Positions 1 to 64,000 of a stretch of 64,000 bases of DNA are shown piece after piece. The DNA comes from a virus. The DNA is taken from UHGV virus genome UHGV-1366990; one strand, given 5' to 3'. Below the pieces are notes generated by a model. The model was not told where the DNA came from and ran no database searches. It saw only the letters and a program-made list of their open reading frames with translations. Made by a program: the position numbers and the translations under genes. How positions within the stretch are numbered: the stretch's first letter is position 1; the number at the start of each line of letters is the position of its first letter.

Positions 1-1
1 C

Positions 2-724
2 GCACAGATCTATGACGCCCTATCACAGGGCAACGCCTTTACCAATCCTCTCCCGTCCCTCAGCAGCGCCTCACAGGGGTTAATCACCAGTGGTAAGGCG
101 ACTACAGCGTCACTGGCTAACACCGGAAATGCGCAGATTCAGGAAGCGCTGACGGCAGGTGGGTTGACTACAGCCAAACTCAACGAATCTACAGCAATGT
201 TCAACTCAGCCAACAACAGCATCACTACTTTGAACAACTATGGCGACCAGTCAGTGAACGAGGCATATTCCCGCATCGGTACATCTGTGTCGTATAAGTC
301 CGCCCTGAAGTCTATAGGTCGAGAACCGAACAACTGTGATCTGATCAATAATGCATTTGGGATTATTCAGAACCTCGGCAAACAGTGGATCAACACCATG
401 CAAAGTGTTCTCACAACTATCACAAACAAGATGAATGAGCTGGCTGAGTTGGTAGCTCAGGGTGTCAGTGCTGGTCTTGATGCTATTCGGGCACTGGCTG
501 CTGAAGTTACTCAGGCCATCGACACTGCTGTCGCATCAGTAGCCTCTATTGCTCAGGACATCACGAACGGTATTGCAGCAGAGTTAGCCCATATCCAAGA
601 CATGGTTGGTAAGTGTCTTAACTTCTCTTTTGCCAACGTGATATCAGAGTGGGCGAAAGATATCTGCGCCGGAGGTGTCATCAACAGCATCGGTTCCGAT
701 AATCTGAAGAACGCACTGAAGTAA
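2..724 (+). CDS. Hypothetical protein, 5'-truncated at window edge; Ala/Asn/Ser/Thr-rich, possibly a virion protein
   Basis: Reading frame is open from position 2 and joins the listed ORF 164..724; product assignment is a guess from composition. Confidence 0.45.
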   Translation, partial: AQIYDALSQGNAFTNPLPSLSSASQGLITSGKATTASLANTGNAQIQEALTAGGLTTAKLNESTAMFNSANNSITTLNNYGDQSVNEAYSRIGTSVSYKSALKSIGREPNNCDLINNAFGIIQNLGKQWINTMQSVLTTITNKMNELAELVAQGVSAGLDAIRALAAEVTQAIDTAVASVASIAQDITNGIAAELAHIQDMVGKCLNFSFANVISEWAKDICAGGVINSIGSDNLKNALK

Positions 725-1132
725 TCAGTGCTCCCGCGCCGGAAGAACTCCCAATGGTTCGATGCCATCCAACAGCAGGGAGTTCACACCCGCATTACTC
801 AGTCTGATCAAGATTGTTCCCCCTGGGTTAACTTCAAAGATGCTCATCCCATTTCCAACCGCGTCGTTGTTAACGAACACACCCTGAGTTGCGATTCGTA
901 CTGGTTTATCTGTGTCATTCATGATCTTGAACGTCACGATTATATCCGATGTTGTACCCAGTCGTCCAACCATGCGTTGCTTCAGCTTGGTATAGAATGA
1001 TGGATTAAAAGTGATAATGATGCTGTTGTTCTGAGAGTAATAAATACTGGCTGAAAGGTATGGAATCTTCCCTTCATCGCCACGCCGCAGGAGAGGAATT
1101 GTGGTCCTCCAGTATGGCTTGAGGGTGCTCAT
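725..1132 (-). CDS. Hypothetical protein (alternative start at 973)
   Basis: C-terminal 135 aa of minus ORF 725..1540 look protein-like; weak RBS; convergent with the upstream + gene with no spacer, so uncertain. Confidence 0.25.
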   Translation of the reverse strand: MSTLKPYWRTTIPLLRRGDEGKIPYLSASIYYSQNNSIIITFNPSFYTKLKQRMVGRLGTTSDIIVTFKIMNDTDKPVRIATQGVFVNNDAVGNGMSIFEVNPGGTILIRLSNAGVNSLLLDGIEPLGVLPAREH

Positions 1133-1403
1133 GTTCTCATCAAAGCAACCTAAAGGTACGAGCTTCTGGAAGGGCTGGAACTCTTGCACGATGATGTCCA
1201 GCATACCCTTGTTACAAGTGGGAACGCTGGCCGACAACATCACAGGTACGGTGCGCACTTCTGGGGTCCAGAGTTCGGAAACAGAAATTATTGGCGTGAC
1301 AAAGATGCGACAGCTCGTAAACAAGAGCATCGAGCATGCCAACAACAATCTACTGATCCCGCGCATCAGGGTCACAACATATCTCCACAGCAAAGGTGCT
1401 ATT

Positions 1404-1916
1404 ATGTCCAACGTACAATTTAAGAACGAAAACCCTAATTTCGCGGCGTCCGATAAGTGGCGTCTGACTATCGGAGACCTTGTACTCCTAACCCGTAACA
1501 TCCACGACTTCAGTATACCAGGGGTGTACTCCGAAGGCATCGATGGTCCGTCTCCTGGTGACGTGTTGGTTTCTATACCTTCAGAGCGTTTAACCTATGA
1601 TCCCGTCGTATTTACTTTCGTTATAGACGAGGACTGGAAATCATGGTTACAGATCCACCAATGGATTACCAGCAACGTCGGCAAGGATTTGCCTGTCAGC
1701 AAGGACATTACCATTGAATTGCTGGATAACCTCAACCGACCGATTGGCCTCACTCTCGTGCTGGAGGAAGCCCGCCCGACTGCTTTGGACAACGTACTGG
1801 TGGACGTAGACGCGGCTGTACCTCAGCTAGTGACGACAGTGACCTTCAAGTTCCAACAGCTGGTTCCACTATCTGGTGGGAAGGCGATTGATTCTAATCC
1901 GCAAAATGTGGTATAA
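1404..1916 (+). CDS. Hypothetical protein; possibly a tail-tube/baseplate-tube family protein
   Basis: Internal ATG at 1404 of ORF 1101..1916 preceded by AAAGG; the N-terminal 100 aa of the long ORF look non-protein-like; family assignment is weak. Confidence 0.45.
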   Translation: MSNVQFKNENPNFAASDKWRLTIGDLVLLTRNIHDFSIPGVYSEGIDGPSPGDVLVSIPSERLTYDPVVFTFVIDEDWKSWLQIHQWITSNVGKDLPVSKDITIELLDNLNRPIGLTLVLEEARPTALDNVLVDVDAAVPQLVTTVTFKFQQLVPLSGGKAIDSNPQNVV

Positions 1917-1917
1917 T
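1888..1917 (+). promoter_or_regulatory. Sigma70-like promoter with extended -10 (TTGATT-N18-TGgTATAAT)
   Basis: Perfect TATAAT at 1912..1917 preceded by TGG, 30 nt upstream of ATG 1947. Confidence 0.45.
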
Positions 1918-1946
1918 TTTATGACATTGACAAGCTGGGATATTTT

Positions 1947-2399
1947 ATGAAAGAACAACTACAGACAATGGCTACCGAGGACATCATGAACGAACTGGAG
2001 CCGCTGATCACAGTGGACCCAGAAGACATGAACCTTGACCAGATCTCACTGAAAATCGGGCGCTCTTGGATGGCTGTACAGCGGCATTATCTGCGCGAGG
2101 GACGTTATCTTGAATTTCTCAACGGGCGCTTCCGCCAGATCGACCTCTATCTGCGCCGCTACTATGCAGGGGAGTTACCCCCTAACATCTACGCAGAGCG
2201 CCCCCTGAAGGTTCGCCCCCTGAAGTCTGACCTAGATACATGGGTCAAAGCAGACGATGACTATGTGGAGTTGTCTGTTCTGTTACAAGAACAAAAAGCA
2301 AAAGTCAAGTTCATAGAGACTTGTTTGGATCGCCTGAACAAACTGGGATACGAAGTGAAAAATGCTATTGAGTGGAGAAAATATATTGATGGTGTATAA
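1947..2399 (+). CDS. Hypothetical protein
   Basis: 150-aa ORF preceded by an extended -10 promoter (TGgTATAAT at 1909..1917). Confidence 0.6.
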   Translation: MKEQLQTMATEDIMNELEPLITVDPEDMNLDQISLKIGRSWMAVQRHYLREGRYLEFLNGRFRQIDLYLRRYYAGELPPNIYAERPLKVRPLKSDLDTWVKADDDYVELSVLLQEQKAKVKFIETCLDRLNKLGYEVKNAIEWRKYIDGV

Positions 2400-2414
2400 C
2401 GAGGATCACACATA

Positions 2415-3161
2415 ATGGCATCTCTCCAAGATCTACGCAAGCTGAATGACTTCGAAAACCGTCATTACACATTCCAGCAATACGAACTTCCTCATAAGGA
2501 ACTGGAGTGTGTTACGACGGAGAATGGTCGTCATTACGTTTCACCGTCTGGTGTAAAACTGACATCCGTCACGACTATGCTGGGACGCACTGGAGATCAT
2601 GAATGGCTTGAGTCTTGGAGGAAGAAGCTGGGCGCAGAGGCCGCTGATCTTGAGACCATGCGCTGTGCTGACCGAGGGGAGAAGCTGCACCTTGCTTGTG
2701 AACTGTATCTAAAGAACCGCCCAATGAAAGAAGTGTTGGAAGCGGCTGGCGAATACATGTTCATGTTCAAGCAGCTGTTCCCTTACCTGAACAAGATGAC
2801 AAAGATCTATGCTCAGGAGATCCCATTATATAGCGAGGTGCTTGGTCTTGCAGGTCGTGTAGACCTTATCGGGGTTTATGAGGGTAAACCTGCTGTCATC
2901 GACTTCAAGACATCGAACACCATGAAGACGCGGGGCATGATCGAGGATTACAGTATTCAGCTGTGCTTATATTCGGTCATGTTCCAGCAGATGTTCGGCG
3001 TCAAGATCACCCGCCTCATCAACGTGATTGCCAACGAGTCTTCCCCTCTACCAACCGTCATTGAGTTCAACCGTGATGACATTCTGACTAAGATGTTTGA
3101 GCGTGTTCGTCTGTATCATCGCATGGATAAAGAACAAAACGGAGTCTGGCCGGATCACTAA
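2415..3161 (+). CDS. Putative PD-(D/E)XK family nuclease (RecB/Cas4-like)
   Basis: Motifs GRVDLIGVY...AVIDFKTS...QLCLYS resemble the D/ExK and QxxxY motifs of RecB-family nucleases. Confidence 0.5.
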   Translation: MASLQDLRKLNDFENRHYTFQQYELPHKELECVTTENGRHYVSPSGVKLTSVTTMLGRTGDHEWLESWRKKLGAEAADLETMRCADRGEKLHLACELYLKNRPMKEVLEAAGEYMFMFKQLFPYLNKMTKIYAQEIPLYSEVLGLAGRVDLIGVYEGKPAVIDFKTSNTMKTRGMIEDYSIQLCLYSVMFQQMFGVKITRLINVIANESSPLPTVIEFNRDDILTKMFERVRLYHRMDKEQNGVWPDH

Positions 3162-3189
3162 ATACCCCATAATCCTTGGGAGATTTTGT

Positions 3190-4698
3190 ATGGCAGACAT
3201 TCAGATTGTTAAGGTTAACGAAGTCCGCATGCGTTGCATCGCAGATCTTTCTATCAGGGAAGAACTTAATGACTACTTCAAATTCGAAGACCCGAACTTC
3301 GTTCCCAACCCCTTCTCTAAATGGGACGGGGTTGTCCGCCTATTTACCAAGTCATCTGGTCTAATCGATATCGGTCTGCTGTTTGAGGTATTTAAGTTCT
3401 GTAAGAACAACGGATACACCATTGAACTGGATCCGGCACTGAAGTACATTCAGGACATCCCAGATGAAGAAATCCGTGAATTCATCGACAGCCTGCATCC
3501 AAAGATCCGTACCGAAAATCACGAATATATCGATGCCGAGACTCGTGACTACCAGTACGACACCATCGCCAAGGCTATGCGTCAAACCAGATGCGTCTGT
3601 GAACTGGCTACGAGTGCCGGTAAGTCCTTTATTCTGTATGTCATGGCGCGGTACTACAGGCGGCGCAGAGAAGCTCTCGAAAGTCCTCTGAAGACGCTTA
3701 TCGTGGTGCCGTCAATCCACCTAGTCACTCAGCTGTACGACAACTTCGAAGAGTATGCGCATGGCAGTGATTGGAAGCCCGTTGTTAACACCCAGCTGAT
3801 TTTTGAGGGCGCGACAAAGGAGATCAGTAAACCAATCGTCATCAGCACATGGCAGGGCATTCAAGACCAGTCGAAGGAATGGTTCCACCAGTTCGGCGAT
3901 ATCGTGGTGGATGAAGTGCACACCTCCAAGTCTGAGAAACTGTCTTACATCCTGAACAACTGCATCTATGCCGACCAGCGCCTGGGGGTTACAGGTACGC
4001 TGGCGAACACCAAAGTTGCCGGGCTTCAGGTGGTGGCTCACTTCGGGGCGTACCATAAGATCATCACGGCTCGCGATCTTATCAATCTCGGGTACGCCAC
4101 TGACATCAAAGTGAAGATGATTCAGCTGAAGCACACTCCGGCGGATGCTGTTGGTCTAGACGGGGATTATTCCAAGGAAATAGAATACCTTATTACACAC
4201 CAGTCCCGCAACGAACTGATCGCCAAGATGGCACTGAATCTGAAAGGGAACGTGGCCATCATGTTCGAGCGTATTGACGCCCACATGATGGTTGTGTACG
4301 ATATGCTGAGCGCAGTCAAGCCCAACGTGTTTGTCATCAACGGGGAAGTGAAGATCGAAGACCGCCGCCGCATACAGAAAGCGATGGAGGATGGAGAAGA
4401 TATCACGTTGTTGGCTTCATACGGGACAATGCAACAGGGTGTGTCAATCAAGAAGCTACACCACCTTGTACTGGCACACCCGAGCAAGTCATATATCCGT
4501 GTCATACAGACATTGGGTCGTCTGATGCGTCAGCACTCCTCTAAGGACGTCGCGTGGATATGGGACTTAGTGGATGATGCATCGTACAACGCCAGCACGA
4601 ACCACGCTCTCAGGCACTCTCATGAACGTTACAAGTTTTACCTGGCAGAGCGCCACCCCGTGGAGTTCATGAAGGTGGCGCTGGGCAATCACGATTAA
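3190..4698 (+). CDS. uvsW: UvsW-like SF2 DNA helicase
   Basis: N-terminus resembles T4 UvsW; Walker A TSAGKS, DEVH box; internal ATG at 3190 (MADIQ...) of ORF 3097..4698. Confidence 0.85.
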   Translation: MADIQIVKVNEVRMRCIADLSIREELNDYFKFEDPNFVPNPFSKWDGVVRLFTKSSGLIDIGLLFEVFKFCKNNGYTIELDPALKYIQDIPDEEIREFIDSLHPKIRTENHEYIDAETRDYQYDTIAKAMRQTRCVCELATSAGKSFILYVMARYYRRRREALESPLKTLIVVPSIHLVTQLYDNFEEYAHGSDWKPVVNTQLIFEGATKEISKPIVISTWQGIQDQSKEWFHQFGDIVVDEVHTSKSEKLSYILNNCIYADQRLGVTGTLANTKVAGLQVVAHFGAYHKIITARDLINLGYATDIKVKMIQLKHTPADAVGLDGDYSKEIEYLITHQSRNELIAKMALNLKGNVAIMFERIDAHMMVVYDMLSAVKPNVFVINGEVKIEDRRRIQKAMEDGEDITLLASYGTMQQGVSIKKLHHLVLAHPSKSYIRVIQTLGRLMRQHSSKDVAWIWDLVDDASYNASTNHALRHSHERYKFYLAERHPVEFMKVALGNHD

Positions 4699-5066
4699 TC
4701 TTGATTCACATAGGCGGGGGTGGCCTCGCCTTCATCAGTTACTACGCCGAACAATTTATCCAGAGAAGCCAGACATTGTGAGTTTAGGTGTTCACTGATC
4801 GTATCCTTCAGCATTTCTTCGCTGCCCAATTTGAATGGCAGAACTTTCGCTTCGATGCCGTTTTCAAACGTCACCACACCGACATACAGACCAACTTTCA
4901 GACCTGTCATCAAACCCAGAGGGACAAATCGCGGCTCCGATGGTAAGTTCTTGTCTGACGCCAGCTGTGTCAGATAAACCGGGGTGCCTGTGATAAATTG
5001 ACCTGTGGTGAGGTTGGCGTCTGGCTTACTACACCCGACTGCGTATAATCCTACGAACTGTTTCAT
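4695..5066 (-). CDS. Hypothetical protein
   Basis: 123-aa minus ORF, 4-nt convergent overlap with uvsW; followed by a 360-bp AT-rich intergenic region. Confidence 0.5.
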   Translation of the reverse strand: MKQFVGLYAVGCSKPDANLTTGQFITGTPVYLTQLASDKNLPSEPRFVPLGLMTGLKVGLYVGVVTFENGIEAKVLPFKLGSEEMLKDTISEHLNSQCLASLDKLFGVVTDEGEATPAYVNQD

Positions 5067-5181
5067 ATATTACTCTCGTGTGTTGGTTAACATGACATAC
5101 ATATTATTTCGCGTGCATGTTTAGACCAAATAAATTAATTTTGCTGTTGAATAAAAACTGCTTTCTTGTTGAACAACGGCG

Positions 5182-5190
5182 TGGTATTAT
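5182..5190 (+). promoter_or_regulatory. Extended -10 element TGgTATTAT
   Basis: In 360-bp AT-rich region upstream of gene 45. Confidence 0.3.
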
Positions 5191-5229
5191 ACGAGTTGTG
5201 AGCGTTAGCGAACAACGAGTATTTGTTTT

Positions 5230-5249
5230 ATGAGCGAAGCGAATAGGAT
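5230..5249. repeat. 20-bp element ATGAGCGAAGCGAATAGGAT, also present inverted at 48746..48765
   Basis: Exact 20/20 match on opposite strands, 43.5 kb apart. Confidence 0.8.
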
Positions 5250-5258
5250 TAATAAAGA

Positions 5259-5295
5259 TTATTATCTTTAATAAAGGTTATTATCTTTAATAAAG
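5259..5295. repeat. Tandem direct repeat, 2 x 18 bp (TTATTATCTTTAATAAAG) separated by 1 nt
   Basis: Copies at 5259..5276 and 5278..5295; partial third copy upstream. Confidence 0.8.
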
Positions 5296-5298
5296 TCC

Positions 5299-5319
5299 AT
5301 AAATGCCGAAGGCATTTAT
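5299..5319. repeat. Perfect 9-bp-stem hairpin (ATAAATGCC gaa GGCATTTAT)
   Basis: Inverted repeat read directly from sequence. Confidence 0.8.
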
Positions 5320-5427
5320 TAATAACGCGTAGCGCAATTTGCCACTTGTTCTATAAGCAAAACACAGCGATACTAGATTTCGTCAAACATGACTTGAACC
5401 CCCACTATATTTTGAGGATACATACAA

Positions 5428-6096
5428 ATGCAAGAGATCACTCTCTCCGAACGTACACTTCAGTTGCTGGCCAACTTTGAGACCATCAACCCATCTATCG
5501 TTCTGACACCGGGCAAGATGCTGCGCAGTATTAATGATTCTTCTACTGTGATCGCCGTGGCGCAGATCGAAGAAGACTTCCCGTTTGAGTTCCCGATTCT
5601 GGACCTGACCAAACTTCTGGCCATCCAGCGCCTACCTTCCTTCAAAGGTGCCAAAGCCGAATTCCATCAGGACTACATCCTGTTGAAAGGCGAAAGCTCT
5701 CAGCTGCAATTCTGGCGTTCTGCTAAAGAACTCACTGTTGTTCCGGCTGACACCATTGAACTGCCGTCTGTTGACTTTGAAGCGATCATCACTCCAGAGA
5801 AGATGAAAGAACTGACCCGCGCCTGCTCTACCCTCGGACACAAGACTGTGCGTCTGGTTGCTCAGGGTGGCAAAACTCGCCTGGTTGCAACCACCACTAC
5901 CCTGGACAACTCCAACAACTACACTGTTGAGCTGGGCGAAACCGCGCTGCCGGACTTCGTAATGCCGCTGGATGTTGCCAACCTGAAAATGATCGAAGGC
6001 AACTACACTCTGCGTGCATGTGCTGATCTACAGATGGTGAACTTCCAATCATCAGACGCGACGATCAATTACTTCGTCGGCGCACAGATTGAGTAA
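5428..6096 (+). CDS. 45: Sliding clamp (gp45-like)
   Basis: 222 aa; N-terminal similarity to T4 gp45; followed by clamp loader genes as in T4. Confidence 0.85.
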   Translation: MQEITLSERTLQLLANFETINPSIVLTPGKMLRSINDSSTVIAVAQIEEDFPFEFPILDLTKLLAIQRLPSFKGAKAEFHQDYILLKGESSQLQFWRSAKELTVVPADTIELPSVDFEAIITPEKMKELTRACSTLGHKTVRLVAQGGKTRLVATTTTLDNSNNYTVELGETALPDFVMPLDVANLKMIEGNYTLRACADLQMVNFQSSDATINYFVGAQIE

Positions 6097-6176
6097 TCAA
6101 TCTCCAGCCTGATGCTATAATGTGTGGGCGGGGCGTTCCCCGCCTATTTGAAATGATTCTTCTACACGAGGCTGAA

Positions 6177-7166
6177 ATGTCTAATATCACTATCGTTTCC
6201 GACCAGTACGCATGGGAAAACAAGTACCGCCCTGACAACCTGGACGAGATTATCATCCCTCAAGACGTCCGCGCTAAAATCCATGGCTACATCACCAGCG
6301 GTAACGGCAACATCCCGTCTATGCTGTTCTACTCCCCTCAGCCTGGTACTGGCAAGACTACCTCCGCCCTGGCCGTGTGTAATGAAATCGGTTGTAAGCA
6401 ACCACTGATGATCAACGCATCCCTGGACAACAGCATCGACGTTATCCGTGACCGCGTGATTCAGTACTCTACTGGTGTGAGCGTATTCGGTGGCCGCAAA
6501 GTCGTTATCCTCGACGAAGTAGAGCGTCTGTCTATGGCGGCACAGGAGTCGCTGAAGGGTATTGTGGAGAAGGTCTCCAAGAACTGTTCATTCATCCTGA
6601 CCACCAACGCCAAGCAACGTGTGAACGAACCTCTGCGCTCTCGTTGCCGTGAAATCGACTTTATCTGGAATGAGACCGAGGCTGATGAGGTCAAACTTCA
6701 GTTCATGCGCCGCTGTGCTGAAATCCTTCGCTGCGAAGGTGTTGAGTATGACCCTCCTGTGTTGGCTGCTATTGTCAAGCGCCATTTCCCTGATAACCGC
6801 CGCATCATGGGTGTTCTACAGGATAACGTCACCACTTACGGCAAGATCGACGAACGTGCACTGGCTGTGTTAAAATCGGCCGATATGGGCATGTTGGTGA
6901 ATATGTTGAAGGATAATGACTGGGCTGGGATGAAGCAGTGGGTGACCGACAACCAGAACTATATCACTGAAGACTTCTATTCCCGCTTCTTCCAGTTCTG
7001 TGTACCACAGGATAAAGAGAAGCAAATGTTGGTCCAGAATGAGTCTATCCCTGATCTGGTATGCGTGTGTGGTCAGTCTCAGATTGAACACCGTCAAGTC
7101 GGCGATGTCTGGCTGCATGCTGTGTTTTTCCTGACCAATGTCATGCTCAACATCAAGTGGAAGTGA
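6177..7166 (+). CDS. 44: Clamp loader large subunit (gp44-like AAA+ ATPase)
   Basis: KYRP...SPQPGTGKTT Walker A, SRC motif; collinear with T4 gp44; start at MSNIT with GAGG RBS. Confidence 0.9.
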   Translation: MSNITIVSDQYAWENKYRPDNLDEIIIPQDVRAKIHGYITSGNGNIPSMLFYSPQPGTGKTTSALAVCNEIGCKQPLMINASLDNSIDVIRDRVIQYSTGVSVFGGRKVVILDEVERLSMAAQESLKGIVEKVSKNCSFILTTNAKQRVNEPLRSRCREIDFIWNETEADEVKLQFMRRCAEILRCEGVEYDPPVLAAIVKRHFPDNRRIMGVLQDNVTTYGKIDERALAVLKSADMGMLVNMLKDNDWAGMKQWVTDNQNYITEDFYSRFFQFCVPQDKEKQMLVQNESIPDLVCVCGQSQIEHRQVGDVWLHAVFFLTNVMLNIKWK

Positions 7167-7170
7167 TATT

Positions 7171-7593
7171 ATGGCCGCCCTTGGATTGTTCGATTACCTG
7201 GCTGCTCTGAACAGCAGCAAAGAAAACCTTTTGCGGTCTGATGACCCAGAAGTGTTGAAAGGATTCGACCCGTTTATGACGCGGCGTGGTTTAGCTCAGA
7301 GCAAAGACACTCTAGTGGCTGCGCAACAGATGAATAAGCTACATGCTATCACTCCATGGATGCAATGGTCATATGCCTTTTACACCATTCCGGCTCGGAA
7401 ACGCTACGACAAATGGTCTAAGAAAGGTCCGATTGATCCTGACGTGAAGTTACTCTCCGAGTACTTCTACATCAGCATGGAGAAGGCATCGGAGTACGTC
7501 CGTTTCTTGCCGAAGGAAGTCCTGGCCGAGATACGCGAGAAGATGAGACGTACTGAGCTGAACGCCAAAGCGAAACCGCGCAAGGCTAAGTAG
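7171..7593 (+). CDS. 62: Clamp loader small subunit (gp62-like)
   Basis: PARKRYDKWSKK resembles T4 gp62 PRGKRYGKWAK; conserved position after gp44. Confidence 0.7.
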   Translation: MAALGLFDYLAALNSSKENLLRSDDPEVLKGFDPFMTRRGLAQSKDTLVAAQQMNKLHAITPWMQWSYAFYTIPARKRYDKWSKKGPIDPDVKLLSEYFYISMEKASEYVRFLPKEVLAEIREKMRRTELNAKAKPRKAK

Positions 7594-7622
7594 TTCAAAC
7601 TATTGTAAAAGGGGAATGAGTC

Positions 7623-8087
7623 ATGGCGCGTAATACGCTAGACATATTGAATATTTCAGCAGTCAACGATGAGGCCAGCATCGTTGATTGTATGGTTGAA
7701 GTTCAATTGAACCAAGATCGGCCAGGTATATTCCTGGGGATCAAGGAAACACTGAGTCGAATTGGGGTAAACACGCGCCAAGAGCCGAATACTCTGTATC
7801 AGACTTGCCATATTCTTCATAAGTGTGGTAAGTATTATATCGTCCACTTTAAGCATCTATTTATGCTGGACGGGCATTACAACGGATTTAACCGCGAAGA
7901 TGTCCTGAGGATGAACCGAATCATCAAGCTGCTGGAGCAGTGGAACATGGTGAAGGTCATTCATCCTGAGCAGGTCACCGAAGCAGCCGATATGTCTCGC
8001 ATTAAAGTGGTTAAACACGATCAGGTTCCTGAATGGAAGCTGGTTCCAAAATACATCATCCGGCCTACAAAGGCAAAAAGCGAATAA
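7623..8087 (+). CDS. regA: RegA-like translational repressor
   Basis: LYQTCHILHKCGKYYIVHFKHL and EWKLVPKYII closely match T4 RegA. Confidence 0.85.
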   Translation: MARNTLDILNISAVNDEASIVDCMVEVQLNQDRPGIFLGIKETLSRIGVNTRQEPNTLYQTCHILHKCGKYYIVHFKHLFMLDGHYNGFNREDVLRMNRIIKLLEQWNMVKVIHPEQVTEAADMSRIKVVKHDQVPEWKLVPKYIIRPTKAKSE

Positions 8088-8103
8088 CTGGAGTCGCTAT
8101 ATT

Positions 8104-8976
8104 ATGACAACTACATTTTCTAAGAACGTGAATCTGAATCTGGCTTTCGGTAATGCAAAGGGCGACGTCACATCGCCCGACTTTGGTAAGATCCGCAATC
8201 AGGCGAAACTGGTGCTGGAAGAAACTCGTGAACTGCTAGAAGCGGCGTATTTCGACCACGAGGTGAAAATTGAGTTCACCGCATCTCCGCGAGTCCTGAA
8301 AGAACCCGTTGTTGTCGACATCAAAGACATTATGCGCCAGATCATGGATGCCCAGGGCGACATCACAACAGTCAACGACGGTTTGGCTCATATTGCTGGT
8401 TTCGACGGTGACGAATGCCTACAGCGCGTGTATGCGTCTAATATGAGCAAGTTCGTTCGCAATGAAGGTGAAGTTGTTCCAGCGCTGGAGTATTACTATA
8501 ACAAAGGATTCCCACGCGAAAGTCTACGCATCGAAGGGGAATTCCCTCAGGCGTGCATCAAAGTGGTGGACACCATCACTGTCGACAGCAAAGAATACCC
8601 GGCTGGCAAGTTCCTGAAGAACATGGCAACCTTCAAAGAGCCTGACTTCTCTGATATGTTGACCACCGAGCCTAAGCGCCAGATCACCGAAATCATTCTG
8701 ACGGGCACGGCTACCCCAGGTCGACTCGGATGCAACGAACATGCTGGTGTTGCCTACGCGCCGTTCGATTTTATTGACGAGATCGTGGGATACACCAAGA
8801 TGGGTTTCCAGGCGTTCTCTGGCGAAACAGTCGAGAGCTACATTCCCGTGTTTGTTTTCAATGAAGACAACTTCCCAACTCTACCGTTGATCTGGGGTGA
8901 ATGGAAAGCCAACGTCCGTATCTATGTGGCCAGCCCAGTGCAATCATCTATCACCCAACTGACCCGTATCGATTAA
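8104..8976 (+). CDS. Hypothetical protein; N-terminal region weakly MazG/HisE-like
   Basis: 290-aa ORF; EETRELLEA motif; sits where T4 has gene 43. Confidence 0.55.
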   Translation: MTTTFSKNVNLNLAFGNAKGDVTSPDFGKIRNQAKLVLEETRELLEAAYFDHEVKIEFTASPRVLKEPVVVDIKDIMRQIMDAQGDITTVNDGLAHIAGFDGDECLQRVYASNMSKFVRNEGEVVPALEYYYNKGFPRESLRIEGEFPQACIKVVDTITVDSKEYPAGKFLKNMATFKEPDFSDMLTTEPKRQITEIILTGTATPGRLGCNEHAGVAYAPFDFIDEIVGYTKMGFQAFSGETVESYIPVFVFNEDNFPTLPLIWGEWKANVRIYVASPVQSSITQLTRID

Positions 8977-9044
8977 GATATACAGTTATTCACTAAACAA
9001 CAGAGGCTATAATGGCCTCTGTTTTCGTATTCTAAGAGGATACC

Positions 9045-10268
9045 ATGAAAGATAAACCATATGACATCCCATATTGCGGTGTCCGTGAAACCAAAATCAA
9101 ATCAGCCCATCCTATGTTAAGTTCATTCCACCGCCAGCTGGCATATGAATGGATGAGGGATCGTTATGCGATACATGTCAAGAAGGACGTGCAATGCCTT
9201 CCAGCGCCATGGACGGATAATCCGGTATTACGCCAAGTCAAGTTTTGTAACGTGCGGAGAGAGCACGATAGACAGTCTCGAAATTTGATCAATAATATCA
9301 TCCTCAATCAGGATCTCACGCTATCTGACAAAATGTTCAACTGTGTATTGTTCCGCATGTACAACATGTGGGAACCTATACAGGCTTTGGGTGGTCCATG
9401 GACGATCGAAGAATTCGGAAACATAAATCTTGAATGGTGTCGAAATGTTCTTCAGGAATTCGAATCTAAAGGTGGCAAAGTTTTCACCAATGCGTTTAAT
9501 ACAGGCGGTCTGAAACAATGCCTGGCTTTCCCCGAACTAGTTGTCAACCACAAGGAGCATCACTTCGGTGGGATGATGGTGAATCTGATCTGTAAAGACG
9601 GTTCAATCCAGAACATGGATTACAAGGAAGCCAAGGCCATCGCTGAAGCAGAGCCGGACTTCTACACCATCGAAGGTTGGGAACCGTACATGCCAATGCG
9701 TGTCATCCGCTCCCTGAAGGCATTCGTCAACAAACACCCTCATTACTTTGATCGCCTCAGGGAATTTAGCCGTCCCGACTCTGTTTACCAGGCGATGTAT
9801 GACGACATTGAGGGGCTTGGACCATTCTTGGCATACCAGATTTGGGTTGATTTTACATACATCGATGAATATCCATTCAGTGAAAACCACTTCACTATCG
9901 CTGGTCCAGGTTGCCGTGCTGGTATCGATCTGTTATTTTTGGACAAGGACGGCATGACGCATGAAGAATGCATATTCTGGGTTCGTGATCATCAAGATCA
10001 ATTGTTCGCTCAGTATGGGTATAAACGTAATGAATTTTGGTCGGCAGAAGAACCGGAAGACCGTTGCATGAATGTTATGCAGCTGGAGAACATGTTCTGT
10101 GAACTTCAGAAATATACCCGCTGCGTTGAGGCAGTGATGCGCGGGGAGAAACCTCGAGGAAAGGTGGGGTATGACGGGAATGGCAGTGCGTATAAGCAAC
10201 GTTGTGATGAAGTCGTGCTCAAACGTGGTTCCGTCAATTTGCTGGACCGTTTGAAGAAACCTGAATAA
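9045..10268 (+). CDS. Hypothetical protein (407 aa)
   Basis: Long ORF with RBS AAGAGGA; no motif recognised by eye. Confidence 0.65.
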   Translation: MKDKPYDIPYCGVRETKIKSAHPMLSSFHRQLAYEWMRDRYAIHVKKDVQCLPAPWTDNPVLRQVKFCNVRREHDRQSRNLINNIILNQDLTLSDKMFNCVLFRMYNMWEPIQALGGPWTIEEFGNINLEWCRNVLQEFESKGGKVFTNAFNTGGLKQCLAFPELVVNHKEHHFGGMMVNLICKDGSIQNMDYKEAKAIAEAEPDFYTIEGWEPYMPMRVIRSLKAFVNKHPHYFDRLREFSRPDSVYQAMYDDIEGLGPFLAYQIWVDFTYIDEYPFSENHFTIAGPGCRAGIDLLFLDKDGMTHEECIFWVRDHQDQLFAQYGYKRNEFWSAEEPEDRCMNVMQLENMFCELQKYTRCVEAVMRGEKPRGKVGYDGNGSAYKQRCDEVVLKRGSVNLLDRLKKPE

Positions 10269-10383
10269 AGATTCCCTTTACTTCGTTCTTCAATAACTCT
10301 TTTCAACGTATTATTGACCTCACTTAAACGAAGCGCCCTGGCAAACGGGGCGCACATTTGAACTGAAACAGGAAGACTACACC

Positions 10384-12402
10384 ATGTCAGAATTTAAGCC
10401 CTTCGCAGTAGCTGTTAACAACAACGTGCTGGCTATGTCAGCATCTGGTCTGTTCATGACCAACATCGATAAAGATGCTCTGTGGGATCTGTATCTGTCT
10501 TCTTTCCCTGCTGGTACCAACCCGCTCTACCGTGAGCGTACCGAGCACGACTGCACCTGCTGTAAACAATTCATCCGTAACATCGGCGGTGTGGTCACCA
10601 TCGACGCCGACCTGAACGTGATCTCTATCTGGGATAACATTCAGCTGGGTAACGAATACGACGTTGTCGCTGCGGCGCTGTCAGCGTATGTTAAGCAGCA
10701 CGCAATCGTCGACGTGTACTTCAACGACACCAAGAAAGTTGGTGTTGAGTCGAATCACGAAATGAAAGACGGTATTGTCCGCACCTACAACCACTTCCAC
10801 ACCGACCTGCTGGGCAGCTATGTTCTGCGGGCAGATACCATCGCTTCTAAGAAGGGTGAAATCCGCCAGGCGATTGAAGTGTTTGAGCGCGGCCTGCGTG
10901 AACTGTCTCTGGAATCGGCTGAAATCGTTCTGGAATTGATTGACCAGAATTCTCTGTATCGCGGTGAAGAGCACAAAGCGGCAGTGCAGGCGTTCGTGGT
11001 GAACAAGACCCTGTACGAACAAACTGCAGAAGAGAAACGCGCTCTGTGGGCTTGGCGCACTGGCTACCGTGCAAACGGTCATACCCCTCACGGCATTCGT
11101 AATACCGTGATTGGCTCTCTGCTGGTAGACCTCAATGAAGGCCGGGATCTGGAAACCGCCGTGAAGTCCTTTGAAGCCAAAGTCGCTCCGACGAACTACA
11201 AGCGCCCAACCGCGCTGGTCACGAAGTCCATGATTGAAAACGCGCAGAAAGAAGTCGAAGCGCTGGGCCTGACCGATTCACTGGGTCGCCGTTATGCCGT
11301 GTATGACGATCTGACCATCAACAATGTTCTGTTCGCCGATCTGGCAGCTCAGAAGAAGATGGACCCGTTTGCTCAGCTGGCGTCTGAAGTGAAGACTCCG
11401 ACCAAGTCCCTGGACAAGGTTGAAGAGATCACGATCGACGACTTCCTGACCAACGTGTTGCCAAAGGCGCATTCCCTGGAAGTACTGGTTGAAAACTCTC
11501 ACATTGGCAACCTGATGTCCCTGATCGCTCCGGCTACCGCAGGCGCTCCTAACCTGTTCAAGTGGAACAACGGCTTCAGCTGGTCGTACAATGGCGAAGT
11601 GGCCGACTCCATCAAAGAGCGCGTGAAGACCGCAGGCGGTAATGTCGACAGTTTCCTCCGTGTGTCACTGGCTTGGCATAACAACGACGACCTGGATCTG
11701 AGCATGAACGATCCTCTTCACAACCACGTGTATTATCACAACCGTCGTTCGACAACTGGCGCAACTCTGGACATCGACATGAACGGTATGGACGGCATTG
11801 ATCCAAACCGCCGTCCGGTGGAGAACATCTTCTTCAGCGATGAACGCAAGCTGCGTGATGGTCTGTACGAGTTCTATGTCACTAACTTCAGCCAGCGTGA
11901 AACCTGTGATATGGGCTTCGAAATCGAAGTTGAATACAAAGGCCAGACCAAGCGTTTTTCGCATCCTGGCCTGAAGCACAAAGATCGCACTCTGGCTGTT
12001 GTGATTGATGTCCGCGCTGGACAAGTGGTAGACATCCGTTCTACCCTGAAAGACGACGCTCGCTCTCAGGAAATCTGGGGCATCAAGACCTCCGTCTTCC
12101 AGAAGGTACAGCTGGTTCTGAACTCACCAAACCATTGGGACGGCGAGCAGACTGGCAACAAGCACGTGTTCTTCATCCTGGAAGGTTGTGCTAACCCTGT
12201 CGGCACCCGTGGTTTCTATAACGAATATCTGAAGCCGGAACTTGATAAACACCGCAAGGTTTTTGAAATGTTAGGCGGTAAGATTAAAGTACAGCCAAGC
12301 ACTGAGCAGCTGTCCGGTCTGGGCTTCTCTACCACCCAACGCAACCACGTGTTCGTGAAGGTGAGCGGTTCGTTCAACCGCACTGTGAAAGTTGTGTTCT
12401 AA
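10384..12402 (+). CDS. Hypothetical protein (672 aa)
   Basis: Long ORF with RBS AGGAAG; no recognised catalytic motif. Confidence 0.7.
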   Translation: MSEFKPFAVAVNNNVLAMSASGLFMTNIDKDALWDLYLSSFPAGTNPLYRERTEHDCTCCKQFIRNIGGVVTIDADLNVISIWDNIQLGNEYDVVAAALSAYVKQHAIVDVYFNDTKKVGVESNHEMKDGIVRTYNHFHTDLLGSYVLRADTIASKKGEIRQAIEVFERGLRELSLESAEIVLELIDQNSLYRGEEHKAAVQAFVVNKTLYEQTAEEKRALWAWRTGYRANGHTPHGIRNTVIGSLLVDLNEGRDLETAVKSFEAKVAPTNYKRPTALVTKSMIENAQKEVEALGLTDSLGRRYAVYDDLTINNVLFADLAAQKKMDPFAQLASEVKTPTKSLDKVEEITIDDFLTNVLPKAHSLEVLVENSHIGNLMSLIAPATAGAPNLFKWNNGFSWSYNGEVADSIKERVKTAGGNVDSFLRVSLAWHNNDDLDLSMNDPLHNHVYYHNRRSTTGATLDIDMNGMDGIDPNRRPVENIFFSDERKLRDGLYEFYVTNFSQRETCDMGFEIEVEYKGQTKRFSHPGLKHKDRTLAVVIDVRAGQVVDIRSTLKDDARSQEIWGIKTSVFQKVQLVLNSPNHWDGEQTGNKHVFFILEGCANPVGTRGFYNEYLKPELDKHRKVFEMLGGKIKVQPSTEQLSGLGFSTTQRNHVFVKVSGSFNRTVKVVF

Positions 12403-12446
12403 ACCTGATTTGAAATTGTAACCCATTCATCATTGAGGATAGTAAA

Positions 12447-12818
12447 ATGTTTGATAAAGCAACCCGTATGAAACTGCGCTTCGAGTCTAACAAAGGCCTG
12501 TTGTCTGTTGAGCAGGTCTGGGACCTGAGCCTGACTGCCCTGAACGAAATGGCGAAAGGTCTGAGCCGTCAGGTGAAAGCAGCAGAAACCGATGAAGAAG
12601 ATTTCATTGGTACCAAAAGCAACGTTGACTCCGAACTGCAGCTGCGCTTCGACGTTGTCAAGCACATCATCGGCGTTAAGCTGAAAGAACGTGACGACAG
12701 CAGAGAAGCGGCAGAGCGTAAGGCGAACAACCAGGTTATCCTGGAGCTGATCCAACGTAAGAAACAGCAAGAGCTGGAAAGCAAATCTGTTGAAGAACTG
12801 GAAGCGCTGCTGAAATAA
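12447..12818 (+). CDS. Hypothetical protein, charged/coiled-coil-like
   Basis: 123-aa ORF followed by a rho-independent terminator. Confidence 0.6.
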   Translation: MFDKATRMKLRFESNKGLLSVEQVWDLSLTALNEMAKGLSRQVKAAETDEEDFIGTKSNVDSELQLRFDVVKHIIGVKLKERDDSREAAERKANNQVILELIQRKKQQELESKSVEELEALLK

Positions 12819-12842
12819 CCCTGTTGGCCTCGGCCTGAGCAA

Positions 12843-12868
12843 CCCCGCCATGTGCGGGGTTTCTTTTT
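12843..12868 (+). terminator. Rho-independent terminator
   Basis: CCCCGC..GCGGGG stem followed by TTTCTTTTT. Confidence 0.6.
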
Positions 12869-12879
12869 GGACAAAGAAT

Positions 12880-13281
12880 ATGAAACTTGTCATCTGTGAT
12901 TACTGCGGCCTCCTAGCCGAATTCGTCGGTGGTGATGTTCTCTACCCTCATCGCCCTGACCTCCGCAATCTGAAGTTCTGGGTGTGCACTCCATGTGATG
13001 CCCGTGTCGGTTGCCATGCCCATGGCGACGGCAGACAACCTTTGGGAAGGATGGCGAATGCCGCTCTCCGTGCTGCTAAGCAGGAAGCCCATAGATCGTT
13101 TGACCCATTGTGGAAAAGCGGAGAGAGGAGCAGGAGCGACGCTTACAGTTGGCTGGCGCATGAGCTGGGGATAAAGAAGCGTGAGTGTCATATTGGCTTG
13201 TTCGATATCGACATGTGCCGTAAAGTAGTTGCTGTATGCAACCAATTACGGGAAACACAGAATGGCAACCATCAATCGTAA
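12880..13281 (+). CDS. Zinc-ribbon protein (CxxC...CxxC; DUF3268-like)
   Basis: MKLVICDYCG...WVCTPCDARVGCHAHG pattern recalled from prophage zinc-finger proteins; internal ATG of ORF 12850..13281. Confidence 0.55.
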   Translation: MKLVICDYCGLLAEFVGGDVLYPHRPDLRNLKFWVCTPCDARVGCHAHGDGRQPLGRMANAALRAAKQEAHRSFDPLWKSGERSRSDAYSWLAHELGIKKRECHIGLFDIDMCRKVVAVCNQLRETQNGNHQS

Positions 13282-14056
13282 TGAACCCCAAGGTGTTGAG
13301 CTGAAGGGTAAATCTGTTCGCGAAGGTCTAAGGCTATCTCCAGATCTTCTGAAGTCACACATTGCCGAAGTCATCTATGAAGACCGTGAAGTCGGCGGCC
13401 ACCGCGTCATCACCTGCCACTTCAAGATGGACAACGGCTTTGTCGTGTGGGGTAAGAGTAGCTCTACTTCCATCGACCCTGCCAACTTTGATGAAGAGTT
13501 GGGCAAGAAGCTGGCCTATGACAAGACCTTCTCCCAGTTGTGGGAACTGGAAGCCTACCGCGCCGTTGTGGAGAAGCAGATGTTGGAGGTGGCTACCGCC
13601 GATGCGAAGATAGACATCTTCCAGTACATCTCCGAAAGGGGGAAGATAAATCATATGGCTGGGATGGAATTCTTACAAGGCCACGGTCAGTCTTTCGTGT
13701 TCCGACATCCACGAGACCCAAGTCGCGGATTCGGTGCTGAATTTATTCAGACTGACAACGAACGCCACAACGAACAATTCAATGGTAAATCCCGAGAGAA
13801 GGTTGAAGCCTATCTGCGTTCGTTCATGCGCCCGGATGAATTGTATTCTGAACTCGTTGTTCGTCTGGCCAAGACTTGCATGGCGGCCTACAAGGGTGGG
13901 ATCTACTTTAATGCCACCTCTTGGGATAAGATGAGCGCCGAAGAACAGAAAGACTGCTGTGATGACGTCAGGCGGCTCTTGCTGGCTCCGACGGATTATA
14001 CCCCAACCGACCAGAAGGATGCGCTGTTCAAGGCCATCGTTGATTCTTACAAATAA
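13262..14056 (+). CDS. Hypothetical protein
   Basis: Internal ATG (MATINRNEPQ) of ORF 13229..14056; overlaps upstream gene by 20 nt. Confidence 0.55.
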   Translation: MATINRNEPQGVELKGKSVREGLRLSPDLLKSHIAEVIYEDREVGGHRVITCHFKMDNGFVVWGKSSSTSIDPANFDEELGKKLAYDKTFSQLWELEAYRAVVEKQMLEVATADAKIDIFQYISERGKINHMAGMEFLQGHGQSFVFRHPRDPSRGFGAEFIQTDNERHNEQFNGKSREKVEAYLRSFMRPDELYSELVVRLAKTCMAAYKGGIYFNATSWDKMSAEEQKDCCDDVRRLLLAPTDYTPTDQKDALFKAIVDSYK

Positions 14057-14087
14057 CTGAATTATCAAAGTCCTTCAATAACAATAA

Positions 14088-14118
14088 CGCCCAGTATATT
14101 TGCTGGGCGTTTCAATTT
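14088..14118 (+). terminator. Rho-independent terminator
   Basis: CGCCCAG..CTGGGCG stem followed by T-rich tract. Confidence 0.5.
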
Positions 14119-14129
14119 GTACATCACAG

Positions 14130-14135
14130 TATAAT
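14130..14135 (+). promoter_or_regulatory. -10 hexamer TATAAT upstream of 14167
   Basis: Perfect TATAAT 32 nt upstream of ATG; -35 weak. Confidence 0.35.
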
Positions 14136-14166
14136 ACGGCTGTACAATACACCATGAGGTTACATT

Positions 14167-14435
14167 ATGTTTCGTTTGAAATTGAACGACCAAGATGTGT
14201 TCTACAAACACTTCACCTTCCCAGGTGGTGAGGAACATATCAAGATTCAAAAATCTGGTATCCCTATCGGCCATGTTCAGAACGTGGTGATTGATGCTCA
14301 CATCAAATCATCAGACGTTCAGAAGCGGTTGGCTCTATCCAGCGCCTGTGGGAGATCTTTGAAACTGGGCACTTCCTGTTGGATGAGCACATCGGCCTGA
14401 TCTACGGTGATTCTATCACCCCCCCTGGCGCGTGA
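14167..14435 (+). pseudogene. Small gene apparently split by a frameshift (frame 1 from 14167 continuing in frame 3 to stop 14433..14435)
   Basis: Frame-1 ORF 14167..14400 ends in low-complexity tail while the overlapping frame-3 stretch 14295..14435 (no ATG) reads as a natural C-terminus (IQRLWEIFETGHFLLDEHIGLIYGDSITPPGA). Confidence 0.35.
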
Positions 14436-14485
14436 AGACCGCTATTAAATCCCAACAGGGCGTCGTCTCTGTTAAGTGAGATCAA

Positions 14486-14701
14486 ATGATACTGAAAGAA
14501 TGTTTTACCGACCTGAAGGCGACGTCTGAAAGTATTCCGGCTTGCATTCAGAACTATGCTCCAAAGGATGTGCTCTTGGCTCAGCTGGAGCAGTCTCGTG
14601 AGTTTATCAACAATATGCTGGACTCTGTAAAGACGCGCATCGAAGCCGCTGATGAGTCTGAACTTAACCCTTACGCACAAGGCGAAGAGAACAATGATTG
14701 A
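14486..14701 (+). CDS. Hypothetical small acidic protein
   Basis: 71-aa ORF, stop overlaps next start (ATGATTGA); weak RBS. Confidence 0.4.
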   Translation: MILKECFTDLKATSESIPACIQNYAPKDVLLAQLEQSREFINNMLDSVKTRIEAADESELNPYAQGEENND

Positions 14702-16895
14702 ATCATTAGAATTTAAGAATGCGGTTGCGACTGCTGCCCCGTCCAACCATGTAATCGTTGTAGACATTTCCGGCTCTATGTACCGTGCGCTCCCTGAAGT
14801 CCGTAAGCATCTGAAGGAGAACCTGCCTTCCCTGGTGAAACCGGAAGACACTGTGAGTGTTCTATACTTCTCATCCAAAGGCGACTTTGGCACTGTGTTC
14901 GCTGGCCGTCAGATCAATGCAGCATCCGACCTGAGCGAAATCAACAATCTGATTGACCGTTTCCTGCAACCATCCGGCTGTACTGGTTTCGTTGAGCCAT
15001 TGAAACTGGCGATGGACACTGCTCGTGGCCTGAAGAAGCCTGGCTATGTCAACAACCTGGCGTTCATGACTGACGGGTATGACAACTGCTGGCGTACCAA
15101 CGAAATTCTACTGGTTGCTGAGACCCTGCCATTTGCTTTTGATAACATTACATTTATCGAATATGGCTGGTACTGTAACCGCGAACTGCTGGCGCAGATG
15201 GCCGAACGCTCTGGTGCTACTCACGTGTTTGCCGAAGGTCAGACCGAATACCAGACCGAGCTGGAAAACGTGCTGAAGTCATCAGTGCCGAAGGTGAAAG
15301 TTGATGTCCCAGTCATCTACACCCATGCCATCTACGTCGAAAACGGTGTGGCAACAGTACTGGCGGTGCAGGACGATGACTCTCACCCGGTCGGCTATGT
15401 GAGCATCCCTGAGAGCGTCACCAAGCTGTGGGTTGTAAACCCTAACATGATCGACCAGCTTGATGCGCTGGCGGATATCCAGGCGGCATACGTGCTGGCG
15501 TTCTACGGCGTACACATCATGGACGCGGACCTGGTGTGGGCTGCACTGAAGAAAACAGGTGACGTTCGCTTCATCAAACAGTACAGCAACTGCTTCACCA
15601 AGCAGGACTACTCCAACATCAAGAACGATCTGGTTCAGGCGATTGTTGAAGACCAGCTGCGCGGCGTTGACGGTATTGACTATGACCTGGTTCCGGCTGA
15701 AGATGCGACCACCGTCGTTGATGTGCTGACGTACCTGGCTGAAGCTGGTGTGCCTGTTGCTACCAAGCATCCGATGTTCTCCTATAAGAGTATCGGGCGC
15801 GGTACTGTGCAGAAAACCGACGACACCGAAGACAAGCTGGCAGAACAGATCGCGAATGCTCAGTCCAAAGAAGAGCGTAAAGCCCTGGCTCTCAAGCTGG
15901 CAGAGCACGAAGAGTGGAACCCGACGTTCGAACCTACCAACGACCTGGGTGTTGTGCCAATCAGTGATTTGGTCTATAACTTCGAGCGCCCGAACATCAG
16001 TGTGCGTACAATTCAACACGGTACTGTGGCTGTGCCTGAATTCGCACAGAAGAAGTTTGGCCTGCCTGAAGAACTGGACACTTTCCAGTGGCGCAACTAC
16101 ACCATCGTCAAAGACGGTATCATCAACGTGAAGACTCTGCCGTTCAAGGCTGATATCGAAGTTGTACAGAAGCTGATCGAAATGGGCGTCCACGTGTTTG
16201 GTGGTCCGGAAGTGTTTGTCCTGAACCTGGAAAGCGTACCGCTGGTCAACCGCGCCATGGTCAAGAACATCAGTGCTGCTCAGTTCTTTGCGGATAATGT
16301 CCGTCTGGAAGCCCTGAAAGGTAAGCAGAAGGTGCTGAAGTTCTATCGAGACGCCCTGGTTGGTAAGGGTAACGCCAAAGGCCTGGCAGTACAGTACGGC
16401 GCTGAGGCGGCCGAGTTCCTGTCCTCCTACGGCATCCGCGATTACGGCTTCTCACCGAAGACTGAGACCAAAGAGTCTACCGACTTCTACATGAGCCGTG
16501 AGCTGAACGTGAAGATCGCCGGGGCGTCTTCACTACCGAGCATCGCGGCAGTACAGAAGAAGATCGCAGAGAACAAGAAACTCAATGCTGGTGACTTGTT
16601 CATCGCCAATGCTCTGAAAGAGTACGAAGCATTCGTGAAGTCTCCTATGATCACTGCCGTGCCTGAAGCCTTACAGAAACAGCTGATCGAAAACTGGATC
16701 GACGCTGCTGCCAAGGCGGCCATCACCGAAGTCCGTGCCCTGAACAAGACGCTGTCTAAAGTGGTGTATGGTATCGTTGCTGGTCATGGCTGGTTCACCG
16801 ACCTCGACCTGGAAGAGTCCACCATGGAAGTTGAAGTGGATGGCGTGAAGTACAAGGTCACTGCCGAACTGACAGAGAAAGAAATCAAAATCTAA
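14694..16895 (+). CDS. von Willebrand factor A (vWA) domain protein, 733 aa
   Basis: N-terminal VIVVDISGSM (DxSxS MIDAS motif) and downstream MTDGYDN; long C-terminal region of unknown function. Confidence 0.75.
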   Translation: MIESLEFKNAVATAAPSNHVIVVDISGSMYRALPEVRKHLKENLPSLVKPEDTVSVLYFSSKGDFGTVFAGRQINAASDLSEINNLIDRFLQPSGCTGFVEPLKLAMDTARGLKKPGYVNNLAFMTDGYDNCWRTNEILLVAETLPFAFDNITFIEYGWYCNRELLAQMAERSGATHVFAEGQTEYQTELENVLKSSVPKVKVDVPVIYTHAIYVENGVATVLAVQDDDSHPVGYVSIPESVTKLWVVNPNMIDQLDALADIQAAYVLAFYGVHIMDADLVWAALKKTGDVRFIKQYSNCFTKQDYSNIKNDLVQAIVEDQLRGVDGIDYDLVPAEDATTVVDVLTYLAEAGVPVATKHPMFSYKSIGRGTVQKTDDTEDKLAEQIANAQSKEERKALALKLAEHEEWNPTFEPTNDLGVVPISDLVYNFERPNISVRTIQHGTVAVPEFAQKKFGLPEELDTFQWRNYTIVKDGIINVKTLPFKADIEVVQKLIEMGVHVFGGPEVFVLNLESVPLVNRAMVKNISAAQFFADNVRLEALKGKQKVLKFYRDALVGKGNAKGLAVQYGAEAAEFLSSYGIRDYGFSPKTETKESTDFYMSRELNVKIAGASSLPSIAAVQKKIAENKKLNAGDLFIANALKEYEAFVKSPMITAVPEALQKQLIENWIDAAAKAAITEVRALNKTLSKVVYGIVAGHGWFTDLDLEESTMEVEVDGVKYKVTAELTEKEIKI

Positions 16896-16901
16896 TCCAA
16901 C

Positions 16902-16925
16902 GGGCGGGGCAACCCGCCTTTCTTT
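16902..16925 (+). terminator. Rho-independent terminator after vWA gene
   Basis: GGCGGGG/CCCGCC stem followed by TTTCTTT. Confidence 0.6.
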
Positions 16926-16937
16926 GGGAGAAGTAGC

Positions 16938-17261
16938 ATGAGCAGTAAACCAACATATGTTGAAGTCATGCGTCATCTGGCTCAGTACGCCACCGACAAT
17001 CTGAATATGGATCTGTGGCGTGACGATGACAAGCGCAAATTGCTGGACGACGTGGCATCTCAGAACGAGGACGCCCTGGACAAGCTGGCTGGCCTCCGTA
17101 CCAAGAAAGACCTCGGCGGTGATGAACTGGACGCTATCGAAATCGTAATGGACCTCGAAGAAGAGTTTCAGGTCGAAATCGACGACGGCTGGCTGGGTAG
17201 TAAAGGCGATGACCCGACCATGGGTGAACTCGCTGAACTCGTGGTTGCCCTGCGCAAATAA
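16938..17261 (+). CDS. Acyl-carrier-protein-like protein with Glu in place of the phosphopantetheine-site Ser
   Basis: DLGGDELDAIEIVMDLEEEFQVEI aligns with E. coli ACP [24 protein letters not shown]; flanked by terminators. Confidence 0.7.
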   Translation: MSSKPTYVEVMRHLAQYATDNLNMDLWRDDDKRKLLDDVASQNEDALDKLAGLRTKKDLGGDELDAIEIVMDLEEEFQVEIDDGWLGSKGDDPTMGELAELVVALRK

Positions 17262-17267
17262 CAGAAG

Positions 17268-17292
17268 TCCCCAACAAACGTTGGGGATTTTT
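17268..17292 (+). terminator. Rho-independent terminator after ACP-like gene
   Basis: TCCCCAAC/GTTGGGGA stem followed by TTTTT. Confidence 0.6.
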
Positions 17293-17303
17293 ACTTTTAG
17301 GGG

Positions 17304-17332
17304 TTTACTTCCTCTAAGGAATGTCCTATTAT
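17304..17332 (+). promoter_or_regulatory. Early-type promoter TTTACT-N17-TATTAT
   Basis: Exact 17-bp spacing; directly follows terminator hairpin. Confidence 0.6.
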
Positions 17333-17383
17333 TCAATAACTGGCGAACGATGGGTTCACCGGGTTGAAAGGTAAGATTATATC

Positions 17384-17623
17384 ATGAAGAACAAAATGGT
17401 CGAAACTTCAGTAGAGATTGATCGCAATTGGGGATTGCTCCGCGCTAAAGGGTTCCGCCGTGTGTATGCGACCAAAGAAGTCTACGCACAGCGTCGTGAC
17501 GTTATCATCAGCAAGAAAGGCAAAGAGTGGGTTGCTGAAGAAGTTGATGTCGAGACAGGCATCGTAGGAAAGGTAAAGGCCAAGGCCGCGATCCTCTTCG
17601 CTCTTCTGAAGCACATCAGTTAA
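17384..17623 (+). CDS. Hypothetical small basic protein
   Basis: 79-aa ORF downstream of TTTACT-N17-TATTAT promoter. Confidence 0.55.
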   Translation: MKNKMVETSVEIDRNWGLLRAKGFRRVYATKEVYAQRRDVIISKKGKEWVAEEVDVETGIVGKVKAKAAILFALLKHIS

Positions 17624-17682
17624 TTCTATAACTTTGGGCGGGGTATGATTACCCCGTCTATTTGAAACCAAGAGACTATATC

Positions 17683-18057
17683 ATGAAAAAGTTAATCCTC
17701 GCTGTTGCCCTGCTGGGCGCTTCCTTTGCTGCTGTTTCCGCCCCTCCTGTCATCACCGGAGTGTCTACCAACGGTGTTTATGCTTTCAAGGCGTATGGCC
17801 AAGACCTCGTTCTGTATAAGAACGGGAAGATGATTGAGCGCTGCGTATCAGACGACGTGAATCGTGGGATCGACAATCAGGGTAGCCCATACGTCCTGGA
17901 CATCTATTCCTGCTCCAACGGGACGAAGTCCTTTGGCGTCAAGACCTTTGGCAACGTCGCCGACGGTGGCTGGGGCTTCATGTTCGAAACCCGCAACCAC
18001 CACCCGGTCAAGACCATGCAAGAAGAGTTCTTGATCTCTGTCGGGGGTACGTTATGA
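17683..18057 (+). CDS. Secreted protein with N-terminal signal peptide
   Basis: MKKLILAVALLGASFAAVSA signal peptide; internal ATG of ORF 17662..18057. Confidence 0.65.
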   Translation: MKKLILAVALLGASFAAVSAPPVITGVSTNGVYAFKAYGQDLVLYKNGKMIERCVSDDVNRGIDNQGSPYVLDIYSCSNGTKSFGVKTFGNVADGGWGFMFETRNHHPVKTMQEEFLISVGGTL

Positions 18058-18341
18058 CACCATCAGAGAGAAGTTCTATCAAGGAGATGATCAGAGACAA
18101 GGCGTGTGTTGGCCATACTCAGTCAGAGAACATCTTGCGCCTGATGGTAATAAAGAACGATATCGACAACAGCCGATTCCAAACAGCGTTGTATGGCATG
18201 CTGGAGTTTATATCGCGGTCATCTGATCTTGGCACGGTCCGATATCTTGACGATCTGACCAAGCTGCTGAACACGGGCGGGGAAACTTTCGACGCCGCTC
18301 GTATCCTGATTGACGGTGGACCTGAAGAAGACGAGGTATAA
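18054..18341 (+). CDS. Hypothetical protein
   Basis: 95-aa ORF with ATGA overlap to upstream gene. Confidence 0.5.
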   Translation: MTPSERSSIKEMIRDKACVGHTQSENILRLMVIKNDIDNSRFQTALYGMLEFISRSSDLGTVRYLDDLTKLLNTGGETFDAARILIDGGPEEDEV

Positions 18342-18501
18342 TTTGGATAAAGAATTGGTTTGGGAAATTGTGAAGGGTGTCCTAGTAATAATCGCGGTGG
18401 TTTTCATCTTGGGTGGGAACTTCTTCTATTGGTTATTCCGATCCGACCAGAAACGTCGCGAACGCAAGGAGAAAGAGAGAAAGGATCGATGGATGCGCTA
18501 A
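18310..18501 (+). CDS. Small membrane protein (single TM helix, basic C-terminus); start uncertain
   Basis: Hydrophobic stretch VLVIIAVVFILGGNFFYWLF then KRRERKEKERK. Confidence 0.4.
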   Translation: MTVDLKKTRYNLDKELVWEIVKGVLVIIAVVFILGGNFFYWLFRSDQKRRERKEKERKDRWMR

Positions 18502-18533
18502 CTAAGGGATAACCCTATATCCCGAGGTGTGTC

Positions 18534-18983
18534 ATGTTCCTTACATCTTTTATTGACTGGTTGAACATCATTAACGGCCTGAGGATTCCTGTTGGGAACC
18601 TCGGGCTTTCTCGTTCTTCTATGCCGCAAATCGATGCCGACAAACAAGAAGATTTTCACAAATATCTTGAAGACAACGGCGTGTCCATAGATGCTGTGCA
18701 AGTGCCCATCAAAATGCTTCGTCTTACCCAGAACGAAATCAACAAGATGAAGGTCTGGAAGATCATGAAGAACATCAGAAATAAGAAACCTATGGGTCGA
18801 GTTTGGGTGTCTTCTGACAATTACGTTGTTGACGGTTCTCACCGATTTGTCGCTGCGTTGAACATGGACGGCAAACAGCGCATGAAGGTCTACAAAGTTG
18901 ATTTGCCAGCGATGGAATTTGTTAAACTCGCTAAACAGTTTCAGGGTGTGCGATACAGAACGGTCAGTGATACCCGTTTCTGA
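18534..18983 (+). CDS. Hypothetical protein
   Basis: 149-aa ORF with RBS GAGGTG. Confidence 0.55.
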   Translation: MFLTSFIDWLNIINGLRIPVGNLGLSRSSMPQIDADKQEDFHKYLEDNGVSIDAVQVPIKMLRLTQNEINKMKVWKIMKNIRNKKPMGRVWVSSDNYVVDGSHRFVAALNMDGKQRMKVYKVDLPAMEFVKLAKQFQGVRYRTVSDTRF

Positions 18984-19062
18984 ATACGATAGTTTATTGA
19001 ATCCCTTTACTCAACATGGTGAGCCGCCTATCATTTCATCCAATGAAATAAGGAGAATCGCC

Positions 19063-19749
19063 ATGAAACGTTTAATCCTCGGGGTTGTGCTGGCTGGTCT
19101 GGCATTACCCGCCGCTGCCAAGCTGAACTCCACAGGTGATAAACTGTGGTCCGACCTTTCCTATTGTGCTGGGTTCTCCCAGGCGGTTGCCATCGACAAG
19201 TCTGGTTCCATAGAGAACTTCGCTGAACTCTGGAACACAGGCAACGTCTCCACTGCTGTCGTCAATGCCGGAATTGAGTTCAACCGTTACAAACAGGGAG
19301 CCTATAACCTCAAGGGCTACCTCAATGACGACGAATTTAACCGTGGAGGCATGGAGGCTGGCGATTTAATCATGACTGGGCGTATGGGCACCCAAGGCCG
19401 GATGACCGTAAGACAGTGCCGTTCGCTCCCTTCTCCGGCATTACAGAAGGGTGTGCAGGTTGGTCGCCGCCACCTGAACCTCATCAACGATGGCAACCAG
19501 TGCGTCAAAGTATTCGAATACAGCGCCACGCAGACCTCTGATCGCGTCCTGAAGAAGGAATGGCGTACTCGCGCTCTCGGTCTCAGAGCCTGGCTGGTTG
19601 AGAACGATTATTACTTTGAAGACAGGGTTCAGAACGGTCTGAAAGACCTGGCCACGAATCTGAGCGTGAACCTTGATGATCCTCGCATGTCGCGCGAACT
19701 CCAGCAGACTCGTGTTGACTGCGACAATATGATGAAGGAGAACGAGTGA
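19063..19749 (+). CDS. Secreted protein with N-terminal signal peptide
   Basis: MKRLILGVVLAGLALPAAA signal peptide; RBS AGGAG; internal ATG of ORF 18898..19749. Confidence 0.65.
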   Translation: MKRLILGVVLAGLALPAAAKLNSTGDKLWSDLSYCAGFSQAVAIDKSGSIENFAELWNTGNVSTAVVNAGIEFNRYKQGAYNLKGYLNDDEFNRGGMEAGDLIMTGRMGTQGRMTVRQCRSLPSPALQKGVQVGRRHLNLINDGNQCVKVFEYSATQTSDRVLKKEWRTRALGLRAWLVENDYYFEDRVQNGLKDLATNLSVNLDDPRMSRELQQTRVDCDNMMKENE

Positions 19750-20075
19750 TGAAATGTAAAATCCTGCTCTTGTTGGTACTGATAGCCGGGTGTGTAAACG
19801 CCGCGCCACCGTCCAAACTGAACACATGTGTGGCATGGATGGAGACGTATCAGCAGTTCCACCCAGATGACAAGGATACATCTATCCTCCTGTCCGACTT
19901 CGAGGGGGAGCTGAAGCGCCTTGATCTGTTCAGTGTTGATCAGATAGAGAATGCGCTGGATCTTCCCATGATGCTGACTGCGGCTGATAACAGTCCACAA
20001 ACGAAGAAAGACCTGATGTATTGTCGGGGGATTGCCCAGGACTTTGTCGGATTTCAAAATAAAGTTTCGGGTTAA
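19749..20075 (+). CDS. Putative lipoprotein
   Basis: Lipobox-like LLVLIAGC near N-terminus; start overlaps upstream stop. Confidence 0.55.
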   Translation: MKCKILLLLVLIAGCVNAAPPSKLNTCVAWMETYQQFHPDDKDTSILLSDFEGELKRLDLFSVDQIENALDLPMMLTAADNSPQTKKDLMYCRGIAQDFVGFQNKVSG

Positions 20076-20114
20076 AATTTAGCCCTACATTGTGAACTGA
20101 AGGAATACACTGTG

Positions 20115-20981
20115 ATGCTCCTGACCAAAACAATCGCTGCGGCGATTATCGAAAAGAATAAGGCTTTTGCCCCCAACGCAGCCAAAGTTATGTTGGTACA
20201 CGAAGACGCTCGCGTGATCTTCGCCGAGAAGTTCGAGATGGGTGCGAAGTTCTGGTATGCCGACAACTTACGTGAGAGCAAACTTCAGGGTATCATCCAC
20301 AAACTGACTCTGGTCGCCAAGCGTAATGACCAGGGTGACTGGGTCGGCGTTTCTGACTTCAGTACGAAGATCACCCCAAAGGCTCCGCTTTCTCGTCAAG
20401 AGCGCATTCTGGAAGCCCAGGAAAAGCTGCGTGCGGCTCGGAGTACCACAAAGGCGAAACCAGATACAAGCCCTGTCATCAAGCCAGCGGTTGTTCCTAA
20501 GTCCAAATACCTCCCACCCGTGAGTCAAAAGGCTGTGGAGCAATTGGTTGAGAAGCGCAAGGGTGACGTTGTGATGAAGTCTGACTCTTCAGTGGAGCCG
20601 TTCAAGCCGGATCCAGCAGAAGTACAGGCGCTGGCAGAAAAGGTAAAGAATTCACAATTCATTTCCCTGCGTGAACTTGAACCGCCTACTCGCCGTCGTA
20701 TCGCCAACGAGCTGTTTGTGTCGTTCAGGTCGGATGGTAAGATCATCCTGTGCAAAGCCCTGCGCGATGCAATCCCTTGGACAACTCTGAACATGATGGT
20801 CACTCGCGACTTCAAGCGTTTTGGTATCATGCAAGGCAAGGACTACAACGTCAACCAGAGCGGGACTTATGTTAATCGCGCCATGTGTGACAAACTGACC
20901 TTCCCAGAAGATACCGGAACGATCCGTGTCGTTCTGAATTGGGACGACAAGCTGAACATGTATGTTGGCGATTTCCAATAA
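20115..20981 (+). CDS. Hypothetical protein
   Basis: 289-aa ORF (ATG at 20115 after GTG at 20112). Confidence 0.6.
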   Translation: MLLTKTIAAAIIEKNKAFAPNAAKVMLVHEDARVIFAEKFEMGAKFWYADNLRESKLQGIIHKLTLVAKRNDQGDWVGVSDFSTKITPKAPLSRQERILEAQEKLRAARSTTKAKPDTSPVIKPAVVPKSKYLPPVSQKAVEQLVEKRKGDVVMKSDSSVEPFKPDPAEVQALAEKVKNSQFISLRELEPPTRRRIANELFVSFRSDGKIILCKALRDAIPWTTLNMMVTRDFKRFGIMQGKDYNVNQSGTYVNRAMCDKLTFPEDTGTIRVVLNWDDKLNMYVGDFQ

Positions 20982-20992
20982 TCAATAACCTC

Positions 20993-21024
20993 GGGCGGCT
21001 TATCATAAAGCTGCCCTTTCATTT
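20993..21024 (+). terminator. Possible terminator hairpin
   Basis: GGGCGGC..GCTGCCC stem (one G-U pair) followed by TTTCATTT. Confidence 0.4.
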
Positions 21025-21037
21025 GAGAGACTATATC

Positions 21038-21700
21038 ATGGAAAAACTTTATTCTATTATCGTCGGTCCTGATCCTGACGGATTATTCTTCGCCCCGTTG
21101 TCTTATATTGCCCACGCCCGTATCGGTAGCCATTACGCATATTGCACACGTGGCCACGACGGTTCCAATATCCTCCATTATAACCGCATGAACGATTTCC
21201 TGGCACTTCAACCAGAAGATGTTGTGCTGGCGCGTCGCGTGTTCATCGACTTCAACGCTATGCACAACAACGAAATTGACGCTCGCTATCATGCCATGCG
21301 TTCTATGGAAGGGGGAGACTGCATTTATCGCATCGACCATTTTAGTGAGTTTACCGAATGTATTGATTGGTTCGTTTCAGAAAAGACGTTGGGTGAAAGA
21401 ATCGTCACAACTCCGTGGGCGCATGCGGAACAACTTCGTGTGTCTACCGATGCGTACAAAGAAGTCGACAATCTGTGCAACAAGTTCCGCATCTCGGTGA
21501 CCTGTAATCAAGACCTGGGCGAAGAGATACAATGGACAGCTGAGTCTCCTCATTTCAGTGGCCTGGTGATGACGGCCGAAACCCGTTCCCGTGCTGTTGT
21601 CCAGTTAGTACTCTGGGCGTTCTACCAGCGCACCCCGTTCTCATACATGGGACAGAAAGAGATTGATGAACTCCTGAAGTCTCACGCGGTGGAGGTGTAA
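21038..21700 (+). CDS. Hypothetical protein
   Basis: Internal ATG (MEKLYS) of ORF 20939..21700, preceded by GAGAGACTATATC leader. Confidence 0.6.
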   Translation: MEKLYSIIVGPDPDGLFFAPLSYIAHARIGSHYAYCTRGHDGSNILHYNRMNDFLALQPEDVVLARRVFIDFNAMHNNEIDARYHAMRSMEGGDCIYRIDHFSEFTECIDWFVSEKTLGERIVTTPWAHAEQLRVSTDAYKEVDNLCNKFRISVTCNQDLGEEIQWTAESPHFSGLVMTAETRSRAVVQLVLWAFYQRTPFSYMGQKEIDELLKSHAVEV

Positions 21701-21701
21701 T

Positions 21702-22142
21702 ATGGCTGGCGTATGGTGTGATGTCTTGCTGGTTCGTTACAGCGTAAATGGGTGTGCCCAAGTGCGTTCCGCCTTCTATCCAGTACCGTTCTCCTCTGGT
21801 GGCCTTACAGCCCAGAGGGTGTTAAGTATCGAAGCAGAACTGAACGCGAAGACATATATCGGCGATACACAAGTGTTGGGATACGATCTTCTGAACGAAA
21901 TGTTGATCGATGAAGATAAGGTAGAAACCATTATTGTTAGCCGTCAAGAAATGGAGGTCTTGATGAAACCGGAAGGCACCGAAAAGACTGAAGTTCAAAC
22001 GGTGTCTGTGCCTGTCACACCAACACAGGAACGCCTTGATGCCATTGCTGGATTATTCACGCATGGATTTTGTGATGATCGCATGGCTCGTGGTATCTAT
22101 GCCGCCGCACTGGGCGTTGAGAAACAAACGGAGCAAATATGA
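21702..22142 (+). CDS. Hypothetical protein
   Basis: 146-aa ORF adjacent to upstream stop. Confidence 0.5.
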   Translation: MAGVWCDVLLVRYSVNGCAQVRSAFYPVPFSSGGLTAQRVLSIEAELNAKTYIGDTQVLGYDLLNEMLIDEDKVETIIVSRQEMEVLMKPEGTEKTEVQTVSVPVTPTQERLDAIAGLFTHGFCDDRMARGIYAAALGVEKQTEQI

Positions 22143-22183
22143 GCACAAAGACTGAAGACGTGGCGAAAGGCTATTAATTCCGC

Positions 22184-22212
22184 TTTATTCAATAAAATTT
22201 GTTAGTTAAACT
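22184..22212 (+). promoter_or_regulatory. Promoter TTTATT-N17-TAAACT upstream of HU gene
   Basis: 17-bp spacing, 55 nt upstream of ATG 22268. Confidence 0.45.
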
Positions 22213-22267
22213 GTAGTCCTCTTGTAGTGAACATGAAAGTAAACATTAACCCAACGGAGAAATCCAG

Positions 22268-22546
22268 ATGAATCGTACTGAATTTGTTGCCCACATTGCT
22301 TCGACCCAGAATATCACCAAAGGCGAAGCGGAGAAAGTAGTGGCATCCTTTATCAACGGTGTTAAAACTGCAGTTGCTGCGGGCGCATCTGTACAGCTGG
22401 TCGGCTTCGGTGCGTTCGAAGTGAAACACCAAGAAGCGCGTGAAGGCCGCAACCCTCTGGACGGCCAGACCATTCAGATCGCGGCGAAAAACGTTGTGAA
22501 ATTCAAAGTGGGCGAAGGTCTGAAGAACGCTGCCAACGGCAAGTAA
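22268..22546 (+). CDS. HU/IHF family histone-like DNA-binding protein
   Basis: 92 aa; LVGFGAFEVKHQEAREGRNPLDGQTIQIAAKNVVKFKVGEGLK matches HU arm motifs (GFGxF, RNPxTG). Confidence 0.85.
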   Translation: MNRTEFVAHIASTQNITKGEAEKVVASFINGVKTAVAAGASVQLVGFGAFEVKHQEAREGRNPLDGQTIQIAAKNVVKFKVGEGLKNAANGK

Positions 22547-22598
22547 TTCTATCTGACGCGCGGCCAGACTCTGCAATACAGGGCATGGCAAAAGAGAA

Positions 22599-22626
22599 AG
22601 CCGGAGTACAATGCTCCGGCTTTTTC
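22599..22626 (+). terminator. Rho-independent terminator after HU gene
   Basis: GCCGGAG/CTCCGGC stem followed by TTTTT. Confidence 0.6.
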
Positions 22627-22675
22627 GTTCTTGGGGATCGGGTAAACTATAGGCGAATCCCATAGGAGGAAGAAA

Positions 22676-24394
22676 GTGACAGCATTCAACCAATATACCA
22701 AGGCGCTTGACGGCGTCGGACCAGTCAGCATAGACCACATCAAGTCTCTTGCCACTGAGTTCTTCCCGTATGACACCGCCAACCCCGGCCAGATGGAATG
22801 CATCGTTGAAGCCATTGATGCCCTTGTGAATAAGAAATTCAAACACGTGATCATCGAGGCTCCGACTGGTGTAGGTAAATCCCTCATCGGCACTACCATC
22901 CATAACGTGCTTCGCCATTTGGTTCTTGAGCACAACCCGTATGGTCAGTTCCGCACGTCTATCACGACGCCGACCAAAGGTTTACAGGATCAGTATGCAG
23001 CAGAGAAAGCCGTGGCGATAGACATCCTGAAGGGCAAGAAGAACTACCGTTGCCACATCAGTCCCGACCTATACTACAACGCCATTCAGTGCCGTATGGC
23101 ATGCCGTGATGGCCACTGTAGTAAGAATCGTTGCCCATATGTTCAGGCGCGTCGACAGTGGACCGACGTCTCCTCCCTGCGCTGCACCAACGCCGCCATG
23201 ATGGTGGAGATGTGTACGACGATTTGTATGAAGCCGGAAAACCGTGCCGATATGCTGATCCTTGACGAGTGTCATAAAATGCCCTCTACGCTCCTAGAGC
23301 ATACTATCATGGAATACAGCACAAAGGCTGTGGAAGGGCTGCTTACGATCCCCGAGGGAGTGCCTATCGTGGAGACCATCAAGGATATCATCACCCGCAC
23401 AGAGAACTATGAATTGGGCAAGCTGTATTCCCTGTCTGGTGAGATGCATGCGATATTTGATGAACTGCACGGCAAGGTTGAAGCCCTGTTGGAAACTCTT
23501 GAGGAACTGGTGGAGGACGAGCGCCTGACTGAAGCCCAGGTGATGAAGCTGTCTGATATTATTGATAATCTTCACAACCTCAGCGACTACTGTGGTATCA
23601 TGGGGCAGACCAACGCCAGCACTTTCATCGTACAGGAGAAGGACAAGGGTATGATTCAGTTCAAGCCTGTCATCGCCTCTGATGTATCCCAGTTCGGCCT
23701 GTTCCGCAAGGGTGACTACCACGTTCACATGTCGGCTACCATTTGTGGGATTGACTCGTACGCCCGGTCACTGGGTATCCGCGAGGGTGAGTACCACAAG
23801 ATACAGATCGGCAACCCTATCCCGATTGAGAACCGGAAAGTCAACTACATGCCCATCATGAAGATGACAGCGAACATGGGTGACTACGAGATGAAGAAGC
23901 TGGCTGAATACGTGGATGAAATTATCGCGTTCCACCCTGGACAGTCTGGCATCATTCACACAGTCAGTTATGACCGCGCCCTGGCTCTACAAAAGTTCAG
24001 TAAGTACCGGAATATGATTCACGTTCCTCGTACTCGTAAGGCTCTGATGGACATCATGGAACACGCGTTCAGGACGAAGACGCCTTGTGTCATCGCCAGT
24101 CCGGCCATGGAAGAGGGGTATGACTTCAAAGGTGATTATAGTCGATTTCAGATCTTGATCAAGGTGCCATACGATTACCTTGGTGATCCTCTGGTGGCCC
24201 ACGTCAACAGTGTGGACCCATCGGCGTACTTCAGGATGGCGGTACTGCGTATCGTTCAGATGTGTGGGCGTTCGGTCAGGGGCGTGAATGACTGGGCTGC
24301 GACGTACATCCTTGATTCTTCTTTTGAATCACTGATGATGCGCAACCCAGAGTTCTTCCCCGCTTGGTTCACTGATGCCGTGTTTGAGGTTTAG
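22676..24394 (+). CDS. DinG/Rad3(XPD)-like SF2 helicase with Cys cluster
   Basis: APTGVGKS Walker A, DECH box, Cys-rich insert (CHISPD...CRMACRDGHCSKNRCPY) typical of Fe-S helicases; GTG start after AGGAGG. Confidence 0.8.
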   Translation: MTAFNQYTKALDGVGPVSIDHIKSLATEFFPYDTANPGQMECIVEAIDALVNKKFKHVIIEAPTGVGKSLIGTTIHNVLRHLVLEHNPYGQFRTSITTPTKGLQDQYAAEKAVAIDILKGKKNYRCHISPDLYYNAIQCRMACRDGHCSKNRCPYVQARRQWTDVSSLRCTNAAMMVEMCTTICMKPENRADMLILDECHKMPSTLLEHTIMEYSTKAVEGLLTIPEGVPIVETIKDIITRTENYELGKLYSLSGEMHAIFDELHGKVEALLETLEELVEDERLTEAQVMKLSDIIDNLHNLSDYCGIMGQTNASTFIVQEKDKGMIQFKPVIASDVSQFGLFRKGDYHVHMSATICGIDSYARSLGIREGEYHKIQIGNPIPIENRKVNYMPIMKMTANMGDYEMKKLAEYVDEIIAFHPGQSGIIHTVSYDRALALQKFSKYRNMIHVPRTRKALMDIMEHAFRTKTPCVIASPAMEEGYDFKGDYSRFQILIKVPYDYLGDPLVAHVNSVDPSAYFRMAVLRIVQMCGRSVRGVNDWAATYILDSSFESLMMRNPEFFPAWFTDAVFEV

Positions 24395-25158
24395 TAACCC
24401 GCAACGAAGGACAGATGGCACTTGACATTCGGTTCCAACGACGTCACAGAAACCGTCATATTGTCCGTATCTTGGCTGAAGTCAATGGTGGCGAGAGGTT
24501 TGGTCTGAATATGGTTGTATACACTGTAGATCAGATCCTCGCCACGATACCCTACCTTCCCGTCTGTGTCTTGCCAATGACCCAGTGTCTCATCGTAGAC
24601 ATGCACTCTGAACTCGATCATATGGAAGAGTGCCTTGGGGATGTCCTTGAGTACGCTGGTACCAACCACGGGAATCTCTATGCTGGAATCATTGGAGTTC
24701 CCTTCATAGACCGAAGCCCATGCAAAGGTAGGATCACCCCCAGCAACAGGGGTTCGCTTCCAGTATTGGAATTCTGGGTTGCCCGAAGCGTTCTTCTGGA
24801 GTAGAATGACCTCACCACCTGTGAAGTTCGAGGTATCGATGTCGCCTCGCTGAAGTTCATCTGCTGGAGATCCAATAAATTTCCAGCCTTCGCGATCCAG
24901 TAAAGACTTATAATAGTCGGTGAACACGTTGCTGTCTTCTGCATCGTTGATGGCATCTTTGAGACCTTGGCCTGTCACCATCTCGTTGAGCTTCAACCAC
25001 ATGTTCTTGACAGCAGAAGCTGCTGCGACTTGTCCAGCAGTCCCACCTGCAGTATAATCATAGATGATATCTTCTGACTTGATAGCATCATAGATAGAGA
25101 GGAGCAATTGCTCAATCTGCGGGGCGGTGAGACTGAAACGATATGCGCGGGGTGCCAT
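24391..25158 (-). CDS. Hypothetical late protein (possibly structural)
   Basis: Internal ATG (MAPRAYRF) of minus ORF 24391..25317; TATAAATA late-promoter motif 35 nt upstream. Confidence 0.65.
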   Translation of the reverse strand: MAPRAYRFSLTAPQIEQLLLSIYDAIKSEDIIYDYTAGGTAGQVAAASAVKNMWLKLNEMVTGQGLKDAINDAEDSNVFTDYYKSLLDREGWKFIGSPADELQRGDIDTSNFTGGEVILLQKNASGNPEFQYWKRTPVAGGDPTFAWASVYEGNSNDSSIEIPVVGTSVLKDIPKALFHMIEFRVHVYDETLGHWQDTDGKVGYRGEDLIYSVYNHIQTKPLATIDFSQDTDNMTVSVTSLEPNVKCHLSFVAGY

Positions 25159-25193
25159 AGTTTCATTCCTCTTTCTATAAAACCAGTTTGGGA

Positions 25194-25201
25194 TATTTAT
25201 A
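25194..25201 (-). promoter_or_regulatory. T4-type late promoter TATAAATA (minus strand)
   Basis: Plus-strand TATTTATA; 35 nt upstream of minus start at 25158. Confidence 0.6.
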
Positions 25202-25203
25202 TC

Positions 25204-25731
25204 ATGATAGAAATTTATTCTGACGGGGGTTCTAACCCGAAGACCAACCAGGCCGCAGGCTGGGCATTTGTCATCAGGCCAATAACGGGTATGCAATGGA
25301 AGGTGTTCTTCGGTCATCTACCTCCCCCGTCCACCAACAATATCGCCGAGTTGTTGGGTGTGACCAACGCATTGAAGCTACTGTGGGCATTCTCAGGAAA
25401 GGGTGAGCGCAGAATACCAAAGGCAACAATTTGGTCTGACAGCCAATATGCCATCAAGAGTGTCACCGAATGGCGAACGAAGTGGGAGTATCAGGGGTTC
25501 CCAGAAAAGAACGTTGAACTCATCAAAGATCTGTTCAGAATCTATGATCTCGTTTGTTCAATTTGTGATGTTGAACTAAAATGGGTTAAGGGTCATGCGG
25601 GACACGAAGGCAACGAACTTGCCGATGACTGGGCTACAGCAGCCAAAAACGACAGCAACTTCCTGATTGAGAATGACAAGATCTCGGTGAGGAAGGTTGT
25701 TGGATCTTTTGATGAATTTATCGGTATCTGA
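25204..25731 (+). CDS. rnhA: Ribonuclease H (type 1, RnhA-like)
   Basis: YSDGGS...TNNIAEL...DSQY...WVKGHAGHEGNELADDWA matches RNase HI catalytic motifs. Confidence 0.85.
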   Translation: MIEIYSDGGSNPKTNQAAGWAFVIRPITGMQWKVFFGHLPPPSTNNIAELLGVTNALKLLWAFSGKGERRIPKATIWSDSQYAIKSVTEWRTKWEYQGFPEKNVELIKDLFRIYDLVCSICDVELKWVKGHAGHEGNELADDWATAAKNDSNFLIENDKISVRKVVGSFDEFIGI

Positions 25732-25742
25732 GGACTATCATA

Positions 25743-26471
25743 ATGGGAATGAACTTCGTGGACAGAGGGGAGAATGTCGTCAAATATTTCACGGACGAAG
25801 ACAACGAGCGTGTCATTAGTATCCTTCGTGATTGGATCCCTGCTCGCAAGAAAGCACTTGCTGAGGGCACCAGGCTTCCAAAGATCCCCAACTATGTTGC
25901 TCTGCAGGTCCAGCGCATCATCACCAAGATGAGTACCCGCTACAACTATCGCGATTATCCCTTCCGTGAAGACATGGTCTCTGAAGCAATCGTCAACATC
26001 CTGCGTTACCTCCACACATTTGACGTCGACCACATCGGTAAGAAAGGGAAGATCAACTTCTTTTCTTGGGTGACCATGTGTGCTGATCGCTCATTTGCCC
26101 GTAAACTGAACATCGAAGAAGAGCACACGTACATTAAATTGCGCTCATTTGAAGAGGCGGGTGGGTTCGCAGGCCTGGCAGACGATCCCGACTTCCAACA
26201 AGAGATCTTTGTTGATGCTACAGGAATTGGCATGGACTTCCGTGAACGTATCGGCAACTTTGAGAACAAAAAGGACGCTCAAAGGCAAAAGGAGCGAGAG
26301 AAGGTGGAGGCGGCTCGTCTCGCAGAATCGAATAAAAAGATTGCGAAAGGCATACTTCAATACATGGCGCAGGCTAAGAATACGACACCAGCGCAGGCCG
26401 AAGAAAATTTAGATCAGGACTTCGGCAATACCCAATTCGGCCTAGACGAAACCGAAGGAGAAACAGAATAA
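25743..26471 (+). CDS. 55: Late-transcription sigma factor (gp55-like)
   Basis: N-terminal similarity to T4 gp55; located next to gp47/gp46 as in T4. Confidence 0.65.
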   Translation: MGMNFVDRGENVVKYFTDEDNERVISILRDWIPARKKALAEGTRLPKIPNYVALQVQRIITKMSTRYNYRDYPFREDMVSEAIVNILRYLHTFDVDHIGKKGKINFFSWVTMCADRSFARKLNIEEEHTYIKLRSFEEAGGFAGLADDPDFQQEIFVDATGIGMDFRERIGNFENKKDAQRQKEREKVEAARLAESNKKIAKGILQYMAQAKNTTPAQAEENLDQDFGNTQFGLDETEGETE

Positions 26472-27586
26472 TGGCGATTGCTAAAATTGGTGATCTGCAT
26501 ATCGGGAGCCGTAATGGTTCTCGATACGTTCGCGACTTCATCAAGAACTATCTCATCAATTATTTCATTCCTGAACTTGCCGACTCTGATATCAAAGAGG
26601 TCTGGCAGTTCGGTGATACGTTTGATGTCCGCAAATTCATGTACGGTCGTGACAAAGACTGGCTGAAGGATGAACTCACCCCTGCATTGAAAGCGGCTGG
26701 TATCAAGTGGAATGGCATCGTGGGCAACCATGACATCACCCTGGAAGAGTCCAACCGCATCAACTGGCCATCCTACCTGAACGAACTCGACCCGGATGTG
26801 TACTGCTATTACAGCGAACCGACCGAAGTGATGATCGAGGGTGTCAAGACTTTGCTGCTGCCTTGGATCAACAAGGAGAACTATGATGCGTCTATTAAAG
26901 CGATACGAGATACAGACGCCGAGTACTGTTTTGCGCATCTGGAGCTGGCGGGGTTCAAAATGTACCAGTCTTCTACTTGTGATCACGGTCAGATCGACGT
27001 TGCTCTGCTTTCCAAGTTTACCAGGGTCGACACGGGCCATTTCCATACCCGTTCGATGGAAGGTAACATTCAATATATTGGGACTCCGTATCACCTGAAC
27101 TGGGAAGACTACAAAGACGGCACCAATCGTGGCTTCTATGTGGACGACATGCGTGGTGGTGAGATCTTTATCCCGAACGCCGAGCACCAGACGCTGTTCC
27201 GCTATGTGGAATATGATTACACCAAGTTGTCCTCTGATGAAGAAGGCAATTGGATCGACCCGGAATGGTTGAACACAGGCTTGGGTATTGAAGGGCAAAT
27301 TGTTAAGGTTATTGTACAGAACCGCGACAATGCTAAGCATTATGAAAAGTTCTGTGATGCCATGAAGCGATGCAAGTGTATTGACTACAACTTCATCGAC
27401 CGGACGATTACTGTTGCTGCCGAGAAGGTTGAGGTCACCGAAGAGATGGTGGCGACCGATGCGGTGGAAGTCTTGAAGAAGGATATCCGCGCCGGGAACA
27501 ACATTCAGCGCCCCGACAACGTCTGTAAACTAGCAGAGCACTTCTATAATGCTGCCCAACAACGCCTGAACAAACTGGATGCATAA
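26471..27586 (+). CDS. 47: Mre11/SbcD-like recombination nuclease (gp47-like)
   Basis: Phosphoesterase motifs GDLHIG, GDTFD, GNHD. Confidence 0.85.
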   Translation: MAIAKIGDLHIGSRNGSRYVRDFIKNYLINYFIPELADSDIKEVWQFGDTFDVRKFMYGRDKDWLKDELTPALKAAGIKWNGIVGNHDITLEESNRINWPSYLNELDPDVYCYYSEPTEVMIEGVKTLLLPWINKENYDASIKAIRDTDAEYCFAHLELAGFKMYQSSTCDHGQIDVALLSKFTRVDTGHFHTRSMEGNIQYIGTPYHLNWEDYKDGTNRGFYVDDMRGGEIFIPNAEHQTLFRYVEYDYTKLSSDEEGNWIDPEWLNTGLGIEGQIVKVIVQNRDNAKHYEKFCDAMKRCKCIDYNFIDRTITVAAEKVEVTEEMVATDAVEVLKKDIRAGNNIQRPDNVCKLAEHFYNAAQQRLNKLDA

Positions 27587-29924
27587 CATGACTCAGAGCA
27601 CAGATATCTTGACCAAATTTGGTAATCTTTTGAAGGAAGCCGACGCCCCGGTTGAGGTTGAAGTCCCATTTGAAGTGCGTAACGTTGTTACACACAAACT
27701 GACCTTCCGTAAAGGCCGCGCCAAGAACTTCCGCTCCATCGGCAATCAGTTCATGGAGATTGATTATCAGCGCAACCCGGCCACCCTTGTCACGTCTGAT
27801 GACAACGGCGCGGGTAAATCCACGATGCTGGTATGGCTGCTGTTTTTCGTACTGTACAACGACACATACAGCAAGAAGGAGAAGAAGGCAGGCCTGGTTA
27901 ACTCACAGAGCCGCAAGGAATGTGTGGGTGAGGTGGAGTTTGCCTGCCGTGGTAGCGAATGGAAGGTTCGCCGTGGCATTAAACCTGACTTTGTTGAAGT
28001 CTACCAGATGGTGGACGGCAAGTGGTTGCAGATCGATAACGAAGCAGCCAAAGCCGACATGAACAAGTACATCGTGAACCTCATCGGCGTGGACCAGAAG
28101 ATGTTTGAGAACTCTCTGGTGCTGGGTAAAGAGAAGTTCATTCCGTTCACGGAGATGTACACAGCCGACCGCCGCGCCATGGTGGAGACTATCTGGGACT
28201 TGGGCTTCTTCAGCCTGATGAACGAAGATGTCAAGGCATCCATCAAGAAAGCGAACGAAAAGCTGGACACGATCGCGAATGAATGTGCGTTGAAGGTTGT
28301 TGACCACACCAACAAGAAGACGCAGCTTCAGCAGATCGAGCAATCCAACGCCCTGATCCAACAGCAGTCGGCCGATATCCTTGTGCAGCAACAGGAAGCC
28401 CTGAATTCCTTGGATGCTGACATCGCCGCCCAGAATGAAGAGCGCACCCGCCTCACTGCGGTTGAGTTCGAAGCCAGCCAGGAAATGAAGACGGTAGAAA
28501 GCCGCCTGCATGATGAATCCATGGTGGAGATCGAGGCTGTCAAGAAAGACTTTGATGCCAAGATCCAGGCGGTGAAGGACGCCGCGCAGGACAAGGCTGA
28601 CGATTATGAGCGCATCGAAGTGTCTACTGCGGAGCATGATCTTCAGGTCTTGCGTGACCGCGCCTTTACAGTGGCCGAACGCAAGAACACCCTGCTCACC
28701 GAGCGCAATGCAAACCTGGGTGCCCTGAACGCTGCTATTCAGCGCCGCCAGCAGGGTGAGAACTTCCGTATCAAGTTCCAGACTGAAATGGAGGGGCATC
28801 AGTCGGCCATCAAGCGCTTCCACGATATGGGGACTTGCCCAACATGTACCCAACTGGTGTCCGACGATACCAAGGCGCGCATTGAAAGCGAGTACAATCC
28901 TCAGATCCAGGAACTGCAGTCGAAGTTAGATCAACTGGACAAAGTTACCGCCGATATCAATGTCCTGATCGATGACCACAAAGCCCAGGACGGCAAGCTG
29001 GTTGCTGACATTGCTGTGTTGGATGCTGAACTAGATGCAATGCGCAAGCAGGCCGACGAAATCGTTGACAACATCAAGCAGCTGCGCCGTGATATTCAAG
29101 GTTTTTATGATGCCGCCACGATTGAGTGTAATTCGCTGAACCGTGAATGCCAACAGAAGATCCTTGACATCCGTAAGGCACTGAACGTTCGTTTTGAAGA
29201 CATCACTGCGTCACTACAACAAACGCGAGAGAATGCCGTCAGCGGGATTAAAGCCGTCGATGATAAGATCGCCGAGCTGAAAGCCCGTCGTGCTCCTCTC
29301 GTGGCGTCTATTGCCGATCTGGAGCGTAAACTGGCTGTACAGCCAACACCTACCACCGACCTAGAGAACTCTATCGCTGCGTTGGAGGGTGAACTGGAGG
29401 ATCTATACCAGCGCGGCGAGGATGCCGACCAAGAACTCCAGGACTTACAGCACCTGCTGTTCTTCTTGAAAGATGACCAGACCAAGGCGCGTATCATCGC
29501 CCTGTATCTGCCATTCCTCAATAGCAAGATCAACGAGTATCTTGAAGCCCTCAACATGTTCTTGGACATCGTTGTTGACGATACCTTTGAGATCACCATG
29601 AGCGCGGCAGGCCGCAAGGGACAGAGTATCTTCTCCCTGTCTACTGGTCAGCGCAGTCGTCTGAACCTGGCTGTGACATTAGCTCTGCGCGATGTGGCTA
29701 ACCTCAAGGCGTCTGTACAATGTAACCTGTTTGTCCTGGACGAGATCCTTGAGAACATGAGCGAGCGTGGGGTGCAGGAATCGGTTGAAATGTTGAAGCA
29801 TAAGTTCGGCGGGAACAACCTGTTTGTTATTAGCCAGCGCGAACAGGAGTTCCAGGAATACTTCCAACACAACATTCGCTACGGCTTGCGAAACGGCCTG
29901 ACTGAAGTTATCAAGAAGGATTGA
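27579..29924 (+). CDS. 46: Rad50/SbcC-like recombination ATPase (gp46-like); start may be 27588
   Basis: Walker A GAGKST, long coiled coil, CPTC zinc hook, signature LSTGQRSRLNLA, Walker B LFVLDE. Confidence 0.85.
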   Translation: MHNMTQSTDILTKFGNLLKEADAPVEVEVPFEVRNVVTHKLTFRKGRAKNFRSIGNQFMEIDYQRNPATLVTSDDNGAGKSTMLVWLLFFVLYNDTYSKKEKKAGLVNSQSRKECVGEVEFACRGSEWKVRRGIKPDFVEVYQMVDGKWLQIDNEAAKADMNKYIVNLIGVDQKMFENSLVLGKEKFIPFTEMYTADRRAMVETIWDLGFFSLMNEDVKASIKKANEKLDTIANECALKVVDHTNKKTQLQQIEQSNALIQQQSADILVQQQEALNSLDADIAAQNEERTRLTAVEFEASQEMKTVESRLHDESMVEIEAVKKDFDAKIQAVKDAAQDKADDYERIEVSTAEHDLQVLRDRAFTVAERKNTLLTERNANLGALNAAIQRRQQGENFRIKFQTEMEGHQSAIKRFHDMGTCPTCTQLVSDDTKARIESEYNPQIQELQSKLDQLDKVTADINVLIDDHKAQDGKLVADIAVLDAELDAMRKQADEIVDNIKQLRRDIQGFYDAATIECNSLNRECQQKILDIRKALNVRFEDITASLQQTRENAVSGIKAVDDKIAELKARRAPLVASIADLERKLAVQPTPTTDLENSIAALEGELEDLYQRGEDADQELQDLQHLLFFLKDDQTKARIIALYLPFLNSKINEYLEALNMFLDIVVDDTFEITMSAAGRKGQSIFSLSTGQRSRLNLAVTLALRDVANLKASVQCNLFVLDEILENMSERGVQESVEMLKHKFGGNNLFVISQREQEFQEYFQHNIRYGLRNGLTEVIKKD

Positions 29925-29926
29925 TC

Positions 29927-30091
29927 ATGAACTACGAACAAATTAAACTCGCAATACTGATCTTTGCATGCATCATTGACATCGTTGCATTTTCTCGTGA
30001 AGTCGAAAGGAAAAACTACCTGAAATCACTGGGGTATCTCGGGTTCTCTGTCTGGTTCTGTTATCTACTTGCAGGTCAAATCCTGAAATGA
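29927..30091 (+). CDS. Small membrane protein (54 aa), not in ORF table
   Basis: ATG 3 nt after gp46 stop; hydrophobic; ATGA coupling to next gene. Confidence 0.4.
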   Translation: MNYEQIKLAILIFACIIDIVAFSREVERKNYLKSLGYLGFSVWFCYLLAGQILK

Positions 30092-30417
30092 AAGTCGTCC
30101 ACTTCAAGAAGGAGCCATATGACGTCTACATTGGTCGGCCTGGTAAATGGGGGAACCCGTTTGAGGTCAAAGACCATGGACGAGGCGTCTGTATCGAACT
30201 GTTTGAGGACGACCTGTATGTGCGCCTGATTGAAGGGGATATCACTGAGGATGAACTCCTTGATCTTGACGGGAAGGTATTGGGGTGCTGGTGTAAGCCG
30301 CGCCCCTGCCACGGAGATGTTTACGTCAAAGTCATTGGTCGTATTAAACTATTCCGCAAGCTGGGTAAATCCTTTACTGAACACCTGAGACAAACGTATG
30401 TCAGAAACCAAAGATGA
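30088..30417 (+). CDS. DUF4326-like protein
   Basis: YDVYIGRPGKWGNPF...GCWCKPRPCHGDV pattern. Confidence 0.6.
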   Translation: MKVVHFKKEPYDVYIGRPGKWGNPFEVKDHGRGVCIELFEDDLYVRLIEGDITEDELLDLDGKVLGCWCKPRPCHGDVYVKVIGRIKLFRKLGKSFTEHLRQTYVRNQR

Positions 30418-30682
30418 AATTCAGGAATCCTGTGACATTGCTGTGGAGATATGGAATCGCAGGAATCCTCATTACCAAGTGACCGTCACTCCGAATCGTT
30501 ATCTTGAGCAGGGTGGTCTAATTGTGGTTGATGCTGTACTCGCTTTCAACAAGTACCAAGATATGCAGATCCTGGACGGCAACTTTACCGTCGCGACCAA
30601 GACGGCATGGGATGACCCTCTACAGTTCGTCTATGGCTGGCTGGAGTGTATCGAGGAATCCTACCACCTCATCTACGAATGA
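30398..30682 (+). CDS. Hypothetical protein
   Basis: 94-aa ORF followed by terminator. Confidence 0.5.
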   Translation: MSETKDEIQESCDIAVEIWNRRNPHYQVTVTPNRYLEQGGLIVVDAVLAFNKYQDMQILDGNFTVATKTAWDDPLQFVYGWLECIEESYHLIYE

Positions 30683-30687
30683 GGCTG

Positions 30688-30721
30688 AAGGGCACTAAAT
30701 ACCACGTGCCCTTTATCTTTT
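30688..30721 (+). terminator. Rho-independent terminator
   Basis: GGGCAC/GTGCCC stem followed by TTTATCTTTT. Confidence 0.55.
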
Positions 30722-30778
30722 AACCCCTGTCAGGAGGCTCAAGCGAGCTGCAAGTCGACAAACATAAGGAACGCCATC

Positions 30779-31393
30779 ATGACGATGACAACGTTGAAGG
30801 CCATGGCCTTGTCCGTGACCTTTACCATTGCCAGCGGGAATGTGCACGCTTCCCAAAATACAAGTCAATGTGTTTATAATTTCTCCGAGCAACAACTTAA
30901 TACGATGGCAACCGCCTATCACGTAGGCAAGACACAAGATCTTGGCTACACGCTGGCCGCCATATCTTGGCGAGAGAGCCGCGCTGGTGAAGATGTAGTG
31001 TCAATGCGATACGGCCTCAAAGCGGCCAACATGGGAGCCTTTCAGAACAAGGTGAAGACAGTTGGTGATCGCGAAGGTTGTAAGAATCGCAAGTGCTATG
31101 CCAATGTCGCCATAAAGTTGCTGACCGACCAAGAATATGCCGCGCAAGCCGCCCTCGATGAGATGCAGTTCTGGCTGACCTATCACAATCAGAATATCCG
31201 CAAATCCCTCTCCTCTTACAATGCTGGCTTCGCCCGTAATCCTGCATCGAACGCTTATGCTGCCGACGTCGTGAAGAAAGCTAAATATCTTCAGAAATGT
31301 GTGTCCTTCGAAGGCCGGACCATCTCCGAGGTAGATCCTCAGGTGATCGCCATGAACAAGCACACAATAGAGAAACTGAAGAGGACAAGATAA
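30779..31393 (+). CDS. Secreted protein; possible lytic transglycosylase-like
   Basis: Signal peptide-like N-terminus; AISWRESRAG resembles the catalytic ES motif region of SLT domains (weak). Confidence 0.5.
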   Translation: MTMTTLKAMALSVTFTIASGNVHASQNTSQCVYNFSEQQLNTMATAYHVGKTQDLGYTLAAISWRESRAGEDVVSMRYGLKAANMGAFQNKVKTVGDREGCKNRKCYANVAIKLLTDQEYAAQAALDEMQFWLTYHNQNIRKSLSSYNAGFARNPASNAYAADVVKKAKYLQKCVSFEGRTISEVDPQVIAMNKHTIEKLKRTR

Positions 31394-32031
31394 TGAACAT
31401 CACTCCATCTCAGGCCGGATATGAACATATCTTGGTCTTCATTGCTCTACAGGGTGCGAAGGAAGGCATCATCGTATCCGAGTACTCAGGCACGGTTCGC
31501 CTTGCTGATTATGTCGCACCGGAGGCATTTATCAAGAAGTGTATTGACGCATGGTGCCTCTATGCCCTCGGCACGTATACTACCCCTCCTGAGGGTGAGT
31601 TGTTGTTTACTGTACCGACTCCGGCTGCTGGCGATACGGACGCGATCTTTGCCGATATGCTGGCCAAGGGGTATCTGGTGTATGACCTCACCCACGATGT
31701 CTATTCCTTCACCTCGCTGAACACCGTGTTTGGATTCACCATCACATCTGAAGCCAACATCCCTGACTGGGGTATTTTGGCGTGGGGTGTTGACGGTCTG
31801 GGTGCAACCTACGCATCGTCTGACGTCGGTGCGGTTCTGATTGATGAGGGTGTCACCATGGAGCAGTACCTTGCCCAGTTCCCTCAGCACAATATCACAG
31901 GCAGCGACATCATTTTGGTCCAGCCTGGCGCTATCGCTCTACCCCGTTTGGTGGGTGGATGGAAGCCTCAGCTGAAGGACATCATCGCAGGTATTCGATC
32001 CCACATTCCGGTTGTGAATCCGACGCCGTAA
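31393..32031 (+). CDS. Hypothetical protein
   Basis: Internal ATG (MNITPSQ) of ORF 31297..32031; TAATG overlap. Confidence 0.6.
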   Translation: MNITPSQAGYEHILVFIALQGAKEGIIVSEYSGTVRLADYVAPEAFIKKCIDAWCLYALGTYTTPPEGELLFTVPTPAAGDTDAIFADMLAKGYLVYDLTHDVYSFTSLNTVFGFTITSEANIPDWGILAWGVDGLGATYASSDVGAVLIDEGVTMEQYLAQFPQHNITGSDIILVQPGAIALPRLVGGWKPQLKDIIAGIRSHIPVVNPTP

Positions 32032-32061
32032 AAATAATTCAATAAAAGGGGCTTTTGCCCC

Positions 32062-32090
32062 TTTACTTCTTCAATATCCTTCCCTATACT
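32062..32090 (+). promoter_or_regulatory. Early-type promoter TTTACT-N17-TATACT
   Basis: Exact 17-bp spacing; -35 overlaps 3' arm of hairpin 32047..32062. Confidence 0.6.
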
Positions 32091-32138
32091 TCATTCCATA
32101 AGCAGTACGACACCAACTTGAATAGCAGGAACTATATC

Positions 32139-32474
32139 ATGACACAACTCAAGAACTTCACCGCCGATGACATGTTCACCTTCCAGGGTGCTGAGCACTT
32201 TGCTGACGGCTCTGTACCTCGCATCTACTACTTCTCCGACGAAGAAATGGAAGATTTCTTCGCCCTGATGGAAAAGGACTACGAACCAGACGACTTCGTT
32301 TATATCATCCATCACGCCGAAGGACTGACATTGGGTTGGACGGCCAGCAATGAACCAGAAGAAGTAAACTTCCCTGAAGGTATCATGTCAGAGCGCGTCG
32401 AATATCTACTGGAAGCCCTGGACCCCCACACCCTCCCGCTCTGGGCGATGTCTGTAGCCCAAGTTCAAAAATAA
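32139..32474 (+). CDS. Hypothetical acidic protein
   Basis: Internal ATG of ORF 32055..32474 preceded by promoter and GGAACTATATC leader. Confidence 0.6.
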   Translation: MTQLKNFTADDMFTFQGAEHFADGSVPRIYYFSDEEMEDFFALMEKDYEPDDFVYIIHHAEGLTLGWTASNEPEEVNFPEGIMSERVEYLLEALDPHTLPLWAMSVAQVQK

Positions 32475-32549
32475 GATAAGGGGGCTGACGCTCCCTTTTG
32501 GTTTCGCTAATTAGAAGAAACCGCCGTTAATTCAGTCAGGAGATATAAA

Positions 32550-35477
32550 ATGTCAAAGCTAAGTTTCCTCCAGTTCATGCAGGAAAGAGATCAGTTGGAC
32601 GAAGCGTTCAACTCCGCTCCGTATGAGCTGACTATGGGTAAGAAGAACGCAGGCGATGTGTTCTTCACCTTCGTCGACGAAGATGAAAAGGAATACCGTA
32701 TTCAGTTCTATACCCCTCAGGGGCTGGGTAAGAGTGTTCGTCAGGTTTTCATCGGCCAGAAGCGCGGCTCCGTCTATCCTGACGCCATCGCTCGCTTTAA
32801 GAACCCAATGCGCGTTATCGCTTCCATGATCGAAGCGACCAAACAATTCATGGCGACTCCTCTGGGCAAGACCATCGATGGCTTTGCTGTCAACTTCTCT
32901 AAGAAAGCGCTGGATCGTGGGATGACCCTGATTCCTAAGATCATCCGCCAGTCCGGCCTGAAGCAGAAACTGAATGTAATGGACCTGACCTACGCGCCTG
33001 TCCCTGACCGTGGTTATGTGTGGCTAGTTCGTAAGGGTAAAGATCCGGCTCAGGTATTTGACGGTCCGAAGATGCAGGGTATCACATGGGATGATCCAGA
33101 CAAGGTCGGTGACGTTCCGGTTCAGAACAGCGTTGATGGCGTTGTGGGTGGAACTGGTCAAACCATTGTTGTTGGTGTTGATTTCCGTTCTGAAATGGAA
33201 GACTTGGATATTTCGGTGTCTGGAAATGATATCACAGTGATGGATGGGCGCAAACTCGTAGTGTCTTTCACTGATCCCGAGACAGCTAGAATCATTTCTG
33301 GGATGAAAACCCCTTCTGCTGCAATTACCAATTTCATGCAAAAAACGAATCCAGGAAGATACACTGGAAACATCAAAGTTAACAGCACGAGTACCCGCAG
33401 TGGCAAGAAATATGAATTTATTGCTTCCGACTCATCTGGGAAACAATTGTTCAATCTAAACGTAGAAGATTCCAGAAAAACAAACTTGGGAACCGGGGCT
33501 GGTTCTTCTGAAATCGAAGTCAACCGCGAGTGGTACAACAGCTCGGACACTGGTCTGAAGTTGAAGAGCGGGCGAGACCCGATTCGTGGAAACTACGTCC
33601 GCCTGATAAGCGGTTCGAAAGAAGTAGCCGCATTCTATGGTTATGATTTTGACAAATATCCAGACGGGACTGAGGTATCTTGGAATATGAAGCGCGGCTT
33701 CACCAACCAAGACTTGGTCGGTGCGTCCATGACCAAACAGAAGAAAGGCATGTACGATCAGTACACTTTCAAGAAAGGTGCTCAGATAATTCTGGTGGTG
33801 GACGTTGACACCAGCAATGACACCAGCAATGACACCAGCAATGACAACGGTTGGAAACTCGCAAAAGCCGACGCCACTCAACCAATGTTAGTATGGGCGG
33901 GGAAAGAAAAGGGTCGCTTAGTCACGGCAAATATCGCTCCCCACTACAATGAGCCGGGTGTGTATGTTGGCGCATACATGAATGAGAAACCTGTGCGTGG
34001 GCAAAGTGCTGATTTCATTGCTCGTCAGTTGAAATTACCGCAAGTCCCTATCAGTATCCTGAATGATTTCACCATGGCGTCCACAAATTTTTGGAAAGGT
34101 TCTCAGCAGAAGTCCGCGCCAGCTGACTCCAACACCACAATCGGGGCAACCAGTATCGATCAATTGCGTGACAGCGGTTTCATCGCTCGTGTTCTGGGTA
34201 TCATTGATACCAACATTGACCAGAAAGCAAGCTATCTCCCAGGGGAAAGCATTAAGAAGATCGGACAGGCGCGTTATCAAACTAAAGGTGGTCTGGTGAT
34301 CATCGTCAGCTTCGATTCAGTCGATGGCAAGAATCTGACCTACAACGTGTTCTCTGAAATCGAAACTCAGCCTGGTGTCATCTCTGGCGATGCTCGTCGG
34401 GTGGCAAACGAAATTATGGAAACGATCACACACGTGGCCGAACATCAGTATCGTGGCGGATGGGAAATTAGCGCAGTGCCAACAAGCGCTCCATACCCTA
34501 TCAAAGCCATTCGCCGTTCTCGGGGCTGGGGTTATGTGGAAACCGCAAACTGGACTCTGAAAGTGTCCGACGCTGTCCTGAATCGTGTGAAGCCAGGGAA
34601 CACTGCTCTACTGGAACTCATCAAAGAGCCTCCGCGTGGCAAGCACCTGCTGGAAATCATCCCAGAGAAGGGCGACAAGACCCTGATGCTGAAAGATCGT
34701 ATTACCGGGGCCATCTATGGTTCTATCGACCTGAATGCCCAAGGTGCTGATCTGGTCAACTCTGGAACCCTGAAGATACCAAGCAACGCCATGGTGTTTG
34801 GTGAGACTGTCAACGGTATGTCCATTCGGTGGAATGTCAATTTCCCCGAAACAGGAAAATATGCCGGTACTTCTATGATAACCAACGTAACATATTATCA
34901 CGACAAAGGCAAAGTTGCATTCACCCCAATTGTCTCTCAGAAAGGGCGTACCCTGAACAATCCGAAGACATATGAACTTCCTTTAAACAAAGATATGGTC
35001 CAGAGTGTGATTGATGAGATTTCATCAAAAATGGAATATCTTTCCAGAAACCTCCAACAGTTGAAAAGTCAGTCATACAACCCAAACCAGGTGTTCTTGA
35101 ACGATATAACCATCACGGATAAAGGTGAAGTGATTTGGAATGATTACAACTTGTCTGACGGCAAAGTTACACAAATTATGCTGTCCATGATAAGCGCAGA
35201 AAATAAACGCCTGGAGAAAGTAGCAAACACGCCGGATATCAATATCACATTGCCAAAGAAACAAGCTGAAGTGGTAGAATTTATAAACCGGATGATTGAT
35301 ATTGATCTCACCCCTTATGTGAGAACCCCCAAAAACCGTGATGTGGTATTATTTTACTCTTCTGAATTGTCGATAAACCAACTCAACAACATAGAACGCC
35401 TGGGAAGAGAAACAGGAAAATGGTCTCTTCAGTCAAACGGCGGTATGGGTCATGCACTATTTCTGAATGTTTGGTGA
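32550..35477 (+). CDS. Large hypothetical protein (975 aa) containing a (DTSN)3 tandem repeat
   Basis: Long ORF, RBS AGGAG; no catalytic motif recognised. Confidence 0.75.
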   Translation: MSKLSFLQFMQERDQLDEAFNSAPYELTMGKKNAGDVFFTFVDEDEKEYRIQFYTPQGLGKSVRQVFIGQKRGSVYPDAIARFKNPMRVIASMIEATKQFMATPLGKTIDGFAVNFSKKALDRGMTLIPKIIRQSGLKQKLNVMDLTYAPVPDRGYVWLVRKGKDPAQVFDGPKMQGITWDDPDKVGDVPVQNSVDGVVGGTGQTIVVGVDFRSEMEDLDISVSGNDITVMDGRKLVVSFTDPETARIISGMKTPSAAITNFMQKTNPGRYTGNIKVNSTSTRSGKKYEFIASDSSGKQLFNLNVEDSRKTNLGTGAGSSEIEVNREWYNSSDTGLKLKSGRDPIRGNYVRLISGSKEVAAFYGYDFDKYPDGTEVSWNMKRGFTNQDLVGASMTKQKKGMYDQYTFKKGAQIILVVDVDTSNDTSNDTSNDNGWKLAKADATQPMLVWAGKEKGRLVTANIAPHYNEPGVYVGAYMNEKPVRGQSADFIARQLKLPQVPISILNDFTMASTNFWKGSQQKSAPADSNTTIGATSIDQLRDSGFIARVLGIIDTNIDQKASYLPGESIKKIGQARYQTKGGLVIIVSFDSVDGKNLTYNVFSEIETQPGVISGDARRVANEIMETITHVAEHQYRGGWEISAVPTSAPYPIKAIRRSRGWGYVETANWTLKVSDAVLNRVKPGNTALLELIKEPPRGKHLLEIIPEKGDKTLMLKDRITGAIYGSIDLNAQGADLVNSGTLKIPSNAMVFGETVNGMSIRWNVNFPETGKYAGTSMITNVTYYHDKGKVAFTPIVSQKGRTLNNPKTYELPLNKDMVQSVIDEISSKMEYLSRNLQQLKSQSYNPNQVFLNDITITDKGEVIWNDYNLSDGKVTQIMLSMISAENKRLEKVANTPDINITLPKKQAEVVEFINRMIDIDLTPYVRTPKNRDVVLFYSSELSINQLNNIERLGRETGKWSLQSNGGMGHALFLNVW
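33807..33848 (+). repeat. In-frame 12-bp tandem repeat (GACACCAGCAAT) x3.5 encoding DTSN repeats
   Basis: Three exact copies inside ORF 32550..35477. Confidence 0.85.
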
Positions 35478-35551
35478 AACTAGCTGGACTTGAGAACAGA
35501 ATAAAGCCCCTCTGGGGGCTAATTACATCTAAATCCCCGAGGAGAGATCCA

Positions 35552-36121
35552 ATGAAACCTTTTATCGAATATTTTAAAGAACAAGCCGCTAAACCTCAGA
35601 CCCATGCTGGTGTCCAGGGTAAGACCGTATCCATCACCAAGCAAGCTGACGGCACCCAGTGGTGTTCCGGCGCTACCGTGACCCAGATCACTCCTGACAA
35701 TCAGGCGGATGTCTACAACCTGGAGTTAACCAACGGCAACACCATCAAGGTGAAGCTGACTCCGGATCAGACTCACGGTATCTCCCAAGGTCAGGAAGTC
35801 GTTGCTGTCCATGACGGTTTCGAATTCTTCTTTGGCAAGTCTGCCGACAAAGGCCAGGTGACCGAATCCTATGCTCAGGAACTGGCGAACATGGACAAGA
35901 TGATCGGCAAAGCACTGGGTGCTGGCAAGTCTCGCAAGAGTGGTCGTACTGAGTTCGAATACTCTGGCATCCCTGGCATCGGCAAGGCGATCACCGTGAA
36001 CTTCGGTGGTGAAGATGACCCGTATGTGATCGTCACCTGCAACGGCAAGGAGCATGATATCAGCAAGGGTAAAAACCTGGCTGCTGACATTGCCAAGTTC
36101 CTCGGTGTTAAGCCTGTCTAG
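35552..36121 (+). CDS. Hypothetical protein
   Basis: Internal ATG (MKPFIEY) of ORF 35420..36121 with RBS GGAGAG; terminator downstream. Confidence 0.65.
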   Translation: MKPFIEYFKEQAAKPQTHAGVQGKTVSITKQADGTQWCSGATVTQITPDNQADVYNLELTNGNTIKVKLTPDQTHGISQGQEVVAVHDGFEFFFGKSADKGQVTESYAQELANMDKMIGKALGAGKSRKSGRTEFEYSGIPGIGKAITVNFGGEDDPYVIVTCNGKEHDISKGKNLAADIAKFLGVKPV

Positions 36122-36170
36122 AAGGTTGCACTAGACGACGCCACGGCGAAAGAACTTGGTCTGTAACTGG

Positions 36171-36200
36171 ATCCCCCTAAATACAGGGGGATTTCTTTTT
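36171..36200 (+). terminator. Rho-independent terminator
   Basis: ATCCCCC/GGGGGAT stem followed by TTCTTTTT. Confidence 0.6.
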
Positions 36201-36215
36201 CTGAGGAAACAAATC

Positions 36216-36569
36216 ATGGTCAATGCGAGTATTTTCATCAACCGTGGACTGCTTGCTATAGCCCACTCTCATGCCTTGCACTTCGTTACAACGTCCTATG
36301 CCAAGCACAAGGCACTCGGGGAGTTCTACGGGGATCTAGAGGACTTGCTGGACACGTTTACCGAAGCATACATCGGTGCGGGTGGTCAGTATGTTCCATC
36401 ATTCGAGAATATCAAATTGTACAACCCAGACCCTATCTCCTATATTAACAGTGTGGTGATAGACGTCGACGGTATCTACAGGCAGTGCGACTCCCACCTT
36501 CAGAACACGCTTGATGAAATCAAGACGCTGTGTTACCAGACGATCTACAAACTGAAGCAGCTGTCGTAA
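36216..36569 (+). CDS. Hypothetical protein
   Basis: Internal ATG (MVNASIF) with RBS GAGGAAA. Confidence 0.55.
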   Translation: MVNASIFINRGLLAIAHSHALHFVTTSYAKHKALGEFYGDLEDLLDTFTEAYIGAGGQYVPSFENIKLYNPDPISYINSVVIDVDGIYRQCDSHLQNTLDEIKTLCYQTIYKLKQLS

Positions 36570-36626
36570 GTCAATACAAAATAAAGGCATATAATTTTGC
36601 TCATTATTCACCAAAAGGAAAGGACA

Positions 36627-37238
36627 ATGAGCAAAATCTTTATCCCGTCACACCGCGAAGGATGTGAAATCGCGGCCAACTACCTGCGCGGTCGCATGAA
36701 CTGCGGCGCTGTCTTCATCGAGCCAAATTCGTTTGACAACAAAGAATCACCTGATGCCATCGGGTTCCGTTCCGGCGGTTGCTCTATCCTGATGGAAGTG
36801 AAGGTGTCTCGCTCTGATTTCCTTACCGACAAGAAGAAGCCCCATCGGATGGACCCCACAACAGGGATGGGCGCATACCGCTTTTATGTCTGCCCTCAGG
36901 ACGTGATCAGGGTTGAAGACCTGCCACCAAAGTGGGGGTTGTTCTACTTCACACCCCGCAAGTCCCTGATGCCAGTTCATGTGCCAGACATGCAGTACTC
37001 TTCATTGTCATCACCAGAGCATTATCAGAAGTACCTTGATGAACAGATCAAGAGAGGAAGAACCGTTACCCGGCATATGCGCAGCTACATGGAACTCCTC
37101 GACGGATTCGCCCACTTTGAGCGCAACACGACTGGGGAACAGAATATCCTGTATGGGGCTTGGCGCCAACTGTGTATAGCTCAAAGTCGTGGTGTAGACT
37201 ATACTGTGACCGAAGTGTTCCAGAGGCCGAAGATCTAA
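36627..37238 (+). CDS. Putative PD-(D/E)XK-like nuclease
   Basis: PDAIGF...ILMEVKVSRSDF resembles a D...ExK motif; low confidence. Confidence 0.45.
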   Translation: MSKIFIPSHREGCEIAANYLRGRMNCGAVFIEPNSFDNKESPDAIGFRSGGCSILMEVKVSRSDFLTDKKKPHRMDPTTGMGAYRFYVCPQDVIRVEDLPPKWGLFYFTPRKSLMPVHVPDMQYSSLSSPEHYQKYLDEQIKRGRTVTRHMRSYMELLDGFAHFERNTTGEQNILYGAWRQLCIAQSRGVDYTVTEVFQRPKI

Positions 37239-38296
37239 TGAAATTTCTTGATGAACAATTCATAAATTACGTTGCTCCCAGACTCGATAAATTCAAGTGG
37301 GAACGTGTTGGGTCTGTCGCAAATTTTAGATGTCCGCTTTGTGGAGATTCTCTCAAAAGTGCTAATAAGCGACGCGGTTATTTTTTCTTTGATCGAGATA
37401 ATGATTGCTTTCGGTTTAAATGTCATAATTGCCATAACATGAATGGCTGGTCATTTGAGTTCTGGCTGAAGAAGTTCGACGAACGCCTCTCAACAGAGTA
37501 CAACATGGAGAAGTTCCGTCTGCTGGGTGATACGTCGGGTAGACCACTTCCTTCCCTGAAGCCGTTGCCAAAGCTGACACAGACCGCCCGTATTGGCTCA
37601 GTGGCGGCAAAACGCGACGAGAGCCTCCTCGGCAATATGCTACGGCTTGATCTGCTACCGCCTGACCATAAGGCTCGACAGTACGTACAGTGGCGTGGAC
37701 TGCCGGAGAGCACTTTGTCCCTCCTGTATTACACACAGCACTTCCGCCAGGATCTACTCCAGTTCGAAACGAACCCTGAGAAGCAGCTGAAGATCCCCGA
37801 TGACGAGCGGCTGGTGATTCCGTTCTGGACTCAGGATGGTCGCATGAAGATCGTTCAGGGGCGTGCATTCGACAAGAATGCGACACTGCGCTACGCAACA
37901 GTCAAGCCCAAGGATGAAGACACTAAGGTGTATGGTGAAGACCGGGTGAACTTTCACAAGACCAAGCTGGTTGTGGAAGGCCCGATTGACAGCCTGTTCC
38001 TACCCAACTGTCTTGCATCGGCCGACGCTGATCTACTGAGCGTGAAGGGTGACATTTATATCCCTGATAATCAGTACCGGAACCCGCAGGTGTGTGACGG
38101 TATTCAGAAGATGATAGATAAAGGTGTCAAGGTTGTACTGTTCCCACCAGACGTTCCTTGGAAGGATATCAACGACATGGTCATGCCATCAAAGGGCAAC
38201 ATGTCCATACAAGACCTCCTGAAGCTAATCGCCAAGAACGTTTACCAAGGTATGGCCGCATCATTACAATTCGCTGAACTGAGGAAAGTGCGATGA
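37238..38296 (+). CDS. 61: DNA primase (gp61-like)
   Basis: N-terminal zinc ribbon CPLCGDS...CHNCHN; adjacent helicase-associated genes. Confidence 0.8.
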   Translation: MKFLDEQFINYVAPRLDKFKWERVGSVANFRCPLCGDSLKSANKRRGYFFFDRDNDCFRFKCHNCHNMNGWSFEFWLKKFDERLSTEYNMEKFRLLGDTSGRPLPSLKPLPKLTQTARIGSVAAKRDESLLGNMLRLDLLPPDHKARQYVQWRGLPESTLSLLYYTQHFRQDLLQFETNPEKQLKIPDDERLVIPFWTQDGRMKIVQGRAFDKNATLRYATVKPKDEDTKVYGEDRVNFHKTKLVVEGPIDSLFLPNCLASADADLLSVKGDIYIPDNQYRNPQVCDGIQKMIDKGVKVVLFPPDVPWKDINDMVMPSKGNMSIQDLLKLIAKNVYQGMAASLQFAELRKVR

Positions 38297-38499
38297 CGTT
38301 AGAAGAACTGAACAAACTGGACGACGGAGAGATCGTGCGGGGGTACTTGAAATCTCGTGAGGGTTATGTCTTATCTGGGGAAGAATCTCTGAGTTTCATC
38401 CACGGCTGGAAGAATGGTCAGGCGGACTTCCATGGGGTTCCCATCAGTGCTGAGCAGGCCGAATTGGCTCGCGAGTTTGTAAGATTTCGCCCGAGCTAA
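38293..38499 (+). CDS. Hypothetical protein
   Basis: 68-aa ORF with ATGA overlap; terminator downstream. Confidence 0.5.
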   Translation: MTLEELNKLDDGEIVRGYLKSREGYVLSGEESLSFIHGWKNGQADFHGVPISAEQAELAREFVRFRPS

Positions 38500-38527
38500 A
38501 ACTTTTTAATTCACATCACTTCCCTCC

Positions 38528-38552
38528 AGGCCTCATTCGACGAGGCCTTTTA
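38528..38552 (+). terminator. Rho-independent terminator
   Basis: AGGCCTC/GAGGCCT stem followed by TTTT. Confidence 0.5.
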
Positions 38553-38564
38553 AAATACTTCAAA

Positions 38565-38584
38565 AATAATTTTTAAAAATTATT
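38565..38584. repeat. Perfect 20-bp AT-rich palindrome AATAATTTTTAAAAATTATT
   Basis: Located 10 nt upstream of the -35 of promoter 38594..38622. Confidence 0.8.
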
Positions 38585-38593
38585 GAAAAAGAC

Positions 38594-38622
38594 TTTACTC
38601 TTCAATAATGATGCACTATTAT
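38594..38622 (+). promoter_or_regulatory. Early-type promoter TTTACT-N17-TATTAT
   Basis: Exact 17-bp spacing; 20-bp AT palindrome just upstream. Confidence 0.6.
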
Positions 38623-38695
38623 AGTTCACATAGGGCGACAACACACCGCCGAATGAAAAGTGAAACGCACCAACTACATTATGAGGAATTACATC

Positions 38696-39184
38696 ATGGC
38701 TACTACCAAAACTCTGATCACCAACGGCACCATCTCTTTCGAACTGAACACCGAAGTTGCTAAAGTTGAAATGTTCCGCATCGCTCAGGCAGCTGGCTTC
38801 ACTGGTGGTAAAACTTCCTTCATGAACCTGCTGAACGGTAAAGTGAAATCGACAAACGGCTTCACCCTGGTAGAGCAGGTTGTGGTTGATAAAGCTGTGG
38901 TTGCTAAGACTGCCGACAAAGTTGGTATGCTGAAAAACCTGGGTCACGACATCCACATTGTCGAAGCAAACACCGAAACTTACGGCACCATCGTAGTCGG
39001 TAAAGGTCGCATCCAGCTGAACCCGCTGAACAACGGTTCCTTCTCTGTGATGGTCTTCCCTAAGAAGGGGTATGACAACACCGACATCGTGAAAGCTGTT
39101 GGCGGCGAAGCAAAAGCTCAGTACGTCAAAATGGGTAAACTGAGCGCCGACGCAGTTGAAGCTCTGGTGAGCAAACTGGCCTAA
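38696..39184 (+). CDS. Hypothetical protein
   Basis: Own TTTACT-N17-TATTAT promoter and terminator. Confidence 0.65.
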   Translation: MATTKTLITNGTISFELNTEVAKVEMFRIAQAAGFTGGKTSFMNLLNGKVKSTNGFTLVEQVVVDKAVVAKTADKVGMLKNLGHDIHIVEANTETYGTIVVGKGRIQLNPLNNGSFSVMVFPKKGYDNTDIVKAVGGEAKAQYVKMGKLSADAVEALVSKLA

Positions 39185-39199
39185 GTCAGACGCATAACA

Positions 39200-39230
39200 G
39201 GGGAGGCAACTCCCCTCCCATTCAGATTTT
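39200..39230 (+). terminator. Possible terminator hairpin
   Basis: GGGGAG/CTCCCC stem; T-run displaced ~10 nt. Confidence 0.4.
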
Positions 39231-39245
39231 TGGTAGGAGATTACC

Positions 39246-39434
39246 ATGTCCCGCGCAGTCATCCAAGCCTCAGCAGGCGCTCTCTGGGTTGCCGACCGCA
39301 TTCCGAACAAAGTCTTCCCTCAGTTCCAAGAGGAACTCGAGCAGGCGATGTTGGCAGTCTTGGAAAAATACGGGTACGACGCCGAAGTTCGTACGTCCTT
39401 CAGAGAAGTTATGCCAGTGGTGGTAGCAAGATGA
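39246..39434 (+). CDS. Hypothetical small protein
   Basis: 62 aa, RBS AGGAG. Confidence 0.5.
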   Translation: MSRAVIQASAGALWVADRIPNKVFPQFQEELEQAMLAVLEKYGYDAEVRTSFREVMPVVVAR

Positions 39435-39772
39435 ACCAGATCGATATCAAGGTTGAATGGTTCGCGAACAAACGATCTTATCATGCGTTCATATACGCCA
39501 TAGAATGTTGTCAGAAACTTCAGAATCTCGCGAATAAGGGATACACATTCATTGACCAATATTCTAATGTTCGGAAGAACTGGGAGATTGAGATCGACGG
39601 CTCAGAGTCATGTGTACTCCTCGACAGAACATGTTTCGCTGGTGGGGAATGGGTTGAAACTCCAGAAGGGAATAAGATCTGGTGTACCAAGAAAGCCGTT
39701 GACAGCTTCTTGAGACACATCAGATGCATACCACCTTCTAATTTGAAGACTGCTTTGTCCCACGTTTCATAG
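39431..39772 (+). CDS. Hypothetical Cys-containing protein
   Basis: Internal ATG of ORF 39230..39772 with ATGA overlap. Confidence 0.5.
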   Translation: MNQIDIKVEWFANKRSYHAFIYAIECCQKLQNLANKGYTFIDQYSNVRKNWEIEIDGSESCVLLDRTCFAGGEWVETPEGNKIWCTKKAVDSFLRHIRCIPPSNLKTALSHVS

Positions 39773-39843
39773 TATAATTCTGTTCCTCGAGTAGTTCACT
39801 TTCACTTTAAATACCTCTGCATTCATTGTGGAGGTATTTTCTT

Positions 39844-40638
39844 ATGGCCATTCTAAAATTTGGCAATCGTGGTACTGAAGTGAAGGCACTTCAGGATAGC
39901 CTCAACAAAATCGGCTTCACCCTCGTCGCTGATGGTATCTTTGGCAAGGCAACAGAGAACGCCGTCAAGACTGTTCAGGCGGGTGCGGGGCTTGTCATCG
40001 ATGGTATCGTGGGTCCAAAGACCTCCTATGCTATTCGCAACGCCGGAGACGCCCATCAGGATCATCTAACTGAGTCAGACCTGATTGATGCTGCTAACGA
40101 TCTGGGTGTTGACCTTGCCTCTGTCAAGGCGGTAAATCAGGTTGAGTCGCGCGGCACGGGCTTCACCAAGTCAGGTAAGATCAAGACATTATTTGAGCGC
40201 CACATCATGTATAAGAAGCTGATGGCGAAGTTCGGACAGGCTCGGGCGAATGCCATGGGGCATATGTACCCGACGTTGGTCAGCCCTTCCGCAGGCGGGT
40301 ACACGGGAGGCGACGCGGAGTTGGATCGACTTCATGCGGCCATCAACATCGATGAGGATTGTGCGTACGAGAGCGCCTCTTACGGTCTCTTCCAGATCAT
40401 GGGATTCAACTGCCAGGTCTGTGGATATGCCAACGCCAAGGAGATGTTCAACGACTTCCTGACAGGAGAACGTGCTCATTTGATGGCATTCGTGAAGTTC
40501 ATCAAGGCTGACGCCAAGCTCTGGCAGGCTCTGAAGGACAAGAACTGGTCTGAATTTGCACGGCGCTATAATGGTCCGGCGTATGCCAAGAACCAGTACG
40601 ACAAGAAGCTCGCAGCAGCATACAAGAGTTTCAGTTAA
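39844..40638 (+). CDS. Endolysin: peptidoglycan-binding domain plus muramidase-like domain
   Basis: N-terminal PG-binding repeat (GNRGTEVKALQDSLNKIGF...DGIFGKATENAV...DGIVGPKT); C-terminal YGLFQIMGFN...RRYNGPAY. Confidence 0.75.
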   Translation: MAILKFGNRGTEVKALQDSLNKIGFTLVADGIFGKATENAVKTVQAGAGLVIDGIVGPKTSYAIRNAGDAHQDHLTESDLIDAANDLGVDLASVKAVNQVESRGTGFTKSGKIKTLFERHIMYKKLMAKFGQARANAMGHMYPTLVSPSAGGYTGGDAELDRLHAAINIDEDCAYESASYGLFQIMGFNCQVCGYANAKEMFNDFLTGERAHLMAFVKFIKADAKLWQALKDKNWSEFARRYNGPAYAKNQYDKKLAAAYKSFS

Positions 40639-40643
40639 CTCAA

Positions 40644-40666
40644 AGGCCGGAAACGGCCTTTTCTTT
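40644..40666 (+). terminator. Rho-independent terminator after endolysin
   Basis: GGCCG/CGGCC stem followed by TTTTCTTT. Confidence 0.6.
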
Positions 40667-40741
40667 ATCCAATCCTCAGGTATGCTGGGGGTTGTCACCT
40701 TAATTAGAGGTGATGACACCCTGAGATATAGGAAGGTTCCC

Positions 40742-41584
40742 ATGCAATCTGCCACCAAAGTTGTAAGTAAGAAGCCAGCGGGCAAGACCAAGTCAGCACG
40801 TAAGAAAGAGACAATTCAGAAAGAAGATGACTGGATGAAGTTCTCTAAAGGTGACTTCAGAATCGCTCCGTTCAATGGCCTCTCAGAGAATCAGAACCTC
40901 GCATATCAATCTGCTCTTGAAGAAAACCTCACTATCGCAATCGGTCCTGCCGGTACAGGTAAATCGTACTGCGGTGCCTCAGCCGCCGCCAAGCTCCTGA
41001 TCGATAAAGTGGTCAGCAAGATCGTCATCACGCGCTCTCCGCTGCCAACAGGCCAGACTGCAGGCTTCCGCCCTGGCGACACATACGAAAAACTGATGCC
41101 ATATCTGATGCCCCTGATTCAGACGCTGAAGAAGGTGCTGAAGACTGACACAGGTAGCGACGGTTTCTTCAACTATCTGTGGGAGAAGCGGATCATTGAG
41201 ATCCAGGATCTGGAGACCATCAAGGGAATGACCTTCGACGACACCTTCCTGATCATTGAAGAAGCGCAGGAATGTGATATGGAGCAGCTGAAGAACCTAC
41301 TGACCCGCGCATCCGACTCGACTTACATCTTCGTCAACGGTGACATCAAACAGTCCAACAAGCGCCTGCGCGACAGCGCCCTTGAAAAGTACGTCAGTTC
41401 CTTCCGCGACTTCAACGCCAAGCTGGAGGCCGGAACCCTGAAGATCGATGGTGTTGGCGTCGGTGATGAGTACCCTGAATGGGTTCAGCCGTTCAGCATC
41501 ATCGAGTTCGACAAGTCTGACCGCAACGGGCGCGGCGACTTCACCCGCCTGATGCTGGAAGTCAACGATCTGTACGACATTTAA
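40742..41584 (+). CDS. phoH: PhoH-like ATPase
   Basis: GPAGTGKSY Walker A, FLIIEEAQ Walker B. Confidence 0.85.
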   Translation: MQSATKVVSKKPAGKTKSARKKETIQKEDDWMKFSKGDFRIAPFNGLSENQNLAYQSALEENLTIAIGPAGTGKSYCGASAAAKLLIDKVVSKIVITRSPLPTGQTAGFRPGDTYEKLMPYLMPLIQTLKKVLKTDTGSDGFFNYLWEKRIIEIQDLETIKGMTFDDTFLIIEEAQECDMEQLKNLLTRASDSTYIFVNGDIKQSNKRLRDSALEKYVSSFRDFNAKLEAGTLKIDGVGVGDEYPEWVQPFSIIEFDKSDRNGRGDFTRLMLEVNDLYDI

Positions 41585-41667
41585 GTAACTCGCCAACCCT
41601 CCCCGCCGCCTTCAATCTACGAGGGCGGCGTATAATAAAACCTGCGTAAACAAACCCGAGGAACACC

Positions 41668-43950
41668 ATGATTAACGTTATAAAACGTGACGGATCTTCT
41701 GTCCCATTTGATATTGAGAAACTACACGCAGTTGTAGACCGCGCCTGTGATGGCCTGTCTGGTGTGTCAATGTCAGAGGTGATCGCTGCATCGAAGATTC
41801 AGTTCACCGACAACATGAGAACAGATCGCATTCAGGATATCCTCATCCAGGCTGCGGCTTCACTGATCTCTGTAGACAAACCCAATTACCAGTATGTGGC
41901 TGCTCGTCTGAAGTCATATGATCTGCGCAAGGCTGTCTATGGTCAGTACAAGCCGCCTCACCTGCTGGACATCTTCGTCAAGAACATCAAACAGCGCGTG
42001 TATGATCGTGAGTTCCTTGATCTCTACACGACCGAAGAGTTCAACGAGCTGAACGATGTCATCAATCACAAACGCGATAAGAACTTCACGTGGGCGGCCA
42101 TGGGTCAGCTGACTGAGAAGTACCTGTTGCGCGACCGTTCCAAGAAAGACAGCAAGATCTTCTACGAAACCCCTCAGGTCATGTACATGGGCATCGCCAT
42201 GGCGTTGTTCTCTAACTGGGACAAAGACAGCCGCCTGGAGATGGTGAAAAAGTTCTATGAATATGCCAGCACAGGCAAGTTCAGTCTTCCCACCCCGATT
42301 ATGGCAGGTGTTCGTACTCCTACCCGTCAGTTCAGTTCCTGTGTGTTAATCAAGACTGATGACACCCTGAACTCTATCAACGCAACAGCCAAGACCATCG
42401 TTGACTATGTGTCCAAACGTGCGGGTATCGGCTTCGATGTCGGGGCAATCCGTGGGATTGGTAGTCCTATTCGCGGCGGAGAGATGGTTCACACAGGCCT
42501 GATCCCGTTCATCAAGTATCTCACTGGGGCACTCAAATCGTGCTCTCAGGGCGGCATTCGTGGTGGTGCAGCAACAGCGTACATCCCTCTGTGGCATTAC
42601 CAGTTCGATGACGTCGTTGTTCTGAAGAACAACCGTGGTACTGAAGAAAACCGCGAACGCCGTATCGACTATGGCATTCAGATCAACCGCGTGATGTTTG
42701 AGCGCCTGGTTGCCAAGCAGCCTCTGTATCTGTTCGACCCGAAAGACAACCGCGAAATGTATGAAGCATACTTCGCTGACGTTGACAAGTTCCGTACTCT
42801 GTATGAGAACATGATCAAGGCCGCCGATGCCGGTTTGGTTCGTGCTAAGAAGTTGCAGGCAGAAGAGGTGTTCCAGATGCTGTTAGACCAGCGTTCAGAC
42901 ACAGGTCGCATCTACATCGCATTTGTCGATCACATGAATGAATACAGTCCATTCAACCTAGACACGATTTATTCTTCAAATCTTTGTTTAGAAATCGCCC
43001 TGCCGACCCGTGAGTTTGAGCAGTACAACGATGAAAACGGGCGCGTGGCTCTGTGTACCCTGGCTTCCTTCAACCTGACAGCATTCGAAGACCCGACCGA
43101 AATGGAAGACGTGGCGTTCGTGTTGGTATCTGCGCTGGACATGCTGTTGGAATATCAGGACTATCCAGCGATTCAGGCTCGCAAGGCTGTTGAAGACTAT
43201 CGCCCCCTGGGTGTTGGTATCGTGAACGTGGCCCACTTCCTGGCCAAGAACTTCACGGGCTATGGCTCACCAGCTGGTCTTGAAATGCTGGATGCGTGGA
43301 TGGCACACCTGCACTTCTATCTGGTCAAGGCGTCCAACCGTCTGGCTATGAAGTTCGGGGCGTGTAAACGCAGAACCATCCACAATAATGGGCAGGTCAC
43401 CGCCGACCTTCAGCCGCTTCCACTTGATATCCTACCAAATGGCAAGAAGCCGGAAGGCATGGCATATGGGCTGGATTGGGATGAGTTGAAGGATAATCTG
43501 AAGACCTATGGTATCCGCAACGCCACTCTGCTGGCAGTAGCCCCTACCGAAAGCTCCTCACAGGTCCTCAACGCAACGAACGGCATTGAGCCACCGAAGG
43601 GCTTGGTGAGCATCAAGGGTAGCAAGGACGGCACTTATAAGCAGGTCGTCCCGGACGTTGAGACCCTTGGGCCGATGTATGACCTCAAGTGGGACCTGGA
43701 CTGTATTGAGTACCTGAAGACCGCTGCTGTCATCCAGCGCTGGGTTGACCAGTCCATCAGTACCAACACGTGGTATGACCCAGAGAAGTACCCTGACAGC
43801 AAGATCCCTCGCGCCAAGATGATGCAGGATATCCTGTCGTTCTATATGTGGGGTGGCAAGACTCTGTATTACAACACAAACAAGGACGCCAAGGAAGACG
43901 AAGAGCTGAAGCAGGCTGAGGAAACTCAGTGCGATAGCTGTGTTGTATAA
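41668..43950 (+). CDS. nrdA: Ribonucleotide reductase large subunit (class Ia NrdA)
   Basis: ATP-cone N-terminus (VIKRDGS), active-site region NLCLEIALP, C-terminal CDSCVV. Confidence 0.9.
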   Translation: MINVIKRDGSSVPFDIEKLHAVVDRACDGLSGVSMSEVIAASKIQFTDNMRTDRIQDILIQAAASLISVDKPNYQYVAARLKSYDLRKAVYGQYKPPHLLDIFVKNIKQRVYDREFLDLYTTEEFNELNDVINHKRDKNFTWAAMGQLTEKYLLRDRSKKDSKIFYETPQVMYMGIAMALFSNWDKDSRLEMVKKFYEYASTGKFSLPTPIMAGVRTPTRQFSSCVLIKTDDTLNSINATAKTIVDYVSKRAGIGFDVGAIRGIGSPIRGGEMVHTGLIPFIKYLTGALKSCSQGGIRGGAATAYIPLWHYQFDDVVVLKNNRGTEENRERRIDYGIQINRVMFERLVAKQPLYLFDPKDNREMYEAYFADVDKFRTLYENMIKAADAGLVRAKKLQAEEVFQMLLDQRSDTGRIYIAFVDHMNEYSPFNLDTIYSSNLCLEIALPTREFEQYNDENGRVALCTLASFNLTAFEDPTEMEDVAFVLVSALDMLLEYQDYPAIQARKAVEDYRPLGVGIVNVAHFLAKNFTGYGSPAGLEMLDAWMAHLHFYLVKASNRLAMKFGACKRRTIHNNGQVTADLQPLPLDILPNGKKPEGMAYGLDWDELKDNLKTYGIRNATLLAVAPTESSSQVLNATNGIEPPKGLVSIKGSKDGTYKQVVPDVETLGPMYDLKWDLDCIEYLKTAAVIQRWVDQSISTNTWYDPEKYPDSKIPRAKMMQDILSFYMWGGKTLYYNTNKDAKEDEELKQAEETQCDSCVV

Positions 43951-44020
43951 ATTGGTCTAAACCTGCTACCGTTATATCATCAGGGGTGAGAGATCACCCC
44001 TTATTAATCAGGAGTTCTAT

Positions 44021-44314
44021 ATGTTCCAAACGTTATTGTTAGTCCCTGGTCAACCAGGTATCTTGCTCGAACACAACAGCAAAATGGAAGCGGAGAATGT
44101 TCTCCACAACGTGAAGGTGGCCACTGCTTGGCACAACGGCGGCGAAGTCACGGCTATCCCGTTGAACTACACGGATCCATTGGATACTGTGAACCGTACC
44201 CACATCCTTCTAGACCTCAGCAAATTACCTGCAGACAAACGCCAGGATTTTGTTGTTAACGTCAAGAATTACATCACCGCTGAACAGATCAAACTCCACG
44301 GAGGCAAGGCATAA
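44021..44314 (+). CDS. Hypothetical protein between nrdA and nrdB
   Basis: 97-aa ORF. Confidence 0.45.
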   Translation: MFQTLLLVPGQPGILLEHNSKMEAENVLHNVKVATAWHNGGEVTAIPLNYTDPLDTVNRTHILLDLSKLPADKRQDFVVNVKNYITAEQIKLHGGKA

Positions 44315-44315
44315 C

Positions 44316-45419
44316 ATGAGCGAACAGAAACAATTCTCCGTATTCGACCCAAGCTCGGACAACACTGGTCTACCGTTCTTCGGTGACCCAGTGAGCATTC
44401 AGCGTTACGATGTCGTGGCCTGGCCATTCGTACAGAAGTGGTATGAGAAAGGTCTCAGCCAGTTCTGGCGTCCTGAAGAGGTGGACATCACCAAGGACAA
44501 GGCAGACTTCGCTACTCTGAACGAAGCAGAGAAACATGTCTACTTCAGCAACCTGAAGCGCCAGACCATGCTGGACTCTATCCAGGGTGCGGCTCCGTTC
44601 GAGGCGTTTGGTCCATGGGCGTCTACCCCTGAAATGCAGTTTGCTGTCCTTGAATGGACGCGCCAGGAAGCCATTCACTCTTTATCGTACACCCACATTT
44701 TGCGCAACACTGTGAACGATCCTGGTATCGTGTTTGACCACGTACTGGATGTTGTAGAGATCGTGGACTGTGCTCACCAGATCAGTGTGTACTACGATGA
44801 CATGGTGCAGTACAGTGGCATGCGTATGGCCGGACGTGTCTTCACCCGAGAAGATCTGATGAATGCCAAACGCGCATTCTGGCGTGCTCTGTTTGCTGCC
44901 AACACACTGGAAGGCATCCGCTTCTACGTGTCCTTTGCATGCTCTTGGGCATTCACACAGTTCCAGAAGAAGATGGAAGGCAATGCCAAAATCATTCGAC
45001 AGATCGCCCGTGATGAGCAGGATCACCTGATCCTGACCCAGACGTTACTAAACCGCCTGCCTGGTATGGACCCCGACTTTGCAATTATCCGTGAGGAACT
45101 GCGTGGTGAGATGACCCAGATGTTCCTGGACGTGGTCCATCAGGAGAAGGAGTGGGCGAACTACCTATTCAAAGACGGTTCCATCCTGGGGCTGAACGCC
45201 AAGATCCTTCATCAGATGGTAGACTGGCTGGCAACCCACCGAATGGGCGCTATCGGGCATCCATATCCCGGTGAACCTCGCAAGGAGAACCCAGTCCCAT
45301 GGATTAATGACTGGCTAGATAATAAGGCAATGCAGTACGCGTTGCAGGAAGCGGAAGCTCCTGATTATCTGATGGGTGTACTGACTGGTTCGGTATCCGA
45401 TGGCCTCAAATTCGCTTAA
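44316..45419 (+). CDS. nrdB: Ribonucleotide reductase small subunit (NrdB)
   Basis: Di-iron/tyrosyl-radical motifs (EAIHSLSY, RDEQDH). Confidence 0.9.
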   Translation: MSEQKQFSVFDPSSDNTGLPFFGDPVSIQRYDVVAWPFVQKWYEKGLSQFWRPEEVDITKDKADFATLNEAEKHVYFSNLKRQTMLDSIQGAAPFEAFGPWASTPEMQFAVLEWTRQEAIHSLSYTHILRNTVNDPGIVFDHVLDVVEIVDCAHQISVYYDDMVQYSGMRMAGRVFTREDLMNAKRAFWRALFAANTLEGIRFYVSFACSWAFTQFQKKMEGNAKIIRQIARDEQDHLILTQTLLNRLPGMDPDFAIIREELRGEMTQMFLDVVHQEKEWANYLFKDGSILGLNAKILHQMVDWLATHRMGAIGHPYPGEPRKENPVPWINDWLDNKAMQYALQEAEAPDYLMGVLTGSVSDGLKFA

Positions 45420-45428
45420 AGGTGAGAA

Positions 45429-45653
45429 ATGATTACGATCTATTCCAAACAAGGTTGCGCTCAGTGTGTAACAGCCGAAAATCTGTGCAAAATGAAAGGG
45501 CTGGAACACAAGATCCTCAAGCTGGACAAAGATTACCGGCTGGAAGAACTTCAGCAGTTGACGGGTAAGCCGCGCGTGTCGATGCCTGTAATCGTCCTCG
45601 CTGACCAGACCGTGACCGACGTTAATGGACTCGCCGCCAGCCTTAAACGCTGA
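45429..45653 (+). CDS. Glutaredoxin/NrdH-like redoxin
   Basis: CAQC active site near N-terminus; 74 aa; next to nrdAB. Confidence 0.8.
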   Translation: MITIYSKQGCAQCVTAENLCKMKGLEHKILKLDKDYRLEELQQLTGKPRVSMPVIVLADQTVTDVNGLAASLKR

Positions 45654-45661
45654 CAATCCAA

Positions 45662-45686
45662 AGCCCCTCAATGAGGGGCTTTACTT
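45662..45686 (+). terminator. Terminator hairpin after glutaredoxin gene, fused to downstream promoter
   Basis: AGCCCCTC/GAGGGGCT stem followed by TTTACTTCT. Confidence 0.45.
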
Positions 45687-45708
45687 CTATAATCCCTGCG
45701 CTTATACT
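45680..45708 (+). promoter_or_regulatory. Early-type promoter TTTACT-N17-TATACT
   Basis: Exact 17-bp spacing; -35 overlaps 3' arm of terminator hairpin. Confidence 0.6.
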
Positions 45709-45758
45709 TCCCAGTAATTCATTGGCATTCGCCACAAATTGAAAGCGGGAACTATATC

Positions 45759-46220
45759 ATGACAAACAAGATACTCACCAACCCAATGCACAACTTCGGT
45801 TACATTCAACTCCCTCTGGTGATCGACACCCTGTACGCCGACGACAAAGAAGAGATCTGCTGGTCACCCACCGCACTGATTGAACGCGAAATCTTCAAGT
45901 CTGTTGTTGATGTTATGTTCCGTATCGGTCGCAATGGACCTCTGGTCTACCTCGGCAAAGTAACTGAACTGAAGACAAGCCACAATGAACGCTTCCTGCG
46001 TATTGATACCACAGGGTGCTCTCAGCAGGACTTCAACACATTGCGCAATTATGTTCTGGTCAACCGCCCGGTCAGCCAGCACCGACCGTATCTGACTTCA
46101 ATGCACATCGACAATTTCATCACCGACGTGCACCTCCGCGCCGAAACCCTCCATGAAGAGGAAACAGGCCGAGCTATCGACACAGTCTTAAATATGGTTG
46201 TGATCACCCTGGCGGAGTAG
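45759..46220 (+). CDS. Hypothetical protein
   Basis: Own promoter TTTACT-N17-TATACT and GGAACTATATC leader. Confidence 0.6.
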   Translation: MTNKILTNPMHNFGYIQLPLVIDTLYADDKEEICWSPTALIEREIFKSVVDVMFRIGRNGPLVYLGKVTELKTSHNERFLRIDTTGCSQQDFNTLRNYVLVNRPVSQHRPYLTSMHIDNFITDVHLRAETLHEEETGRAIDTVLNMVVITLAE

Positions 46221-46225
46221 TCCTC

Positions 46226-46576
46226 ATGCAAGATTACAAAGAGTTGAGAATGCAGCTGGCAGTCCCCATACCAGACAAAGGTTTATACCAAAACCTGCAT
46301 CATCTGATGTCTGAAGGGCATATGCTGCCCTTGCGGTCTGAGGATGGATCTCAGATCGGTTATGCCACCAGTTGCGTGGTCTACGACAAACCAGGAGACG
46401 AAGAGCGCGGACAGGTCAGTGTGGGTTCCAGATTTGTGTTGAACAAGAAGCTGGAGGGATCAGTGGTTGACGTCAGGCCGATGATTATCCTCTACCACTT
46501 CAACGGCAAAGAAATGTTCAGGTTATTGAGCCACTTCATGATAGTCGTGGCTCCGGCATTCAGGACGAAACTCTAA
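46226..46576 (+). CDS. Hypothetical protein
   Basis: 116-aa ORF. Confidence 0.5.
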   Translation: MQDYKELRMQLAVPIPDKGLYQNLHHLMSEGHMLPLRSEDGSQIGYATSCVVYDKPGDEERGQVSVGSRFVLNKKLEGSVVDVRPMIILYHFNGKEMFRLLSHFMIVVAPAFRTKL

Positions 46577-46953
46577 TTCGTCCTTTTCAACCACACGGTG
46601 TCTGTTATTGGATCTGGATTGTTGACCACATAGAATGTGATGGTCACGCCCAGAGAATGGTAATCCTCTGACAGACTCACCGTGACTTCTTCTACCTCTG
46701 CTCTGGGTTCATACAGGGCGATGGCGTCCTCTACTTTGTTCTTCACATCTACCTGGATAGTCGGTGTCGTGTTTTCACCCAGCAGCCCATAAAGCCCCGC
46801 GCCGATCCCAGGATAAGTGGGCCAGTCCCCGACTGAAGACATGACGATATTCCGCACGGATTGTAAGACAGCATACACACCTGATTTCATAGTGACGTCT
46901 TTGGTCACCGGATGCATGCCGAACTTCAGATCGACATCTTTATACTCTTTCAT
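46573..46953 (-). CDS. 25: Baseplate wedge protein (gp25/GPW-like)
   Basis: 126 aa; size and sequence pattern of gp25-family lysozyme-like baseplate proteins. Confidence 0.7.
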   Translation of the reverse strand: MKEYKDVDLKFGMHPVTKDVTMKSGVYAVLQSVRNIVMSSVGDWPTYPGIGAGLYGLLGENTTPTIQVDVKNKVEDAIALYEPRAEVEEVTVSLSEDYHSLGVTITFYVVNNPDPITDTVWLKRTN

Positions 46954-47026
46954 TTCGCGATCCTCTCAGGATGCCTATAAGGAGCAGAGAGACGTGCTGT
47001 CCCTCTGCCACTAAACTTATACCAAC

Positions 47027-48637
47027 TTACTCTTTGGTGCCGAAATTACCACCATTGTCTTTTAATTCTGCCTTGATGTCAATCTCACCCGGACCCGTAG
47101 GGGATGCAGGGGTTGCACCTGACAGAGAAGAAGCGCGACCAGCACCTTCGGCATATATGATGTTACCATTGATCGTCTGAGCGACAGTCAGTTTGTCAGC
47201 GATTATCTCAGTCGTTAGAATCTTAGGAACCTTCAATGTCCCACCGACCTCCAGAGTCTCGCAGATAATGCGCAGAATATTCTGCGCTTGCATTTCCGCT
47301 AGGTCACTGAATTTCATCAGCGCTGTGCCCGCAACCACGTTGGAGTAATTGTTGGAATGCAAATGATAGACCTCACCTGTCTTGCGCTGAACTTCAGTTC
47401 CTTTGACCGTCAGGTTGTGGTCCCCGCCGACATAATAACGCTTGTTGAACATCGTCAGGTCATAGTGGTCTTTGACGGACTTGTTGACCACATCACCATC
47501 CGGCAACATTTGCTTGTAAGACCCAGACTTATGCATCCAATGAAGACGTTCACCACCAGGGGTGTCATCCACTTCCATAATATGCCCAGCTCGGGACACC
47601 ATGACGTTATTGTACGGGTATTTAGATCCACCCGCAGCCGGAACCATGGTTTCTCCAGTGTTGTCAATATCCTGTACTCGCCCAGTAGGAGCCGGAGTCG
47701 GTTGTTCCTTTGGAGTACGATCTGGGATAGGTTCTGACCATTTACCATTCTGCTGCGCAGGCGCGGCTGTGGCTGTGTTAGCAGGACCAGGCCAACGATA
47801 TCCCAAGACCGAAGAACGTCTGAAACGACTGACCTTCACTGAATCGGATTGGTTGCCACCAATACACCAGACATAGTTTGCATCGAACTTCTGCACAAAC
47901 GCTACGTGTCCAAATGTGGGGTTGTTACCACGCCGGAAGACTACGATAGCGCCATATTGTGGTGCTGACAGTGGAGTGCCCCATGTAAGGTAAGATCGGG
48001 CAAGAGCGGAGCGCGTAGACGTGTATCCAGCCTGTATCATAACCCAACCCACGAACGCCGCACACCACGACACTTCATCTTCAGAAGCACCAAGGGAGGT
48101 TGTCTTGTGATATTCTATAATGCGCGGGTTGTTGTTGAACTTTCCAGCGTACTCCTTGATACCCAATTCGCCACGAGCGATTGTCATCCACTTCTCTGGA
48201 TCATACCCGCCAACAGGTGGTTGTGGATCTGGTTGTGGTTCGTCTTCTTGTTTCACAGGAACGTCAGTGACGGCGTTGTACGCCTGACGTTCCACAGATT
48301 GAACGACCTGCCCGAGAGCCAGCGGGTTTGTGTCGGCGCCATCAGTAGGGCTTGAACCAGTCCAAGTCCAGGTGATGCGTAAATTCTGGTATGCTTCGTC
48401 AAGGGCGAACCCCATAACCTCAGTGCCAGGAATGATACCCGTTGGAGACCAACCTAAACCAGCAGAGGAGGCGTTTGAAGCAGGCATCAGTACCTTCGCC
48501 CATGGGAGTTTGTCCGTAGGCAGGAGGACGGGATCGTCGGTGTGTACGCCATATATGCGAACAGCAACTCGCCCATTTTGGTCTGGATCGTTGACATCTT
48601 CAACGGTGCCGTAAAACCATCTCATATTGTCTAACAT
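47027..48637 (-). CDS. 5: Baseplate hub/tail-puncturing protein (gp5-like) with CHAP/NlpC-P60-like domain
   Basis: N-terminal OB region resembles T4 gp5; central SWCAAFVGWV...GHVAFV Cys/His motif; C-terminal beta-helix-like region. Confidence 0.75.
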   Translation of the reverse strand: MLDNMRWFYGTVEDVNDPDQNGRVAVRIYGVHTDDPVLLPTDKLPWAKVLMPASNASSAGLGWSPTGIIPGTEVMGFALDEAYQNLRITWTWTGSSPTDGADTNPLALGQVVQSVERQAYNAVTDVPVKQEDEPQPDPQPPVGGYDPEKWMTIARGELGIKEYAGKFNNNPRIIEYHKTTSLGASEDEVSWCAAFVGWVMIQAGYTSTRSALARSYLTWGTPLSAPQYGAIVVFRRGNNPTFGHVAFVQKFDANYVWCIGGNQSDSVKVSRFRRSSVLGYRWPGPANTATAAPAQQNGKWSEPIPDRTPKEQPTPAPTGRVQDIDNTGETMVPAAGGSKYPYNNVMVSRAGHIMEVDDTPGGERLHWMHKSGSYKQMLPDGDVVNKSVKDHYDLTMFNKRYYVGGDHNLTVKGTEVQRKTGEVYHLHSNNYSNVVAGTALMKFSDLAEMQAQNILRIICETLEVGGTLKVPKILTTEIIADKLTVAQTINGNIIYAEGAGRASSLSGATPASPTGPGEIDIKAELKDNGGNFGTKE

Positions 48638-48671
48638 ATTGAATTCCGGTTGTCAAACAAGGATTTGAAGG

Positions 48672-48679
48672 TATTTATG
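48672..48679 (-). promoter_or_regulatory. Late-promoter-like CATAAATA (minus strand) upstream of gp5-like gene
   Basis: Plus-strand TATTTATG; same ~35-nt spacing to start codon 48637. Confidence 0.45.
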
Positions 48680-48745
48680 CGCAGCTGATTTTGCCTTATA
48701 TACTATAGGAAGCTCTGCTTCCGTTCATTTTATTTGTTTTATTCG

Positions 48746-48765
48746 ATCCTATTCGCTTCGCTCAT
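48746..48765. repeat. Inverted copy of the 20-bp element at 5230..5249
   Basis: Reverse complement identical to 5230..5249; preceded by shared 11-mer TATTTGTTTTA (48731..48741; 5220..5230). Confidence 0.8.
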
Positions 48766-48973
48766 CAAACCGCCCTATGCGGGCAGCACCATTCCAATGC
48801 CATGGAGGCATAAGGGCGAGGCAATAACTGTACACCCCAGAACACTCCTTGAAAAATGGTATTTTACTGACAATCTGATTCAAAACAGACAAACACCAAC
48901 AAATGACTCGGGAACAAGCCCATTATAGCAATTTCAGGTAAAGAGAGTGCGTGTTAACCGATTTTACAGTTAA

Positions 48974-49001
48974 GCCAATAAAAATCCCGCCGAAGCGGGA
49001 T
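48974..49001 (-). terminator. Minus-strand rho-independent terminator
   Basis: ATCCCGC/GCGGGAT stem followed on the minus strand by TTTTTATT. Confidence 0.5.
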
Positions 49002-49149
49002 TACTGTTTCTTAGACAACCTGACCTTGAGGGCTTCGGTTAACAAGTCAAGATGCCATGGCATCGACTCGTTGATTTCAAATATACTATAGCCGTGTAAC
49101 TTCAATTCATCACACATCACGAAGTAGGATAATAAATCAGTTTCAAACA

Positions 49150-49956
49150 TTAAATGAAAATTTCATTAATACTATTGAATTCGATTTTGTGCTCCTTACC
49201 ACATTTCGGACACTTGATCGAACTCTTGTAGTGGATGCGCGGTATTTTGTGGAAGAAGTTCTTCGTAATGCTGTCAATAACATCTGATTCGATGTTATCC
49301 TTCACCCACTCAACAAACGCTTCTTTCACACGGCGGCGCTCAGTAGCCTCTTCCGGAGTGATCCCGATTTCTTCAGGATTCTCAACCTTCCACACCTGAC
49401 CGTCATCATCGTACAGACAGTCGATAAAGGTGGCCAGCATCATCTCAACGCTTACAGCATCAGACATTGCCGTAGCGTCCGAGAAGGAAGGTTGGCGCAT
49501 CTTGAGGTGATATCCACCTGGCAGGTCAAACGTCTCCCGGAAGCCGTCCTGAGCAATGCATTTGACGTTGTTCAACGGGATAGGTAGAGTCAGTTCCTGC
49601 TCACAGGGAACCATCTGGTGCTTTTCTTGACCATCTCCCAGATCGATCGTTTCTTCAATCTGATTATTACACTTATAACGAATCTTCATCAATTCACCGA
49701 TGGAGATCATGCGCATGCGGATGAACACTTCCTCAACAACGCCGATTGGCAGTTTACTGAAAGGTGCGCCTGCATTTACACACTCGCTAAAGAGACTCTC
49801 CATCATGGCCGCGCGTTCTTCAATCGGCGTTTGCGGATCTGACACCTGAAGTAATAAAGTTTGTTGCCCCGCAGTAAAGGCGCGATATTTGATCACAGTA
49901 GGCCAAAAGTCGCTTTTATATGTCTTTTCTGTTCTGGGCAATGATGGTAAATTCAT
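49150..49956 (-). CDS. Hypothetical protein with C-terminal zinc ribbon (CPKCGKEH)
   Basis: Internal ATG (MNLPSLP) of minus ORF 49150..50070 with RBS GGAGA. Confidence 0.6.
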   Translation of the reverse strand: MNLPSLPRTEKTYKSDFWPTVIKYRAFTAGQQTLLLQVSDPQTPIEERAAMMESLFSECVNAGAPFSKLPIGVVEEVFIRMRMISIGELMKIRYKCNNQIEETIDLGDGQEKHQMVPCEQELTLPIPLNNVKCIAQDGFRETFDLPGGYHLKMRQPSFSDATAMSDAVSVEMMLATFIDCLYDDDGQVWKVENPEEIGITPEEATERRRVKEAFVEWVKDNIESDVIDSITKNFFHKIPRIHYKSSIKCPKCGKEHKIEFNSINEIFI

Positions 49957-49999
49957 AATGTATCTCCACGGTATATTGTAAGAGTAATTATAACGAGGA

Positions 50000-50530
50000 A
50001 TGAAAATGCGCGGATTTTGTTTTAGTGAAATAGGCAAAGAACTGTCTATACAATATCCCGATCCCAACACAGACTTCTTTATCTTCCTGACCGATTATGC
50101 CAAGAAAGAGAATATCCTCCATGTGGCAATGAAACACGAAGATTATAAGTTCTGTCGGCTGGGTGTCAAAGACCTGCTGCGTTATGGTCTACAAGTGGTC
50201 ATCGTAGACCCATACTACAGCCCTATCGACGATGAAGAAGTTCTACCCGTATATGTTCACCGCAACATCAATACATTGGAAAAGCATTATCCAGATTGTA
50301 TTGTCATCGGCGAACTCATCTCGTATTATCATCGTGTGCGAAAGCTGGAACAGATTAAAAGTTATTTTCAAGAGGGTGTTGGTCAATATAAGATGAATGC
50401 CCTTAGTAGTGGATGGATGGTGCTGTCTTCAGCAGGCAGTGCTGACTATATTAAGATGCGTGTCTACCAATACGTTGTGGAGCGCGATTATGAACTGGAG
50501 AAAAGTAATGCAAAACGAAAAACCCGTTGA
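50000..50530 (+). CDS. Hypothetical protein (start 50000 or 50006)
   Basis: 176-aa ORF, divergent from minus gene. Confidence 0.55.
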   Translation: MKMRGFCFSEIGKELSIQYPDPNTDFFIFLTDYAKKENILHVAMKHEDYKFCRLGVKDLLRYGLQVVIVDPYYSPIDDEEVLPVYVHRNINTLEKHYPDCIVIGELISYYHRVRKLEQIKSYFQEGVGQYKMNALSSGWMVLSSAGSADYIKMRVYQYVVERDYELEKSNAKRKTR

Positions 50531-50999
50531 ACTTGCTCCGATTGAGGAAGTACAACAACACGTCCTGGACCTTATGAAACACACAGTTTCTGATGCCGAA
50601 GGTAAAGTGCCGGATGAGTTCATCGGTGCGTTCGATCAGGTGGCTTTCGATACCGAGGGAGTTCCTTTGATCCAGACGATCGCTGGTATGGTTTTGTTTG
50701 AACCGAAAGCAGTAGAAAATGGCGTAATCGTCTACTCAGCCAACATTGGTGTGGACGGTGAGTCCCTGTCTCTCGAAGTTAGCAACATTGCTAAGTACCT
50801 GATCAAGTGTGGTTATGATCTGCAGGTTGTGACAGCCCACTACATCGATCCTCAGGGGCAGATCTCCTACGGTGATGAAGCGCGCAAAGTGAAACGCCAC
50901 ATCGACACTACCGTGATCCTGCAGAGTATCCAACAGATGCAGAAGAACCTGGACCACCCTGGTCTGATCCTGCCTGATAGCAAAATCATCACCCGTTAA
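50508..50999 (+). CDS. Hypothetical protein
   Basis: Internal ATG (MQNEKPV) with RBS GGAG; overlaps upstream gene by 23 nt. Confidence 0.55.
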   Translation: MQNEKPVELAPIEEVQQHVLDLMKHTVSDAEGKVPDEFIGAFDQVAFDTEGVPLIQTIAGMVLFEPKAVENGVIVYSANIGVDGESLSLEVSNIAKYLIKCGYDLQVVTAHYIDPQGQISYGDEARKVKRHIDTTVILQSIQQMQKNLDHPGLILPDSKIITR

Positions 51000-51005
51000 C
51001 CCGGC

Positions 51006-51050
51006 GTAAATAGCCCATACACCAATGAAACTTCGTTATGGGCTATTTAC
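51006..51050 (+). promoter_or_regulatory. Perfect 14-bp inverted repeat (17-nt loop) abutting start codon of resolvase-like gene
   Basis: GTAAATAGCCCATA ... TATGGGCTATTTAC then ATG at 51051. Confidence 0.6.
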
Positions 51051-51641
51051 ATGAAATATTGCGGAATCGACTACTCCTATGGCTGTCCATCCCTGTGCTT
51101 CTGGGATGACAAAGACCCTCTTGATTTTGATCATCTGCGCTTCTACGCATATTATACTGTGGAGAAGTACTGTACTCAGATTCGTCAGAACATCCTTATT
51201 ATGAAGCAACCGAAGTGGGAGACCCCAGAAGAACGCTTCTATAATATCTGTAAATGGGCTGAGGCTGTCCTGTTGACTGAGAAGCCGGATGCGATCACTC
51301 TTGAAGGGTATGCTATGGGCAACTCTAAGAACTCCAACAACATATGCCAGACCGCAGAGAATACCTCACTGTTGAAGCAAGCCCTGCGCCGTAACAATTT
51401 CGACTTCCAGATCGTAACGCCATCACACGTGAAGAAGATGTTCACCGACAAGGGCAACGCGGATAAACACGCCATGATCGCTCACTTCGAGTCACTGTTC
51501 AATGTTAGCATGCGCGGTATAATGGATATGTTGGAAGTTAAGGATCCTAAGCCAATCGATGACCTCGTGGATTCGTTTGCGATAATGGCTTGTGGCTCTT
51601 ACTTCATTGAGAATAATCCAGACTTCAACAGAGGTGTATAA
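51051..51641 (+). CDS. Putative RuvC-like Holliday junction resolvase
   Basis: MKYCGIDYSYG, DAITLEGY, ADKHAMIAH, DSFAIMACG resemble the carboxylate motifs of RuvC-family resolvases (by-eye). Confidence 0.55.
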   Translation: MKYCGIDYSYGCPSLCFWDDKDPLDFDHLRFYAYYTVEKYCTQIRQNILIMKQPKWETPEERFYNICKWAEAVLLTEKPDAITLEGYAMGNSKNSNNICQTAENTSLLKQALRRNNFDFQIVTPSHVKKMFTDKGNADKHAMIAHFESLFNVSMRGIMDMLEVKDPKPIDDLVDSFAIMACGSYFIENNPDFNRGV

Positions 51642-51952
51642 TGGTCGATTATTGGTTGTTGGCGAACTTCCTGACGTTCGCTTTGTTGTTAGTGGTTGTC
51701 TTGGTCTGGGTGAAGTCGTTCTTCACTCTGGTTCATGCGTATGTGTACCAGATCAACTTCTACACACTGTCACCACATCGTGACACGAACGTTCGTGCCG
51801 ATCAACAGGCCGAGGCTATCCTCTCATATCAGTTCATCCACATGCGCGATAAAATGATCAAGCGTGTAGTGTTTTCTACAGTGATGTTGCTGGTTATCAT
51901 TATGGTACGTTTCGTGCTGACAACCGTGGGGGTGTTCCATGCCGCTGTATGA
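51641..51952 (+). CDS. Membrane protein (two predicted TM helices)
   Basis: Hydrophobic N- and C-terminal segments; TAATG overlap. Confidence 0.55.
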   Translation: MVDYWLLANFLTFALLLVVVLVWVKSFFTLVHAYVYQINFYTLSPHRDTNVRADQQAEAILSYQFIHMRDKMIKRVVFSTVMLLVIIMVRFVLTTVGVFHAAV

Positions 51953-52184
51953 TTATCAATGCAAGGGCTGTGGTAACGCGATGACACTGCGTAAATCTAT
52001 TGCAGATCGCCATGAGCCTGAATCCAACCCCTGCACTGAGTGCGGAGGGGAGATTAAAATGATCGTGGGTGCTCCCAAGATTGTCTCTGGGGTAAAGGGA
52101 CCACAATCAGCTCCAGACGGCTTCAAGGACGTCTTGCGTACGATAAAGAAGGGTTCGGGTAAGGGGAACACAATCGATGTCTGA
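51939..52184 (+). CDS. FmdB-like zinc-ribbon protein
   Basis: MPLYDYQCKGCG...CTECGG. Confidence 0.6.
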   Translation: MPLYDYQCKGCGNAMTLRKSIADRHEPESNPCTECGGEIKMIVGAPKIVSGVKGPQSAPDGFKDVLRTIKKGSGKGNTIDV

Positions 52185-52422
52185 CGAAAAACAGCCAGCG
52201 CTTGTGATGACACCAGAATTATTTTCTGAAATCGTCCTACTACGCGCCGCCCAAACCAAGGATAGTATCCTTGAGACTCTGGCAGCTGTCTGTGAAGAGA
52301 ACGACATAGACGAGACCAAAGTCAAAAAGATGATTACAGCACCATTGTTGTCACGACTGACAGCTGAGTGCTCCGATGCGCGCCTGATCAAAGACGCGCT
52401 AAAGTCCAAGAAATTAGTGTAG
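52177..52422 (+). CDS. Hypothetical protein
   Basis: 81-aa ORF. Confidence 0.5.
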   Translation: MSDEKQPALVMTPELFSEIVLLRAAQTKDSILETLAAVCEENDIDETKVKKMITAPLLSRLTAECSDARLIKDALKSKKLV

Positions 52423-52429
52423 GTCTATT

Positions 52430-52669
52430 ATGAGCAAAGAATCAATTTACAGCGCAATGAAAGCCTCCGAGTTCCTTCCTGGCTCTATGCGCTGGCGTGT
52501 GGGTAGCCTGAACGAGCATGCCGACCAGACGGATCGTATTCGTTACGTTACCCCTGATGGTCGCTCATACGTCGTTGAGTATCACACGCACGACGAAGGC
52601 AAGAAGACGTTTTCGGACGTGTTCGACATTATTGAAATTGACCCAGCAAATCAAGTGCTTAAAGGTTAA
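52430..52669 (+). CDS. Hypothetical protein
   Basis: 79-aa ORF. Confidence 0.5.
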   Translation: MSKESIYSAMKASEFLPGSMRWRVGSLNEHADQTDRIRYVTPDGRSYVVEYHTHDEGKKTFSDVFDIIEIDPANQVLKG

Positions 52670-52768
52670 TTCAATATAAGATCGGGGTATAATTACCCCG
52701 CTTTGTAGAAAACTGAAAATACATGTAACAGAATAGCCCTGAGGGGCGGAAACAGAGGAAATTAAGAA

Positions 52769-53785
52769 ATGGGTAATTTATTCGATCGTCTGAAAGCGTC
52801 CCGTGGCCAGCAAACTGAAGCTATGCAGGCGCGTCTTGCACAGCAAGGCCAGAAGTCCGGTTTCCAGAAGGATCCTCGCATCTGGAAATGGACTTGGAAT
52901 AAAGATGGTATCTCCGAGAACATCATCCGCTTCCTGCCAGTCCCGCTGGTAGACCTCAAGGCACAGGAAGAAGGGACGATCGATAAAGATCAGATCCTCA
53001 CCCCTTGTGCCATGATCATGAAACATCAGTTCCAGGGACCTGGTGGATGGTACATTGAGAACTCACCTCAGACGTTCGGCAACGACGATCCGGTGCGCGA
53101 CCATGACCGTCCGCTGTGGGCGCAGCAGAAAGAAACGAACGACGAAAAGCTGAAGGACATCCTGAAGAAACGTCTACCCGACACCAAATACTACGCTAAC
53201 ATTCTGGTGATCAAAGATGTCAACGTACCGGAAAACAACGGCAAGGTCTTCCTGCTGGAATTTGGTAACGCCATCAAGAAAATCCTGGATCAGGCGCAGA
53301 ATCCTAAGTTCCCAACCGACCCTAAATTCGATCCGTTTGATCTGTGGGAAGGTGCCAACCTGAACCTGAAGCTCTTTGGCGAGCAGAAGAAGTTTGGGAA
53401 CTGGGAAGGTCTGGTGGCAAACTTCAGTAAGGTGGTGTGGGAGAACCCTGCCCCGCTGAGTGATGACGAAGCGTATATGGAAGACGTCTGGTCTCGCGAG
53501 CACAGCCTGTTTGAATTCTTCAATCCGGCTAACTTCAAAGACTACGACTCCCTGGAAAAGCGCCTGCGCAAAGTTCTGGCAATCCCTGATGACCAACCTC
53601 TGGTTGAAGGTGGTGCAGCCACGATGGCTCATGCTCCTAGCACCCAGACTACACATCAGCCAACTGCTCAAGACAGCCTGAAACAGCAACAGGCCGCGCC
53701 GTCGCAGGCTCAGACTCAGTCTCAACCGAATGCCAGAAACACGGCTTCCATTGACGAATTCGAGCAGTATCTCAAGTCTAACTGA
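52769..53785 (+). CDS. 32: Single-stranded DNA-binding protein (gp32-like)
   Basis: YANILVIKDVNVPENNGKVFLLEFG and NPAPLSDDEAYM match T4 gp32; acidic C-terminus. Confidence 0.85.
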   Translation: MGNLFDRLKASRGQQTEAMQARLAQQGQKSGFQKDPRIWKWTWNKDGISENIIRFLPVPLVDLKAQEEGTIDKDQILTPCAMIMKHQFQGPGGWYIENSPQTFGNDDPVRDHDRPLWAQQKETNDEKLKDILKKRLPDTKYYANILVIKDVNVPENNGKVFLLEFGNAIKKILDQAQNPKFPTDPKFDPFDLWEGANLNLKLFGEQKKFGNWEGLVANFSKVVWENPAPLSDDEAYMEDVWSREHSLFEFFNPANFKDYDSLEKRLRKVLAIPDDQPLVEGGAATMAHAPSTQTTHQPTAQDSLKQQQAAPSQAQTQSQPNARNTASIDEFEQYLKSN

Positions 53786-53791
53786 TCAACA

Positions 53792-53818
53792 AGCCATCTT
53801 CGGATGGCTTTTTATTTT
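53792..53818 (+). terminator. Rho-independent terminator after gene 32
   Basis: AGCCATC/GATGGCT stem followed by TTTTATTTT. Confidence 0.65.
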
Positions 53819-54756
53819 CCCATCACGTCTTGCAATATTCCCAAAAGGCTTGTCTTCTCCGCCGCCGTCAGGTTATCGTTACCCATGATGTCACGAGAGA
53901 TACCTACCGAGATGCGCTCGAAGTCCTGTATGCTTATTCCAGCCAGGTTGTTTACAAGTTGGTCAAGCTGTTTGTAAGCCAGGAGAGCCTCTCCTGTGAA
54001 GTTCCCTTCTTTCACCTTGCGATAAAGCTGTCCAGCTTTTGAGGCCGCAGTTTCCCAGTCACCACTGGTAAGAGCGTCAGCAATGCCGAGAGGAAGAAAA
54101 TCGCTGGAAAGGCTGCGTGTTTCATATTCTGTCTCCGAAAGCACTTTGTTGTAAGAGAAAGAAATGTTGTACTGGTTGAACTGGTCTGTGGCGCCTTTAT
54201 CCAGCTCAATAGAACTGAAATTTATTGGGTGAGCCTCGACGATGTAGACGCGATGGACCACTTGATCTTCGGTGTCAAGCTGTTCAATGCATATGTCAGT
54301 CACGAAGTCTTCGTAATATCCCATTTTGGTGGTGTGTGGATCAAAGATCAGACTCTTCCACTTGTCCATCACAGACTTCTCATAATAGTCATTGGCTAAT
54401 AAGAATGACAAGTCGAGGTCGACGTTGGACTTGTTGTTCGGCATCTTGATGTGATTACCGTTGTTTGTCATTGGAGTGGTGTCGATACCAACCCCTGGCA
54501 ATGAGGCAACCATACACATCATCTGAAGGGAACGGGACGTCTGGTTTGTCCCTCCAAAGAAAGCGTTTACAATACGGGCTGACTGCTTAAACAAGTCACC
54601 GAAAGATGAATTGGTTCTGTACGCCTTTCCGTCATTAGCCAGAGAGGCATTGGAGTCAAAGATCCCTGGTGGTAGAGGGATGGTCACTCTGAAGCGGTTC
54701 TTGCGCGACAAGCCCCGCTGTAATATCTGTGTGATAAAATTGCGATAGTCTTCCAC
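53812..54756 (-). CDS. Hypothetical late protein (possibly structural); GTG start
   Basis: 314-aa minus ORF; perfect TATAAATA 35 nt upstream plus GGAG RBS. Confidence 0.6.
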   Translation of the reverse strand: MEDYRNFITQILQRGLSRKNRFRVTIPLPPGIFDSNASLANDGKAYRTNSSFGDLFKQSARIVNAFFGGTNQTSRSLQMMCMVASLPGVGIDTTPMTNNGNHIKMPNNKSNVDLDLSFLLANDYYEKSVMDKWKSLIFDPHTTKMGYYEDFVTDICIEQLDTEDQVVHRVYIVEAHPINFSSIELDKGATDQFNQYNISFSYNKVLSETEYETRSLSSDFLPLGIADALTSGDWETAASKAGQLYRKVKEGNFTGEALLAYKQLDQLVNNLAGISIQDFERISVGISRDIMGNDNLTAAEKTSLLGILQDVMGK

Positions 54757-54790
54757 GGTGAGGACTCCACTTAAATAAAATAACTGTTAT

Positions 54791-54798
54791 TATTTATA
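54791..54798 (-). promoter_or_regulatory. T4-type late promoter TATAAATA (minus strand)
   Basis: Plus-strand TATTTATA; 35 nt upstream of minus GTG start 54756. Confidence 0.6.
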
Positions 54799-54809
54799 GG
54801 AGTTGACAA

Positions 54810-55514
54810 ATGGCAAAGAATGCAGCTGGCGAAGAAGATCCGTTGCTGTTTCCGGCCGAGATGGACGCCCCCGAGCTGGTCAAGCGTTACATCCGCAAGT
54901 ACCGTCAACACTTCGGTCCAGAGGCGAAGCGTAACATCCGCCGTTCGCATGTGTGGTTCATGGAGCGTGTGTCTAAGGACGCCAACCTGAGTCCCAACCA
55001 TATGAAACAGGCGTTTTCTGATCACAAACGTCCGGTACAAGGTGTGCGGTATATAGTCGGGCGTATGTTCTATTTCAAATATGATGCTCTGACGAAGAAT
55101 GAACTACCCTACTGGGATATGTACCCTCTGGTGTTCTTCTTCAACTTTGTCAAGGGTGATGGTATCACCTTTGGAGAGAAGGGTGTGACATACCTCTGGG
55201 GGCTCAACATGCACTACCTGCCACCGAAGCTCAGGCTGTTGGTGTTTGAGGATCTGATCAAGTTGCGTAACGAACGGGCATACCGCTCAAAGACGCGTCT
55301 GAAGCTCACCTGGGAAGCCCTGAAGCGCTTCGCCAACCATCCGCTGTACAATCACTGTGTGAAGCTGTACCGTGCCGATCAGTTCCGTTCACAGCTTTAC
55401 GAGATTGAGCCACAGTACTGGGAGATCGTTCTCTTCATGCGCACTGCCCGCTTCCAGAAACAGAGCCAGATGTCTGTGTGGAAAGATGCACGTCGTATGC
55501 ATAAGAAGAAATAG
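54810..55514 (+). CDS. Hypothetical basic protein
   Basis: 234-aa ORF, RBS AGGAG. Confidence 0.6.
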   Translation: MAKNAAGEEDPLLFPAEMDAPELVKRYIRKYRQHFGPEAKRNIRRSHVWFMERVSKDANLSPNHMKQAFSDHKRPVQGVRYIVGRMFYFKYDALTKNELPYWDMYPLVFFFNFVKGDGITFGEKGVTYLWGLNMHYLPPKLRLLVFEDLIKLRNERAYRSKTRLKLTWEALKRFANHPLYNHCVKLYRADQFRSQLYEIEPQYWEIVLFMRTARFQKQSQMSVWKDARRMHKKK

Positions 55515-55576
55515 TTCTATAACCCGTTCCGAGGGATAATTCGTGAACAGGTAATCCTAAATGATGAGGCTATAAC

Positions 55577-56326
55577 ATGTCACAAATTTATCGTATGTTC
55601 GGGTTAGAGTTTACCCCAGCTCGCCTTGATATGAAACTCCCAAATTTTGAAAAGAGTGGATTCGAAGTCGGTTGCGTTCTGGGTTTCGATCGAAACGGAA
55701 GATCAGTTCGTGAACAAAATATTTTCGATGTTCTGGGTGTGAAACCGGACAGTGAAACAGCAATCCGCTTCGAAGAGGACATCCGTTTTGGTCATTCCGA
55801 CCTGTACGATTATGTCCGTGATGTGATCGCTGGTTATGAACACGCTAAAGCACACATGAAGATGGCCACCGATGCATGCCTGAAACTGGCGCATTGTCTA
55901 TACTTCTTTGGTCGAAAGCGTCAGAATCTCGATATGGTATTCCCATCGGAACTGCTTGAACGCTTCTCTGAAACCGAATTCCTGCTGAAGCAAGCCGACG
56001 GAGTTGCTGTCAAATCTAGTGAAGTATTCAAATACCCGATAAATCTGGTTTCTGGACATCTGCTGGTAGGGCGTGATCAGGTCGACCTGGCGATTCATCC
56101 GGATATGGAGTATGATCAGAACTCCTGTCGTGCCATCCACAACTACGTAGGTGTCATTCTAGAAAACTTGTACTCAGCCATGGAAGAAGTGATGGCAGCA
56201 GAACAACAGGAAGAAGTGATTCGTCGTATCCGCGAAGATATCGAAGGGAAGGTGAAACAGGATGTTCTAGGGGAATATCCACCAGAGTATTTCCCTGAAG
56301 TTCCAAACTTCTACTTGTCCAAATAA
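55577..56326 (+). CDS. Hypothetical protein
   Basis: 249-aa ORF. Confidence 0.6.
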   Translation: MSQIYRMFGLEFTPARLDMKLPNFEKSGFEVGCVLGFDRNGRSVREQNIFDVLGVKPDSETAIRFEEDIRFGHSDLYDYVRDVIAGYEHAKAHMKMATDACLKLAHCLYFFGRKRQNLDMVFPSELLERFSETEFLLKQADGVAVKSSEVFKYPINLVSGHLLVGRDQVDLAIHPDMEYDQNSCRAIHNYVGVILENLYSAMEEVMAAEQQEEVIRRIREDIEGKVKQDVLGEYPPEYFPEVPNFYLSK

Positions 56327-56346
56327 CTCCACTGTGAGAGGTGTGT

Positions 56347-56622
56347 ATGAAACGTTATCTGAAGCTGACGACTGTCCTTGAGTCGATCATAGAGTATTTC
56401 ATCATGCAACACCTCCGCGCTGACAACATGCATTTAGACGGTTGCCTGACGTATGACCACAAGATCATTGTCCATTCTGTTGAAGTGGTGAATGATGATC
56501 TGATGATTGCAAATGTAGAACACTGTCTGTTTGATGAGTCGGTTGATGCGTACTGCCAACCACGGTTCGCAAAAGTCGAGCTAACAAATTGTTGGCCGCC
56601 GGAAATGGTTTTTCTATATTGA
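56347..56622 (+). CDS. Hypothetical protein
   Basis: ATG at 56347 after GAGAGGTG RBS. Confidence 0.45.
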   Translation: MKRYLKLTTVLESIIEYFIMQHLRADNMHLDGCLTYDHKIIVHSVEVVNDDLMIANVEHCLFDESVDAYCQPRFAKVELTNCWPPEMVFLY

Positions 56623-56675
56623 CGTAGAAAGTTAATATTCACGCAAGTTCGCGCTCCGCTTGGTCGCGCACCTTA

Positions 56676-56701
56676 TAACACTAAGGTGTTAACTTTCTTT
56701 T
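56676..56701 (+). terminator. Rho-independent terminator
   Basis: TAACAC/GTGTTA stem followed by CTTTCTTTTC. Confidence 0.5.
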
Positions 56702-56714
56702 CAATAAAAAGTAG

Positions 56715-56743
56715 TTTACATCTATGAAAATGCAGTATATTAT
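56715..56743 (+). promoter_or_regulatory. Early-type promoter TTTACA-N17-TATTAT
   Basis: 17-bp spacing, ~70 nt upstream of ATG 56812. Confidence 0.55.
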
Positions 56744-56811
56744 GTTCTCACTACACAGTCAGAACAACAATATGCCGCGGATACGGTCTTAATAACGAAA
56801 GGGTTTTTATT

Positions 56812-57648
56812 ATGTCATATATTCTTCATGTGGATTCTGGAACCAAAATTGAAATTGAAGGCAAAGACGTTGCTGCTATTCAGGCTGAAATCAAAGAAGC
56901 AGGTCTGATCATCGGAAACGTTACCCTGCGCCGTATGGTTGAAGGTGTTCTTCAGGCTGCCAACGGCTTCGAACTGATTGAAGGCCTGAGCGCCGAAGAG
57001 AAGGAAGAAACTCAGCAGGCTCTGGCGCAAGCCCAAGAGCAAGCCCAAGCTGAAGTATCCCTGAAAGTCGCTGAAACCGTTGATGTTGAAGCACCGATCT
57101 CTGCCGATGCATGTGAAGCCCCAGTGTCAGACGCCCCGGTAGACGCGGTTGAAGATGCAGTCAACGCGGCGCTGGAAGAAGGCAATCAGCCGTCCGACGC
57201 GAAAATCGGTTCCTTGGCGTCTTCTATGCTGAAAGAAGCATCGAAGGGTAAGACCCTGACCCCACAGGCAGCGCTGGTAGAGCGTAAACGCCGTCACACC
57301 AAACGTGAGGAAATGGTTGACTTGGCTCGCGCTTCTAATCACGGTCCGGTCTTGGCGGCGATTGAAGCTGGTGTTGTCCCCGGCGTGTTCCTGAGCTACG
57401 TGAACCCAGACATGCGTTGGTTCCAGTTCCCGGTCACCGAACTGGCTAACCCTGAAAACCTTCACGCCCGCACCAATACGTATGTCGACGTTGCGCCTAT
57501 CGTTTCCGGTGGCTGGGGCTTCAGTCTGTACGTGAACGGCAAGTCCTTCACCAAACGTCAGAAGATCAAAGAGTCTGATGCTGAGTCTCTGGTTAAGGCG
57601 ATCAATAAATGGCTTCCACAGGCTCTGGCTGAAGCGAAAGCTGTGTAA
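56812..57648 (+). CDS. Hypothetical acidic protein
   Basis: 278-aa ORF with own promoter TTTACA-N17-TATTAT. Confidence 0.6.
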   Translation: MSYILHVDSGTKIEIEGKDVAAIQAEIKEAGLIIGNVTLRRMVEGVLQAANGFELIEGLSAEEKEETQQALAQAQEQAQAEVSLKVAETVDVEAPISADACEAPVSDAPVDAVEDAVNAALEEGNQPSDAKIGSLASSMLKEASKGKTLTPQAALVERKRRHTKREEMVDLARASNHGPVLAAIEAGVVPGVFLSYVNPDMRWFQFPVTELANPENLHARTNTYVDVAPIVSGGWGFSLYVNGKSFTKRQKIKESDAESLVKAINKWLPQALAEAKAV

Positions 57649-57723
57649 ATTTAAGTTCAGAAACTGTTCAATAGATGAAGGGGTTGCTATAATAGCAGCT
57701 CCTTTTGTTTATCGGAGCAGTTT

Positions 57724-58383
57724 ATGTCCTACTCCCTGAAGGGGCTGATGAAGCGCCCCGTCCACACATTCTTTAAACCACCCGTCGTAAAGGGGATCTA
57801 CCCAGCACGAGGGCAAATCTACTACGTCAAAGGCTCCAATGGTAGCGGTAAATCCACTGTGCCGTCTCAGCTGGCGGAGAGGGATCCTCAGGCGTATGTC
57901 GTGACCCATAACGGCAAGGTCATGCTGACTGTCTGTCCTTCGTTCAACGTGGTCTGTATCGGTAAATATGACAAGTCGAAGTCCAAGGGGGTTGATTCCC
58001 TGAAGGACACTGAGCAGATGTTGTTCGCGTTGTCTATTGCTGACCAACCAGAATACTTGAAATATGATGTGATTTTCGAAGGTATCATTCCATCAACATT
58101 ATTGAGTTCTTGGATCCCCCGCCTGACACGCCCGCCACGTGAATTGGTTGTGCTCTTTATGGACACTCCCCTTGAAACGTGTATCTCCCGCGTTAAATCA
58201 CGTAACGGTGGTGTGGAATTCAATGAAAGTCTGGTGGTCGAGAAGTGGGAGAGAGTTCATGACCATCGTCAACGACATAAAGACTTGTTCCCTACGGTGG
58301 CTGCGGGTATGATGAAGTCTCACGGCCTAACAGTAGACCAGGCTGTGATGGCATTCCTCTGTCGTGATTTTGGGAGTATCTGA
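57724..58383 (+). CDS. P-loop kinase (candidate nucleotide or DNA-base kinase)
   Basis: Walker A GSNGSGKST; 219 aa; immediately upstream of thymidylate-synthase-fold gene. Confidence 0.65.
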   Translation: MSYSLKGLMKRPVHTFFKPPVVKGIYPARGQIYYVKGSNGSGKSTVPSQLAERDPQAYVVTHNGKVMLTVCPSFNVVCIGKYDKSKSKGVDSLKDTEQMLFALSIADQPEYLKYDVIFEGIIPSTLLSSWIPRLTRPPRELVVLFMDTPLETCISRVKSRNGGVEFNESLVVEKWERVHDHRQRHKDLFPTVAAGMMKSHGLTVDQAVMAFLCRDFGSI

Positions 58384-59429
58384 TGGAAATCAAAGCAATT
58401 AACAACAATGACATGCTGAAGCAGGCTGTCTTGGCTATCCGTGAATTCGGGATCGAATCTGATCCTGGTAATGCTGAAATCAATACTGATAGCACCCGCT
58501 TCCTTGATGGTGTGACTATCACTGTTTCCGACATCCGTGACCGCTGGCTCTCCGTTGAAGGTCGCAACTCATCGGCTATCGCTGCCATCGGCGAGACCTT
58601 CTGGGTGTTGTCAGGCCGCAACGACATAAAGTTCCTGTCACGCGTATTGCCTCGCGCTGCTAACTTTTCGGATGATGGGGTAACATGGCGAGCTGCTTAT
58701 GGTCCGCGTCTGTACGCCCATGGCCAGCTGGATAGCGTTATCAACCGCCTGCGCAAGAACCCAAACACTCGCCAGGCGTACCTCACCATCTATGACCCGG
58801 CTCTAGATTCGGATGCTGGTCTGGCGAAGTTCAGCGAGAGCGGCGAAGCGAAGACCAAGGACATGGTGTGTAATCTGGCTCTGTTGTTCTCCATCGTTGA
58901 AGGTCGTCTGAACCTGACGGTCATCAATCGCTCACAGGATGTTCTTTGGGGGATGAGTTCAATTAACTTCATTGAGTTCTCTATTCTTCAGGAAGTGATT
59001 GCTCGGGTGCTGGACGTTGACGTCGGTCAGTACAAGCTATTCTCTAATAATCTTCATTACTACAACAATGAAGTCAGCCAGAAGCAGCTGGGAAAGATCA
59101 CGAAGGACACCAAAGTAGAAGCTGGGTTCATCAACTCCATGATTCACTTCACGAACGTGACCAACCAGAACCATATCCGCAATCTGTTCACTGGTGTGCT
59201 TCATCACTGTGATATCGGCAGCCCGTGGGAAACTGTGGTCGCCCACCTGAAGGAATATGATGCTGATCGTGGCCTGATTGTACAGATGGCGTACTGTCTG
59301 CACTGCAAACTGAACGAAAAGCTCATTAACCTGGACCTGATTCAGGACCATGGCTTGAACACCGCGCTCACCCATTCTCCGGTTGACCGCAAGATCGTTG
59401 ATCCTAAGTTCCTGGAAGGTGTAGTATGA
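58383..59429 (+). CDS. Thymidylate synthase-fold enzyme (candidate deoxypyrimidylate hydroxymethylase or thymidylate synthase)
   Basis: MVCNLALLFSIVEGRLNLTVINRSQD aligns with ThyA [26 protein letters not shown] (catalytic Cys, RSxD); same position relative to uvsX as T4 gene 42. Confidence 0.8.
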   Translation: MEIKAINNNDMLKQAVLAIREFGIESDPGNAEINTDSTRFLDGVTITVSDIRDRWLSVEGRNSSAIAAIGETFWVLSGRNDIKFLSRVLPRAANFSDDGVTWRAAYGPRLYAHGQLDSVINRLRKNPNTRQAYLTIYDPALDSDAGLAKFSESGEAKTKDMVCNLALLFSIVEGRLNLTVINRSQDVLWGMSSINFIEFSILQEVIARVLDVDVGQYKLFSNNLHYYNNEVSQKQLGKITKDTKVEAGFINSMIHFTNVTNQNHIRNLFTGVLHHCDIGSPWETVVAHLKEYDADRGLIVQMAYCLHCKLNEKLINLDLIQDHGLNTALTHSPVDRKIVDPKFLEGVV

Positions 59430-59995
59430 TGTACCCGAACCTCGAATTCTTTACGGGGCGCAAGCGCTCCGGTAAGGACTTCTGTTTGGAGTCCCTGATC
59501 AGTTATCACCACTTACAGGGTGATATGGACATCCAGCGCCTTTCGTTCTCAGATGAACTGCGCCGTGTAGCCAACTACATCTACCCATGGCTGCCAGCGG
59601 AGGTAGAGGATGCCGTGAAGGACGTTCCTTACGTGCACCCTGATAACCCCAAGGGCTTAACTCCACGGCAGATCTGGCTTCATCTAGGCAGCGATACGGG
59701 CTTGCGTTACGTACAACCCGATCTGTTCCTGGCATTCTTCAAGCGATTCCAGCTTCCTCTGGTAGAGCAGAACCCCCACGTCCATTATATCGTGAGTGAT
59801 CTGCGTACCCCTCAGGAATATGAATGGGCGCTGAGTACGAAATGTCCTATCACCCGTATTTCAAAGGCCGACCGTGCTGGTATCATAGAGGACGATATAG
59901 AGACTTTCATTGACCAAATGAAAGTGGACTACGAATTCCTCAATCCATTTGATGGTTGGGAACCGTTCGTTAAATTCTACGGAGAACGTAAATGA
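59426..59995 (+). CDS. Deoxynucleoside monophosphate kinase (gp1-like)
   Basis: FFTGRKRSGKD resembles T4 gp1 LSGVKRSGKD P-loop. Confidence 0.65.
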   Translation: MMYPNLEFFTGRKRSGKDFCLESLISYHHLQGDMDIQRLSFSDELRRVANYIYPWLPAEVEDAVKDVPYVHPDNPKGLTPRQIWLHLGSDTGLRYVQPDLFLAFFKRFQLPLVEQNPHVHYIVSDLRTPQEYEWALSTKCPITRISKADRAGIIEDDIETFIDQMKVDYEFLNPFDGWEPFVKFYGERK

Positions 59996-60546
59996 TCACA
60001 GCAGGGCATATCAAAAGCCTGCTCGAACTCCAAAAGGCCACTAACGTGGCCTACTTTGGGGAAGAGTGGAAGAATGTATGGAGTCAGAACGCAGTCATCA
60101 ACTCTATCTATCGTGAGTGGGCAGAGTTCCTTGATGAAACCACCCGTGACTGGAAGGTCTATGGCAACGACATCGGGTTTGACCATACGAACGCAGTTTA
60201 TGAACTGGTGGACGTGGTACACTTCATGTTGTGCTTCATCCTTGTGGACCGCACCAAAGGTGAGATCGAAGAAGAATTTGAAGTCCTTAGTAATCGCGAA
60301 TTCACCCCATCTGCTTTGGGTGTTGTAGGGCATCGCAATGTTACGTACCGCCTTGGGCAATTCATGAACGATCCTTGCGTTGAGACTCTCATGTTCTTCC
60401 TGTCGTCTGCGTGTTCTTATATGGAGATCGACATTGAGACTTACATACTGGCACACAAACGCAAGAACGATCGCAATCGTCTGCGTGCTTCTGGTGGCGC
60501 GGATTACGATAAGTCCGCAGAAACCCCTCTGACCCTGGAGTTCTAA
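59992..60546 (+). CDS. dUTPase/dCTPase-like nucleotide pyrophosphatase (gp56-like)
   Basis: ELVDVVHFMLCFIL resembles T4 gp56 ELVDVLHFYMNAML. Confidence 0.6.
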   Translation: MITAGHIKSLLELQKATNVAYFGEEWKNVWSQNAVINSIYREWAEFLDETTRDWKVYGNDIGFDHTNAVYELVDVVHFMLCFILVDRTKGEIEEEFEVLSNREFTPSALGVVGHRNVTYRLGQFMNDPCVETLMFFLSSACSYMEIDIETYILAHKRKNDRNRLRASGGADYDKSAETPLTLEF

Positions 60547-61088
60547 TGTTTACAGTCGTCGTTTCATACCATGCGGAGAACGCTGCTCAGGCATCCTCCA
60601 AATTCGCCGAGCACATCATCGGCGGCGGACATAATGTATTCCTTACCGAATACACCAGGCCTGTTAAACCGGGCGACGGTCTTTCGGCGACTGTTACGCA
60701 TAAGATCGCCAGCGAGCAACCAGAGTCTCTGTTCAGGATGATCGAAGAGTATGCCGGTGGTGGCATCAAGATACCAGATGAACTGGTAGACGTCTATTTT
60801 GAAGGCTCGATCTATTACATCCACGCTATGCCAAAGGATGTAACCATTGAACAGATGATGTATATCCTGAATATAGCACTGAACACTGCGTGCATCAACC
60901 GCACGAACTACAACAATCTGCGCAATATGTACCTAACCGACCGGCATAATGACGCATCGTCACTTGTTGAGACAATGTCCCTGAAGAGCATCCAAGAGGC
61001 GGTTAACATTTTGTCCCAGAAGGTTATGGGTGTAGAATTATTAACGACGATCAACAATAAAGAGGAAGTGAAATGGCCAGTTCATTAA
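60546..61088 (+). CDS. Hypothetical protein
   Basis: 180-aa ORF between pyrophosphatase and uvsX. Confidence 0.55.
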   Translation: MFTVVVSYHAENAAQASSKFAEHIIGGGHNVFLTEYTRPVKPGDGLSATVTHKIASEQPESLFRMIEEYAGGGIKIPDELVDVYFEGSIYYIHAMPKDVTIEQMMYILNIALNTACINRTNYNNLRNMYLTDRHNDASSLVETMSLKSIQEAVNILSQKVMGVELLTTINNKEEVKWPVH

Positions 61089-62158
61089 TGGACCGCATGC
61101 TGAAGGTTGCTAAGAAACACGATGACCAGGCTTCAGTGCTGTCCCAATCAGACGCTCTGGAACCGTCTATCATCTGTTCTACTGGTATTCCCCTGATCGA
61201 TATCGCATGGTCTGGGCGTATTGACGGCGGTCTGATCTCCGGTATCAAGATGATGGTGGGTGATTCCCGTACCTTCAAAACGATGTTCGGCCTGGTCGAT
61301 GTCAAGGCGTACATGGACAAGTTCCCTGATGCTATCTGCGTCTTTGCGGACTCAGAAAAGGGTGCCAACGCCGATTACTGGACCTCTATGGGCATTGACA
61401 TGGACCGCGTCCTGTACGTACCGATCGACAACGTTGAACAGACCAAGATCCGCTTGCTGCAGATCCTCCAGGAAGTCAAGAAAGGCGACCATGTTATAAT
61501 CTTCATCGACTCTATCAGCCAACTTCCCTCCACCAAGGAAGTTGAAGATGCGATCAAAGGGAACGACACTCAAGACATGACCCGCGCCCGTGCCCTCAAC
61601 AGCTTCTGGCGTGTCATGACTCCCGAAATCAACAGCAAAAATCTCGTGTGTGTTTGGATCAACTCCTATTACGATGAGATCGGCAACCAGTATGCCGAGC
61701 CTAACATCAAAGGCGGCAAACAGGGCTTCTTATCCTCCAACTTGATATGGTTTATCACCCGTTCTCAGGTGAAGGAAGACAAAGATCTGCTAGGCTGGAA
61801 CTTCAACATAAGCATCATGAAAGGCCGCCATGTCAAAGAAAAAGCCAAGCTCCCTGTGACGGTACTGTACAACGGTGGTATTGATCGCTGGAGCGGCCTG
61901 CTTGAGATCGCTCGTGCTCTGGGTTATGTTGATATGCCGTCTTCCGGTTGGTATGTGCGTACAGCCAAGGGTGGTTTCGATCCTGAGAAGGAAAAGAAAT
62001 ATCAGAAGCGTCAGATGGGTGATGATTTCTGGTATCCGCTGCTGGAGAATGTCAACTTCGCCGATGACGTGAAGAAAATGTTCGGTGTTTCTAACGGTAC
62101 TGTTATGCCTGCTAACATGCTGGAGCAAATGGACCATGTTATTAACACAAGCGAATAA
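61073..62158 (+). CDS. uvsX: UvsX RecA-like recombinase
   Basis: Extended similarity to T4 UvsX (FIDSISQLPSTKEVEDAIKG..DMTRARALNSFWRV). Confidence 0.85.
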   Translation: MASSLMDRMLKVAKKHDDQASVLSQSDALEPSIICSTGIPLIDIAWSGRIDGGLISGIKMMVGDSRTFKTMFGLVDVKAYMDKFPDAICVFADSEKGANADYWTSMGIDMDRVLYVPIDNVEQTKIRLLQILQEVKKGDHVIIFIDSISQLPSTKEVEDAIKGNDTQDMTRARALNSFWRVMTPEINSKNLVCVWINSYYDEIGNQYAEPNIKGGKQGFLSSNLIWFITRSQVKEDKDLLGWNFNISIMKGRHVKEKAKLPVTVLYNGGIDRWSGLLEIARALGYVDMPSSGWYVRTAKGGFDPEKEKKYQKRQMGDDFWYPLLENVNFADDVKKMFGVSNGTVMPANMLEQMDHVINTSE

Positions 62159-62465
62159 CAGTGGAGGGGGAGGAGACTCCCCCAATAACTACACAATCAT
62201 CGACCCTGGTGCTGATCAGCTGGCGATCATCAAGATCACTTCTGGCAAATTCCGTGGTGTTCAATTCCGGTTCGGCAAGGTGGCCATCAACGAAGTGGAC
62301 GGCGAACCCCGCCTGTCTTTCGTGACTGATATATTGAAGAAACCATTGCGTCTGATGTTTGTGGATTTGAAAGAAAATGACTTGTTCACTGAGGTGTCAG
62401 GGGATATCCTTGTAGACCTCATGCAGCGTAATGCTCAGGAATATAATAAATTTTTGGTGGGGTAG
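62136..62465 (+). CDS. Hypothetical protein (start uncertain)
   Basis: C-terminal part of ORF 62085..62465 looks protein-like; sits where T4 has gene 40. Confidence 0.4.
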   Translation: MLLTQANNSGGGGDSPNNYTIIDPGADQLAIIKITSGKFRGVQFRFGKVAINEVDGEPRLSFVTDILKKPLRLMFVDLKENDLFTEVSGDILVDLMQRNAQEYNKFLVG

Positions 62466-62471
62466 TGGCCA

Positions 62472-63896
62472 ATGTTACTCGAATCTGTCGTGCTTTCACA
62501 GTTGATTTACAATGAAGATTACCAAAGAAAGATCCTGCCGTACCTGAAAGCCGATTATTTTGACAACGAAGGCGAAAAGGTCATCTTTGGTCTGATTGAC
62601 AGTTATACCTCAGAGTACAATGCCCGCCCGTCTGTCGAAGCACTATCTATCATTCTTGAACGGACAAAGCTGAACGAATATGTGTTTGACCAGGCGGTAA
62701 CTGCCCTGGAGAACATCAACGACAACACCTTCAATGAAGAGTGGCTGGCGAAGGAAACCGAGGCTTGGGCGCGACAAAAGGCCGTACACAACGCAATCAA
62801 GACTGCCGTTAACATCTACGGTGACGAGAAGCGCAAGGACGAGATGAACAACATCCCGACCATGTTGCAGGAAGCCTTGGCTATCCGGTTTGATTCATAC
62901 CTCGGTCATATCTATTGGGAGATGGCGGCAGAGCAGTATGACCACATGAACTCCAATGAGGCCAAGATCCCGTTCGCAGTTGAGATCTTCAATAAGGCGA
63001 CACGTGGTGGCGTTGGTAAGAAGACACTGAACATCGTAACAGGTGCGATCAACGCAGGTAAGACCACAACGCTGATTGACCTGACCGCAGGGTACTCGGA
63101 GCAGGGGCTGAACGTCTTTGTCTTCACCCTTGAAGTGGCCGAGAACGTCTGGCGACACCGTCTTGATGCCCGTATCATGCGTCGCGACTTTGAGTCTTTA
63201 GAGAAACTCACAAGGCACGAGTATATTGCAACGATAGAGAAGCTCCGCAGTCGCCAAGACGGTGCACCCAAGGGTGATATCGTCATCAAGGAATATCCTT
63301 CCGGTGCTGGACACACAGGTTTATTCCGCCGCGATATCCTTGAGTACATCCAGGCAACAGGTCGTGCTCCCGATGTTATCGTTATTGACTATCTTGGCGA
63401 AGCTGCTTCCTCGCGCCTGCCTGCCCACCTGATGCAGAACACGAACGTCTATTACACGTCTGTGGCTCGTGAGTTTCGTGCTCTTGGATTTGAGTTTGAT
63501 GTCCCTGTATGGACTGGTATGCAGTTCAATCGTGAGAATCAGAATAGCACTGATGGCGGAATCAGTGATTTGGCAGATGCTATCGGTATTCCGAAGGTGG
63601 CCGACTTCATCATGGCATTCTATGCTCCTGACGAACTGGCGGCGGTCAAGAAAGCCCGAGCCTCAATACTCAAGAACCGTTATGCCAACAAGCAGAAGCT
63701 GAAATCATTCCTGTTTGGTATGGACCAAGACAAACAGATCCTGTTTGACCTGGACTGGAATGAAGTTAAGAAGGACCTGACTGAGGCTGAGGCCAAATAT
63801 GTCGAAAACGTACACATCAAACATGACCTCAACAAGTCCGGGGCTGCTGCCAGCGATGAGCAGAAAGCCCAAACAGTCAATAATTGGAAATTCTAG
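62472..63896 (+). CDS. 41: Replicative DnaB-like helicase (gp41-like)
   Basis: Walker A GAINAGKTT; follows uvsX as in T4. Confidence 0.85.
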   Translation: MLLESVVLSQLIYNEDYQRKILPYLKADYFDNEGEKVIFGLIDSYTSEYNARPSVEALSIILERTKLNEYVFDQAVTALENINDNTFNEEWLAKETEAWARQKAVHNAIKTAVNIYGDEKRKDEMNNIPTMLQEALAIRFDSYLGHIYWEMAAEQYDHMNSNEAKIPFAVEIFNKATRGGVGKKTLNIVTGAINAGKTTTLIDLTAGYSEQGLNVFVFTLEVAENVWRHRLDARIMRRDFESLEKLTRHEYIATIEKLRSRQDGAPKGDIVIKEYPSGAGHTGLFRRDILEYIQATGRAPDVIVIDYLGEAASSRLPAHLMQNTNVYYTSVAREFRALGFEFDVPVWTGMQFNRENQNSTDGGISDLADAIGIPKVADFIMAFYAPDELAAVKKARASILKNRYANKQKLKSFLFGMDQDKQILFDLDWNEVKKDLTEAEAKYVENVHIKHDLNKSGAAASDEQKAQTVNNWKF

Positions 63897-63900
63897 GTAA

Positions 63901-63928
63901 TTCAATAAAGCGGGTCATAGGGTATAAT
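63901..63928 (+). promoter_or_regulatory. Promoter TTCAAT-N16-TATAAT
   Basis: Perfect -10, 33 nt upstream of ATG 63961. Confidence 0.5.
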
Positions 63929-63960
63929 TCTATGATCTGAATATAAACCAGGAGCACATC

Positions 63961-64000
63961 ATGTCACACAATGATTTTATGGCTGGCCTGGTGCAGGCCG
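63961..64000 (+). CDS. Hypothetical protein, 3'-truncated at window edge
   Basis: ATG at 63961 downstream of TTCAAT-N16-TATAAT promoter and GGAG RBS. Confidence 0.35.
   Translation, partial: MSHNDFMAGLVQA

Follow-up and report, generated by a model that had tools for sequence, protein, structure and literature searches.

In the PeSL (promoter-early stem-loop) elements of T4-type phages, a stem-loop immediately precedes an early promoter, and the 3' end carries an SD sequence and a start codon (PMC4122927, PMC2839356). They are multicopy and are found at sites of ORF indels or swaps (Comeau et al. 2014, PMC4122927; Arbiol et al. 2010, PMC2839356), and the consensus of their promoters in T4/PST is TTTACW-N17-TAYWAT (PMC4122927). 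The T4 repressor RegA acts on sites that include the AUG or immediately precede it and that are A+U-rich and unstructured, with a 5' poly(A) tract (PMC3014915). No clear sequence conservation is apparent among ~30 T4 RegA targets, and the ligands obtained by SELEX are AAAAUUGUUAUGUAA for the T4 protein and AAUAAUAAUAAnA, with UAA repeats, for that of RB69 (PMC3014915). T4 RegB inactivates early mRNAs by cutting them within a long consensus linked to the SD, GG*AGRAYARAA (PMC3014915).

The Ackermannviridae (Vi1, CBA120, Ag3 and LIMEstone types) are widely used in biocontrol and detection, and their gene regulation is poorly known. In the genome papers on this family, early promoters are few and post-transcriptional signals are absent. 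We analysed a stretch of 64,000 nt of the UHGV virus genome UHGV-1366990 (hereafter the window), in which positions 45709-45761 had been flagged by an initial annotation as a conserved leader and candidate RegA operator. A megablast search with positions 44000-48000 retrieved Escherichia phage vB_EcoM-RPN242 with 98.5% identity over the full query span and Shigella phage Ag3 (Ackermannviridae, Aglimvirinae) with ~91% identity. The reverse complement of RPN242 at ~30-94 kb is colinear with the window, which covers replication and nucleotide-metabolism genes, mostly on the + strand. Judging by these matches, the window is part of an Agtrevirus-like, Vi1-like Ackermannviridae phage. RPN242, the closest complete genome (~98% identical, 195 CDS), was analysed locally, and the other comparison DNA comprised 100 kb of Kuttervirus CBA120 and 40 kb of Miltonvirus phiMAM1. 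Orthologous intergenic regions were also taken from one Taipeivirus and one Nezavisimistyvirus. Because a single-protein scan of IMG/VR gave four loci only, INPHARED genomes were used instead.

The flagged nucleotides follow a stem-loop and two promoter-like boxes. From 5' to 3', the intergenic region 45654-45758 comprises a stem-loop, TTTACT, a 17-nt spacer, TATACT, a 30-nt leader and a short module adjoining the start codon at 45759, all on the + strand. The terminator-like stem-loop (AAAGCCCCTCAATGAGGGGCTTT, 45660..45682) is found after the glutaredoxin gene, and the U-run at its 3' end extends into the -35 box of a putative T4-type early (sigma-70-like) promoter. This TTTACT box (45680..45685) is invariant in eight orthologous intergenic regions. 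The putative -10 box, TATACT (45703..45708), follows it by 17 nt, and transcription would start near 45715. The part of the leader outside the module (45709..45738) is conserved among orthologues and is not common to the other cassettes described below. The translation-initiation module itself (TTGAAAGCGGGAACTATATC-ATG, 45739..45761) is composed of a UUGAAA box, a weak SD (GGGA), the spacer ACUAUAUC and the AUG, and it is predicted to be unstructured. It opens a CDS for a 153-aa protein of unknown function (phrog_3902; 45759..46220).

Two other full cassettes are present on the same strand. The second one (32044..32141) harbours a hairpin at 32044-32064, a -35 box TTTACT at 32062-32067, a -10 box TATACT at 32085-32090 and the module TTGAATAGCAGGAACTATATC-ATG at 32118-32141. 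The third one (17267..17386) has its hairpin at 17267-17288, TTTACT at 17304-17309, TATTAT at 17327-17332 and the module TTGAAAGGTAAGATTATATC-ATG at 17364-17386; in CBA120 this module is identical, and near-identity extends over the 60 nt that precede the ATG. In these two cassettes, transcription would start near 32097 and 17339, respectively. At two more sites of the + strand a hairpin directly precedes the module without a promoter, namely at 17636..17685 (hairpin GGGCGGGGTATGATTACCCCGTC at 17636-17658, module TTTGAAACCAAGAGACTATATC-ATG at 17661-17685) and at 20993..21040 (hairpin at 20993-21016, module TTTGAGAGACTATATC-ATG at 21022-21040). Variant forms were also found on this strand, one after a hairpin at 10333-10353 (TTTGAACTGAAACAGGAAGACTACACC-ATG, 10357..10386) and the other a tandem, GTGAAACGCACCAACTACATT-ATG-AGGAATTACATC-ATG (38660..38698), which lies behind a putative early promoter at 38594-38622 and whose first copy has no SD. 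The window contains five matches to TTTACW-N16-18-TAYWHT (17304, 32062, 38594, 45680 and 56715), which are sequence matches only, and four of them lead into start regions of the class described here.

These cassettes have all the sequence-level features of PeSLs. The parts are in the same order, from stem-loop to sigma-70-like early promoter to SD and start codon, and the promoter matches the T4/PST consensus TTTACW-N17-TAYWAT. Likewise, several copies per genome are located before small ORFs of unknown function, and junctions of ORF indels or replacements between related phages coincide with the cassette. Unlike the described PeSLs, the cassettes belong to Ackermannviridae phages, and their 3' part is a defined module of ~25 nt rather than a generic SD. 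They also differ in that the module is found behind promoterless hairpins (17683 and 21038) and that some of the genes are of the conserved core type, such as that of RNase H. We consider the element as a genuine regulatory module found throughout the family, best described as the translation-initiation end of PeSL-like early cassettes. Neither the module nor such cassettes are described in the genome papers on Ag3, CBA120 and LIMEstone or in a 2024 review of the family.

The initial annotation had quoted five unrelated genes sharing near-identical sequence across the start codon, and all five sites are present as written, with ATGs at 17384, 17683, 21038, 32139 and 45759. Four exact copies of ACTATATCATG and one with a single mismatch occur in the window, all on the + strand; with up to one mismatch, shuffling yields a mean of 1.03 copies, and 1 of 100 shuffles reaches five. 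The 9-mer TATATCATG is present in six copies, all on the + strand and each on a gene-opening ATG; 300 Markov-1 simulations gave 0.39 copies on average and never more than 4. The sixth copy, absent from the original list, marks the start of the RNase H gene at 25204 (TTTGGGATATTTATATC-ATG, 25187..25206, + strand).

A random distribution relative to start codons had been named as what would refute the regulatory reading. In the genome-wide search, all eight RPN242 copies of TATATCATG are on start codons, and the motif is strictly coupled to starts. In one of the eight cases, the motif ATG precedes the annotated start by 12 nt and is the start used in the CBA120 annotation. Since the alignments to PHROG profiles begin at residue 1 of the products (residue 2 for the 45759 product), the motif ATGs are the true starts. 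Start-codon corrections, for example that of RPN242 gp110, are a by-product of this analysis.

The upstream TTGAA(A/T) box is genuine as well, with window positions 17364, 17662, 32118 and 45739, and TTGAA[AT] is found at -22 to -19 in eight RPN242 genes versus 0.65 expected. As had been proposed, the products are unrelated: they belong to different PHROG families, and no pairwise BLAST match falls below E = 0.1. The conservation also proved to be regulatory rather than protein-coding, as judged from the unrelated products, the presence of the same intergenic region before non-homologous ORFs and the cross-genus alignment presented below.

The general layout of the ~25-nt module is (U)UUGAAA, a short purine SD (GGA, GAG or AAGA), (A)CUAYAYC and AUG, often with AC next. 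A position matrix of the 195 starts yielded the genome-wide start-context consensus GGGGA-ATATATC-ATG-ACA, and the motif represents the peak of this general preference. It could be argued on these grounds that the similarities reflect chance or a generic start-codon context with no discrete element, all the more since genes outside the class also favour A, T and A/C at positions -3, -2 and -1, respectively. However, 13 of the 195 RPN242 genes are within one mismatch of ACTAYAYC, versus 2.1 expected from an independent-position model and 0.5 from non-start ATGs, and we therefore consider the module genes as a discrete class. In addition, CTAYAY starting at -7 is found in eight genes against 0.11 expected per position. 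Given these counts, the shuffles and simulations, the co-occurring TTGAA box and the conservation across genera, we rejected the chance or generic reading, which has almost no likelihood left.

The class has specific properties. In RPN242, the upstream intergenic region is at least 40 nt long for 12 of the 13 class genes, compared with 86 of 181 others, and nearly all of the ~13 module users are first cistrons preceded by a hairpin or by an early promoter of the T4 type (TTTACT-N17-TATACT). Class genes therefore appear to be first cistrons that need de novo initiation. SD pairing is weaker in the class than in the other genes (-4.65 vs -6.12 kcal/mol, p = 0.003), local folding is lesser (-3.5 vs -5.8 kcal/mol, p = 0.002) and the A+T fraction is higher (0.67 vs 0.60, p = 0.0004). 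The three leaders with no hairpin upstream (45759, 32139 and 25204) have fold z-scores of 0.27 to 1.80, and that of 17384 has a z-score of -1.07, its sole predicted structure being upstream of the module. No RNA structure is predicted inside the modules; only the terminator-like hairpins upstream fold.

The bipartite nature of the motif, with a fixed spacing of 8-9 nt, might also evoke a promoter, in which TTGAAA would be a -35-like or activator box and TAYAYC a -10-like box of a middle-mode transcription system, and the middle promoters of Ackermannviridae are unknown (PMC3184105). However, this spacing is neither the 16-18 nt of sigma-70 promoters nor the 11-13 nt of the MotA type, and TAYAYC lacks the T at -7. 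Moreover, the ATG immediately follows the motif in the eight exact cases out of eight; with the ATG abutting TAYAYC, the transcript would therefore start inside the ORF and be devoid of SD and AUG. Looser matches with no ATG behind them have no purine tract and look random, and a separate, well-formed putative promoter is already present upstream. On account of the spacing and the abutting ATG, the promoter reading was rejected as extremely improbable.

We then compared the locus between genomes. The 45759 intergenic region was aligned for eight genomes from six genera, in which the hairpin, TTTACT, TATACT and CTATATC-ATG are kept and the intervening leader diverges. Compensatory changes are found in the stem across the six genera (gcccct/aggggc, gccccc/gggggc, ggccgg/ccggcc and gcctgg/ccaggc). 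In Erwinia phage Bue1, the 45759-type protein is only 29% identical, yet CACTATATC-ATG is retained. Similarly, the CBA120 orthologue of the 21038 gene codes for a protein with 34% identity, and the intergenic region is conserved, with the hairpin and TTTGAGAGATCTATATT-ATG retained. Variation between orthologues mainly consists of T/C changes at -4 and -2, giving TATATC, TACATC, TATACC and TACACC. Module variants in Miltonvirus read UUUACA/CUACAC as against UAUAUC. Between RPN242 and CBA120 alone, conservation is 0.77 for class spacers and 0.63 for the remaining start regions, a difference that is not significant (p = 0.22, n = 7). Our conservation claim is therefore based on the alignment of eight genomes and on the orthologue with 34% identity.

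Searching with a 33-nt consensus yielded 829 places in 319 phage records. Approximately 285 of these records have Ackermannviridae-type hosts, with 1-6 (mostly 2-4) places each among the matches listed, and matches outside these ~285 records are at chance level. By this distribution, the module is specific to Ackermannviridae. What is gained for this family is a concrete early-promoter consensus and a family-specific early translation module, both sequence-based.

The cassettes also coincide with sites of gene exchange. The 107-nt intergenic region that leads up to the ATG of window gene 32139 is the same at this position in CBA120, where it is followed by a non-homologous ORF, orf112, which gives no BLAST match with the 32139 gene even at E = 100. 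The CBA120 counterpart of the 45759 leader precedes an extra 77-aa ORF (orf096), and the 45759 orthologue is a coupled second cistron without a module. Conversely, CBA120 orf176 is missing in RPN242, in which a leader remnant ends with ...GAAGGAACTA and the break in homology is located exactly inside the module. There are thus three ORF insertion, deletion or replacement events with a junction at the module (orf112/32139 gene, orf096 and orf176), from which we infer recombination at this element. As the cassette is conserved whichever ORF follows, it marks a point of ORF insertion, deletion and replacement.

Recent duplication of whole cassettes was considered and rejected, because the promoter-to-module leaders of the cassettes of one genome are unrelated; these leaders are conserved between orthologous cassettes of different genera. 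The evidence presented here points to the cassette as the unit behind which accessory ORFs are swapped, and it may serve as an engineering handle, with payload genes insertable behind the module.

We propose that the 53 flagged nucleotides are an early-gene leader and ribosome-binding site forming the 3' end of a composite cassette, and that the module is probably an Ackermannviridae ribosome loading site. The cassette would comprise, in order, a terminator-like stem-loop, a T4-type early promoter, a short gene-specific leader and the ~25-nt module. With its weak SD, its A+U richness and no predicted structure, the module would act as a lineage-specific ribosome loading site, used by first cistrons behind early promoters or hairpins to recruit ribosomes de novo, and it may thereby set translation efficiency. 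Kept regardless of the ORF that follows, the cassette would double as an ORF-exchange point, as described for PeSLs.

The T7 gene 10 leader has an A/U-rich upstream element, for which pairing with rRNA has been proposed, a strong SD and a UAUA-type spacer, GGAGAUAUACAU-AUG. The module described here, with GGAACUAUAUC-AUG, similarly combines an A/U-rich element, an SD and a UAUA-type spacer, but its SD is weak and its complementarity to 16S rRNA is not beyond chance. The longest complementary run between the module and E. coli 16S rRNA is 9 nt including G-U pairs, and shuffled sequences average 9.06; extended pairing with 16S rRNA was therefore rejected.

Some observations do not fit well with ribosome loading alone. 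The maintenance of an exact CUAYAYC spacer across genera is not obviously needed for this function and would be better explained by a sequence-specific trans-acting factor, and the non-significant spacer comparison between RPN242 and CBA120 also weighs against our proposal. Furthermore, the 38696 gene, the gp042 orthologues, gene 45 and the phiMAM1 genes MAM_123 and MAM_157 have displaced copies of the element, which lack an internal SD and precede the AUG by 16-23 nt. Because of these copies, the element appears to be more than an SD plus spacer; they hint at recognition beyond these two parts, and a sequence-specific factor may therefore be involved.

RegA is one candidate for such a factor. 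The RegA homologue reported in the initial annotation is genuine: the 154-aa product of the gene at 7623..8087 (+ strand) matches Pfam PF01818 (E = 2e-34, positions 1-121 of the 122 of the profile) and the T4 RegA structure 1REG (E = 4e-26), and its gene is part of a conserved 45-44-62-regA gene order. The protein is full length, with a 23-aa N-terminal extension. Relative to T4 RegA, residues T18, R21 and W81 are conserved, all of which belong to the RNA pocket (PMC3014915). K14, R91 and F106 are replaced by G, V and H, respectively, and because of these replacements the specificity cannot be deduced. By binding the single-stranded module, on the AUG or beside it, RegA would compete with the 30S subunit and shut off early mRNAs as it accumulates, a scenario that we regard as possible but on balance rather unlikely. 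It can overlie the ribosome-loading reading and need not replace it.

The module and the T4/RB69 RegA operators are alike in several ways. Both are single-stranded, A+U-rich sites that cover the initiator AUG of early mRNAs or immediately precede it, and regA is found in the same 45-44-62-regA gene order. The presence of a full-length homologue with conserved RNA-pocket residues, the overlap of an unstructured module with the AUG, a weak SD that a repressor would easily outcompete, the early character of the module-bearing genes and the retention of an exact sequence across genera are all consistent with regulation by RegA. In Aglimvirinae and Cvivirinae, displaced copies (gp042 and the 38696 gene) still precede an AUG that is not an annotated start, and the T4 ligands also contain AUG. 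Gene 45, which RegA targets in T4 and RB69, has TTGAAC-N5-CTATAT just 5' of its SD, conserved in CBA120; unlike the gp042 and 38696 copies, it is not followed by a non-start AUG.

Other features argue against RegA. The start region of regA itself (AAAAGGGGAAUGAGUC-AUG) has no module in the window or in CBA120, and a CTACAC in gene 44 is not conserved. T4 sites are characterised by a 5' poly(A) tract and follow no clear consensus, whereas the module is sharply conserved, with C residues and no A-run. The module sequence GGAACUAUAUC-AUG matches the T4 SELEX consensus at four of nine positions and is nothing like the UAA repeats of RB69. The replacement of K14, R91 and F106 also counts against this reading, and the sharing of sequence between genes is already accounted for by membership in PeSL-like cassettes. 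In the literature on Ackermannviridae, we found no transcriptome study and no binding or genetic study of RegA. With circumstantial evidence on both sides, we consider the RegA operator as a reasonable but tentative hypothesis.

In a broader form of this idea, UUGAAA-N(8-9)-CUAYAYC-AUG could be a sequence-specific operator for Ackermannviridae RegA or another phage factor, defining a compact early-gene regulon in which the same element serves as a recombination joint, although the odds appear to be against it. The module nevertheless offers a short, testable candidate for the RNA specificity of Ackermannviridae RegA. If it is indeed an operator, it would be the first sharply defined consensus operator of a RegA-family repressor, the T4 and RB69 targets having resisted definition, and the same element would be the joint that plugs new early ORFs into an existing circuit of expression and shut-off.

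The module might instead be the site of another trans-acting RNA factor, such as a RegB-like endoribonuclease cutting between SD and AUG or an RNA-binding protein. The sequence specificity of the element and its occurrence in two registers relative to the AUG would fit such a factor, and the T4 RegB precedent shows that such sites exist in the superfamily (PMC3014915). Like the RegB site, which serves to switch off early mRNAs, the module is a long, SD-anchored consensus on early mRNAs, but its sequence differs, with GGAAC or GAGAC followed by UAUAUC in place of the required GGAG followed by RAYARAA, and a RegB-type site was rejected for this reason. At the translation/RNA level, the CBA120 paper identifies RNase H orthologues alone; RegA was missed there too. 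No complementary antisense RNA or sRNA is found elsewhere in the genome, and altogether we consider the involvement of another RNA factor as quite unlikely.

An antisense RNA or sRNA acting on the module in trans was itself rejected, as outside the opposite strand of the modules the genome gives one complementary 11-mer only. This 11-mer, GAACTATATCA, is located within the coding sequence of gene 44, where it encodes QNYIT.

Gene content behind the leaders carrying the ~25-nt translation-initiation module was found to differ between related phages. The same genomic slot is occupied by non-homologous ORFs in the window (32139-32474, 111 aa) and in the Kuttervirus CBA120 (61746-62021, 91 aa), with a conserved 107-nt intergenic region ahead of the swapped ORFs and a replacement that is exact at the ATG. 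CBA120 also harbours an extra ORF, orf096 (49488-49721, 77 aa), inserted between the conserved leader and the orthologue of the window gene starting at 45759. An out-of-frame second copy of ATATATCATG, 22 nt within orf096, may represent a recombination scar. The closest complete genome, that of Escherichia phage RPN242, has a 202-nt intergenic region at 95197-95398, outside the window, with an orphan promoter and leader whose 3' end reads ...TGAAATGAAGGAACTA; it is the leftover of a deleted orf176-type gene.

Matches to a sharp early-promoter consensus, TTTACT-N17-TATACT/TATTAT, were identified in the window at 17304-17332, 32062-32090, 38594-38622, 45680-45708 and 56715-56743. These promoters usually begin within the U-run of the terminator that precedes them, and TCTTCAATAA(C) is often present at the beginning of the spacer. 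Only a handful of early promoters were reported in Ackermannviridae genome papers, namely ~8 for Ag3 and CBA120 and 5 for LIMEstone1. Upstream of late or structural genes, including that of the gp5 baseplate hub (47027-48637, - strand), we found CTAAATAC or TTAAATAC boxes at 3158, 30695, 36177, 39807 (+) and 47625 (-). They probably correspond to the gp55-type late promoter of Ackermannviridae, which was stated not to have been identified in the CBA120 paper.

Tandem and displaced copies of the module were also observed. At 38660-38698, two module-like units follow each other, AACTACATT-ATG-AGG-AAT-TACATC-ATG, with the first ATG lying in frame and followed by an AGG that serves as the SD for the second ATG. 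This arrangement is kept in CBA120, and the Miltonvirus phiMAM1 has the first unit without its ATG. The leader of gene 45, coding for the sliding clamp (5394-5427), harbours a displaced copy of the element, TTGAAC-CCCCA-CTATAT, followed by a start region close to that of the module genes, TTTGAGGATACATACAA-ATG, and is conserved in CBA120.

A hairpin, GGGATAACCCTATATCCC (18506-18523), with a perfect 6-bp GGGATA/TATCCC stem, is found immediately 5' of the SD of the 18534 gene and is conserved in CBA120; the CTATATC that it contains is probably structural rather than part of a module. Other hairpins, GGGCGGGG-loop-CCCCGCC followed by (C/T)ATTTGAAA, recur ahead of several genes, gene 44 among them (17636-17668, 6130-6160 and 10333-10365 in the window; upstream of 77294/77853 in CBA120). 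These hairpins resemble weak terminators or attenuators that have a short U-tract and are joined to the UUUGAAA box.

The module can be used to correct start-codon annotation. In RPN242, the annotated start of the orthologue of the 17384 gene (76106) is 12 nt 3' of the module ATG, and the upstream ATG, giving a 79-aa product, is backed by CBA120 and by a PHROG profile. The 17683-18057 product has a signal-peptide-like N-terminus, MKKLILAVALLGASFAAVSA. In CBA120, the small genes nearby carry lipoprotein and superinfection exclusion annotations.

Finally, the RegA homologue harbours an N-terminal extension of 23 residues (7623-7691) relative to T4 RegA (154 versus 122 aa), and has G, V and H, respectively, at the positions of the RNA-contact residues K14, R91 and F106 of the T4 protein.

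Follow-up and report, generated by a model that had tools for sequence, protein, structure and literature searches.

Database labels for the product of one phage gene disagree: it is called "tail lysozyme" in some records and "cell wall-associated hydrolase" or "TIGR02594 family protein" in others. The questions addressed here are what kind of enzyme this gp5-type spike carries and which part of the cell wall it may attack. The gene lies in a 64,000-nt stretch of virus genome UHGV-1366990, analyzed as a whole and referred to here as the window; all coordinates are those of the window. A first-pass annotation, made from the letters and the list of open reading frames, had described a gp5-like tail-puncturing protein with a CHAP- or NlpC/P60-like domain at the position of the T4 lysozyme. 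Here, we examined the gene and its neighborhood, the domains of its product, and the noncoding DNA upstream of it.

The spike gene and its genomic context

By nucleotide comparison, the window derives from the genome of a ViI-like phage (family Ackermannviridae). Over ∼4.1 kb around the spike gene, identity was 98.9% with Escherichia phage A221 and ∼93% with Shigella phage Ag3; for more than 200 family members from Salmonella, Klebsiella, and Dickeya, it was 60 to 80%. The spike protein belongs to the A221/RPN242 lineage (subfamily Aglimvirinae), with 99 to 100% identity to deposited sequences and 84% identity to Kuttervirus representatives. The genes and signals considered were as follows.

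47027..48637, (−) strand: gp5-type central baseplate spike gene, whole (ORF list; ATG start; 536 aa plus stop)
46573..46953, (−) strand: gp25-like baseplate wedge subunit, downstream neighbor (Pfam GPW_gp25, E = 3.1e-8; PHROG 261, E = 1.1e-32)
49150..49956, (−) strand: gp26-like baseplate hub subunit, upstream neighbor (Pfam T4_baseplate, E = 1.4e-46; annotations of related genomes)
48672..48679, (−) strand: CATAAATA box, probable T4-type late promoter of the spike gene, ∼35 nt upstream of the ATG
39826..40638, (+) strand: endolysin of the same window (PG_binding_1 plus PF11860 N-acetylmuramidase)

The spike gene thus sits among baseplate genes, with the gp25-like gene immediately downstream and the gp26-like hub gene upstream, as identified by Pfam and PHROG. 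The start codon of the gp26-like gene is uncertain, and its end coordinate was taken from the 807-nt annotation in RPN242 and LIMEstone1. Within the late-promoter box, ATAAATA was invariant in an alignment of six sequences, and the same box is annotated as "putative late promoter" in LIMEstone1; the T4 late consensus is TATAAATA (cited in PMC3184105). The gp27 homolog of LIMEstone1 is ORF26, which belongs to a baseplate/tail-tube cluster (ORF23-27) separate from the gp5 cluster (ORF59-62), and neither gp27 nor PAAR/gp5.4 partners were annotated in the examined stretch of the related genome. Orthologs of the spike protein have been detected in virions by mass spectrometry in three phages: LIMEstone1, in which ORF61 is labeled "confirmed structural protein," Sajous1 ("tail associated lysozyme," 20 spectra), and ViI (proteomics; PMC3184105).

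A gp5 scaffold interrupted by a different central domain

The 536-aa protein was divided into six parts, all encoded on the (−) strand.

48350..48637: residues 1-96, N-terminal gp5 OB-fold domain (Pfam Gp5_OB; T4 gp5 alignment)
48191..48349: residues 97-149, linker 1, Pro/Asp/Gln-rich (composition; pLDDT below 50 over residues 94-143)
47792..48190: residues 150-282, central TIGR02594/CHAP domain, a predicted papain-like cysteine peptidoglycan hydrolase in the place of the T4 lysozyme
47630..47791: residues 283-336, linker 2, Pro/Ala/Thr-rich (composition; low pLDDT over residues 290-354)
47303..47629: residues 337-445, gp5C-like region, a homolog of the first part of the triple-stranded beta-helix of T4
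47030..47302: residues 446-536, C-terminal 91 residues, presumed distal part or tip of the spike

At the N terminus, where the first-pass annotation had recognized the gp5 OB region, Pfam Gp5_OB matched residues 39 to 96 (E = 1.9e-12; 48.1 bits versus a cutoff of 25), and residues 3 to 93 aligned to residues 6 to 101 of T4 gp5 with a domain E value of ∼9e-15 (PDB chains 1k28 and 1pdl/5iv5). Strands were predicted in the full-length model at residues 6 to 14, 24 to 29, 46 to 49, 73 to 78, and 86 to 92. By analogy to T4, the OB domain would act as the adaptor to the gp27 hub trimer. The T4 gp5 alignment broke off at residue 93 and resumed at residue 338, which places the enzyme where T4 gp5 carries its lysozyme (T4 architecture according to PMC3004832), as had been proposed. 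Neither linker could be aligned to T4 gp5. Linker 1 had no family match in Pfam or among PDB sequences; linker 2 occupies the position of the T4 linker that bears the gp5*/gp5C maturation cleavage site, a feature described for T4 (PMC3004832).

Downstream of linker 2, residues 338 to 432 aligned to residues 385 to 477 of T4 gp5 (domain E value, ∼3e-13), which belong to the wide N-terminal section of the T4 beta-helix, and ∼5 VxG-type octads were found in register at residues 403 to 442; Pfam detected no Gp5_C repeats in the spike protein. The remaining residues 446 to 536 had no counterpart in T4, the PDB, or Pfam and were the least conserved part among orthologs (0.52 to 0.72 identity per block). 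In the orthologs of Serratia and Erwinia phages (605 to 617 aa), the C-terminal end is 70 to 80 aa longer. Given ∼5 recognizable octads instead of the eleven VXGXXXXX repeats of T4 (PMC3004832), the 91 last residues without a T4 match, and the extended orthologs, the distal end of the needle is probably built differently from that of T4. The AlphaFold model of the full-length monomer reached a mean pLDDT of only 54 (42-sequence alignment), with the linkers and the C-terminal half unreliable. Since T4 gp5 forms an intertwined trimer, poor modeling of the monomer is not surprising.

A predicted papain-like Cys-His hydrolase of the TIGR02594 family in the center of the spike protein

The motifs SWCAAFVGWV and GHVAFV, singled out by the first-pass annotation, are both present in the open reading frame at 47027..48637 (−), at residues 190 to 199 and 243 to 248, respectively, and a GGNQ motif follows at residues 260 to 263. 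NCBIfam TIGR02594 matched residues 150 to 282 over model positions 2 to 132 of 132 (E = 8.7e-38; 129.6 bits versus a cutoff of 70.55), and Pfam CHAP (PF05257) matched residues 187 to 262 over model positions 4 to 81 of 81 (E = 5.7e-11; 43.2 bits versus a cutoff of 26). NlpC/P60 (PF00877) was absent from the Pfam hits at E values up to 1, and kinship to this family (PF00877, MEROPS C40) is at the level of superfamily and fold only. A profile search of PDB sequences with an alignment of 97 family sequences (A2) returned mostly GH108 structures, which were hit via fusion partners contained in the alignment, while the hydrolase domain itself recovered only marginal Peptidase C51 chains (E values of ∼0.4 to 1.8); no solved structure of a TIGR02594 member was detectable by sequence in the PDB.

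Since the full-length model was unreliable, fold searches were run on a model of the domain only (residues 140 to 295), which had a pLDDT of 88.2 and a pTM of 0.86 (97-sequence alignment). Matches (search scores in parentheses) included the CHAP endolysins LysIME-EF1 (12.6), PlyGRCS (11.7), and LysGH15 (10.8), the T6SS amidase effectors Tae3 (10.1) and Tse1 (8.7), and, from other contractile machines, the axis-borne hydrolases diffocin CD1368 (12.6), phi812 hub (8.2), and Andhra gp10 (8.4). Foldseek was consistent with this result in pointing to papain-like hydrolases, and no lysozyme fold was among the matches listed for the central domain model in either search. Sequence identity to endopeptidases among the structural neighbors, including MepS, was only 11 to 22%. 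In a library of viral structures, the ortholog of Serratia phage 3M matched best (TM, 0.94); next came numerous lysins and tail proteins of phages, of the CHAP, TIGR02594, and NlpC/P60 types. The earlier proposal of a Cys/His enzyme of the CHAP or NlpC/P60 type was thus borne out by Pfam CHAP, TIGR02594, and the papain-like fold, and domain and fold searches assigned the central region to a papain-like hydrolase, i.e., neither to a lysozyme nor to a nonenzymatic fold.

Three sites, all on the (−) strand, form the predicted catalytic set.

48062..48064: Cys192 codon, predicted catalytic nucleophile, at the N terminus of helix 192-202
47906..47908: His244 codon, predicted catalytic base, at the start of strand 243-251
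47849..47854: Asn262-Gln263 codons (GGNQ), predicted third polar member of the catalytic set, just after strand 255-261

In the model, the succession of a Cys at a helix N terminus, a His at a strand start, and then a polar residue is the canonical papain-like layout. Cys192 was invariant in 97 TIGR02594 sequences and in 20 of 20 Ackermannviridae orthologs, as were G260, G261, N262, and Q263. His244, the sole invariant column of a further alignment (A1), was likewise invariant in the 97 sequences of A2 and in all 20 orthologs, and Trp191 of the W-C motif and the G-H motif were invariant in the 97 family members. Among orthologs, the central block was the best-conserved part of the protein (0.88 to 0.92 identity per block). 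Taken together, sequence and model point to a conserved central enzyme of the NlpC/P60-CHAP superfamily, a Cys-His hydrolase that seems to be catalytically competent.

Proposed role in entry and the bond attacked

We regard the gene, with a probability of roughly 0.85, as the T4 gp5 ortholog, i.e., as encoding a central spike with a TIGR02594 Cys-His hydrolase that attacks the peptide part of murein during entry. By analogy to T4, a trimer of the spike protein, held together by the C-terminal beta-helix, would sit under the tail tube with its OB domains docked in a gp27-like hub. Upon sheath contraction, the beta-helix needle would be pushed through the outer membrane, and the three hydrolase domains would then open the peptidoglycan locally so that the tube could reach the inner membrane. 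The enzyme domains may become active only after an occluding helix or linker has been displaced. Judging from family membership, their target would be the peptide moiety of murein and not the glycan, and lysis at the end of infection would be left to the unrelated muramidase endolysin. In the TIGR02594 family, one T6SS effector makes target cells burst rapidly (PMC13340143), which speaks for a lytic action of family members on murein. What the searchable literature offered on Ackermannviridae gp5 or TIGR02594 enzymes was limited to descriptions of genomes, proteomics of virions, and a T6SS phenotype established genetically; an enzymatic assay of the spike protein or of any ortholog was not found there.

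As to the bond, the structural neighbors of the central domain are mixed and comprise DL-endopeptidases, MepS (a DD-endopeptidase/LD-carboxypeptidase), and CHAP enzymes, which can be amidases. LytE, CwlO, SagA, RipB, and Acd24020 are gamma-D-Glu-DAP endopeptidases. Since most of the structures closest to the central domain are enzymes of this type, we rate cleavage of the gamma-D-Glu-meso-DAP bond of the stem peptide (DL-endopeptidase) as the most likely specificity, at about even odds. The same architecture and entry role would also be compatible with an N-acetylmuramoyl-L-alanine amidase that strips stem peptides from the glycan; amidase activity is known for some CHAP domains, and we consider this alternative unlikely, though worth keeping in mind. 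Still less probable is a MepS-type DD-endopeptidase or LD-carboxypeptidase that would cut mDAP-D-Ala cross-links, one of the two options named by the first-pass annotation: MepS is a structural neighbor but not the top match, most of the equally close or closer structures being LytE, CwlO, SagA, RipB, and Acd24020, and the low identity of the central domain applies to MepS as much as to the other neighbors.

An inert central domain, which would merely bind peptidoglycan or have a structural function in the spike, would have precedents in that some phage and T6SS spikes lack any enzyme, e.g., that of an S-layer-penetrating phage (PMC11948020). Such a reading is very improbable in view of the retention of Cys192, His244, Asn262, and Gln263 in all 20 orthologs, at 58 to 99% overall identity, and in 97 family members, and of the conservation of the central block, which exceeds that of every other part of the protein. 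That the domain is a lysozyme, as stated only by the annotation text of many GenBank records and by the name of PHROG 430, was rejected: the name goes back to T4 gp5 and was passed on via the domains on either side, Pfam and NCBIfam found no glycoside hydrolase family in the spike protein, T4 gp5 does not align to residues 94 to 337, and the fold is papain-like, with no lysozyme fold among the matches listed. For the preferred reading, a Cys-His hydrolase acting on the murein peptides, little novelty is left in the protein; at most, its bond specificity or its mode of activation (occlusion by beta-helix and linker, as in T4) may be of a type not yet described for a cysteine hydrolase.

A conserved, possibly structured element upstream of gene 5

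From the upstream operon's terminator (hairpin at 49002..48983) to the start of gene 5, there are 363 nt that carry no annotation in the closest genomes. They were as conserved as coding DNA, with 92.8% identity to Dickeya phage LIMEstone1 and ∼72% identity to Kuttervirus and Taipeivirus. Within this stretch lies the following feature.

∼48700-48935, gp5-sense (−) strand: conserved, possibly structured element of ∼230 nt, directly upstream of gene 5

The layout of the element was derived on the gp5-sense strand from 19 distinct copies representing four or five lineages. First in this layout comes a box resembling a −10 element, TT..TATAA, which is conserved and reads TTGCTATAAT in the window; ∼70 variable nt follow. 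The core is near-invariant and contains the local hairpins AUGCC-UCCAU-GGCAU and RCUGYCY/RGRCGGU as well as a small third one. A further hairpin, GGAAGC-AGA-GCUUCC, is replaced by GGAUGC...GCAUCC or GGCUGC...GCAGCC in other genera; this covarying hairpin is followed by a TATAAT-like box and then by the invariant ATAAATA late-promoter box. In the local helices derived with RNAalifold, 98.6% of cells could pair, compared to 27 to 45% when the partners were slid, and six pairs showed changes on both sides. The covariation score was 0.184 versus 0.102 in shuffles, none of 500 of which reached 0.184, and it was at most 0.048 when slid; however, the helices had been derived from these very sequences, and only a few independent events underlie the changes. 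Invariant U-G pairs and frequent G-U pairs make sense on the gp5-sense strand only. Folded as a single sequence, the element was only modestly stable (z = −1.66); 11 of 200 shuffled versions did equally well.

No Rfam family matched the element at gathering thresholds, the only sub-threshold signal being noise on the terminator hairpin; tRNA and tmRNA genes were absent from the window, and no published description of the element was found in the literature. A micro-ORF, MPPWHW[N/K]G... (18 to 37 aa), is open in every copy and has no Shine-Dalgarno sequence. Its C-terminal part shifts frame via indels with the nucleotides kept, and an upstream frame is broken by a 1-nt indel. Because the frame changes through indels and the nucleotides are conserved, constraint at the nucleotide level is likelier than constraint at the protein level, and a protein-coding gene is the less likely reading of the element. 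Tentatively, and at somewhat less than even odds, the element could be an undescribed structured RNA found throughout the Ackermannviridae, either a small RNA or a long leader. It would be transcribed from the −10-like box, would end in the covarying hairpin, and may control gene 5 or other targets in the phage or the host. It is possibly more novel than the spike protein and is the part of this locus most worth a separate look.

Comparison with known spikes and hydrolases

The architecture found for the spike protein is correct but already known. For the gp5 homolog of CBA120 (537 aa), Kutter et al. described in 2011 a CHAP/TIGR02594 domain at residues 150 to 282 with T4-like flanks at residues 3 to 109 and 334 to 437 (PMC3184105). 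The domain boundaries obtained here independently are those published for CBA120, and the finding is therefore not new. The orthologs of CBA120, ViI, Ag3, and LIMEstone1 share the three-part architecture and the neighboring genes, and nothing of substance differs. The same arrangement occurs throughout the Ackermannviridae, where the proteins P0001-P0023 (58 to 99% identity) all carried precomputed PF05257 and PF06714 assignments.

Beyond this family, a protein of Rhizobium phage RHph_Y68 (Pootjesviridae) combines the OB and TIGR02594 domains without the gp5C part, and three metagenomic proteins of 315 to 333 aa (P0024, P0025, and P0028) look like the RHph_Y68 type, with OB and hydrolase domains and no gp5C. 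Another protein, P0027, has a different module order, with the OB domain at residues 1 to 79, a gp5C-like region at residues 146 to 222, and the hydrolase at residues 363 to 452; further Gp5_OB proteins among the hits have different domains. These relatives, which lack the needle part or differ in domain order, show the hydrolase to be a mobile module on gp5-type scaffolds, an idea that is already accepted. The TIGR02594 family includes free-standing proteins, phage lysins, and T6SS effectors. In bacteria, TIGR02594 relatives are often fused to PG_binding_1 or to GH108 plus PG_binding_3, whereas the domain described here lies inside the spike scaffold and is not joined to a cell wall-binding domain. 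The diffocin CD1368 hub-hydrolase (8V3W), the lytic domain of the Staphylococcus phage phi812 hub (9EUF/9EUM), and the Andhra gp10 tail-tip lysin (8EJ5) are built on other scaffolds and directed at Gram-positive targets; they have no gp5 OB domain with beta-helix, and their identity to the domain described here is only 13 to 18%.

A close counterpart of the scaffold is T4 gp5 (1K28 and 5IV5), in which an enzyme domain is inserted likewise and the gene adjoins gene 25; the presumed membrane-piercing and murein-opening role is the same. The middle domain of T4 gp5, a GH24 lysozyme, shares 43% identity with the T4 endolysin (PMC3004832), whereas the spike described here carries an unrelated papain-like cysteine hydrolase. 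No central GH24 domain was found in the latter; residues 102 to 384 of T4 gp5 remained unaligned, and there was no glycosidase match in Pfam or NCBIfam. With a papain-like fold and no GH24 lysozyme, the protein is to be regarded as an ortholog of the spike scaffold and not as a "tail lysozyme," a label that is chemically wrong for this gene and should not guide enzybiotic or engineering work. Since the substitution was reported in 2011, current understanding is unchanged: the enzymatic "warhead" of the gp5-type spike is exchangeable, with ViI-like phages using a cysteine peptidase-type hydrolase and T4 a lysozyme. Unlike in T4, the entry and exit enzymes of the phage described here are unrelated and would attack different parts of the polymer.

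Transcription of gene 5 and the conserved element upstream of it

Two features on the minus strand separate the spike gene (gene 5) from its upstream neighbor, the gp26-like hub gene:

48983-49002, minus strand: strong intrinsic-terminator hairpin, consisting of an 8-bp stem followed by TTTTTATT
49001-49150, minus strand: 49-aa open reading frame (ORF) with no assigned function, co-oriented with the gp26-like hub gene

The hairpin starts at the stop codon of the 49-aa ORF, which directly adjoins the gp26-like gene in the same orientation. This position of the terminator, at the end of an ORF abutting the gp26-like gene, indicates that gene 5 is transcribed separately from gp26, and as judged from the sequence the two would constitute separate transcription units. 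The gap of 363 nt (48638-49000) ahead of gene 5 contains a further feature:

48700-48935, minus strand: unannotated element with cross-genus conservation

The element is kept across genera of the Ackermannviridae, with an identity of 92.8% to Dickeya phage LIMEstone1 and ∼72% to Kuttervirus. It includes a conserved −10-like box and 3 or 4 local hairpins with compensatory changes, the U-G pairs of which are valid only on the gp5-sense strand. A micro-ORF within the element (MPPWHW[N/K]G...) is open in every copy; nevertheless, a micro-ORF peptide looks less likely than an RNA. The element had no match in Rfam, and no Rfam family at the gathering threshold and no tRNA or tmRNA gene was found in the whole 64-kb window (1-64000). 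As an RNA, the element may represent a new phage sRNA or leader.

Modular architecture of the spike protein

Public records matching the spike gene (47027-48637) carried inconsistent and often chemically wrong gene labels. Among relatives of the spike protein, the metagenomic protein P0027 (492 aa) exhibited the domain order OB-fold, gp5C-like part, and TIGR02594-like domain at the C terminus. In Rhizobium phage RHph_Y68 (locus L003, 4001-4837) and in three metagenomic proteins (P0024, P0025, and P0028), OB-fold and TIGR02594 domains were present without the gp5C part. Gp5-type scaffolds thus carry the TIGR02594 hydrolase as a shuffled module. Two regions of the spike protein were considered in addition:

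47864-47866, minus strand: Cys258, a second cysteine of the spike hydrolase, two residues ahead of the GGNQ motif
47030-47302, minus strand: C-terminal 91 residues (446-536), an unmatched region

Cys258 was kept in 19 of 20 Ackermannviridae orthologs. Across TIGR02594 proteins more widely it is not conserved, the consensus at this position being Val/Leu; that Cys258 exerts redox control over the active-site cysteine would be pure speculation.

For residues 446-536, no counterpart was found in T4 gp5, PDB, or Pfam. Only ∼5 VxG octads precede residue 446, and the C-terminal end is 70 to 80 aa longer in orthologs from Serratia and Erwinia phages. The spike tip is thus probably built unlike that of T4.

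Spike hydrolase and endolysin

The phage also encodes an endolysin:

39826-40638, plus strand: phage endolysin, PG_binding_1 plus PF11860 N-acetylmuramidase

Whereas the spike lysozyme and the endolysin of T4 are paralogs, the endolysin and the spike hydrolase of this phage are unrelated.

Follow-up and report, generated by a model that had tools for sequence, protein, structure and literature searches.

The translational operator of bacteriophage T4 gene 32 is a pseudoknot in a structured 5′ mRNA leader. RNA folding also enters the expression of the T4 late genes e, soc and 49, which are reached in addition by early transcripts whose fold blocks translation. We know of no autoregulation of the baseplate hub/lysozyme gene gp5 and, to our knowledge, no N-like or Q-like factor has been described for the Ackermannviridae. 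Members of this family (Vi01, CBA120, Det7, LIMEstone, Ag3 and their relatives), which has over 270 genomes in GenBank, are widely isolated and used for biocontrol, and their transcriptional programme is essentially unmapped. The literature that we searched for Ackermannviridae transcriptomes, small RNAs and promoters yielded only sequence-based promoter predictions, and we found in it no paper on a structured RNA in the gp5 spacer.

Here we analyse a 64,000-nt stretch of the virus genome UHGV-1366990 (the window), which derives from a phage of the Ackermannviridae with about 99% identity to Escherichia phage A221. A first-pass annotation of this sequence had marked a 512-bp non-coding gap at 48638..49149, upstream of gp5. 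We find that this 'empty gap' is a small conserved baseplate gene together with a 363-bp spacer. Our best reading is that the spacer specifies a new structured RNA, for which Rfam has no match and which would act as a cis-acting leader/attenuator or as a small RNA.

Results

A small baseplate gene occupies the right-hand part of the gap

The left-hand 363 bp of the gap (48638..49000) are non-coding, as had been claimed, and the right-hand part (49001..49150, minus strand) is a 49-aa gene, orf49, recognized from the ORF list, the annotation of relatives, a PHROG match and codon-position conservation. The first-pass annotation had stated that a conserved protein gene in related phages would overturn its reading of the gap; such a gene is present in the right-hand 150 bp and absent from the remaining 363 bp. 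The ATG of orf49 overlaps the stop codon of gp26 as TAATG, an arrangement through which the two genes are presumably coupled in translation. The gene is annotated in A221, Ag3, SKML-39 and XF4, its product matches phrog_9633 from end to end (49/49 residues, E 2.9e-39), and between-clade identities of 0.85/0.93/0.64 at the three codon positions correspond to a coding pattern. Frame, substitution pattern and protein family together indicate that orf49 is a real, family-wide gene; in Kuttervirus it would start at ATT. A weak match to phrog_634, the baseplate hub assembly catalyst (E 4.4e-4), weakly suggests that the product is gp51-like. A small ORF also lies 3′ of gp26 in Vibrio and Stenotrophomonas phages, and the gp51-like small gene is missing from the EspM4VN, FEC14, Maynard and IME250 records.

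The gap had further been described as the largest in the window and as lying between early and late modules. Neither description holds. The annotation of the 99%-identical A221 shows gaps of 537, 444 and 442 bp elsewhere, and the flanks of the gap, gp26-orf49 and gp5-gp25, are co-directional baseplate-hub genes of the late type, which leaves no early-late boundary between them.

The gp26-orf49 operon is closed by an intrinsic terminator, which a terminator scan placed at 48977..49002 on the minus strand, in agreement with an earlier call at 48974..49001. The hairpin itself (48983..49002; AAUCCCGC-UUCG-GCGGGAUU) has 8 pairs, 5 of them G-C, and a 4-nt loop, begins within the orf49 stop codon and is followed by the U-tail TTTTTATT. 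The sequence of its stem varies by clade with complementarity kept, the minus-strand U-tail is good in all clades, and the annotation of phage Maynard has a terminator at this position. With GC-rich hairpin, U-tract and operon end all present, the element is read as a Rho-independent terminator. Immediately beyond it lies a weak element, an imperfect palindrome or hairpin (48954..48973, minus strand; UUAACUG-UAAAAU-CGGUUAA) seen in alignments read by eye. It is kept in some clades only, includes a minus-strand U·G pair in the window and in lineage N, and is degenerate in part of Kuttervirus and in Klebsiella Taipeivirus phages.

The spacer is more conserved than its flanking genes

Comparison with homologous intergenic regions, which had been proposed in the first-pass annotation, showed that the spacer is more strongly constrained than the genes on either side. 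Its identity is 92.8% to Limestonevirus and ~72% to Kuttervirus, whereas at third codon positions the flanking gp5 and gp26 reach only 60% identity to Limestonevirus and 39 to 52% to Kuttervirus/Taipeivirus. Conservation extends over four described genera and two lineages known solely from metagenomic or sequencing-run assemblies, and between-clade identity peaks at 0.97 in the bin 48794..48813. Intergenic regions are generally conserved in the Ackermannviridae (the gap upstream of gene 45 has 81% column identity family-wide), so conservation alone does not make this spacer special.

Within the spacer, covariance-model limits define a conserved core at 48697..48852 (minus strand), which holds a proposed pseudoknot, hairpin H2, a G·A hairpin and hairpin H1. 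The covariance model, R1, scored 183.8 bits on the window itself. At 14 further loci, drawn from five lineages, it scored 113 to 182 bits. The core persists, at 115 bits, in a lineage whose gp26 shares no more than 65% identity with that of any other clade compared, and it scarcely changes among phages that infect Salmonella, Escherichia, Klebsiella, Dickeya, Serratia and Enterobacter. By these measures it is a previously unannotated, folded-RNA-like module (putative pseudoknot plus hairpins) common to most Ackermannviridae phages. An IMG/VR pattern search and a gp26-based search returned the same 19 isolate-like genomes, and a new lineage was added by the Logan look-up only.

The core is not coding, because 1-nt indels between clades fall within it and the plus-strand ORF that crosses it (48734..48928; 64 aa, or 43 aa from the first ATG) has no PHROG family. 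That ORF had already been judged spurious, and our results bear this out: a 1-nt deletion in Taipeivirus brings an in-frame stop after 17 codons, with a W to G change, while the nucleotides are still conserved. Hardly any change is seen at any codon position in its 5′ half, its 3′ half is unconstrained, and it is annotated in phage ChubbyThor only. As a gene it fails on both frame conservation and protein-family membership. Spurious ORFs are called over the RNA core in the ChubbyThor, PMBT18, Zahir and phi1_146041 records.

On the other strand, a micro-ORF of 18 to 21 codons (48811..48749, minus strand) would encode a leader peptide, MPPWHW(N/K)G..., whose Pro-Pro-Trp could stall ribosomes. 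Its AUG falls in the 5′ arm of the H3 stem and is preceded by no Shine-Dalgarno sequence (anti-SD pairing +0.9 to −2.2 kcal/mol), yet the frame is open in all 13 distinct sequences, plus lineage N, and a −1/+1 indel pair between the window clade and Kuttervirus restores it. The first 8 codons vary at third positions only (CCA/CCC, AAU/AAG, GGU/GGG/GGC), but two of these variable third positions covary as a base pair, at least twice on the gp26 tree, and past residue 8 the peptide is not conserved, through frame differences or the compensatory changes in H2. Moreover, a longer version that starts at GUG is broken by a stop in the 99%-identical A221. We regard a leader peptide as improbable.

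Known RNA families do not account for the core. The covariance-model scan that had been suggested (Rfam and tRNA models) assigned it to no family: Rfam 15 gave no match at gathering score in the whole 64-kb window and, at E up to 10, no match to 48697..48852 in five phages, and no tRNA or tmRNA was found. Such weak Rfam matches as appear in the gap (E up to 10, window and four related phages) are all driven by the terminator hairpin. A search for host-derived or host-mimicking sequence gave no match in 5,426 E. coli genomes and none in JGI metagenomes, and there was no exact match to the core in one genome per bacterial species. Several look-alikes were also set aside. The CUGAUGA core of a hammerhead-like arrangement (UGAUGAGC-GAA-GCGAA) is lost in other clades, which read UUACGAGC or UCACGAGC. 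Among motifs noted by eye, a CsrA-type GGA hairpin on the plus strand has a single site only, an anti-Shine-Dalgarno CCUCC is fully paired in the structural model, the CRISPR-repeat resemblance of H2 and the terminator stem reflects generic GC stems only, and a lambda boxA-like CGCUCUUA is present in only part of the window clade.

The gap had been thought able to hold an origin, a small RNA or a regulatory hub. The RNA or regulatory part of this suggestion is sustained by conservation above that of neighbouring coding sequence and by covariation-supported helices, and the origin part is not. T4 oriE lies in the gene 5 region, and the spacer offers a positional analogy to it, with a promoter-like element followed by a stretch of 33 to 40% GC that might serve as an unwinding element in the manner of T4 origins. 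The analogy extends little further: there are no direct repeats or iterons and no GC-skew feature, and the AT-richness is modest (33 to 57% GC across the spacer) and no greater than in neighbouring coding DNA such as 49110..49199 at 25% GC. Conservation, moreover, peaks in the GC-richer structured core and not in the AT-rich part. Of the explanations considered here, a replication origin is the least probable.

The core fits five helices on the gp5-sense strand

We fitted the core with five helices on the gp5-sense strand, namely H3, a pseudoknot stem, H2, a tandem-G·A hairpin and H1. The 26 proposed pairs are paired in 390/390 alignment cells (28 to 48% in slid controls), counts that come from 15 distinct sequences of about five lineages in which most pairs never vary. 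Compensatory double changes occur at 6 pairs, in 23 cells; the number of cells was reached by 0/500 shuffles and the number of pairs by 25/500. The covariation score was 0.206 versus 0.090 in shuffles (0/500). The pairs of the pseudoknot and of the G·A hairpin were absent from the model that built the alignment. Single-sequence folding z-scores were modest, −1.1 to −2.8.

The most conserved element is a proposed H-type pseudoknot at 48789..48811 on the minus strand (AUGCC-U-CCAU-GGCAU-UGGA-AUGG), put forward on conservation and a covarying pair. Its stem 1 is H3 (48797..48811), a perfect inverted repeat of 5 bp that never varies, and its stem 2, of 4 bp, would pair the H3 loop with the 3′ junction. 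Across the five lineages the 23 nt vary at two positions only, which form one mutually compensating pair: pair 56-68 of stem 2 is A-U in 10 and C-G in 5 of the 15 sequences. On the gp26 distance tree ((K,T),(N,A)), assuming that this tree holds for the spacer, at least two double changes are needed, and the pair thus appears to have switched from A-U to C-G at least twice. The loops would be of 1, 0 and 4 nt, lengths that are sterically borderline for a pseudoknot. An invariant inverted repeat such as H3 would also be expected were the spacer a DNA-level regulatory region with no functional RNA fold, in which palindromes are protein sites, H3 and H2 for instance being operators, accompanied by promoter and terminator signals. 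However, the H3 palindrome is found only once in 64 kb, and covariation between its loop and the junction has no rationale in a DNA site.

Hairpin H2 (48769..48787; GCUGCCC-GCAUA-GGGCGGU) has 7 bp on the minus strand and only 4 bp on the plus strand. Two of its pairs show compensatory double changes, with U·G intermediates in Limestonevirus/EspM4VN and in one Kuttervirus. Next to it is a hairpin with possible tandem G·A pairs, A-Y-GA-GC-(N3-4)-GC-GA-R-U (48751..48765, minus strand), which lies inside a 25-nt element at 48746..48770. Its Y-R pair is U-A in the window clade and C-G in all others, and the same switch is seen in a copy upstream of gene 45. This hairpin is also present in Bue1 and phiMAM1, phages without the pseudoknot-H2 domain.

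Hairpin H1 (48708..48722; GGAAGC-AGA-GCUUCC) abuts TATAGT (TATAAT in other clades) and lies 28 nt upstream of the candidate late promoter. It occurs in four fully complementary variants, GGAAGC/GCUUCC, GGAUGC/GCAUCC, GGCUGC/GCAGCC and GGCGGC/GCCGCC, the last in Bue1. The terminator scan flagged it as terminator-like on the plus strand, where its tail is more U-rich. At the DNA level H1 could accordingly serve to stop antisense transcription, and AT-rich −10-like motifs flank it on both strands; against this, stems here change freely when complementarity is kept. Further pairings were rejected. The outer part of a long-range helix enclosing the core (UUAUU/AAUAA with clade variants, CUCGC/GCGAR) did no better than shuffled partners in 13 sequences, and its inner part competes with the G·A hairpin, which has the covarying pair and is found by itself in Bue1, phiMAM1 and the gene-45 gap. 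Lineage N keeps neither a 3-bp CUG/CAG helix nor the lengthening of H3 by 2 bp.

The two strands differ in how well they accommodate the same pairs: the minus strand has 27 G·U pairs and 0 mismatches, the plus strand 27 A·C mismatches, with all 27 cells in H2, in three columns of this one helix. In most clades the terminator has a good U-tail on the minus strand only. From these three H2 columns, the orientation of the terminator and a promoter motif, we infer that the minus strand, that is the gp5 sense, is transcribed. The U·G intermediates, which arose in two clades, fit RNA helices, whereas to a DNA-binding protein that acts as a dimer they would present a mismatch in one half-site. A purely DNA-level region would gain from the general conservation of regulatory gaps in the Ackermannviridae and from the recurrence of the 25-nt element, in opposite orientation, in another intergenic region, but overall we think it rather unlikely, and somewhat less likely than a free small RNA.

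The recurrent element had been reported as an inverted copy shared with the region upstream of gene 45, which is correct: 48746..48770 and 5225..5249 are complementary at 24/25 positions. The 11-mer said to be shared between the two regions likewise stands, as the 12-mer TATTTGTTTTAT at 48731..48742. The gene-45 upstream gap contains two more G·A hairpins (5199..5249, plus strand), the second inside the inverted 25-nt copy, so that the window has three intergenic copies, at 5199(+), 5231(+) and 48752(−). The core and the gene-45 upstream gap have in common a scaffold in which a G·A hairpin is followed by an AU-rich spacer and a GC hairpin.

Candidate promoters lie on both sides of the proposed RNA module

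A T4-type late-promoter-like motif, CATAAATA, occupies minus-strand positions 48672..48679, which are 35 nt before the gp5 ATG at 48637, as had been noted earlier. It agrees with the T4-type late consensus TATAAATA at 7/8 positions and is a candidate promoter for gp5-gp25. On the plus strand, where it reads TATTTATG, the motif does not vary among 11 aligned phages, and Bue1, phiMAM1 and lineage N have it too. For Ag3, a late promoter before gp5 has been proposed from sequence-based prediction (PMC3121705). This candidate promoter is downstream of the whole RNA module, so the main late gp5 mRNA would lack the module, which could then act only on RNA that starts upstream or arrives from there.

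A possible source of such RNA is an extended −10, sigma-70-like motif, TGCTATAAT, at 48922..48930 (minus strand), from which a gp5-sense transcript could start near 48916. A scan found no −35 hexamer for it. Identical TGCTATAAT motifs occur at 6113(+) and 57685(+), each just 5′ of the start of a plus-strand gene, and TGNTATAAT occurs 6 times in the window versus 1.25 expected. In the window phage the motif is a perfect extended −10; its counterpart reads TATAAC in Kuttervirus, where C replaces the final T, and TATATG in lineage N and phiMAM1, where G does. Between this candidate promoter and the core is a variable AU-rich segment (48853..48921, minus strand) with a between-clade identity of 0.31 to 0.50 and 33 to 40% GC.

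We also considered whether a long transcript masks the gp5 ribosome-binding site. No such effect is seen in the window phage, where the site has an unpaired probability of 0.83 in both the long and the short predicted transcripts, and the outcome is inconsistent among the other phages scored. The unmasked site would suit a free, trans-acting phage small RNA of ~210 nt, made early from TGCTATAAT and ending at H1. It would have its targets in the host or the phage, or would tie up a conserved host protein, and would not control gp5 in cis. The module would be outside the main gp5 mRNA, being upstream of the candidate late promoter, and it has a terminator on one side and a hairpin on the other, as a self-contained unit might; a core near-invariant over six host genera also fits a partner common to all hosts. 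On the other hand, Kuttervirus and lineage N have a degenerate form of the promoter motif, and termination at H1 would be inefficient, because the minus strand has no U-tract there (UAUAGUAUAU). With CCUCC fully paired in the pseudoknot model there is no obvious exposed seed, and recurrence of the scaffold before gene 45 looks like a cis device. A free small RNA is on balance unlikely, and ranks as a close second to the cis-acting leader/attenuator.

Discussion

Our preferred explanation, in which we place about even confidence, is that the 363-bp spacer encodes a structured non-coding RNA in the gp5 sense, preferably a cis-acting leader/attenuator. Transcribed in this sense, the conserved half of the spacer (48697..48852) would present the compact pseudoknot, H2 immediately after it, the small possible tandem-G·A hairpin, an AU-rich linker and H1, the last directly before gp5's own candidate late promoter. 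RNA would reach the module from TGCTATAAT at 48922..48930 or by read-through of the orf49 terminator. The pseudoknot-H2 domain may bind a conserved partner, either a protein or a small ligand, and such binding would set the fate of upstream transcripts, namely a stop or processing at H1, or passage into gp5-gp25. In this scheme we infer both the transcript ends and the partner or regulatory outcome.

More doubtful is the further proposal that the pseudoknot-H2 domain represents a new class of phage regulatory RNA, a ligand- or protein-binding aptamer inserted in an older hairpin scaffold of the kind seen before gene 45, whose role would be to gate the transcription or processing that leads into the baseplate-hub/lysozyme operon, or to capture a host factor common to all Enterobacterales hosts. 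If so, the 23-nt nearly invariant sequence would be the recognition surface. An unannotated element that is near-constant while neighbouring proteins diverge to ~65% identity is in any case a candidate new phage RNA. Should the module control gp5-gp25, the timing of baseplate assembly in T4-related phages would gain a layer at the level of RNA. For annotation, the analysis supplies a missing small gp51-like gene and corrects the spurious ORFs over the RNA core.

How does this locus compare with described systems? The element at 48983..49002 is a standard intrinsic terminator, and H1, with its A-rich 5′ flank and A/U-rich 3′ flank, is reminiscent of bidirectional terminators. In contrast, nothing terminator-like is seen in the proposed pseudoknot, H2 or the G·A hairpin, and the U-tract of H1 is weak on the gp5-sense strand. 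As for T4 e, soc and 49, there is a candidate late promoter near the gene and a possible sigma-70-type start upstream that would give a longer, structured transcript. However, the gp5 ribosome-binding site is predicted to be equally accessible in long and short transcripts (0.83 in both), and the defining mechanism of those genes is not seen.

The lambda nut boxA/boxB and HK022 put sites resemble the spacer in that short hairpins would lie between a candidate promoter and a downstream hairpin or terminator. H3 is similar in size to boxB (5-bp stem and 5-nt loop), and in several members of the window clade CGCUCUUA, identical to boxA, is located immediately 5′ of it. Unlike boxA, the octamer is not conserved, being CGCCCUUA in the window, CGCCUUUA in Kuttervirus and one base shorter in Taipeivirus, and unlike boxB, the H3 loop lacks a GNRA-like sequence.

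The T4 gene 32 operator differs from the spacer element in position and in target: the spacer element is upstream of gp5's candidate late promoter and not in the mature mRNA leader, and its downstream gene specifies a baseplate hub/lysozyme and not a nucleic-acid-binding protein. By analogy, nevertheless, the two would share a compact H-type pseudoknot in an untranslated region, in the spacer's case of a T4-related phage, followed by AU-rich sequence, and in both a high conservation of primary sequence suggests a bound partner.

A conserved gene within the gp26–gp5 gap

Positions 47000..50100 match 272 Ackermannviridae records. Identity is 99% with Escherichia phage A221 as well as with several further phages of E. 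coli, Enterobacter and Salmonella, and 93% with Shigella phage Ag3. The first-pass annotation described 48638..49149 as 512 bp of non-coding DNA, the largest gap in the window, and as a possible site of a regulatory hub between early and late modules. However, it is flanked by a gp26-like hub subunit gene (49150..50070, minus strand; phrog_150, E 1e-56) and a gp5-like hub/lysozyme gene (47027..48637, minus strand; phrog_430, E 1e-154), with gp25 (46573..46953, minus strand) downstream of gp5. Since gp26, gp5, gp25 and a small gene within the gap, orf49, are all on the minus strand, the gap falls within a small island of baseplate-hub genes rather than at an early/late boundary. Bigger gaps also occur elsewhere in the annotation of the near-identical A221.

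About one third of the supposed gap is orf49 itself (49001..49150, 49 aa), whose ATG overlaps the gp26 stop codon (TAATG) and whose 3′ end lies inside a terminator stem. The gene is annotated in A221, Ag3, SKML-39, XF4 and ChubbyThor, and has a full-length match to phrog_9633 (E 2.9e-39) and a weak one to phrog_634 (‘baseplate hub assembly catalyst’ family). Its protein is nearly constant in all clades, identity by codon position being 0.85/0.93/0.64, lowest at the third, and a small ORF also follows gp26 in Vibrio and Stenotrophomonas relatives. We conclude that orf49 is a real conserved gene, so that the true spacer is 48638..49000 (363 bp). A conserved protein gene, which would contradict a non-coding reading, is therefore present as orf49 but not in the remaining 363 bp.

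Several records annotate only a shorter orf49 or none. In Kuttervirus and Taipeivirus the start at the gp26-stop overlap is ATT, not ATG (TAATT versus TAATG; window equivalent 49118..49150, minus strand), yet the 11 codons ahead of the first internal Met are preserved, with mostly synonymous changes; this points to initiation at a non-AUG codon, to termination-reinitiation or to fusion with gp26 by frameshifting. At 49044..49063, inside orf49, Met-Pro-Trp-His codons form a perfect 12-nt palindrome, ATGCCATGGCAT, resembling the arms (ATGCC...GGCAT) of a spacer helix, H3, 240 nt away. The likeness may be coincidence, or mark an RNA–RNA or protein contact site.

Constraint on the spacer

Used alone as a query, the 363-base spacer matched 270 phage records, nearly all carrying no annotation there. 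Agtrevirus and Limestonevirus spacers are 92 to 95% identical to it; the figure is about 72% for Kuttervirus (over 285 nt) and about 70% for Taipeivirus. By comparison, the third codon positions in gp5 and gp26 have an identity of only 60% with Limestonevirus and of 39 to 52% with Kuttervirus and Taipeivirus. Between-clade identity, computed in bins, is highest (0.97) in 48794..48813, stands at 0.71 to 0.73 on either side and drops to 0.31 to 0.50 in 48854..48912. ORF calls in the spacer are few and inconsistent between records, and 1-nt indels occur inside its conserved core (48697..48852).

The small features first reported here are real. A terminator hairpin with a T-run lies at 48983..49002; the late-promoter-like CATAAATA is at 48672..48679, 35 nt ahead of the gp5 ATG; an inverted 25-nt element (48746..48770) is complementary at 24/25 positions to 5225..5249; and a 12-mer is common to the spacer and the gene-45 upstream region. 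The 64-aa plus-strand ORF is judged spurious, having no PHROG family and being cut to 17 codons by a Taipeivirus deletion around which the nucleotides stay conserved. On the minus strand a micro-ORF, MPPWHW(N/K)G..., stays open throughout the sequences, yet it has no Shine-Dalgarno sequence, starts inside a stem and has an unconserved tail; two of its variable third positions form the covarying pair of a proposed pseudoknot.

A proposed fold in the core, with covariation

Recurring hairpins were spotted by eye and then with RNAalifold. A covariance model built from 13 distinct core sequences retrieved the core in all Agtrevirus, Limestonevirus, Kuttervirus and Taipeivirus members examined, and in lineage N, which was reached via the orf49 protein in Logan assemblies. 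Lineage N (SRR26624006, DRR804665, DRR279222) is apparently an undescribed group of Ackermannviridae whose orf49 homologue is 51 aa long and whose 384-nt spacer contains the RNA core; no clade compared with it has a gp26 more than 65% identical to its own.

Read as gp5-sense RNA, the core would contain H3 (AUGCC/GGCAU); pseudoknot stem 2, in which the H3 loop CCAU pairs with AUGG four bases downstream (H-type); the 7-bp H2; a G·A hairpin (Y-GA-GC-loop-GC-GA-R); and the GC hairpin H1, found in four complementary versions (GGAAGC, GGAUGC, GGCUGC and, in Erwinia phage Bue1, GGCGGC). We scored this hand-written five-helix structure on a 15-sequence alignment, built with a model lacking the pseudoknot stem and the small G·A hairpin. 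Standard pairs occupied 390/390 cells, and pairing dropped to 28 to 48% when the partners were shifted 1 to 3 columns. Both sides changed in six pairs and 23 cells, in a sample of only about five lineages with most pairs invariant; the cell count was reached by 0/500 shuffles, although the covarying-pair count alone was reached by 25/500. The covariation score was 0.206 versus 0.090 in shuffles (0/500), and single-sequence folding z-scores were modest. At one position of the pseudoknot stem, the clade of the window phage and Kuttervirus have an A-U pair, Taipeivirus and lineage N a C-G pair. A gp26 distance tree groups Kuttervirus with Taipeivirus and lineage N with the window phage's clade, so that, provided the spacer follows this tree, the pair must have undergone two or more double changes.

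Strand and candidate promoter

On the gp5-sense strand the tested pairs comprised 363 Watson–Crick and 27 G·U cells without mismatch, whereas the opposite strand gave 27 A·C mismatches, all within H2; one H2 column forms a U-A, U·G, C-G series, with the wobble in Limestonevirus/EspM4VN and one Kuttervirus. In most clades the U-tail of the orf49 terminator is good in the minus direction only, and 55 nt beyond this terminator lies a candidate extended −10, TGCTATAAT (48922..48930, minus strand). The window has six copies of TGNTATAAT, where 1.25 would be expected. Against a secure promoter, a scan found no −35 for this site, and its −10 hexamer changes to TATAAC in Kuttervirus and to TATATG in both lineage N and phiMAM1. 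The H1 tail is more U-rich on the plus strand. On balance we favour the gp5 sense as the RNA strand.

The two other exact TGCTATAAT copies (6113..6121 and 57685..57693, both plus strand) each lie just upstream of a plus-strand gene, with a hairpin within a few bases and then the gene start; they look like the phage's sigma-70-type promoters, with transcripts starting in a 5′ stem-loop. Among other repeats, a 20-nt family, AGAGACTATATCATGAAAAA, occurs with 80 to 100% identity at five plus-strand sites (17372, 17671, 21026, 32127 and 45747), each containing an ATG; the last spans the start of ORF 45759..46220, and the family may serve as a common motif in translation initiation or near promoters. 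Three copies of a 17-nt unit, TGACACCAGCAATGACA, are spaced 12 nt apart at 33806..33846, making an exact tandem repeat with a period of 12 nt, presumably a four-residue repeat in coding sequence.

Relatives and the gene-45 gap

The spacers of phiMAM1 (Serratia) and Bue1 (Erwinia) resemble that of the window: besides a terminator and CATAAATA, they contain a −10-like motif, a GC hairpin and one or two G·A hairpins. Both lack the pseudoknot–H2 domain, where Bue1 shows a 67-position deletion in the covariance-model alignment; Stenotrophomonas relatives lack a spacer altogether. Two more G·A hairpins, oriented as gene 45 (sliding clamp), lie in its upstream gap (5067..5427) and repeat the U-A to C-G switch between clades. 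This gap is conserved family-wide (81% column identity across three genera) and mostly unannotated. It also holds a hairpin, AAATGCC-GAAG-GGCATTT, and a direct repeat in two copies, ATAAAGrTTATTATCTTTA, the latter found only in the window in a three-phage alignment. The picture suggested by these comparisons is of an older hairpin scaffold serving ahead of at least two genes, to which an ancestor shared by the enterobacterial genera probably added the pseudoknot–H2 domain at the gp5 locus.

A possible role for the element

The checks proposed at the outset, a scan for known RNAs and an intergenic comparison, revealed no known family in the core and a spacer conserved in relatives. With the threshold relaxed to E 10, Rfam still gave no match to the core in any of five phages; at gathering score the whole 64-kb window had none, and no tRNA or tmRNA gene was found in it. 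No core relatives were found in E. coli genomes, and exact copies of the core motif were absent from one genome per bacterial species and from JGI metagenomes. The suggestion of an origin finds no support, there being no iterons, marked AT trough or skew feature; the H3 palindrome occurs once in the window. As for the proposed small RNA or regulatory hub, a regulatory RNA is plausible, but the gap is not an early/late junction.

Because the module lies upstream of gp5's candidate late promoter, it would not belong to the principal late gp5 mRNA. It could act only on RNA from the candidate spacer promoter or from read-through of the orf49 terminator, or as free RNA. A partner bound to the pseudoknot–H2 domain could decide the fate of upstream transcripts, which would either end or be processed at H1 or continue into gp5–gp25. 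Masking of the gp5 ribosome-binding site as a cis mechanism was unsupported. A trans-acting small RNA is a close second; recurrence of the scaffold (G·A hairpin, AU spacer and GC hairpin) ahead of another gene favours a cis device, and hence a leader or attenuator is our preferred reading of the module. In the literature searched on Ackermannviridae we found only sequence-based promoter predictions. Overall, the features reported in the first-pass annotation stand, while a third of its gap is a gene, and the spacer element is a candidate for a new structured RNA family restricted to the Ackermannviridae, one that is cheap to test and helps to correct annotation.
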